20,000 nt of DNA from the IMG/VR virus record IMGVR_UViG_3300008113_000068; one strand, given 5' to 3'. Positions 1 through 20,000 of this stretch are shown piece after piece. The position numbers and the translations under genes were made by a program. The stretch's first letter is position 1, and each line of letters begins with the position of its first letter. A model generated the notes under the pieces. That model did not search any database. It was not told where the DNA came from and saw only the letters and a list, made by a program, of their open reading frames with translations. The stretch is from an uncultured virus (IMG/VR IMGVR_UViG_3300008113_000068). Its lineage: Duplodnaviria; Heunggongvirae; Uroviricota; Caudoviricetes.

Positions 1-2249
1 AACGTTTGTTTACCCGTTGTTCCTTTCAATTGAAATAAATCATCGAAGAATAATTCTTTACTTGGCCTATTTTCGTAAAAATCTTTAGCAGGAGGAGTAT
101 CTTTATCAAAACCAAGTATTTGTTCGCCGGCACCAAATTCATCATCTACATACAAATATTTTCCATTTGTATTTTGGATTGTTTTAATACCACGTCCCCA
201 AGTAATTCCTAATTCAATTGCTATTTTTTGAAAAGCTGCTGATTGCTCAGGAGTATCTACAATTATTTTAGTATTGTATAAATCAGGCGCAAATATAGAT
301 TTTTTAAGTTCGTAAATATCTGCTGGTGGTTGAACTGATGTTGCAGGTGTTACAGCCGAACCTAATGGTGCATTTCCTCTATAATTTTCAATGAATTTAT
401 CGCGTGGTGAATCTTTTCTTTTACCACCTTCAGTTAAATCGTTAAAAATTACCCATTTATCTGTAATGTTCGTAATTTGAATATCAATCCTACCTTTTCG
501 CGTTTGCAATTGACCTTTATCACCAATCTTTGCTTCACCTCCGTAAGTAGTTATTAAACCACCACCTGCGTATTCATCTTCATCTAAACGATAGAAGTCA
601 AGTTCATCAGCATCGTAAGTTTTTTCAGTTCCATCAACAAATTTCAAATGGAATTTACGACCATAATCTTTTACAATTACACCCATTTTGTTTTCAGAAA
701 CAACTCTTGCACTATCACCAATTTTAGCTTTTTGCCATTCGACATTACCACCACCTTTAAGTTTTTTAGGTGCATATATTCTAGAATTATCAGTATTACA
801 ATTGTGACAAACATATTTATCAAATTCCTCTGACTTGTTTGTGTTCCAATTCCAATCACATTTTATGCATGTGATTTCTTGACCTATTTTTCCTCCTGTT
901 TCCATTTTTAAATGGCGTTTTATGGCATTTTTAAATTTGGAATAATCTGAATATTCCGTTATCCTCATATTAAAACCTAAATTGCCATCTTCGCCTACTT
1001 TTGGATAAGTAGAAATTTGATAATTATTACCATTTTTTCTAGCAGAAGCGTATTTTGATAATCTAACTCTTTGATTATTTTCAATTTCTTTCAAAACTAA
1101 TTCAATTTTTCCGCCTTGCTCCATTTTAAGTTCGTCTTTATCAACCTTAGCTGCTTTTCCACCCATAACTGAGCTGTAAACTCTTGCCATTGCCCATTGT
1201 TCTTTTGAAGTGACATTAGGTCTTACACTAGATGGATTTGTTTTGTATGCACCAATTCCTTTATCGTAAATCTGTTGCAAACCTTTCATTGAAACGCCTG
1301 TATCTTTTGATACTTGTTCTAAGCTGTGCGATTGACCTTTTTTATACTTGTATTTGGTGTTGTATTTGTCTTTGTACGTAACCACATTACCGCCTTCAGA
1401 CATTTTACTATCTATATAATTTTTGTAGTATTCCTTTAACGCTTTTACAGTTTTGAAATTTTGTCCATTGAAAGAATAACCAAGTCTATTCATCATAGTT
1501 CCTTTATATTCTACCCAATTTGTTGCTTTATCTGTTTCTTTTTTATATCTTAATTCGTTCTTGTCAAGATTAAAGATGACTTTTTCATCAACTCCACCGC
1601 CTTCAGACATTTTAGATGCTTGTTTGTGTTTCCAACCTTTCTTAGCGATTTTCTCTTCAATCAGTTGTTTCATATAAGGCCATCCTTTTTCAACCTTATC
1701 ACACCATTTCAACATCGCAACTACACCTTCAATTCTAAAATCATGAATATGTCTTGCAACGTATGAACGCCATTTGATATACATCCATTTCTCTGAATCC
1801 AACCAATAACCGCGTTCTGAAACACGTTCTAAATTATTGAATGCTTCATTACCAAAAATGTTACCACCTAACTTCCAAATATCCGGATATGATTTTTTAA
1901 TCTTTTTTGCGTAACTAACAATCCATTTGTTTGGAATATGATTAGGATTAAATTCTATGATGTTTCCACCATCTGAATATTCATCTGGGTCTTCATCTGC
2001 ACCTTCTGGTGGACCTATTGCAACTCCATTACCTGCTGATTGATTGATACGAGATAACTCTTTCCAGTATTTTTTTGATGCTTCGCGATTAATAATAACT
2101 TCACCACCTTCTAACTCAACGGGTTTGTTACCTGCGTCTGTTACCACTGCTTTTATACCTCCTAATGGATTTCCTTGTTCATCGTAATGTCTTTTACCTA
2201 CAAGCCATCCGCCTTTCTTACCATCATTAGTTTCGATTTTCTTTGCCAT
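1..2249 (-). CDS. Large multidomain ('polyvalent'/virion cargo-like) protein, 3'-truncated by the window edge (>749 aa)
   Basis: Translated manually from ATG 2249 (MAKKIETNDGKKGGWLVGKRHY...) with no stop to position 1. It is missing from the ORF track because it runs off the edge. It has an N-terminal GKRH..GGI..ELEGGEVIIN..LSRINQSAG module, a DUF5824-like module (IYDKGIGAYKT..RP..EQWAMARVYS), a CxxC..CxxC zinc ribbon and two SH3/KOW-like modules (AKIGD...), separated by xxGG linkers. Confidence 0.9.
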   Translation of the reverse strand, partial: MAKKIETNDGKKGGWLVGKRHYDEQGNPLGGIKAVVTDAGNKPVELEGGEVIINREASKKYWKELSRINQSAGNGVAIGPPEGADEDPDEYSDGGNIIEFNPNHIPNKWIVSYAKKIKKSYPDIWKLGGNIFGNEAFNNLERVSERGYWLDSEKWMYIKWRSYVARHIHDFRIEGVVAMLKWCDKVEKGWPYMKQLIEEKIAKKGWKHKQASKMSEGGGVDEKVIFNLDKNELRYKKETDKATNWVEYKGTMMNRLGYSFNGQNFKTVKALKEYYKNYIDSKMSEGGNVVTYKDKYNTKYKYKKGQSHSLEQVSKDTGVSMKGLQQIYDKGIGAYKTNPSSVRPNVTSKEQWAMARVYSSVMGGKAAKVDKDELKMEQGGKIELVLKEIENNQRVRLSKYASARKNGNNYQISTYPKVGEDGNLGFNMRITEYSDYSKFKNAIKRHLKMETGGKIGQEITCIKCDWNWNTNKSEEFDKYVCHNCNTDNSRIYAPKKLKGGGNVEWQKAKIGDSARVVSENKMGVIVKDYGRKFHLKFVDGTEKTYDADELDFYRLDEDEYAGGGLITTYGGEAKIGDKGQLQTRKGRIDIQITNITDKWVIFNDLTEGGKRKDSPRDKFIENYRGNAPLGSAVTPATSVQPPADIYELKKSIFAPDLYNTKIIVDTPEQSAAFQKIAIELGITWGRGIKTIQNTNGKYLYVDDEFGAGEQILGFDKDTPPAKDFYENRPSKELFFDDLFQLKGTTGKQT
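1389..1614. repeat. 19-bp perfect direct repeat accgccttcagacatttta (1389-1407 and 1596-1614) encoding the KMSEGG linkers
   Basis: Identical 19-mers read directly. Related copies at about 1105-1129 (LKMEQGGKI) and about 886-911 (LKMETGGKI). Confidence 0.9.
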
Positions 2250-2270
2250 TTACAAAACACTTTATGTTCA

Positions 2271-2328
2271 CAAATGTAAGTAGAAAAATAATAGGATTTG
2301 ATTTTTATTCGATATTTATACAAATATA
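2271..2328 (-). promoter_or_regulatory. Bacteroidota-type -7 promoter elements (TACATTTG 2271-2278; TATATTTG 2321-2328) upstream of the large ORF
   Basis: Both match the TAnnTTTG consensus in an intergenic region, in the correct orientation. Confidence 0.55.
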
Positions 2329-2388
2329 CAAGTGCGAGGTGTACAGAATAAATAATTATTTACGTAAGATGTCTTTGATTTGAATTTA

Positions 2389-2396
2389 TAATTTTG
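2389..2396 (+). promoter_or_regulatory. Bacteroidota-type -7 element (TAATTTTG) for the membrane protein/SLT pair
   Basis: TAnnTTTG match ending 34 nt upstream of ATG 2430, in the divergent intergenic region. Confidence 0.5.
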
Positions 2397-2429
2397 TATA
2401 TGATTAATTATCATTAATTTAGGTTTATT

Positions 2430-2585
2430 ATGAAAACAGGAAATAGAGCACTAATCATAATCGGAGCACTTATTGGTGTTACGGGATTAGGTTATTTAGG
2501 TTATTGGCTTTACAAAAGAAGTCAAACAACATCTGGTAACCCAGATAAGGATAATCGTAAAATATTAATCACTAGAAATAAATAG
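2430..2585 (+). CDS. Small single-pass membrane protein (51 aa)
   Basis: MKTGNRALIIIGALIGVTGLGYLGYWLYKRSQTTSGNPDKDNRKILITRNK*. One Gly-rich hydrophobic helix flanked by basic residues; the stop is 1 nt before the SLT ATG. Below the ORF-track cutoff. Confidence 0.8.
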   Translation: MKTGNRALIIIGALIGVTGLGYLGYWLYKRSQTTSGNPDKDNRKILITRNK

Positions 2586-2586
2586 T

Positions 2587-3294
2587 ATGGCAGTTTCGAC
2601 ATTATCCGTACCTCAAGCAAATTTAACTTCACCTTCATCATGGGGTAGCAGACAAAGTATTGCAAAAATGGTTGAAAAAATTGTTGCAGATTTTGGGCCT
2701 CATTTGAAAATGGCATCTCAAAATTCAAAAATTCCTGTTGAAGTCCTTGCTTCGTTTATTGCGGTTGAATCTGGTGGTAATCCAACTGCCGGTGGTGCAG
2801 GAAGCGTAACACAAGGTTTAATGCAATGGAATAGACAGTATGCAAAAAACTTCCTTGAAGCTGAAAAGAAAAAAGGTCGTATGACTCCCGAAGAAGAAGC
2901 TAAATTAAATTCATACGGAATCAAGTTTGATGCAAGTGGTAACACACGTACAATAACTCAAGCAGACCAAGTTAAACCAGGTTTAAACATTCTAATTGGT
3001 TCAATTCTATTGGGTCAATATGCAGATAGTTTATACGATGGTGGTAAATTCACAGGTAAATGGGCAATTGATGATAAAGACCAATTGCGATTAGATAGAA
3101 TTATCGCTGTTTACAATGGAGGCGCTTATGGTGATACGGGTAAGAAAGCGCGTACCGGTAATCACCCAACTGCTTTTGCATTAGCGAATGCTGTGAATAC
3201 AGTTACACGAAGTTATATTGCGAAGATGTTAGGTGCAAATGGAGCGATGGATGTTGCTTCAAAAGAAGTTGCAGCAAAAATTAATTCATTGTAA
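2587..3294 (+). CDS. Lytic transglycosylase (SLT domain); endolysin or virion-associated muramidase
   Basis: SLT motifs IAVESGGNP (catalytic Glu), GLMQ, NILIGSILL and AVYNGG. Confidence 0.85.
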   Translation: MAVSTLSVPQANLTSPSSWGSRQSIAKMVEKIVADFGPHLKMASQNSKIPVEVLASFIAVESGGNPTAGGAGSVTQGLMQWNRQYAKNFLEAEKKKGRMTPEEEAKLNSYGIKFDASGNTRTITQADQVKPGLNILIGSILLGQYADSLYDGGKFTGKWAIDDKDQLRLDRIIAVYNGGAYGDTGKKARTGNHPTAFALANAVNTVTRSYIAKMLGANGAMDVASKEVAAKINSL

Positions 3295-3305
3295 CAAATT
3301 TTTTA

Positions 3306-3313
3306 TATATTTG
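3306..3313 (+). promoter_or_regulatory. TAnnTTTG element (TATATTTG) just downstream of the SLT stop
   Basis: Exact consensus match, with no well-spaced -33 element. Confidence 0.4.
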
Positions 3314-3376
3314 TTATGGTTATTCGATTATTGGGGAGTTTATAGCTTTACTTTCTCATTATTCATTCATTGTTTT

Positions 3377-3405
3377 AAGGGTAGGTTTTTAACTTACCCT
3401 TTTTT
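3377..3405 (+). terminator. Intrinsic terminator
   Basis: Stem aagggtaggtt / aacttaccctt (one G-U pair) with a 3-nt loop, followed by a T-run; lies between convergent genes. Confidence 0.75.
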
Positions 3406-3443
3406 CGTAACCTGATAAAATATAAACTTTCATGTTGTTGTGT

Positions 3444-3938
3444 TTATTGAAATATAATTATCGAACCTTTGAATGCCCATCTCTTTTCTGCTTTCTCGTA
3501 CCAGATATCAGAATCATTTTTACGAAATGTATCTTTTACGCCTTTTGTTATGTTATCCGTATCTGGTTTAACTTCACAAGGCATACCATTCATGCGTTCT
3601 TTCTTTTTCATCGACCAGGAATTAGGCATAGGTATCAAATACAAAGCATCTAACGTTTGACCTAATTCAAACTGCATTTCCTTAGCTTGCCATATCAATA
3701 GATTCTTAAAGGCGTAATAATTCGTTACAACCTTTCTTTGACGCTTCATTGGGTCAATATGATTTGGATTTGTTTTCCATTTATCTGATTGCGATAAACG
3801 AGGTGCGCCCATTGGAATAACATCGAACAGATAAAAACGCCTTTTATGGTCAAGTACGTATCTTTCACATTCAACTTTTAATGGTTCACCATCGTTGAAG
3901 TGACATTGACCAAAACTATTTTTTATCCTTTCTTGCAT
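3444..3938 (-). CDS. rusA: RusA-family Holliday junction resolvase
   Basis: C-terminal KPDTDNITKGVKD..NDSDIW motif typical of RusA; also IPMPNSWSMKKK. Confidence 0.8.
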   Translation of the reverse strand: MQERIKNSFGQCHFNDGEPLKVECERYVLDHKRRFYLFDVIPMGAPRLSQSDKWKTNPNHIDPMKRQRKVVTNYYAFKNLLIWQAKEMQFELGQTLDALYLIPMPNSWSMKKKERMNGMPCEVKPDTDNITKGVKDTFRKNDSDIWYEKAEKRWAFKGSIIIFQ

Positions 3939-4068
3939 ACTTTATTTTTTTAAACTCAGTTTTAATAATTTCTGTAATGCAATAAAAAGTAAATGCAATA
4001 CCAACTATTAACATAACTGGAATAACCATAAAAATAGCATAGAAAATATTCTTAATTATTTGTTTCAT
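3916..4068 (-). CDS. Small membrane protein (50 aa)
   Basis: Manual translation MKQIIKNIFYAIFMVIPVMLIVGIAFTFYCITEIIKTEFKKIKYARKDKK*; fills the gap between co-directional genes. Confidence 0.6.
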   Translation of the reverse strand: MKQIIKNIFYAIFMVIPVMLIVGIAFTFYCITEIIKTEFKKIKYARKDKK

Positions 4069-4852
4069 TTTTAAATAAAAAGTCTGGTAATTTATTTTTT
4101 GGTTTGTATTCTGCGCGTTTTGCCACTTTAATCATTTTTCGAATATCGTAATAATTATCAATATCCTTTCTTGGATGGAATATATTATTAGGTAAAAGCA
4201 AAAATTCATCCAAACCCCATTCACCCATCCATACAATGCTTTTTAATTCAATTGCATCTATAACTTTTAACTTATTTTGTAAAGCGAGTGTGTTGAACAT
4301 AACTTCAATGTAAAGAAGTGAATTATTTTTGTTTTTGTAATCTTGCACTAAATTTAACATTTTACGTGATAAGCCACACGCGCATACCATTGAATATGCA
4401 TAAGGACCTTCGATTTTTGGATAAATATCACGCCAATGCCAATCCATCATTTTCCCATCATTTTTAAAATTGTTAGGTGTAACTAAATCGAAGTATGAAT
4501 ATTTCAAATGTAAATTTTGAATTACTTCAACTGATGGTATAAAGCAATCGTCTTCAAAAACCCATACAAAATCATATTCTGATGCAAATTCACAAAAGAA
4601 CAAAAGCATTTTATCCCAGGCTATTGGGTTTTTTTTGATATGTGTTGAAGTTGAATTAATGTTTGAATCTATATACCCCCATTTTTGACATTTTTCATCA
4701 TCTATGTAAATAATTCCATCATTTACAACCTCATATTCTTGCTCATCATCGCAAATTACAAAAACATCAAAACCTGTATCACGCACTTCTTTTGCAAACT
4801 TCAATGTATCATCCTGAGGTGTTGTGGTAAGAAATGCTACTGCTGTTTTCAT
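4052..4852 (-). CDS. Putative GT-A-fold glycosyltransferase-like protein
   Basis: N-terminal beta-strand (AVAFLT), DVFVICDD, and YDFVWVFEDDCF (a DxD-like acidic motif after a hydrophobic strand). Confidence 0.5.
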   Translation of the reverse strand: MKTAVAFLTTTPQDDTLKFAKEVRDTGFDVFVICDDEQEYEVVNDGIIYIDDEKCQKWGYIDSNINSTSTHIKKNPIAWDKMLLFFCEFASEYDFVWVFEDDCFIPSVEVIQNLHLKYSYFDLVTPNNFKNDGKMMDWHWRDIYPKIEGPYAYSMVCACGLSRKMLNLVQDYKNKNNSLLYIEVMFNTLALQNKLKVIDAIELKSIVWMGEWGLDEFLLLPNNIFHPRKDIDNYYDIRKMIKVAKRAEYKPKNKLPDFLFKNETNN

Positions 4853-4989
4853 TTTACTATTTTATCTAATCGAACAATAACTTGTAAATCACCAAATTGA
4901 ACTTTAACGTGTTTTTTAGTTACTTCAAGTATAACACATTCAACAACTTTACAAAATATCTTGGCTTTTACTACATCTCCTTTTTTCAT
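4849..4989 (-). CDS. Small KOW/SH3-like protein (46 aa)
   Basis: MKKGDVVKAKIFCKVVECVILEVTKKHVKVQFGDLQVIVRLDKIVK*. ATGA overlaps with both neighbours. Confidence 0.75.
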   Translation of the reverse strand: MKKGDVVKAKIFCKVVECVILEVTKKHVKVQFGDLQVIVRLDKIVK

Positions 4990-5831
4990 TCAAATTCTAA
5001 TTTACCTGTGTTTGCTAAATTCGTTTTTTCTGTAAACGATTGTGTTTCTTTAATTTCAATTGGTTCTAATGCAACGTCTTTCATTGCAGTTGTTTTCTTA
5101 GGTCTAAATGCCATATCAACAGTTGTATCACCATCTTTAATCGCTTGACCTATTCCTATCAATACAACTAAATCATCTTGTGTGACATGTTCAATTGCAG
5201 CTTTACCTACAACCGTTAGAATTTCGCGTTCTGTTAATTCGTATGTTGAAGCAAAACCATCAAATACTTTTTTGCGTTTTGCCATCAATTTCGTATCATC
5301 TGAAAGGTCACCTGTAATTTTGTGTTTCGCTTCATTGTAAACCTTATCAACGATTGCGCGAGGAATTACATTCAAGATAGCATTACGCATCGCAATAGAA
5401 TTAGCTGCATTACCCGTTACGGTAATCATATCTTCATTCATGCGACCAGATTTAGTCATAATACTTCTTTTTACTTCAACTTTGATTGCAAGGTTGTTTT
5501 CTAAATCAAATGCAATTGCCTGTGATGTTAATGTTTTTTGGTCAATCGTAATAACTTTCGCTTCAATACGTAAGTTTCCCCAATTCTGCGCAAGTATTTT
5601 TGCTAAGTGAACTGTAGGTCCTGTAATGACTTTTCCCGCGCGTGGTAATGAATATGTGCATGTAGATGCAGTTTCATAATCCATCGTTACGATAACTACT
5701 GAATTTTCTATTGCGCGTTTCAAATTACGCGGGTATGCTTTTGCTGTTGCTATTTGTGTATCAATTACTGCTTTGTCTTGGTTATAAATAACCGACATGT
5801 CTTGTACTTCTGTGATTGTAATATCTTCCAT
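4986..5831 (-). CDS. Putative single-strand annealing (RecT-like) recombination protein
   Basis: IDTQIATAKAYPRN...YSLPRAGKVITGPTVHLA..LAQNWGN pattern of a phage family usually found next to RecE-like exonucleases. The function is inferred from context. Confidence 0.55.
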   Translation of the reverse strand: MEDITITEVQDMSVIYNQDKAVIDTQIATAKAYPRNLKRAIENSVVIVTMDYETASTCTYSLPRAGKVITGPTVHLAKILAQNWGNLRIEAKVITIDQKTLTSQAIAFDLENNLAIKVEVKRSIMTKSGRMNEDMITVTGNAANSIAMRNAILNVIPRAIVDKVYNEAKHKITGDLSDDTKLMAKRKKVFDGFASTYELTEREILTVVGKAAIEHVTQDDLVVLIGIGQAIKDGDTTVDMAFRPKKTTAMKDVALEPIEIKETQSFTEKTNLANTGKLEFE

Positions 5832-6673
5832 TATAAAATTGTAATTAATTGTGAATCTTTTAGTGTATCAAAATATGTGTCTAAAGAACCTAAGGAATAG
5901 CATTCTTTGAGTAATTCAAATTCATTGTAACTAGGCCAATAATTATTGTCTTGACAGAATTTCAATAAATCTAATCCCATCCTGTATTGTTCGCGCCCGT
6001 AGTCATACATCTCATCATTCAATCCATACAATGCAACTTCGTATGGTGCAGTTTTTGAACATGCTGCAAAAATGTAATTCTCGCGCCCAATGAAGTCACA
6101 GTAATAAGCAGCTGAAAGTGAATAGGAGTATGTGAATACATCTGATTTGAATTTTCTTGCAGAAGAATCAAGACAACTTTTAATATCAACGATTGTACTT
6201 TTTGTTGAACTTAAAATATCTGGGCGTAATCTTATTTTTAAACCCGTTATCTCATCAATCGTATAACAAGACACCTCTCTGTGAGAATCCTTCATTAATT
6301 CCACAAGAGAATTGTTTTTCAAGGCGTTTTCAGATATCAACCTAATCATTTCCATTTCATCTTCATAAAGAATCGTTTTTCCTACTGAAGTTTCATTGAA
6401 TTCTGCAATCTGCTGTTTTCCTTCTTTTGTTCTTGCATCAACTTTTGGATAAACCACATAATTCGTTTTAAACAATTGAGGTTCTAGAATTAATTCATGC
6501 AAACCAGAACCTATGTTAAAATGCCTACCTGTTGATTTTTCAACTTTTTCGTTTCTCTCGTAATAATAGTAGCGCGGTGATTTTAGAAAGTTTTTGATGT
6601 CTGACGCTGATACATGGTCTTTTTTGCCTAAGTATTCTTCAAACGTGTCTTTGACAAATTCAGGTTTAATCAT
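5831..6673 (-). CDS. RecE/exonuclease VIII-like PD-(D/E)XK nuclease (DUF3799-like)
   Basis: VSASDIK, GSGLHELILEP, REVS, RLRPD, IVDIKS and Y..SAAYY motifs. Confidence 0.8.
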   Translation of the reverse strand: MIKPEFVKDTFEEYLGKKDHVSASDIKNFLKSPRYYYYERNEKVEKSTGRHFNIGSGLHELILEPQLFKTNYVVYPKVDARTKEGKQQIAEFNETSVGKTILYEDEMEMIRLISENALKNNSLVELMKDSHREVSCYTIDEITGLKIRLRPDILSSTKSTIVDIKSCLDSSARKFKSDVFTYSYSLSAAYYCDFIGRENYIFAACSKTAPYEVALYGLNDEMYDYGREQYRMGLDLLKFCQDNNYWPSYNEFELLKECYSLGSLDTYFDTLKDSQLITIL

Positions 6674-6902
6674 GATTGTTTTTTTTAAAGATGATTCTAT
6701 AAATACCGTAAATGTTAATTGCGATGATGATTAAACTCAAAGTCATGTGAGAAAGATTTTGAATATGAATATCATAATACACCCATCCCACATCACCAAT
6801 TAACCAAATAATCATTGCTAATTTCTTGAAGTCGATTGCATTGATAATATATCCACATAAAATCAAACTGGTTGACAACCATCCTATGAACTCCATTACC
6901 AT
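6666..6902 (-). CDS. Small 3-TM membrane protein (PnuC-half/PQ-loop-like); the start may be 6896
   Basis: Three hydrophobic helices with IGW, W..GD..W..Y and NIYGIY patterns. Confidence 0.55.
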   Translation of the reverse strand: MVMEFIGWLSTSLILCGYIINAIDFKKLAMIIWLIGDVGWVYYDIHIQNLSHMTLSLIIIAINIYGIYRIIFKKNNHD

Positions 6903-7477
6903 TTGATTAAGATTAAGCCAAAAGCAATAGAAATTACGCGTTGTGGTTTTGAAATTGGTTGTACTTCTTTGATAACTTCTTGTTGAACTTTAACTTGTAC
7001 TTCTTCTTGTGCATCGGATTTTTGTTCTTTTGCATCGGATACCTCTGACTCTATTTGTATGCAATTTACTTCTGATGATGGCATTTTAATAACTTTCCAT
7101 TCTTCTTCTGAAATTTCAGTTTGTTCAAATATACCTTGCTGTTGTTGCAGTTCAAGTTTCTGTTGTTTAATTTTCAATTGATGTTTTGCGTTACCTTCCT
7201 TATTTATTTTGATAATTTCATCCATCAATTTTTTAGCCATGTAGATATTTGGTTGTATCGTATTCCACGTGTATGAATAAGTTGATTTACCTCTACCTAA
7301 ACCAAGAACTTTTGTGCGTTCAAGAACTTTATGCCTAACTAATATTGGGAATACAACTGTTGTGACATTGTGGCTTTTACAAAATTCCTTATACCCATGC
7401 ATTTTTAATCCATTGTTGGTTTTTGTATAAACATCCCACAATATGGTCATGAATCTTTCTTCTGAATACCTTTTCAT
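6896..7477 (-). CDS. Hypothetical protein (possible wHTH N-terminus, Q/E-rich middle)
   Basis: 193-aa ORF in operon with A-rich start region. Confidence 0.7.
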   Translation of the reverse strand: MKRYSEERFMTILWDVYTKTNNGLKMHGYKEFCKSHNVTTVVFPILVRHKVLERTKVLGLGRGKSTYSYTWNTIQPNIYMAKKLMDEIIKINKEGNAKHQLKIKQQKLELQQQQGIFEQTEISEEEWKVIKMPSSEVNCIQIESEVSDAKEQKSDAQEEVQVKVQQEVIKEVQPISKPQRVISIAFGLILIKW

Positions 7478-7513
7478 TCTTATTTGTTTTTATGGTTATT
7501 TGATAATTTAATA

Positions 7514-8140
7514 TTAAAAGAAAACACCGTTTGAAAGAACTTTATATGTGTTCTGACCTACTTTTTTGAACAAACCCACTTTAACTAAATAGTTAATTGT
7601 TTTTTTGTGATAGCTTGGTTTGTACATAATATCTTGCTGAATCTTGTCTGCACCAAATTTTAAATCAATGAATCTTTTGCATACTTCATTCATATCAATT
7701 GGTTTCAAAGGGTAATCTTTCTTTTCATCAATAATTTCTACTTCTGCCAAATGATAGATTTTTAAAGCTTCGTTAAAAAAGAAATGTTGTTTTTTAGTCA
7801 AGCTATACTCTTTACCGTTAATCATCATGACTGTATTTTCTTTCTTGTTTTTCGTGAACTTCTCTTTTTTGTACGTTCCTTTTAAAACTTCTTTGTGTTC
7901 AACAATCTGTCCAACTTCAACCCATGTTTCATCAACTAATTTTTCGTTTGAGTTTTTGTCATTGAAATCTTTAACAATCTGTTTTTTCTCTTTAACCCAA
8001 GGAAGGTCTTCATCAGAATCATTTTCATCCATACTAACTACATCGTAAATAGGTAATGGTTGTTCTTTTGATTCTGGTTTTGATTTTTTAGTGAACAAAG
8101 ATTTAATCCATGTTGCAACTGTGTAAAGCACTCTTTTCAT
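7514..8140 (-). CDS. Hypothetical protein (possible C-terminal wHTH)
   Basis: 208-aa ORF; C-terminus TINYLVKVGLFKKVGQNTYKV resembles a helix plus wing. Confidence 0.7.
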   Translation of the reverse strand: MKRVLYTVATWIKSLFTKKSKPESKEQPLPIYDVVSMDENDSDEDLPWVKEKKQIVKDFNDKNSNEKLVDETWVEVGQIVEHKEVLKGTYKKEKFTKNKKENTVMMINGKEYSLTKKQHFFFNEALKIYHLAEVEIIDEKKDYPLKPIDMNEVCKRFIDLKFGADKIQQDIMYKPSYHKKTINYLVKVGLFKKVGQNTYKVLSNGVFF

Positions 8141-8150
8141 TTATGTTTGT

Positions 8151-8435
8151 TTATTGGTTACTGATTGAATTATCTTCCTCTACTTCAGTGTAGGAAGCAT
8201 TAAAGATATCTGGTTTACATGGATAATACTCATCATATATACCGCGTATTACAAAATCACCATGGCGCACAATGTGTTCACCTTCTAAGGTACTTATAAT
8301 AATTATGTTTTCTGATTCAATAATTTTGTGTGGGAAGTCACCAATAAACTTGCTAACTTGTTGAACGTTTTCAGTTAAATATTGAATTGCTTCAATTTCA
8401 ATAGGCTTTTTAATGTACTTTTTAACTTTGTTCAT
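8151..8435 (-). CDS. Conserved phage protein (PGDYG-like family)
   Basis: KKPIEIEAIQY...TLEG....GDFVIRG...EYYPCKPDIF..SY signature. Confidence 0.75.
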   Translation of the reverse strand: MNKVKKYIKKPIEIEAIQYLTENVQQVSKFIGDFPHKIIESENIIIISTLEGEHIVRHGDFVIRGIYDEYYPCKPDIFNASYTEVEEDNSISNQ

Positions 8436-8451
8436 CTTTATTAATTTTTTT

Positions 8452-8483
8452 CAAATATAATTGTTTTTTGTATAAACGTACAA
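8452..8483 (-). promoter_or_regulatory. Bacteroidota promoter TTG-N21-TATATTTG
   Basis: caaatata at 8452-8459 and caa at 8481-8483 on the + strand; intergenic. Confidence 0.65.
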
Positions 8484-8489
8484 TTTTTT

Positions 8490-8756
8490 TTAAATATTTT
8501 TTTCATCAGGTTGTTTATGAATAAATACCTCCTCAACTGGTCGTTTCAAGACAGTAGATATTTTGATTGCGATAGGCAATGAAATACTTCTTCTCTGACC
8601 ATTAATGATTCGAGATAAATGTGCTGCATTACCATCAAGTGCTAAATCTGCTAATTCTTGCTGAGACATTCCTATTTCGTTTAAAATAATTCTAATTCTG
8701 TTGCTGTGTAATTTCTCTTTTGGTTTTTTGACTTTTACTACTTTCTCCTCTTCCAT
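8490..8756 (-). CDS. XRE-family helix-turn-helix regulator
   Basis: NRIR..L...GMSQQELA.......LSRIING.....L..AIKIS..L..PVEEVF. Confidence 0.9.
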   Translation of the reverse strand: MEEEKVVKVKKPKEKLHSNRIRIILNEIGMSQQELADLALDGNAAHLSRIINGQRRSISLPIAIKISTVLKRPVEEVFIHKQPDEKNI

Positions 8757-8759
8757 AAC

Positions 8760-9377
8760 TTATTTTTTATCGGTGTTTAAATTTAATGTGTGATTTTCTG
8801 TGTTTTTACCATCATTTACTTTTTGTTCTAAAATATAAAATCCGGTGTTTTCATGCATACGTATTTCTAATTTGTCTTGTACTAATTCCATAAAATCATG
8901 TAACTCATCTGCGTTGAAACCAGAAAGCATGATTCCTTTGTTTCCTTTTACTTTGATTGACATATAGTCATTGAAATCAACATAGTAAAATTCTTCATCT
9001 ATTTCGATATTCTTTTTTAACGCGTTTGATTTTAACTTGATTGTTTTATTCAATCGAGTTACATCCATTTTAACTTGCTTATCACAATCCATTAGGTTTA
9101 CAATTGTTCTACATGCATGTAAAACAGTCGCGTGGTCTTTTTTCCCAAATAGTTCACCTATTGCACTCAAACTGTAATTTGTATGTGTTTTTATTAATTG
9201 CATCGCAACTTGTCTTGGAAAACATATTTCTCGTTTTCGCGTTTTCATTTTCAAAAAATGCTCTTCAATATTATAATACTTACAAGTTAGCTTGATGATG
9301 TAATCTGCTAACCGTATATTATGCGTTGAATTAGAAAGCATAATCATCTCAGCAACGCTATTTCTATTCTTTTTCAT
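8760..9377 (-). CDS. Stand-alone DnaA domain IV (C-terminal DNA-binding HTH) protein
   Basis: KTRKREICFPRQVAMQL...SLSAIGELFGKKDHATVLHAC matches the DnaA C-terminal signature. There is no AAA+ domain. Confidence 0.85.
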   Translation of the reverse strand: MKKNRNSVAEMIMLSNSTHNIRLADYIIKLTCKYYNIEEHFLKMKTRKREICFPRQVAMQLIKTHTNYSLSAIGELFGKKDHATVLHACRTIVNLMDCDKQVKMDVTRLNKTIKLKSNALKKNIEIDEEFYYVDFNDYMSIKVKGNKGIMLSGFNADELHDFMELVQDKLEIRMHENTGFYILEQKVNDGKNTENHTLNLNTDKK

Positions 9378-9379
9378 TT

Positions 9380-10864
9380 TTAAAATGGTGTTTCGGTTTC
9401 TAATGATGGACTAAAAAAATCTTCATTAGGTCTGATAGCTTTTGTTTCAGATTCAAATTCATCTTGTTGCACAAATGTACGATTATTATCTTCTTGTGCA
9501 AAAGGTTTTGAGGAGCCAAATGAATGATTTGTTAATTTAGTTTGCTCATGTAGGAATGTTAATGGTATTTCACCTAATTCACCATTTCTATGTTTTGCAA
9601 TAATCAACATAAATAAACCTTCTGTTTGAAATTGATTACTTCCTATTTCATATTGTTCTATTCCATAATATTCTGGTCTATAACAAAACAATACCATATC
9701 GGCATCCTGTTCTATTTGTCCTGATTCACGTAAATCCTGTAACATTGGTTTTTTATCACCGCGCATTTCAACACCACGACTTAATTGTGATAATGCAATA
9801 ACAGGTAAATTCAATTCCTTTGCAAGTGATTTTAATCCACGACTAATTTCTGCAATTTCTTGTTCGCGACTTGTTGTTCTAACTCCCGACCTCATTAATT
9901 GTAAATAATCAATTACGATTAATTGAATGTTTGATTCCTTCTTTAACTTTCTTGCTTTACCTTTTAATTCAAGAAGTGAAATGTTTGGTGTATCATCAAT
10001 GAAAATAGGTGTTTGTTTTAAATCACCTGCTTTCGTTGTTATTTGAACTATTTCATTTTCTGCTAATTGTTTCTTTACAATTTTTGAAACGTTAACTCCT
10101 GATAGGAATGATTGCATCCTAGAAACTAATTGCTCATTTGACATCTCAAGTGAAAATATCGCAATAGGCATTTGTAATTCCATTGCAGGATGAATACACA
10201 TTGATATTGCTGCTGCTGTTTTTCCCATTGATGGTCGTCCGGCAAGAATAATTAAATCTGAATTTTGCCAACCATTCGTGACATTGTCTAATAAATGTAA
10301 ACCTGTTGGTACACCTGATTTTTGTTTCGTCTTTAATATCTCAATGCTTTTAGCAATTATTTCATCATGAACTGCACCTACATTTTTTATTTCATAATTA
10401 ACTACTTTCTTTAACGCATCATCTAAATCGGTTTGTGTTTCATTAAATAGTTCAAATACATCTTGTGATTCATCAAATGACTTTTGTAATGCATTACTTC
10501 CAATAGTAATTAAATTACGTCTTAATGCCTCTTCTTGTAAAATGCGAATATGATGTTCAATGTTTGACGTTGAGCCAATCTTTGATGTTAAATCAGAAAT
10601 GAATAACGCTCCTCCTGCTTTTTCTAAATCATTATTGCGTTGTAATTCTTTTATAATTGTAACTAAATCAATTGAAACATTCTTTTTGTAAAGGTCAATA
10701 ATTGCCTTTGCAATAACCTTGTTTTTCTCCTCGTAGAATAGATTAATTGAAAATTCTGATATAATCCTATCAATGACTGTACTATCAATTAAAATCGAAC
10801 CCAATACAACTTCCTCTATCCCCGATGCTTTTAATTCTAATTCATCATTGTTTCTTTTTTTCAT
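9380..10864 (-). CDS. dnaB: Replicative DNA helicase DnaB
   Basis: AGRPSMGKT (Walker A), FSLEMS, IDYLQLM, LSQLSR, DLRESGQIEQDAD, AKHRNG; full N-terminal domain present. Confidence 0.97.
   Translation of the reverse strand: MKKRNNDELELKASGIEEVVLGSILIDSTVIDRIISEFSINLFYEEKNKVIAKAIIDLYKKNVSIDLVTIIKELQRNNDLEKAGGALFISDLTSKIGSTSNIEHHIRILQEEALRRNLITIGSNALQKSFDESQDVFELFNETQTDLDDALKKVVNYEIKNVGAVHDEIIAKSIEILKTKQKSGVPTGLHLLDNVTNGWQNSDLIILAGRPSMGKTAAAISMCIHPAMELQMPIAIFSLEMSNEQLVSRMQSFLSGVNVSKIVKKQLAENEIVQITTKAGDLKQTPIFIDDTPNISLLELKGKARKLKKESNIQLIVIDYLQLMRSGVRTTSREQEIAEISRGLKSLAKELNLPVIALSQLSRGVEMRGDKKPMLQDLRESGQIEQDADMVLFCYRPEYYGIEQYEIGSNQFQTEGLFMLIIAKHRNGELGEIPLTFLHEQTKLTNHSFGSSKPFAQEDNNRTFVQQDEFESETKAIRPNEDFFSPSLETETPF
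9472..9502 (-). promoter_or_regulatory. Internal Bacteroidota promoter TTTG-N19-TACATTTG in the dnaB 3' tail
   Basis: Full consensus and spacing, about 95 nt upstream of the DnaA-IV gene. Confidence 0.55.
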
Positions 10865-11460
10865 AACCCTAATATTTTCCCTTTCGATTTTACTGTTTCT
10901 CCAACTAATGTAACTTTCGCAATATTATTAGGAACCCAATAAATAAAATGCTTCGCACATTCACCAGCATCTACATAAACTGTACTTACTGCCATTTGCT
11001 CTTTTATGAATAATTCAATCATATTCAATATTTGATTCTTAGTCATCCTTTGTTTCATTCCTATTAAATCAATCAAACTTTGATTCTCTTGTAATTCCTT
11101 TTGAAATTGTTCTGGTGTTTTTTTTAAGTTAATGACATTAGTTTGTTCTCTGTTTAATAAACTCCTATCAATCAATTGCCCCCACATGTTGTTAAAAGTA
11201 ATTCTATTCAAAGAAATAGTTACAATTTTTGCATGGTGTAGTTCAACGAAATTCGATTCCCATTTTGGATAGTTCGGAATTTCTGAAATAAACATTTCAA
11301 AAGACATTGCATTTTCATCCAATGAGTCTTTTCCTTTGAAGTGTTTGATGAGGCAATTGATATAAAGAGATTTAGTCATTGAAGATATTTTGCAATCTTT
11401 CTTTGCATCAAATATCTGTTCAATCACATCAAGTGTAATTAATGAAAGCATGTTTCTCAT
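10861..11460 (-). CDS. Putative replication initiator/helicase loader; probable start 11460 (TAATG overlap with queE stop)
   Basis: Immediately upstream of and overlapping dnaB; C-terminal F..EQ....Y....ECAKHFIYW helical motif. Function is inferred from position. Confidence 0.45.
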   Translation of the reverse strand: MRNMLSLITLDVIEQIFDAKKDCKISSMTKSLYINCLIKHFKGKDSLDENAMSFEMFISEIPNYPKWESNFVELHHAKIVTISLNRITFNNMWGQLIDRSLLNREQTNVINLKKTPEQFQKELQENQSLIDLIGMKQRMTKNQILNMIELFIKEQMAVSTVYVDAGECAKHFIYWVPNNIAKVTLVGETVKSKGKILGL

Positions 11461-12176
11461 TACACACCTGTTTTCTGATTCCAAATAACTACATGTAAAC
11501 GTTCTGAGTATCTCAGTTGGTTTTTACGACATAACTCAGCAACCAACAATCTTGTGCGTAATAATTCTTCTTGTGATGAACCTGCTGGCATCAAAACAAC
11601 TTGGTCCATTAAAATGTGATGTCCATAATCATCAATCACTTCATCAAAATCTGATTCTTTTTCAATAACAAATTTGAAAATAGTGCTTGACAATTGATTT
11701 TTAAATAAATTCAATGCATTGGGATTTATTCTAACCTTTTTTGTATTCTGTTCACCTGCGTTTGATAGTTTAGGTGATACGTTCCAATAATCAACCCATC
11801 CTAACATATCTTCACTTGGTTCTATAGTTGCATTTGTTTCAATTTCAATGATTGGATATACTCTGTATTTTTCGAAAAAGTAATTAAAAAATTCAACAAT
11901 CATCTTTTGATGTATTAAAGGTTCTCCACCTGTAACAACCAAATGAACTTTGTGCTTTAAAAGTAACTTCTCATACTCCTCACCTAATACTTCTTCAAAT
12001 GGTAATGCTTTTGATTTACGCCATACCTCAATCGTATCGCAAATCCATGATTCTGATTGGCAGAGGATATTGCATCCACCTAATCGTAAAAATACAGCAG
12101 GTATTCCCATCGTTTGGCCTTCGCCTTGAATAGAATAAAATACTTCTGATACGGGTAATTTTTTTACAGTGCTCAT
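11460..12176 (-). CDS. queE: 7-carboxy-7-deazaguanine synthase (radical SAM)
   Basis: EVFYSIQGEG..G.PAVFLRLGGCN..C, CDT, VTGGEP, EIETN, VSPKL, KFVI, RLHV..W motifs. Confidence 0.95.
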   Translation of the reverse strand: MSTVKKLPVSEVFYSIQGEGQTMGIPAVFLRLGGCNILCQSESWICDTIEVWRKSKALPFEEVLGEEYEKLLLKHKVHLVVTGGEPLIHQKMIVEFFNYFFEKYRVYPIIEIETNATIEPSEDMLGWVDYWNVSPKLSNAGEQNTKKVRINPNALNLFKNQLSSTIFKFVIEKESDFDEVIDDYGHHILMDQVVLMPAGSSQEELLRTRLLVAELCRKNQLRYSERLHVVIWNQKTGV

Positions 12177-13231
12177 AATTCGTAAATGTCTTTAAGTTTT
12201 TCAATTATTTTATCTGGTGTGATTCGGTAAGGAACTTGCCATTCACTTATGAAAGTAAAATCTTTAATTCCTACATTGTCTTGAATTTCTTCAAGGTTCA
12301 TTTTTTCCTCTACAATTTTTGTATCGGGATACTTTGTTGTTAAATATGCCTTTGATAGAATTTTACATGCGTTTACAATTTGTTCCGCATCTTCATATAT
12401 CCAAAGTATGTTGTCAATTAATTTAAAAGCGGTGATTGAATCTTCCTGTTCTTCATTTACTTCCTCAGGTGGCGTACCAAACAAGATATCTAATTCAATT
12501 TCTTTTTCTGCCATATCGAATGGTTCAACATAAGGTTGTATTGTTTGTTCGACATTACCATTTAATTCAAAAAATAAATCAGACATTCCTATAACTTTTT
12601 CCTCTTCAACAGGTATATCAGTTATTTTGTCTAAGTCAGTTGGGAATACAAAATCTTCTTTTACTTCTAATGTTTGTTCGATTTGCATTTCTAAAACTTC
12701 CTCTTGCCATTGTTGTAATGGCTCTTCTTCTTCTTCGATAATATCAAACATTGAAATTTGTCCTTCGATTTGTTTGTTTTGTTCAAACGCATCCCAATCA
12801 AATTCAGTCATAGAAATCATCTTCTTTGCCTGGCGAACATCGTATGGTAGGTAGTTGCAAATTTCTTCAAGTTTGTGTGTGTCTGAAATTTGTTTCAACA
12901 TCTCGCCAATGAATACGTAATTGGTCAAAAAATAATCTCTTGAAATTTCAATTCTAACTAAGTTTTTTTGTTCATCCGATAAAATACCCATGTTAATACC
13001 CAAAACCTCATCAAAACCCAATTCTTTTAGCGCTTTGCATATTTTTGAACCTTCTAAACATTCGTAACCTGTTTCAGTTTCACAAACAACCACGTTTTTC
13101 AATTGTCCACGTAATTGAATTGACTTTTTCATCTTTTCAAATAACAAAGAATCGTTTTCTTTAATGTTGCGTTCTGAAAACTGAATGTCTGCAATTTTTA
13201 AATATTCCACTCTATTCCCCTGCTTCTCCAT
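12173..13231 (-). CDS. ParB/Srx-like N-terminal domain protein with a long acidic region
   Basis: LKIADI....N......FEKMKKSIQLRGQLKNVVV....GYECLEG....KALKELG resembles ParB-N; E-rich central region. Confidence 0.65.
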   Translation of the reverse strand: MEKQGNRVEYLKIADIQFSERNIKENDSLLFEKMKKSIQLRGQLKNVVVCETETGYECLEGSKICKALKELGFDEVLGINMGILSDEQKNLVRIEISRDYFLTNYVFIGEMLKQISDTHKLEEICNYLPYDVRQAKKMISMTEFDWDAFEQNKQIEGQISMFDIIEEEEEPLQQWQEEVLEMQIEQTLEVKEDFVFPTDLDKITDIPVEEEKVIGMSDLFFELNGNVEQTIQPYVEPFDMAEKEIELDILFGTPPEEVNEEQEDSITAFKLIDNILWIYEDAEQIVNACKILSKAYLTTKYPDTKIVEEKMNLEEIQDNVGIKDFTFISEWQVPYRITPDKIIEKLKDIYEL

Positions 13232-14022
13232 AATTCAGTTATGTATTTTTCTAAGTTAATGTAATATTGCAATGCTTCATGAAAATCAGTTGTTGGGTCG
13301 TAGTACAAAAGATTATTTCGTGTAAGATTTTTCTTTGGTATTTTTTCAAGTTCATGATAATCAAACAACTCACCAAACCTACCTACATTAATCCACGAAC
13401 TGCTATCAGCTGAATAACATGGGAATTTTTCAAGTGAATCTTTTGCAGTCAATCCCAATACATGCGTTCTAACCGTATCTTTTACTTGATTGAATACTTC
13501 GCCTAACCACTTGTTGCGACTTTCAACAGATTGGTCATTTGCGGGTGAAATACCAATGTAATTTAAGTCATTACATTCCTTGGTAATCAAGTCAAGGTAT
13601 TTTAAATCCTCAAACTGGTGAAACGTGTGAATGGTTGAATGCCCTTTCGATTTTATGTAATGGTAATTTTCAATACCTTTTTCACATGCAGTTACAATTT
13701 GTGTTTTTGTTGGTTTTGTTCCTTTAATATGTGGAATAACGTCTAAGTTGATAAAGTAAATATCATGTATGGTATTTATCTTCTTCACCTTATCAATAAA
13801 TTCGACATAATGGTCAATATCAATTTTCAAACCCCTGTTCCATGCTGAAAAGGCGCCCGAGTCAATTAATATCAAAAATTTCTTGTGTGTGTATGTTGCT
13901 AAATGTTCAACTTGATTAATTACTTTCTTGTCCTCGTATGAGAATAGATAGCTTGTAGCACCATGTGCCACAAGCCAATCTAATAACTCATTCTTTTTTA
14001 CAGCAGAAAAGATTATTCTCAT
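13198..14022 (-). CDS. dpdA: DpdA-like DNA-guanine transglycosylase (TGT fold)
   Basis: IDSGAFS, NLDVI, TFH, YIGI, HVLG and SADSSSW motifs. It lacks the tRNA-TGT zinc site and lies inside the que cluster. Confidence 0.85.
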   Translation of the reverse strand: MRIIFSAVKKNELLDWLVAHGATSYLFSYEDKKVINQVEHLATYTHKKFLILIDSGAFSAWNRGLKIDIDHYVEFIDKVKKINTIHDIYFINLDVIPHIKGTKPTKTQIVTACEKGIENYHYIKSKGHSTIHTFHQFEDLKYLDLITKECNDLNYIGISPANDQSVESRNKWLGEVFNQVKDTVRTHVLGLTAKDSLEKFPCYSADSSSWINVGRFGELFDYHELEKIPKKNLTRNNLLYYDPTTDFHEALQYYINLEKYITELWRSRGIEWNI

Positions 14023-14459
14023 TTCTCAATTGAAAATGATTGTAACCCACCTTCAGTACATGTTACATCAATACCACCACGTGTGTTGTACTTCGTAATA
14101 ACAGTTACATTATCATGACCAAGAACTTTACATAAATCTTTGTACATGCGATAAGTTACACCTTCTTGATAAATACCTACGTTTCTGTATGAAAGGAAAT
14201 AGTATTTCAATGCTTTCAATTCTAACGCAACATTTGTTGATGGGTAATACTTAATGATGATTCTTGCGATGTCTGGTAATCCCGAAAATGGACACACTGC
14301 TGAAAACTCATGTGTATCAATTTCGATTAACTGATTTTTTGATGGAAATTCAAAGGTGATTAATTCCTCTGTGCGAATTGCATCTTCTGTTTGAAAAGCC
14401 AAAACTTTTCCTTCTGCCACTTGACCTACTTTCGGGTCGATACTACTTACTGGATCCAT
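14019..14459 (-). CDS. queF: NADPH-dependent preQ0 reductase (unimodular QueF)
   Basis: EFSAVCPFSGLPD (catalytic Cys/Asp), QueF motif ELKALKYY, YQE and RGGI. Confidence 0.92.
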   Translation of the reverse strand: MDPVSSIDPKVGQVAEGKVLAFQTEDAIRTEELITFEFPSKNQLIEIDTHEFSAVCPFSGLPDIARIIIKYYPSTNVALELKALKYYFLSYRNVGIYQEGVTYRMYKDLCKVLGHDNVTVITKYNTRGGIDVTCTEGGLQSFSIEK

Positions 14460-14484
14460 TATATTTGTTTTTATTGGTTACTAT

Positions 14485-14715
14485 TTATAAACTTGTTATG
14501 TACGCAATGTTGTCTTTTATTTCTAAAACACCTGTGCATGTAATGTGGTATTTGAATTGATTGATGTCCGCCATGAAATCTTTCGTTGTAGATATGCTAC
14601 CATGAACCGATATGCCTTCAACTAATATTTCTTCGCCATCTGCAATAACTCGCCAACAATCTTTATCTGATGTTGCTTTGTTGTTATATCTAATTTTAAA
14701 TGTTTGCTTTTTCAT
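14485..14715 (-). CDS. Hypothetical beta-rich protein (76 aa)
   Basis: In-operon ORF overlapping the upstream gene. Confidence 0.7.
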   Translation of the reverse strand: MKKQTFKIRYNNKATSDKDCWRVIADGEEILVEGISVHGSISTTKDFMADINQFKYHITCTGVLEIKDNIAYITSL

Positions 14716-15106
14716 CTTCTTGTTGTTGTTTTAATTGTTCTCGAATTTTTGTTGCTGAAATGTTTGCTATTTCATCTGATGGTACGTGTTCAATAATATC
14801 ATATCCAACATCTCTTCCAATATTGATTGAATCAATGTCTGGGATAATAACAACTCTTATTACACCATCTTTTATCTCATTCACAAATCTTTTTTGCAGA
14901 GCATCAAAAATTTCTTCTGCTGTCCATGGATTTTTTTCATCAACTTCAACATCGCGAATTGCAATGCAAACGTTTTTACCCTCATTCAATGATTGATTAA
15001 TCAGCCATTGATGTCCATCATGCCATGGCTGCCAACGACCAATATACAATGCATACTTTTGTGACCCTGTTGTTTTGTTTGATGCTTTTACAATAATTTT
15101 TTCCAT
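14696..15106 (-). CDS. HIGH-superfamily nucleotidyltransferase (cytidylyltransferase/NMNAT/ATP-sulfurylase-like)
   Basis: IGRWQPWHDGH (HxGH), NP and ISATKIR motifs. Confidence 0.8.
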   Translation of the reverse strand: MEKIIVKASNKTTGSQKYALYIGRWQPWHDGHQWLINQSLNEGKNVCIAIRDVEVDEKNPWTAEEIFDALQKRFVNEIKDGVIRVVIIPDIDSINIGRDVGYDIIEHVPSDEIANISATKIREQLKQQQEDEKANI

Positions 15107-15582
15107 AATAATTCAAATGATTCTTCGTCTTTTTTATACGATGTGTTAATACTAAGTGATTGATAATTGTTTGTGTAAGATGGTTGTTCAAAATAGTCGA
15201 CATGAAATTGTTCGCGACCACGTTCTTCTATGCATTCAACAAAAATTTCAACTCCATTTAATTCTTTAACTATTTGTTTGCGTTGTTCGGCAAATGGGGA
15301 AACCATACAAACGATAGCCGTAATATCATTTTTGACTAAGAACCTGCAACAGTTTTGAACCATTTCAACATTCTTTTTACGCCCATCAATTGAGTAATCT
15401 TTGTTGTTGAATAAATCGCGTATTTCATCACCATCTAAAATAACTACTTTTTCGCGACCGTTGTTCATTAAATCCAATCTTTTTTTCAACAATTGAGCAA
15501 GTGTTGTTTTACCTGCACCCGGTTGTCCTGTGAACCAATATAGTTTGTGTTCGGGAATGTTTATTATTTTCATTACTTTCAT
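15088..15582 (-). CDS. cysC: Adenylyl-sulfate (APS) kinase
   Basis: WFTGQPGAGKTTLA, LDGDEIR, DYS.DGR..N, VSPF...R and FEQP motifs. Confidence 0.85.
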   Translation of the reverse strand: MKVMKIINIPEHKLYWFTGQPGAGKTTLAQLLKKRLDLMNNGREKVVILDGDEIRDLFNNKDYSIDGRKKNVEMVQNCCRFLVKNDITAIVCMVSPFAEQRKQIVKELNGVEIFVECIEERGREQFHVDYFEQPSYTNNYQSLSINTSYKKDEESFELLWKKLL

Positions 15583-15583
15583 T

Positions 15584-16258
15584 TTATATAGATTTTGAAA
15601 TGAATTCTTCGTAACCTTTTTGTCTTAATTCACATGCAGGGCATTTTGCACACCCATAACCCCAATCATGTCTTTGAGTTCTATCGCCATTGTAGCATGT
15701 GTGTGAATGTTCAATTACTTCATGAATACAATCATAGTCTTGTGCCATTTCAAATGTCTGTGCTTTAGTTAAATACATCAATGGTGTTTCAATCACAATG
15801 TTTGATGCAGAACCAATGTTTGATGCAACTTGTATTAAATCAACAAAATCTTTTCTGCAATCTGGGTAACCTGAATAGTCAGTTTGACAAACACCTGTGA
15901 TTAAAACTTTTGCATTTATTTTTTGCGCGTATGCATGAGCTAGTGTAATGAACAATTGATTTCTATTTGGTACAAATGATGCAGGTAAACCTTTTTCGTT
16001 TATTTCGTTTACATCACCATTTGAAGTCAATGCAGATTCAACTAAAGTATTCAAGAATGAAATATCAACTATTGTTTGTTTGACTTGCTCCATTTCGCAA
16101 ATTTTGATTGATTGGTCAATTTCAACTGAATGTTTTTGACCATACGCAAATGTAATTGCCTCTACTTCATCGTATGTTTCTAATGCATAGTAAAGGCATG
16201 TTGTTGAATCTTGCCCTCCTGAAAAGATTACAACTGCTTTTGTTTTTTCTGTTTTCAT
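15584..16258 (-). CDS. queC: 7-cyano-7-deazaguanine synthase
   Basis: FSGGQDS, YGQKH, VPNRN, YPDCR, TPL, TCY and C..CPAC motifs. Confidence 0.97.
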   Translation of the reverse strand: MKTEKTKAVVIFSGGQDSTTCLYYALETYDEVEAITFAYGQKHSVEIDQSIKICEMEQVKQTIVDISFLNTLVESALTSNGDVNEINEKGLPASFVPNRNQLFITLAHAYAQKINAKVLITGVCQTDYSGYPDCRKDFVDLIQVASNIGSASNIVIETPLMYLTKAQTFEMAQDYDCIHEVIEHSHTCYNGDRTQRHDWGYGCAKCPACELRQKGYEEFISKSI

Positions 16259-16259
16259 T

Positions 16260-16748
16260 TTATTTTAAAGTATAGGTTGCTGAATTTTTTGCGTGTTCAT
16301 AAAATGTAACTTTTGTTGCTTTAACGCGACCATTTGTTTCTTCTTCAAGGAATGAATTAATTGTAAAGAATAAAAATTCTGCAAACCTTTCACATCCTAC
16401 ATGTTCTACAATACGCAATTGAATGATGCCTTTTCGGTCTAACTCTTTGAACATATCAAGTTCAGGGTCATCTTGCGCAACAATTGTTGTATGGTCAAAA
16501 AGCCATGTAAAAAATTCATTAGGAGCCATTATCAATTCTTTGCCCATGTGTTCAATGTTGATAAAGGTTTTAGAACGTTTCATTCCTCCAAAATCAAATA
16601 CCCAATTGCGTTCATCTAATTCACCTTCGAAGGTTACTTTAAATGATACTCCATACCCATGTAAAAATTTACAATGTGTAGTATCTGCTTTCCATTGACG
16701 AAAGCACGTAGAATAACCATCAAACAATTTTTTTGATTGAAATTTCAT
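16260..16748 (-). CDS. queD: 6-carboxy-5,6,7,8-tetrahydropterin synthase
   Basis: HCKFLHGY, GELD..NWVFDFG, FDH and C-terminal E..KNSA motifs. Confidence 0.9.
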   Translation of the reverse strand: MKFQSKKLFDGYSTCFRQWKADTTHCKFLHGYGVSFKVTFEGELDERNWVFDFGGMKRSKTFINIEHMGKELIMAPNEFFTWLFDHTTIVAQDDPELDMFKELDRKGIIQLRIVEHVGCERFAEFLFFTINSFLEEETNGRVKATKVTFYEHAKNSATYTLK

Positions 16749-16753
16749 ATTGA

Positions 16754-17311
16754 TTATTTTATAAGGTTTAAGAATTCTTGTCTAGTATTCAACTCATCAT
16801 AGAATACACCTTTCATTGCAGATGTAGTCGTATAGCAATCATGTTTTTTTACCCCGCGCATTTCAACACATAAGTGTCTTGCTTTGATAACTACCGCAAC
16901 TCCTTTTGGATTTAATTTATCCATAAGGTACTGCGCGACATCATGAGTGATTCTTTCTTGATTCTGTGGTTTTCTAGAAAACATATCCAATGTTCTTGGT
17001 AATTTTGACAACCCAACAATTTTATCGTTAGGAATGTATGCAATAGATGCCGTACCAAAGAAAGGTGCTAAGTGATGTTCACATAATGAAAAGAAAGGAA
17101 TGTTTGAAACGATAATCATTTCGTTTTGAGAACCTTCATTTTCAAATGTAGTCATGTTAAAAGGTTCGGGATTGCAAAATTCTTTTAGAAATTTCACGTA
17201 GCGTTTAGGTGTATCAATCAATCCTTCACGCGTTGGGTCTTCACCTACTGATTTAAGTAATGTTTGTACTGCTTTAATCTCAGCTTTGTTAATCGAATAC
17301 TTTTTACTCAT
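16754..17311 (-). CDS. folE: GTP cyclohydrolase I
   Basis: GEDPTREGL.DTP.R, SLCEHH..PF.G, GLSK..R, QER.T and H.C..MRGV motifs. Confidence 0.97.
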   Translation of the reverse strand: MSKKYSINKAEIKAVQTLLKSVGEDPTREGLIDTPKRYVKFLKEFCNPEPFNMTTFENEGSQNEMIIVSNIPFFSLCEHHLAPFFGTASIAYIPNDKIVGLSKLPRTLDMFSRKPQNQERITHDVAQYLMDKLNPKGVAVVIKARHLCVEMRGVKKHDCYTTTSAMKGVFYDELNTRQEFLNLIK

Positions 17312-17332
17312 CTTGTTTTATTTATTGGTTAT

Positions 17333-17596
17333 TTATACTAATTTATTTTCTTTACTTCCAAATAATTTGATGTTTGCTCTACCACAAATAGGCATTATTT
17401 CTGTTGTTACTTCGGTTCCTTTTTTGATTATCTTTTGATTTTTCAAAACAATATCATCTTGTAAAATCTCTTTTATCTTACCTTCGTAACCATATACTTT
17501 CCTATCTGGTTCCTGTACTACGATATTTCCTATCAATTTGTTTTTGATGAAATATTCTTTCGTGTAACCTAAAATTTCGAATACTGAACTTTGCAT
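17333..17596 (-). CDS. Hypothetical protein (87 aa; probable start MQSSVF at 17596)
   Basis: The longer start at 17665 overlaps a promoter; ATG 17596 has an A-rich leader. Confidence 0.65.
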   Translation of the reverse strand: MQSSVFEILGYTKEYFIKNKLIGNIVVQEPDRKVYGYEGKIKEILQDDIVLKNQKIIKKGTEVTTEIMPICGRANIKLFGSKENKLV

Positions 17597-17628
17597 TTTT
17601 TGTGTATTAAATTCATTGTTTGATTGCA

Positions 17629-17658
17629 CAAATATACATTTTTTTTTAATTGCAACAA
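17629..17658 (-). promoter_or_regulatory. Bacteroidota promoter TTG-N19-TATATTTG heading the deazaguanine operon
   Basis: caaatata at 17629-17636 and caa at 17656-17658 on the + strand. Confidence 0.7.
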
Positions 17659-17674
17659 TATACAATGATTTTTT

Positions 17675-18097
17675 TTATTCACCTTGCAACATTTTTCCTA
17701 TTTCTGCATAAATATATCTTGCAACTTTGTTCAATTCTTCAACATCTGCCATGGTTTTACCGGCAATAATTAAATCTTTTGAATACGACCAAGTATAACC
17801 TAAAAATGCTTCGTGACCTTTAATTCTTGGTGCTAAAATTGATGGTGTTACCTCGGGTTCTGGTTTTTTATCGTTAGATGATGTTTCAATTTTCATCTTT
17901 CCTTTATCATCAATTTTGTATTCTAGAACAGAACCAACTTTGATACGAGGTGAATTTTTTTCCATTGTTCCACAAGATAATAAATCACCATTGCTCATCG
18001 CTAACTGATGGTAATAAATGTACTTTTTTGAAACTGGGTGTAAGTAATCGTCTACATACTTACAGCTTTCTACTTTTGCTTTTTTGATTGCATTCAT
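17675..18097 (-). CDS. Putative OB-fold ssDNA-binding protein
   Basis: Beta-rich N-terminal domain (IYYHQLAMSNGD...IKVGSVLEY), a low-complexity linker and a helical C-terminus; resembles phage SSB-like proteins. Confidence 0.35.
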   Translation of the reverse strand: MNAIKKAKVESCKYVDDYLHPVSKKYIYYHQLAMSNGDLLSCGTMEKNSPRIKVGSVLEYKIDDKGKMKIETSSNDKKPEPEVTPSILAPRIKGHEAFLGYTWSYSKDLIIAGKTMADVEELNKVARYIYAEIGKMLQGE

Positions 18098-18109
18098 GGT
18101 ATTTAGATT

Positions 18110-18889
18110 TTAAAATTTTCGAAATTTGCCTTTATGGTTTACATATTCATTTGAATCAACTTTGATATACTCATTGACTTTAAAAATCAACTGCATTTCA
18201 TTAAACGCTTGTTTAACTTTTTGTAAATCTTTTTTCATTATCGTTAACCCATCAATGTTGTATTCTATCCAATTTGGTAGTTCTTTTCTGATGTTATAAA
18301 GACATGTGTATAATTCATTTCTGATATTCTCGTAAACTTGAATCAAGCAATCATTATTACAAATGATTTTATCAATTTCACGACCATCAAAATACTGCAT
18401 CTCGTTTTCTCTTGCAAGAAATGATACACAATACCTTTTTGCTTCTTTAAATTCATCACGTAGGAGATATGAGTCAAACATTTTCTTTGAAATGTAACCT
18501 AATCTATATGCGATTTGCCAGTATGCAGAAATCAAGTCGACATTATAGAAAACTGTTCTGTTTTTCATTTTTTTCCACGACTGATAATTTTTATCTCTTG
18601 ATACACCTTCAAATTCAATATTCAAAGTTAAGAGTGAATCATTTTTTTTAATTTGAGAATATAAATTTCGTGTAAATGCACCTAAAAAACCTGCAAATTG
18701 TAACCGCGTAATGTTTTTCAATGGTAAATAATCGCCTGGGCCTATCGTACCACATAGTTCACCATCGGCAAACAAATTTTTGCGACCACCAAAAGTTTGC
18801 TCCCACATTTTTGAACCATTTTCAATGATTACTTGTTTTGTGTGTTCATAAAATTGTGGTTCAATTTCAAGTCTGAAATTTTGAATCAT
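18110..18889 (-). CDS. Small protein with family-B polymerase palm-like motifs
   Basis: VDLISAYW resembles motif A (DxxSxYP), K..K..R a motif B-like helix, and YNIDGL resembles motif C. Only 259 aa. Confidence 0.45.
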   Translation of the reverse strand: MIQNFRLEIEPQFYEHTKQVIIENGSKMWEQTFGGRKNLFADGELCGTIGPGDYLPLKNITRLQFAGFLGAFTRNLYSQIKKNDSLLTLNIEFEGVSRDKNYQSWKKMKNRTVFYNVDLISAYWQIAYRLGYISKKMFDSYLLRDEFKEAKRYCVSFLARENEMQYFDGREIDKIICNNDCLIQVYENIRNELYTCLYNIRKELPNWIEYNIDGLTIMKKDLQKVKQAFNEMQLIFKVNEYIKVDSNEYVNHKGKFRKF

Positions 18890-18891
18890 TC

Positions 18892-19704
18892 TTATTTATT
18901 TTTATTAATCTCTGATACCATGTCTTTGTATTCAAGTTTTGTAATTTTTCCTTCACCAAACAATTTCATCGCAAGATTTAAGTTTTCTTGTCTAGTTTGT
19001 TCTGTTTGTGCTTGGATTTTTAAAACTTCAACGTCTGGTGTTGTTGGTTTTTTTGGTTCTTTTGGGATTTGTGTCGCGGTCGGTTGTTCTGTTGGTTGTT
19101 CAGGTTGTAAAATTGTGGGTGTTTGTGCTGTTGGGTCGTATCCAAAATCTTGTTCTGTTCCACTTGAATCAGTTGTAACTATTCTTGAAACCCATTTGCC
19201 TTGTAATGTACCTGTACCTTTTTCAGGTTTTGTACACATGACATAAATTTCTATATCATCCGATTCTGTAATTTGTTTTTCACTTGCTTGTCTGTTTGCG
19301 AAATTTACAAACCCTTGAAACGTATCTTTGTACTTGCTTTTTGTACCTCCTTGAATGTAATCGACTCCTTCGTTGAAAATATCTGATATGAAATAAACCT
19401 CTGATGTTGTGACTGAAATGTATTGTGAATACTTTACTAATTCAAAATAAGGTTCTGGGCTTGTTAATTTGTAGAAAAGTAATGGTGCTTTTTCACCTGG
19501 TTTTACTGCTCTACGTTTACGAACTAAGAATTGAATGTTTGCAACGGTTATTTTCTGACCTGTGGAAGTTAATTGTGTGTAAACCTCACGCGCTTTGGGT
19601 AATGCAGAATTATAAGTAGGGTATTTTTTCTTGAAATATTTTTTTAGTACGTTGGCTACGTATCTAATTCCTTTGAATTTTTTCTTGGATTTTATCTTTT
19701 TCAT
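18892..19704 (-). CDS. Hypothetical protein: basic N-terminus, P/Q/T linker, SHOCT-like C-terminus
   Basis: K-rich start, PEQPTEQPT linker and LFGEGKITKLEYKDMVSEI tail. Confidence 0.7.
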   Translation of the reverse strand: MKKIKSKKKFKGIRYVANVLKKYFKKKYPTYNSALPKAREVYTQLTSTGQKITVANIQFLVRKRRAVKPGEKAPLLFYKLTSPEPYFELVKYSQYISVTTSEVYFISDIFNEGVDYIQGGTKSKYKDTFQGFVNFANRQASEKQITESDDIEIYVMCTKPEKGTGTLQGKWVSRIVTTDSSGTEQDFGYDPTAQTPTILQPEQPTEQPTATQIPKEPKKPTTPDVEVLKIQAQTEQTRQENLNLAMKLFGEGKITKLEYKDMVSEINKNK

Positions 19705-19869
19705 AAAAAAAAAGGGCGGTTACAGATTACTAATGGTCATGAAATAAGCTGCTACACAATGGACATGAATGAAGAAATTTTTCATCTGTAACGCACCCTG
19801 TTTTTTATTATGAAATATTTTTGATTGTAGTTTTTTCATTTGGTTTTTTCTTCATTCTGATTGTAGCAG
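19705..19869 (-). ncRNA. Putative structured leader RNA/attenuator
   Basis: Inverted repeat 19714-19727 / 19784-19798 followed by U9 just before ATG 19704. Loop segments are complementary to the 5' leader. Confidence 0.55.
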
Positions 19870-19872
19870 TTG

Positions 19873-19905
19873 TAAATATACAACATTTTTCAATACCTTA
19901 CCAAA
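19873..19905 (-). promoter_or_regulatory. Near-consensus promoter TTTG-N21-TATATTTA
   Basis: taaatata at 19873-19880 and caaa at 19902-19905 on the + strand; one mismatch to the -7 consensus. Confidence 0.45.
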
Positions 19906-20000
19906 CATGTTCAAAAAAAATTACCCATCATTTCCTTCAATCTGCTGCATTTAAAACACCTTAGTGATACGAACACACTCAACCACCCATCAAACCTTCA

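Follow-up and report, generated by a model that had tools for sequence, protein, structure and literature searches.

A phage 7-deazaguanine operon with an embedded, independently occurring gene cassette that probably produces PAPS

The 20,000-nucleotide stretch of uncultured-virus DNA analysed here (the window), which is the readable sequence of this phage, contains an operon that probably combines two separate things: a 7-deazaguanine system of the type present in Cellulophaga phage phiSM and an independent, likely PAPS-making gene cassette. We assign this reading a probability of about 0.6. The gene order folE-queD-queC-[APS-kinase-like, HxGH transferase, 76-aa]-queF-dpdA-ParB-like-queE given in the initial annotation is confirmed, with all ten genes recovered at unchanged coordinates on the minus strand. 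The tight packing described there is equally evident from the ORF coordinates, as neighbouring genes are separated by gaps of 1-25 nt or overlap by 4-34 nt throughout. As to the single promoter suggested there, a scan for sigma-70 sites found 30 in the window compared with 44.9 in shuffled sequence, and thus fewer than in the shuffles. A TATATTTG box lies upstream of the small ORF that precedes folE, and it appears to resemble the Bacteroidetes -7 consensus.

The que and dpdA genes constitute a complete set for producing preQ1 and placing it in DNA, as originally proposed, and resemble the phiSM cluster. FolE (16754..17311), the GTP cyclohydrolase I for the first step to preQ0, matches PF01227 at 221.8 bits and TIGR00063 at 212.2 bits (cut-off 181.6). 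QueD (16260..16748), a 6-carboxytetrahydropterin synthase, is identified by PF01242 (47.8 bits), phrog_2389 (3.1e-36), and 47% identity to its phiSM counterpart. The preQ0 synthase QueC (15584..16258) scores 246.1 bits with PF06508 and 246.5 bits with TIGR00364 (cut-off 150.3), and is 69% identical to phiSM QueC. The radical-SAM 7-carboxy-7-deazaguanine synthase QueE (11460..12176) matches phrog_2076 at 2.8e-55 and PF13353 at 26.3 bits, with 52% identity to the phiSM protein. QueF (14019..14459), a unimodular NADPH-dependent preQ0 reductase, reaches 97.6 bits with TIGR03139 (cut-off 86.9), is 58% identical to phiSM QueF, and shares with it the conserved stretches AVCPFSGLPD and ELKALKYY. FolE, QueC, and QueF thus score above curated cut-offs.

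The DpdA1-like DNA guanine transglycosylase (13198..14022) has no match in a Pfam scan and is recognized through phrog_887 (1.8e-35) and phiSM gp52 (DpdA1), to which it is 35% identical over 274 columns (E 3e-38). Its DSG motif is invariant in a five-sequence alignment. The adjacent ParB-like protein (12173..13231) matches phrog_16545 at 1.2e-9 over residues 9-152, and scores only 16.4 bits with PF02195. It carries an N-terminal ParB/Srx-type domain followed by an acidic C-terminal extension of ~200 aa, and the C-terminal half matches no family at E<=1. The phiSM homolog gp51 is ~27-28% identical to it (E 1e-11), and a ParB-like neighbour of DpdA1 is also present in two of the closest related clusters (L086 and L089), making it a conserved companion of this enzyme. 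From their sequences, the que and dpdA genes should make dPreQ1-DNA. No homolog of DpdM or DpdN is present, and therefore dPreQ1 is the predicted end product.

The first cassette gene (15088..15582) encodes an APS-kinase-like P-loop kinase that matches PF01583 at 67.8 bits (cut-off 21.1) over profile positions 5-111 of 152. About two thirds of the profile is covered and the C-terminal (lid) region is shortened. The NCBIfam APS-kinase models give 54-69 bits, which is under their cut-offs of 127 and up. However, all 21 PDB sequence matches at E<=0.001 are APS kinases, the best being 8a8h (5e-13), with which the GAGKT, LDGDxxR, and VSP motifs align. The alignment with solved APS kinases retains the signature stretch LDGDxxR...R..N...SP, whose residues presumably bind phosphosulfate.

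The second cassette gene (14696..15106) encodes a 136-aa HxGH nucleotidyltransferase with the motifs WHDGH and ISATKIR, and matches PF01467 at 22.3 bits (cut-off 21). In both sequence and fold, its nearest relatives are NMNAT and PPAT, and ATP sulfurylase is more distant. NadM and NMNAT lead the fold matches, PPAT structures appear among the fold and profile matches, and its best NCBIfam match is NMNAT (38.6 bits, cut-off 127). It matches NF002243 (NMNAT) at 7.9e-10 and the structure 2qjo at 5.5e-6, and a profile of its family finds archaeal NMNATs best in the PDB (4yp7 at 4.5e-8, the match covering the first 78 positions). With archaeal or NadM-type NMN adenylyltransferases (1ej2, 4yp7, 2qjo) it shares an N-terminal Rossmann-like core and two motifs, GRxQPxHxGH and ISxTxIR. 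It differs from them in lacking ~24 residues between the fourth (PDIE) strand and the SAT/SxT motif, in scoring below the family cut-offs, and in having an APS-kinase homolog upstream. In NMNATs, this stretch is expected to hold NMN. Within its own family, GRWQPWHxGH, ISATxIR, and a distinctive GR-x-x-GY loop are invariant. The C-terminal third of the structure model is poor (pLDDT 54-71). We regard this protein as a putative descendant of NMNAT-type enzymes and a candidate minimal ATP sulfurylase.

The third cassette gene (14485..14715) encodes a 76-aa all-beta protein that has no family in Pfam and PHROG searches. Its model is confident (pLDDT 93.2), and the best PDB match has a Z score of 2.6. 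Homologs follow the transferase or lie inside the cassette in L082 (84% identity), L001 (48%, fused to DUF2061), L057, L030, L021, and L174, suggesting that it is an accessory component.

The best reading of the kinase and transferase remains the sulfate-activating (PAPS) pair first proposed, given the uniform APS-kinase matches and the sulfotransferase genes found near related cassettes. Among 82 viral cassette loci, 12 have a sulfotransferase gene in the fetched DNA: eight are of the PF13469 type and adjoin the kinase or lie close to it, and four are of the PF03567 type. The fetched DNA of 14 of the 80 prokaryote loci likewise contains a sulfotransferase gene. Visible partner genes of the cassette are sulfotransferases located in glycan or fibre-type islands. 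The distribution of Sat-type ATP sulfurylase points in the same direction. Of 101 sampled genomes of one order, 64 encode this enzyme, and none of the five transferase-carrying genomes belongs to these 64, although these five are small, probably represent one clade, and are of unstated completeness. These five have no recognisable ATP sulfurylase (PF01507 at best <=22.9 bits), and all five encode PF13469 sulfotransferases. Counting against the PAPS reading are the NMNAT- and PPAT-like character of the transferase, the poor model of its C-terminal third, and the incomplete, sub-cut-off APS-kinase match of the kinase. The fetched DNA of 70 of the 82 viral loci shows no sulfotransferase, and virus records of 95-100% completeness, four in number, have no PF13469 or PF00685 match, with only weak PF03567 matches (17-19 bits) in three of them. 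On balance, PAPS is the probable product of the cassette.

The same two steps, transfer of an adenylyl group and then 3'-phosphorylation, might instead yield another 3'-phospho-adenylate, either of the CoA type (PPAT plus dephospho-CoA kinase) or a signalling or anti-defence nucleotide. The PPAT structures among the transferase matches are consistent with such a product, as are the lack of a sulfotransferase in the fetched DNA of the remaining 70 of the 82 viral loci and the nucleotide- and DNA-metabolism genes near many cassettes (a DNA N6/N4 methylase with DUF3310 at ~35 viral loci, ThyX or DUF1599 at others). However, the kinase keeps the APS-kinase signature, the shortened acceptor region of the transferase would suit a small anion better than phosphopantetheine, and the transferase and Sat are complementary among genomes, which together make this alternative unlikely.

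Somewhat less probable again is an NAD module, in which an NMNAT-like enzyme and a kinase would rebuild NAD(P) and thereby feed QueF, which requires NADPH, or counter NAD-depleting defences. NadM-Nudix genes are present in other phages, and the nearest named and solved relatives and best fold matches of the transferase are the NMNAT and NadM proteins cited above. Against this stand the ~24 missing residues and a score far under the NMNAT cut-off. Moreover, an NAD kinase or a NadR-type ribosylnicotinamide kinase would be the expected partner, whereas the actual one is an APS-kinase homolog, and the module is associated with sulfotransferases and with genomes that lack Sat.

The three middle genes form a cassette that is complete in itself and moves among many phages as well as some bacteria and archaea. 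At 77 of the 82 viral loci, a co-oriented kinase gene precedes the transferase, abutting it at 68. The kinase profile likewise matches 69 of the 80 prokaryote transferase loci, PF01583 is found in most of 77 longer (fused) transferase homologs, and phrog_10255 covers both proteins together. The cassette shows no association with que genes. None of the 82 viral loci contains QueF, DpdA, or the ParB-like protein, and only two (L060 and L063) have a que gene of any kind. Similarly, QueC, QueF, and DpdA are absent from all 80 prokaryote loci. A reciprocal profile search for the transferase found none in 85 viral que loci, comprising 80 QueC loci and the five closest QueF/DpdA1 clusters. Two relatives, L081 (a 9-kb contig) and L082, have the cassette on contigs without que genes. 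In L081, whose kinase and DnaB are 81% and 68% identical to those of the window, the cassette lies downstream of dnaB, and ThyA-, MazG-, and PALP-type genes, not que genes, stand in front of the p207 homolog.

The initial annotation took the site of the pair between queC and queF to suggest a donor for modifying dPreQ1, an expectation that these surveys did not bear out. Half of the outcome it had set against its own proposal is what we find, because the pair occurs independently of que and dpdA. Its caveat that no sulfotransferase is recognisable in the window holds in a Pfam scan of 28 ORFs (E<=0.01), in a search of the 12 ORFs without assignment (E<=1), and in a comparison of a phage-sulfotransferase profile with the window frames (best E 0.36); a sulfonated dPreQ1 is not supported because no such gene was found in these 20 kb. 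That PAPS or another donor serves an unrecognised transferase acting on the dPreQ1 aminomethyl group, for example by N-sulfonation to give a new hypermodified base, could draw on the cassette's co-oriented position, abutting or overlapping its que neighbours (1-nt gaps and 19-20-nt overlaps). This arrangement recurs only in two strain variants (L090 and L091, ~96% identical to the window). In addition, the unrelated 191-kb phage L063 has a QueC-like gene directly before the kinase and QueD and QueE ~3.5 kb downstream, although neither TGT nor DpdA1 finds a match in its complete record. Sulfotransferases may also be too divergent for easy recognition, given the weak PF03567 scores (17-19 bits) in three of the complete phage records, and the visible sequence of our phage spans only 20 kb. 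Set against the absence of the transferase from all 85 que loci, the absence of QueF and DpdA from all 82 viral and 80 cellular cassette loci, and the que-free contigs of the relatives, this is the most improbable of the alternatives.

The preferred reading, with two independent systems in one operon, can be outlined as follows. FolE, QueD, QueE, and QueC would convert GTP to preQ0, which QueF would reduce to preQ1. The DpdA1-like transglycosylase would then replace guanine of the phage DNA by preQ1, a step in which the adjacent ParB-like protein probably assists, to yield restriction-resistant dPreQ1-DNA. In this phage lineage, the cassette appears to have entered the operon between queC and queF. 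Its small HxGH transferase most likely forms APS and PPi from ATP and sulfate, and the APS-kinase-like enzyme would phosphorylate APS to PAPS, with the 76-aa protein as a presumed accessory. The most likely recipient of PAPS is a sulfotransferase whose gene lies elsewhere in the phage genome or in the host, by analogy with phages in which the cassette sits next to sulfotransferase and glycan genes, and a supply to the 7-deazaguanine pathway is unlikely. The sequence comparisons establish the identities of the genes, the modularity of the cassette, and its lack of association with que genes, and from them we infer the enzyme activities, the PAPS product, and its use. Nothing found indicates a joint function of the preQ1 operon and the cassette.

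The DNA of phiSM is reported to contain dPreQ1 and mdPreQ1, and the responsible cluster comprises DpdA1, FolE, QueD, QueE, QueC, QueF, and DpdM (PMC10516641). All seven core genes recur in the window at 27-69% identity, among them the ParB-like gene beside dpdA, and the two phages share the QueF-DpdA-ParB-like adjacency. They differ in gene order, the window operon starting with folE-queD-queC and ending with queE, and in the acidic extension of ~200 aa on the window's ParB-like protein. The two larger unassigned phiSM cluster genes gp53 and gp55, of which one is expected to encode DpdM (DUF3109), have no homolog in the window. Conversely, neither phiSM nor any of the other four closest clusters (L086-L089) has the three-gene cassette. 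A TGT-like DNA transglycosylase encoded beside a ParB-fold protein is also a feature of the bacterial Dpd module, where base insertion is reported to require the ParB-like ATPase DpdB (PMC10164549). The phage protein is much diverged from DpdB, with LEGSKICKA in place of DGQQR in the ParB-box region when compared by eye (PMC10164549), and the window lacks DpdC and restriction genes.

For the cassette, cultured phages provide fused versions of the kinase and transferase, namely the phrog_10255 'kinase' (for example Xylella phage Sano gp35) and the 'adenylylsulfate kinase' of phage Bacata. These are single polypeptides of ~245 aa, only 28-36% identical to the window pair, and are encoded in early regions whose annotated neighbours include no que gene. 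Compared with PAPS synthases (Sat or CysDN plus CysC, or fused Sat-CysC/PAPSS such as 2gks and 1x6v), the first enzyme of the cassette is by its sequence not a homolog of Sat (PF01747) or CysD and is instead a putatively NMNAT-derived protein of ~115-135 aa, and the kinase is shortened in its C-terminal region. Nevertheless, the cassette would follow the same two-step logic with an APS-kinase homolog, is often encoded as one fused chain, and has sulfotransferase genes nearby.

The window carries a near-continuous run of minus-strand genes, which between 17311 and 11460 encodes in order FolE, QueD, QueC, an APS-kinase-like protein, a 136-aa HxGH nucleotidyltransferase (here called the transferase), a 76-aa ORF, QueF, a DpdA-like protein, a ParB-like protein, and QueE. 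Gene coordinates and family matches confirm this gene list and order as given in the initial annotation, and the coordinates place adjacent genes 1–25 nt apart or overlapping by 4–34 nt. The phage is probably one of Bacteroidota, where promoters differ, because its QueC is 68–70% identical to Cellulophaga phage genes and the GC content is 29–34%. Sigma-70-like sites are fewer in the window (30) than in shuffled sequences (44.9), a result that speaks neither for nor against one promoter for the operon. The minus strand at 17596–17640 has TATATTTG and TATATTG boxes immediately 5ˊ of an internal ATG in the 110-aa ORF preceding folE. These boxes resemble what we take to be the Bacteroidetes −7 promoter element, and the 110-aa ORF may start at this internal ATG, with the operon beginning there. 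Elsewhere in the window, a 208-aa ORF (7514–8140) has a weak match to PF07737, the anthrax lethal factor N/C-terminal domain (E 0.0014, 18.8 bits, below the cut-off of 27.4), probably reflecting no more than a distant fold of metallopeptidase-like or ADP-ribosyltransferase-like type.

The kinase, the transferase, and the 76-aa ORF form a cassette within the que genes. It had been proposed that the kinase and transferase supply an activated donor for further modifying dPreQ1, and the suggested check was whether the pair co-occurs with queF and dpdA across phage genomes. This co-occurrence was not observed from either side. Our viral sample comprised 82 cassette loci, namely the best 80 of the 569 transferase relatives confirmed in IMG/VR and two loci found via the kinase. 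None carries QueF, DpdA, or a ParB-like gene; FolE, QueD, and QueC are found in one locus each and QueE in two, all within loci L060 and L063. Likewise, QueC, QueF, and DpdA are absent from all 80 prokaryote cassette loci, one of which has FolE. The que-side sample included 85 loci: the 80 loci in IMG/VR whose QueC is most closely related, of which 49 have DpdA and 15 have QueF, and the five closest QueF/DpdA1 clusters. The transferase profile matched none of the 85, and the kinase profile gave three marginal matches of 18–19 bits, where the window itself scores 199 bits with the transferase profile and 176 bits with the kinase profile.

The combined arrangement is specific to one lineage, because the two metagenome contigs that retain its gene order (L090 and L091, about 96% identical to the window) represent the same lineage, and the relatives L081 and L082 carry the cassette without que genes nearby. 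The kinase and DnaB of L081 are 81% and 68% identical to those of the window. Its cassette is located downstream of dnaB, a DnaA-C-like gene, and an HTH gene, and its p207 homolog is preceded by ThyA-, MazG-, and PALP-type genes, a position taken by que genes in the window. In L082, with a kinase 82% identical, 16 kb show no que gene.

One locus argues the other way, and it is the only observation that points towards a tie between the cassette and que genes. L063 belongs to a complete 191-kb IMG/VR phage record, in which the gene immediately before the kinase is QueC-like, with QueD and QueE about 3.5 kb downstream. The run at 5771–13046 encodes thioredoxin, the QueC-like protein (283 aa), kinase, an HAD protein, transferase, a 2OG-Fe(II) oxygenase, DUF2061, a carbamoyltransferase, QueD, QueE, and ferredoxin, and a QueF-like frame is present at 184 kb. 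The complete record yields no match to the DpdA1 profile or to PF01702 (TGT) and is rich in other auxiliary genes, and we therefore read the adjacency of QueC and kinase as co-location in a variable island, whose genes may yield a different 7-deazapurine product. What is new in the window is only the juxtaposition of a que system and the cassette. For DNA-modification biology this is mostly a caution that operon adjacency, even with overlapping ORFs, does not signify a common pathway if one block is a mobile cassette.

The cassette itself is a widespread uncharacterized module, and no paper describing it was found in the parts of the literature open to our search. The first half of phrog_10255 (annotated as 'kinase', 230 positions) matches the window kinase and the second half the transferase, and most of 77 longer transferase homologs contain PF01583. 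The kinase lies upstream of the transferase on the same strand in 77 of the 82 viral loci, abutting it in 68; in three of the five loci without a kinase match (L056, L070, and L074) the contig ends within about 310 nt of the transferase. A third small gene usually follows, coding in most loci for DUF2061, with two predicted membrane helices, and in six for a homolog of the 76-aa protein; in L001 the two are fused. Our literature search found nothing on DUF2061 function in the text accessible to it. Modelled with high confidence (pLDDT 93), the 76-aa protein is predicted to be an all-beta domain; no solved structure resembles it (best Z 2.6 in VIA-align over 48,161 chains), and the ESM Atlas gave no usable match.

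Several local variations of the cassette were observed. A strain variant, L093, has about 960 bp of extra DNA (476–1438) between the transferase and 76-aa genes, and L082 has three small ORFs at this site. In four viral loci (L012 3036–3401, L017 4761–5108, L030 6110–6448, and L063 7663–8001) the kinase and transferase genes are separated by one for an HAD-type phosphatase (about 112 aa), which could be a PAP or PAPS phosphatase. Within the transferase gene, a patch of about 300 nt (window 14700–15075) is 62–91% identical between the window and L090 amid DNA that is 96–100% identical, and the transferase proteins are correspondingly 76% identical next to neighbours at 97–100%; this looks like recombination from another allele. 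In about 35 viral loci (e.g. L014 4315–9355), on freshwater phage contigs of up to about 51 kb, the cassette always lies between genes for DUF3310 and an N6/N4 DNA methylase, with neither DUF2061 nor a sulfotransferase visible.

The window kinase exceeds the cut-off for PF01583 (67.8 bits versus 21.1), over profile positions 5–111 of 152 only, and falls under that for TIGR00455 (67.5 bits versus 138.7) and likewise misses other NCBIfam cut-offs. All 21 of its PDB sequence matches at E ≤ 0.001 are APS kinases. The P-loop, LDGDxxR, the subsequent R..N, and the strand with SP align with these enzymes, and little of the lid region is present.

The transferase carries the HxGH and ISxTxxR motifs of the NMN adenylyltransferase (NMNAT) type, as WHDGH and ISATKIR that are invariant among 26 sequences. 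It scores under the cut-offs of NMN adenylyltransferase models (NF002243, 38.6 versus 127; TIGR01527, 33.9 versus 181.2), and the nearest PDB relatives of its family profile are archaeal and NadM NMNATs (E 4.5e-8), over the first 78 positions (aligned 4–78). Relative to NMNATs, it lacks about 24 residues before the SxT (SAT) motif, and it has its own invariant GR-x-x-GY loop. By sequence it is not a homolog of Sat or CysD: neither PF01747 (Sat) nor PF01507 (CysD) matches at E ≤ 0.01, and the family profile, run against PDB sequences at E ≤ 10, has 27 matches that include no ATP sulfurylase. A Foldseek search with the structural model (mean pLDDT 78.3) was weak, with a best E of 3.4e-3 to NadM, NMNAT, and PPAT over about 77 residues and no ATP sulfurylase among the top 50 matches listed. 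These matches agree with NMNAT-type relatives but cannot discriminate between functions.

Genomic context points to sulfate activation. In 8 of the 82 viral loci a PF13469-type sulfotransferase is adjacent to the kinase or close by, 4 further loci have PF03567-type enzymes, and a phage-sulfotransferase profile matches 14 of the 80 prokaryote cassette loci. A phylum-wide sample had the transferase in only 3 of 121 genomes and was uninformative, so we used instead 101 genomes from one order (that of genome G001), five of which are transferase-positive. Sat is present in 64 of the 101, and these do not include any of the five, which also have no PF01507 match above 22.9 bits and which all encode PF13469 sulfotransferases. 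By our arithmetic, the chance that all five fall among the 37 genomes without Sat is about 0.006, a figure that overstates the evidence, given that the five are small genomes that probably form one clade. Against a role in sulfate activation, no sulfotransferase is seen in the DNA fetched for 70 of the 82 viral loci, and four virus records that are 95–100% complete have weak PF03567 signals only, in three of them. Taken on its own, the reading that the cassette makes PAPS has in our estimate a probability of about 0.7. Its APS-kinase partner, its sulfotransferase neighbours, and the lack of Sat and CysD in the five sulfotransferase-bearing genomes make the 136-aa protein a good candidate for a third type of ATP sulfurylase, one of very small size, no description of which was found in the literature accessible to our search. 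If this is true, many phages would be able to supply themselves with activated sulfate, as would some streamlined marine bacteria and archaea in which Sat and CysDN are missing.

A donor made by the cassette could further modify dPreQ1, as the initial annotation suggested with N-sulfonation as an example, through a sulfotransferase, and its caveat that none is recognizable in the window is borne out. The Sulfotransfer_1/2/3 families match none of the 28 window ORFs (Pfam, E ≤ 0.01), and the 12 ORFs without a family give no sulfotransferase at E ≤ 1. With phage-sulfotransferase profiles, the best window frame reaches E 0.36 (cluster 17) or there is no match (cluster 48). Since no ORF resembles a sulfotransferase, the mechanism is left without its key enzyme, and the failed co-occurrence speaks against it as well. 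A 40-base string from the window end has no exact match in viral or metagenome contigs. We consider it very improbable that PAPS from the cassette and a sulfotransferase, encoded outside the 20-kb window or among the family-less ORFs, N-sulfonate the aminomethyl group of dPreQ1 in this lineage. If they did, the resulting hypermodified base would bear a sulfamate and a negative charge and would be one so far undescribed; the searchable portion of the literature gave nothing tying 7-deazaguanine to sulfotransferases.

Independently of the cassette, the preQ0 pathway is complete in the window, with FolE, QueD, QueE, and QueC all present. FolE, QueC, and QueF exceed curated NCBIfam cut-offs (equivalog cut-offs for FolE and QueC; TIGR03139 at 97.6 bits versus 86.9 for QueF), and QueD and QueE are backed by Pfam, PHROG, and 47–52% identity to Cellulophaga phage phiSM, the closest characterized relative of the system. 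QueF has AVCPFSG and ELKALKYY, invariant against phiSM, which we take to be the catalytic-Cys motif and the QueF motif. The DpdA-like protein matches phrog_887 (1.8e-35) and is 35% identical to phiSM DpdA1 (E 3e-38), with no Pfam TGT match or match to any other Pfam family. Identity to phiSM is 69% for QueC, 58% for QueF, 52% for QueE, 47% for QueD, 37% for FolE, 35% for DpdA, and 27% for the ParB-like protein. An IMG/VR search with the single DpdA sequence found no relative, as did a two-sequence QueF alignment from which N-terminal patterns were used; the QueF core and a QueC alignment retrieved the relatives.

The ParB-like gene directly follows dpdA in four of six close clusters: the window (12173–13231), phiSM (gp51, L083 7510–7974), and the uncultured relatives L086 (about 9965–10447) and L089 (from about 2120). 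It is detectable in 5 of the 80 QueC loci. Base insertion by DpdA in the Dpd system of bacteria is reported to require DpdB, a ParB-like ATPase (PMC10164549). The conserved ParB-like neighbour of DpdA1 may be what corresponds to DpdB in phages, and the missing helper. Such a helper could explain why phiSM DpdA1 alone is reportedly inactive when expressed in E. coli (PMC10516641); the main text of that study has no occurrence of kinase, ParB, or nucleotidyltransferase.

Both dPreQ1 and small amounts of mdPreQ1 are reported from phiSM DNA, and the phiSM DpdA is a member of subfamily DpdA1 (PMC10516641). The phiSM cluster differs from the window in having gp53 and gp55, its two larger genes of unknown role, one of which should be the DpdM of that paper (PMC10516641); a tblastn search of the window at E ≤ 1 finds neither. 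Pfam at E ≤ 0.01 likewise gives no DUF3109 (DpdM type) or formyltransferase (PurN-like DpdN) match in the 28 window ORFs. Because homologs of gp53 and gp55 and a formyltransferase are absent from the window, the predicted end product of its system is plain dPreQ1. The que part is, judged by its sequence relationships, an additional phiSM-type DpdA1/QueF system. It has in common with four uncultured relatives (L086–L089) a FolE-QueF-DpdA(-ParB-like)-QueC core, and the locus is to be filed as a phiSM-type dPreQ1 system.
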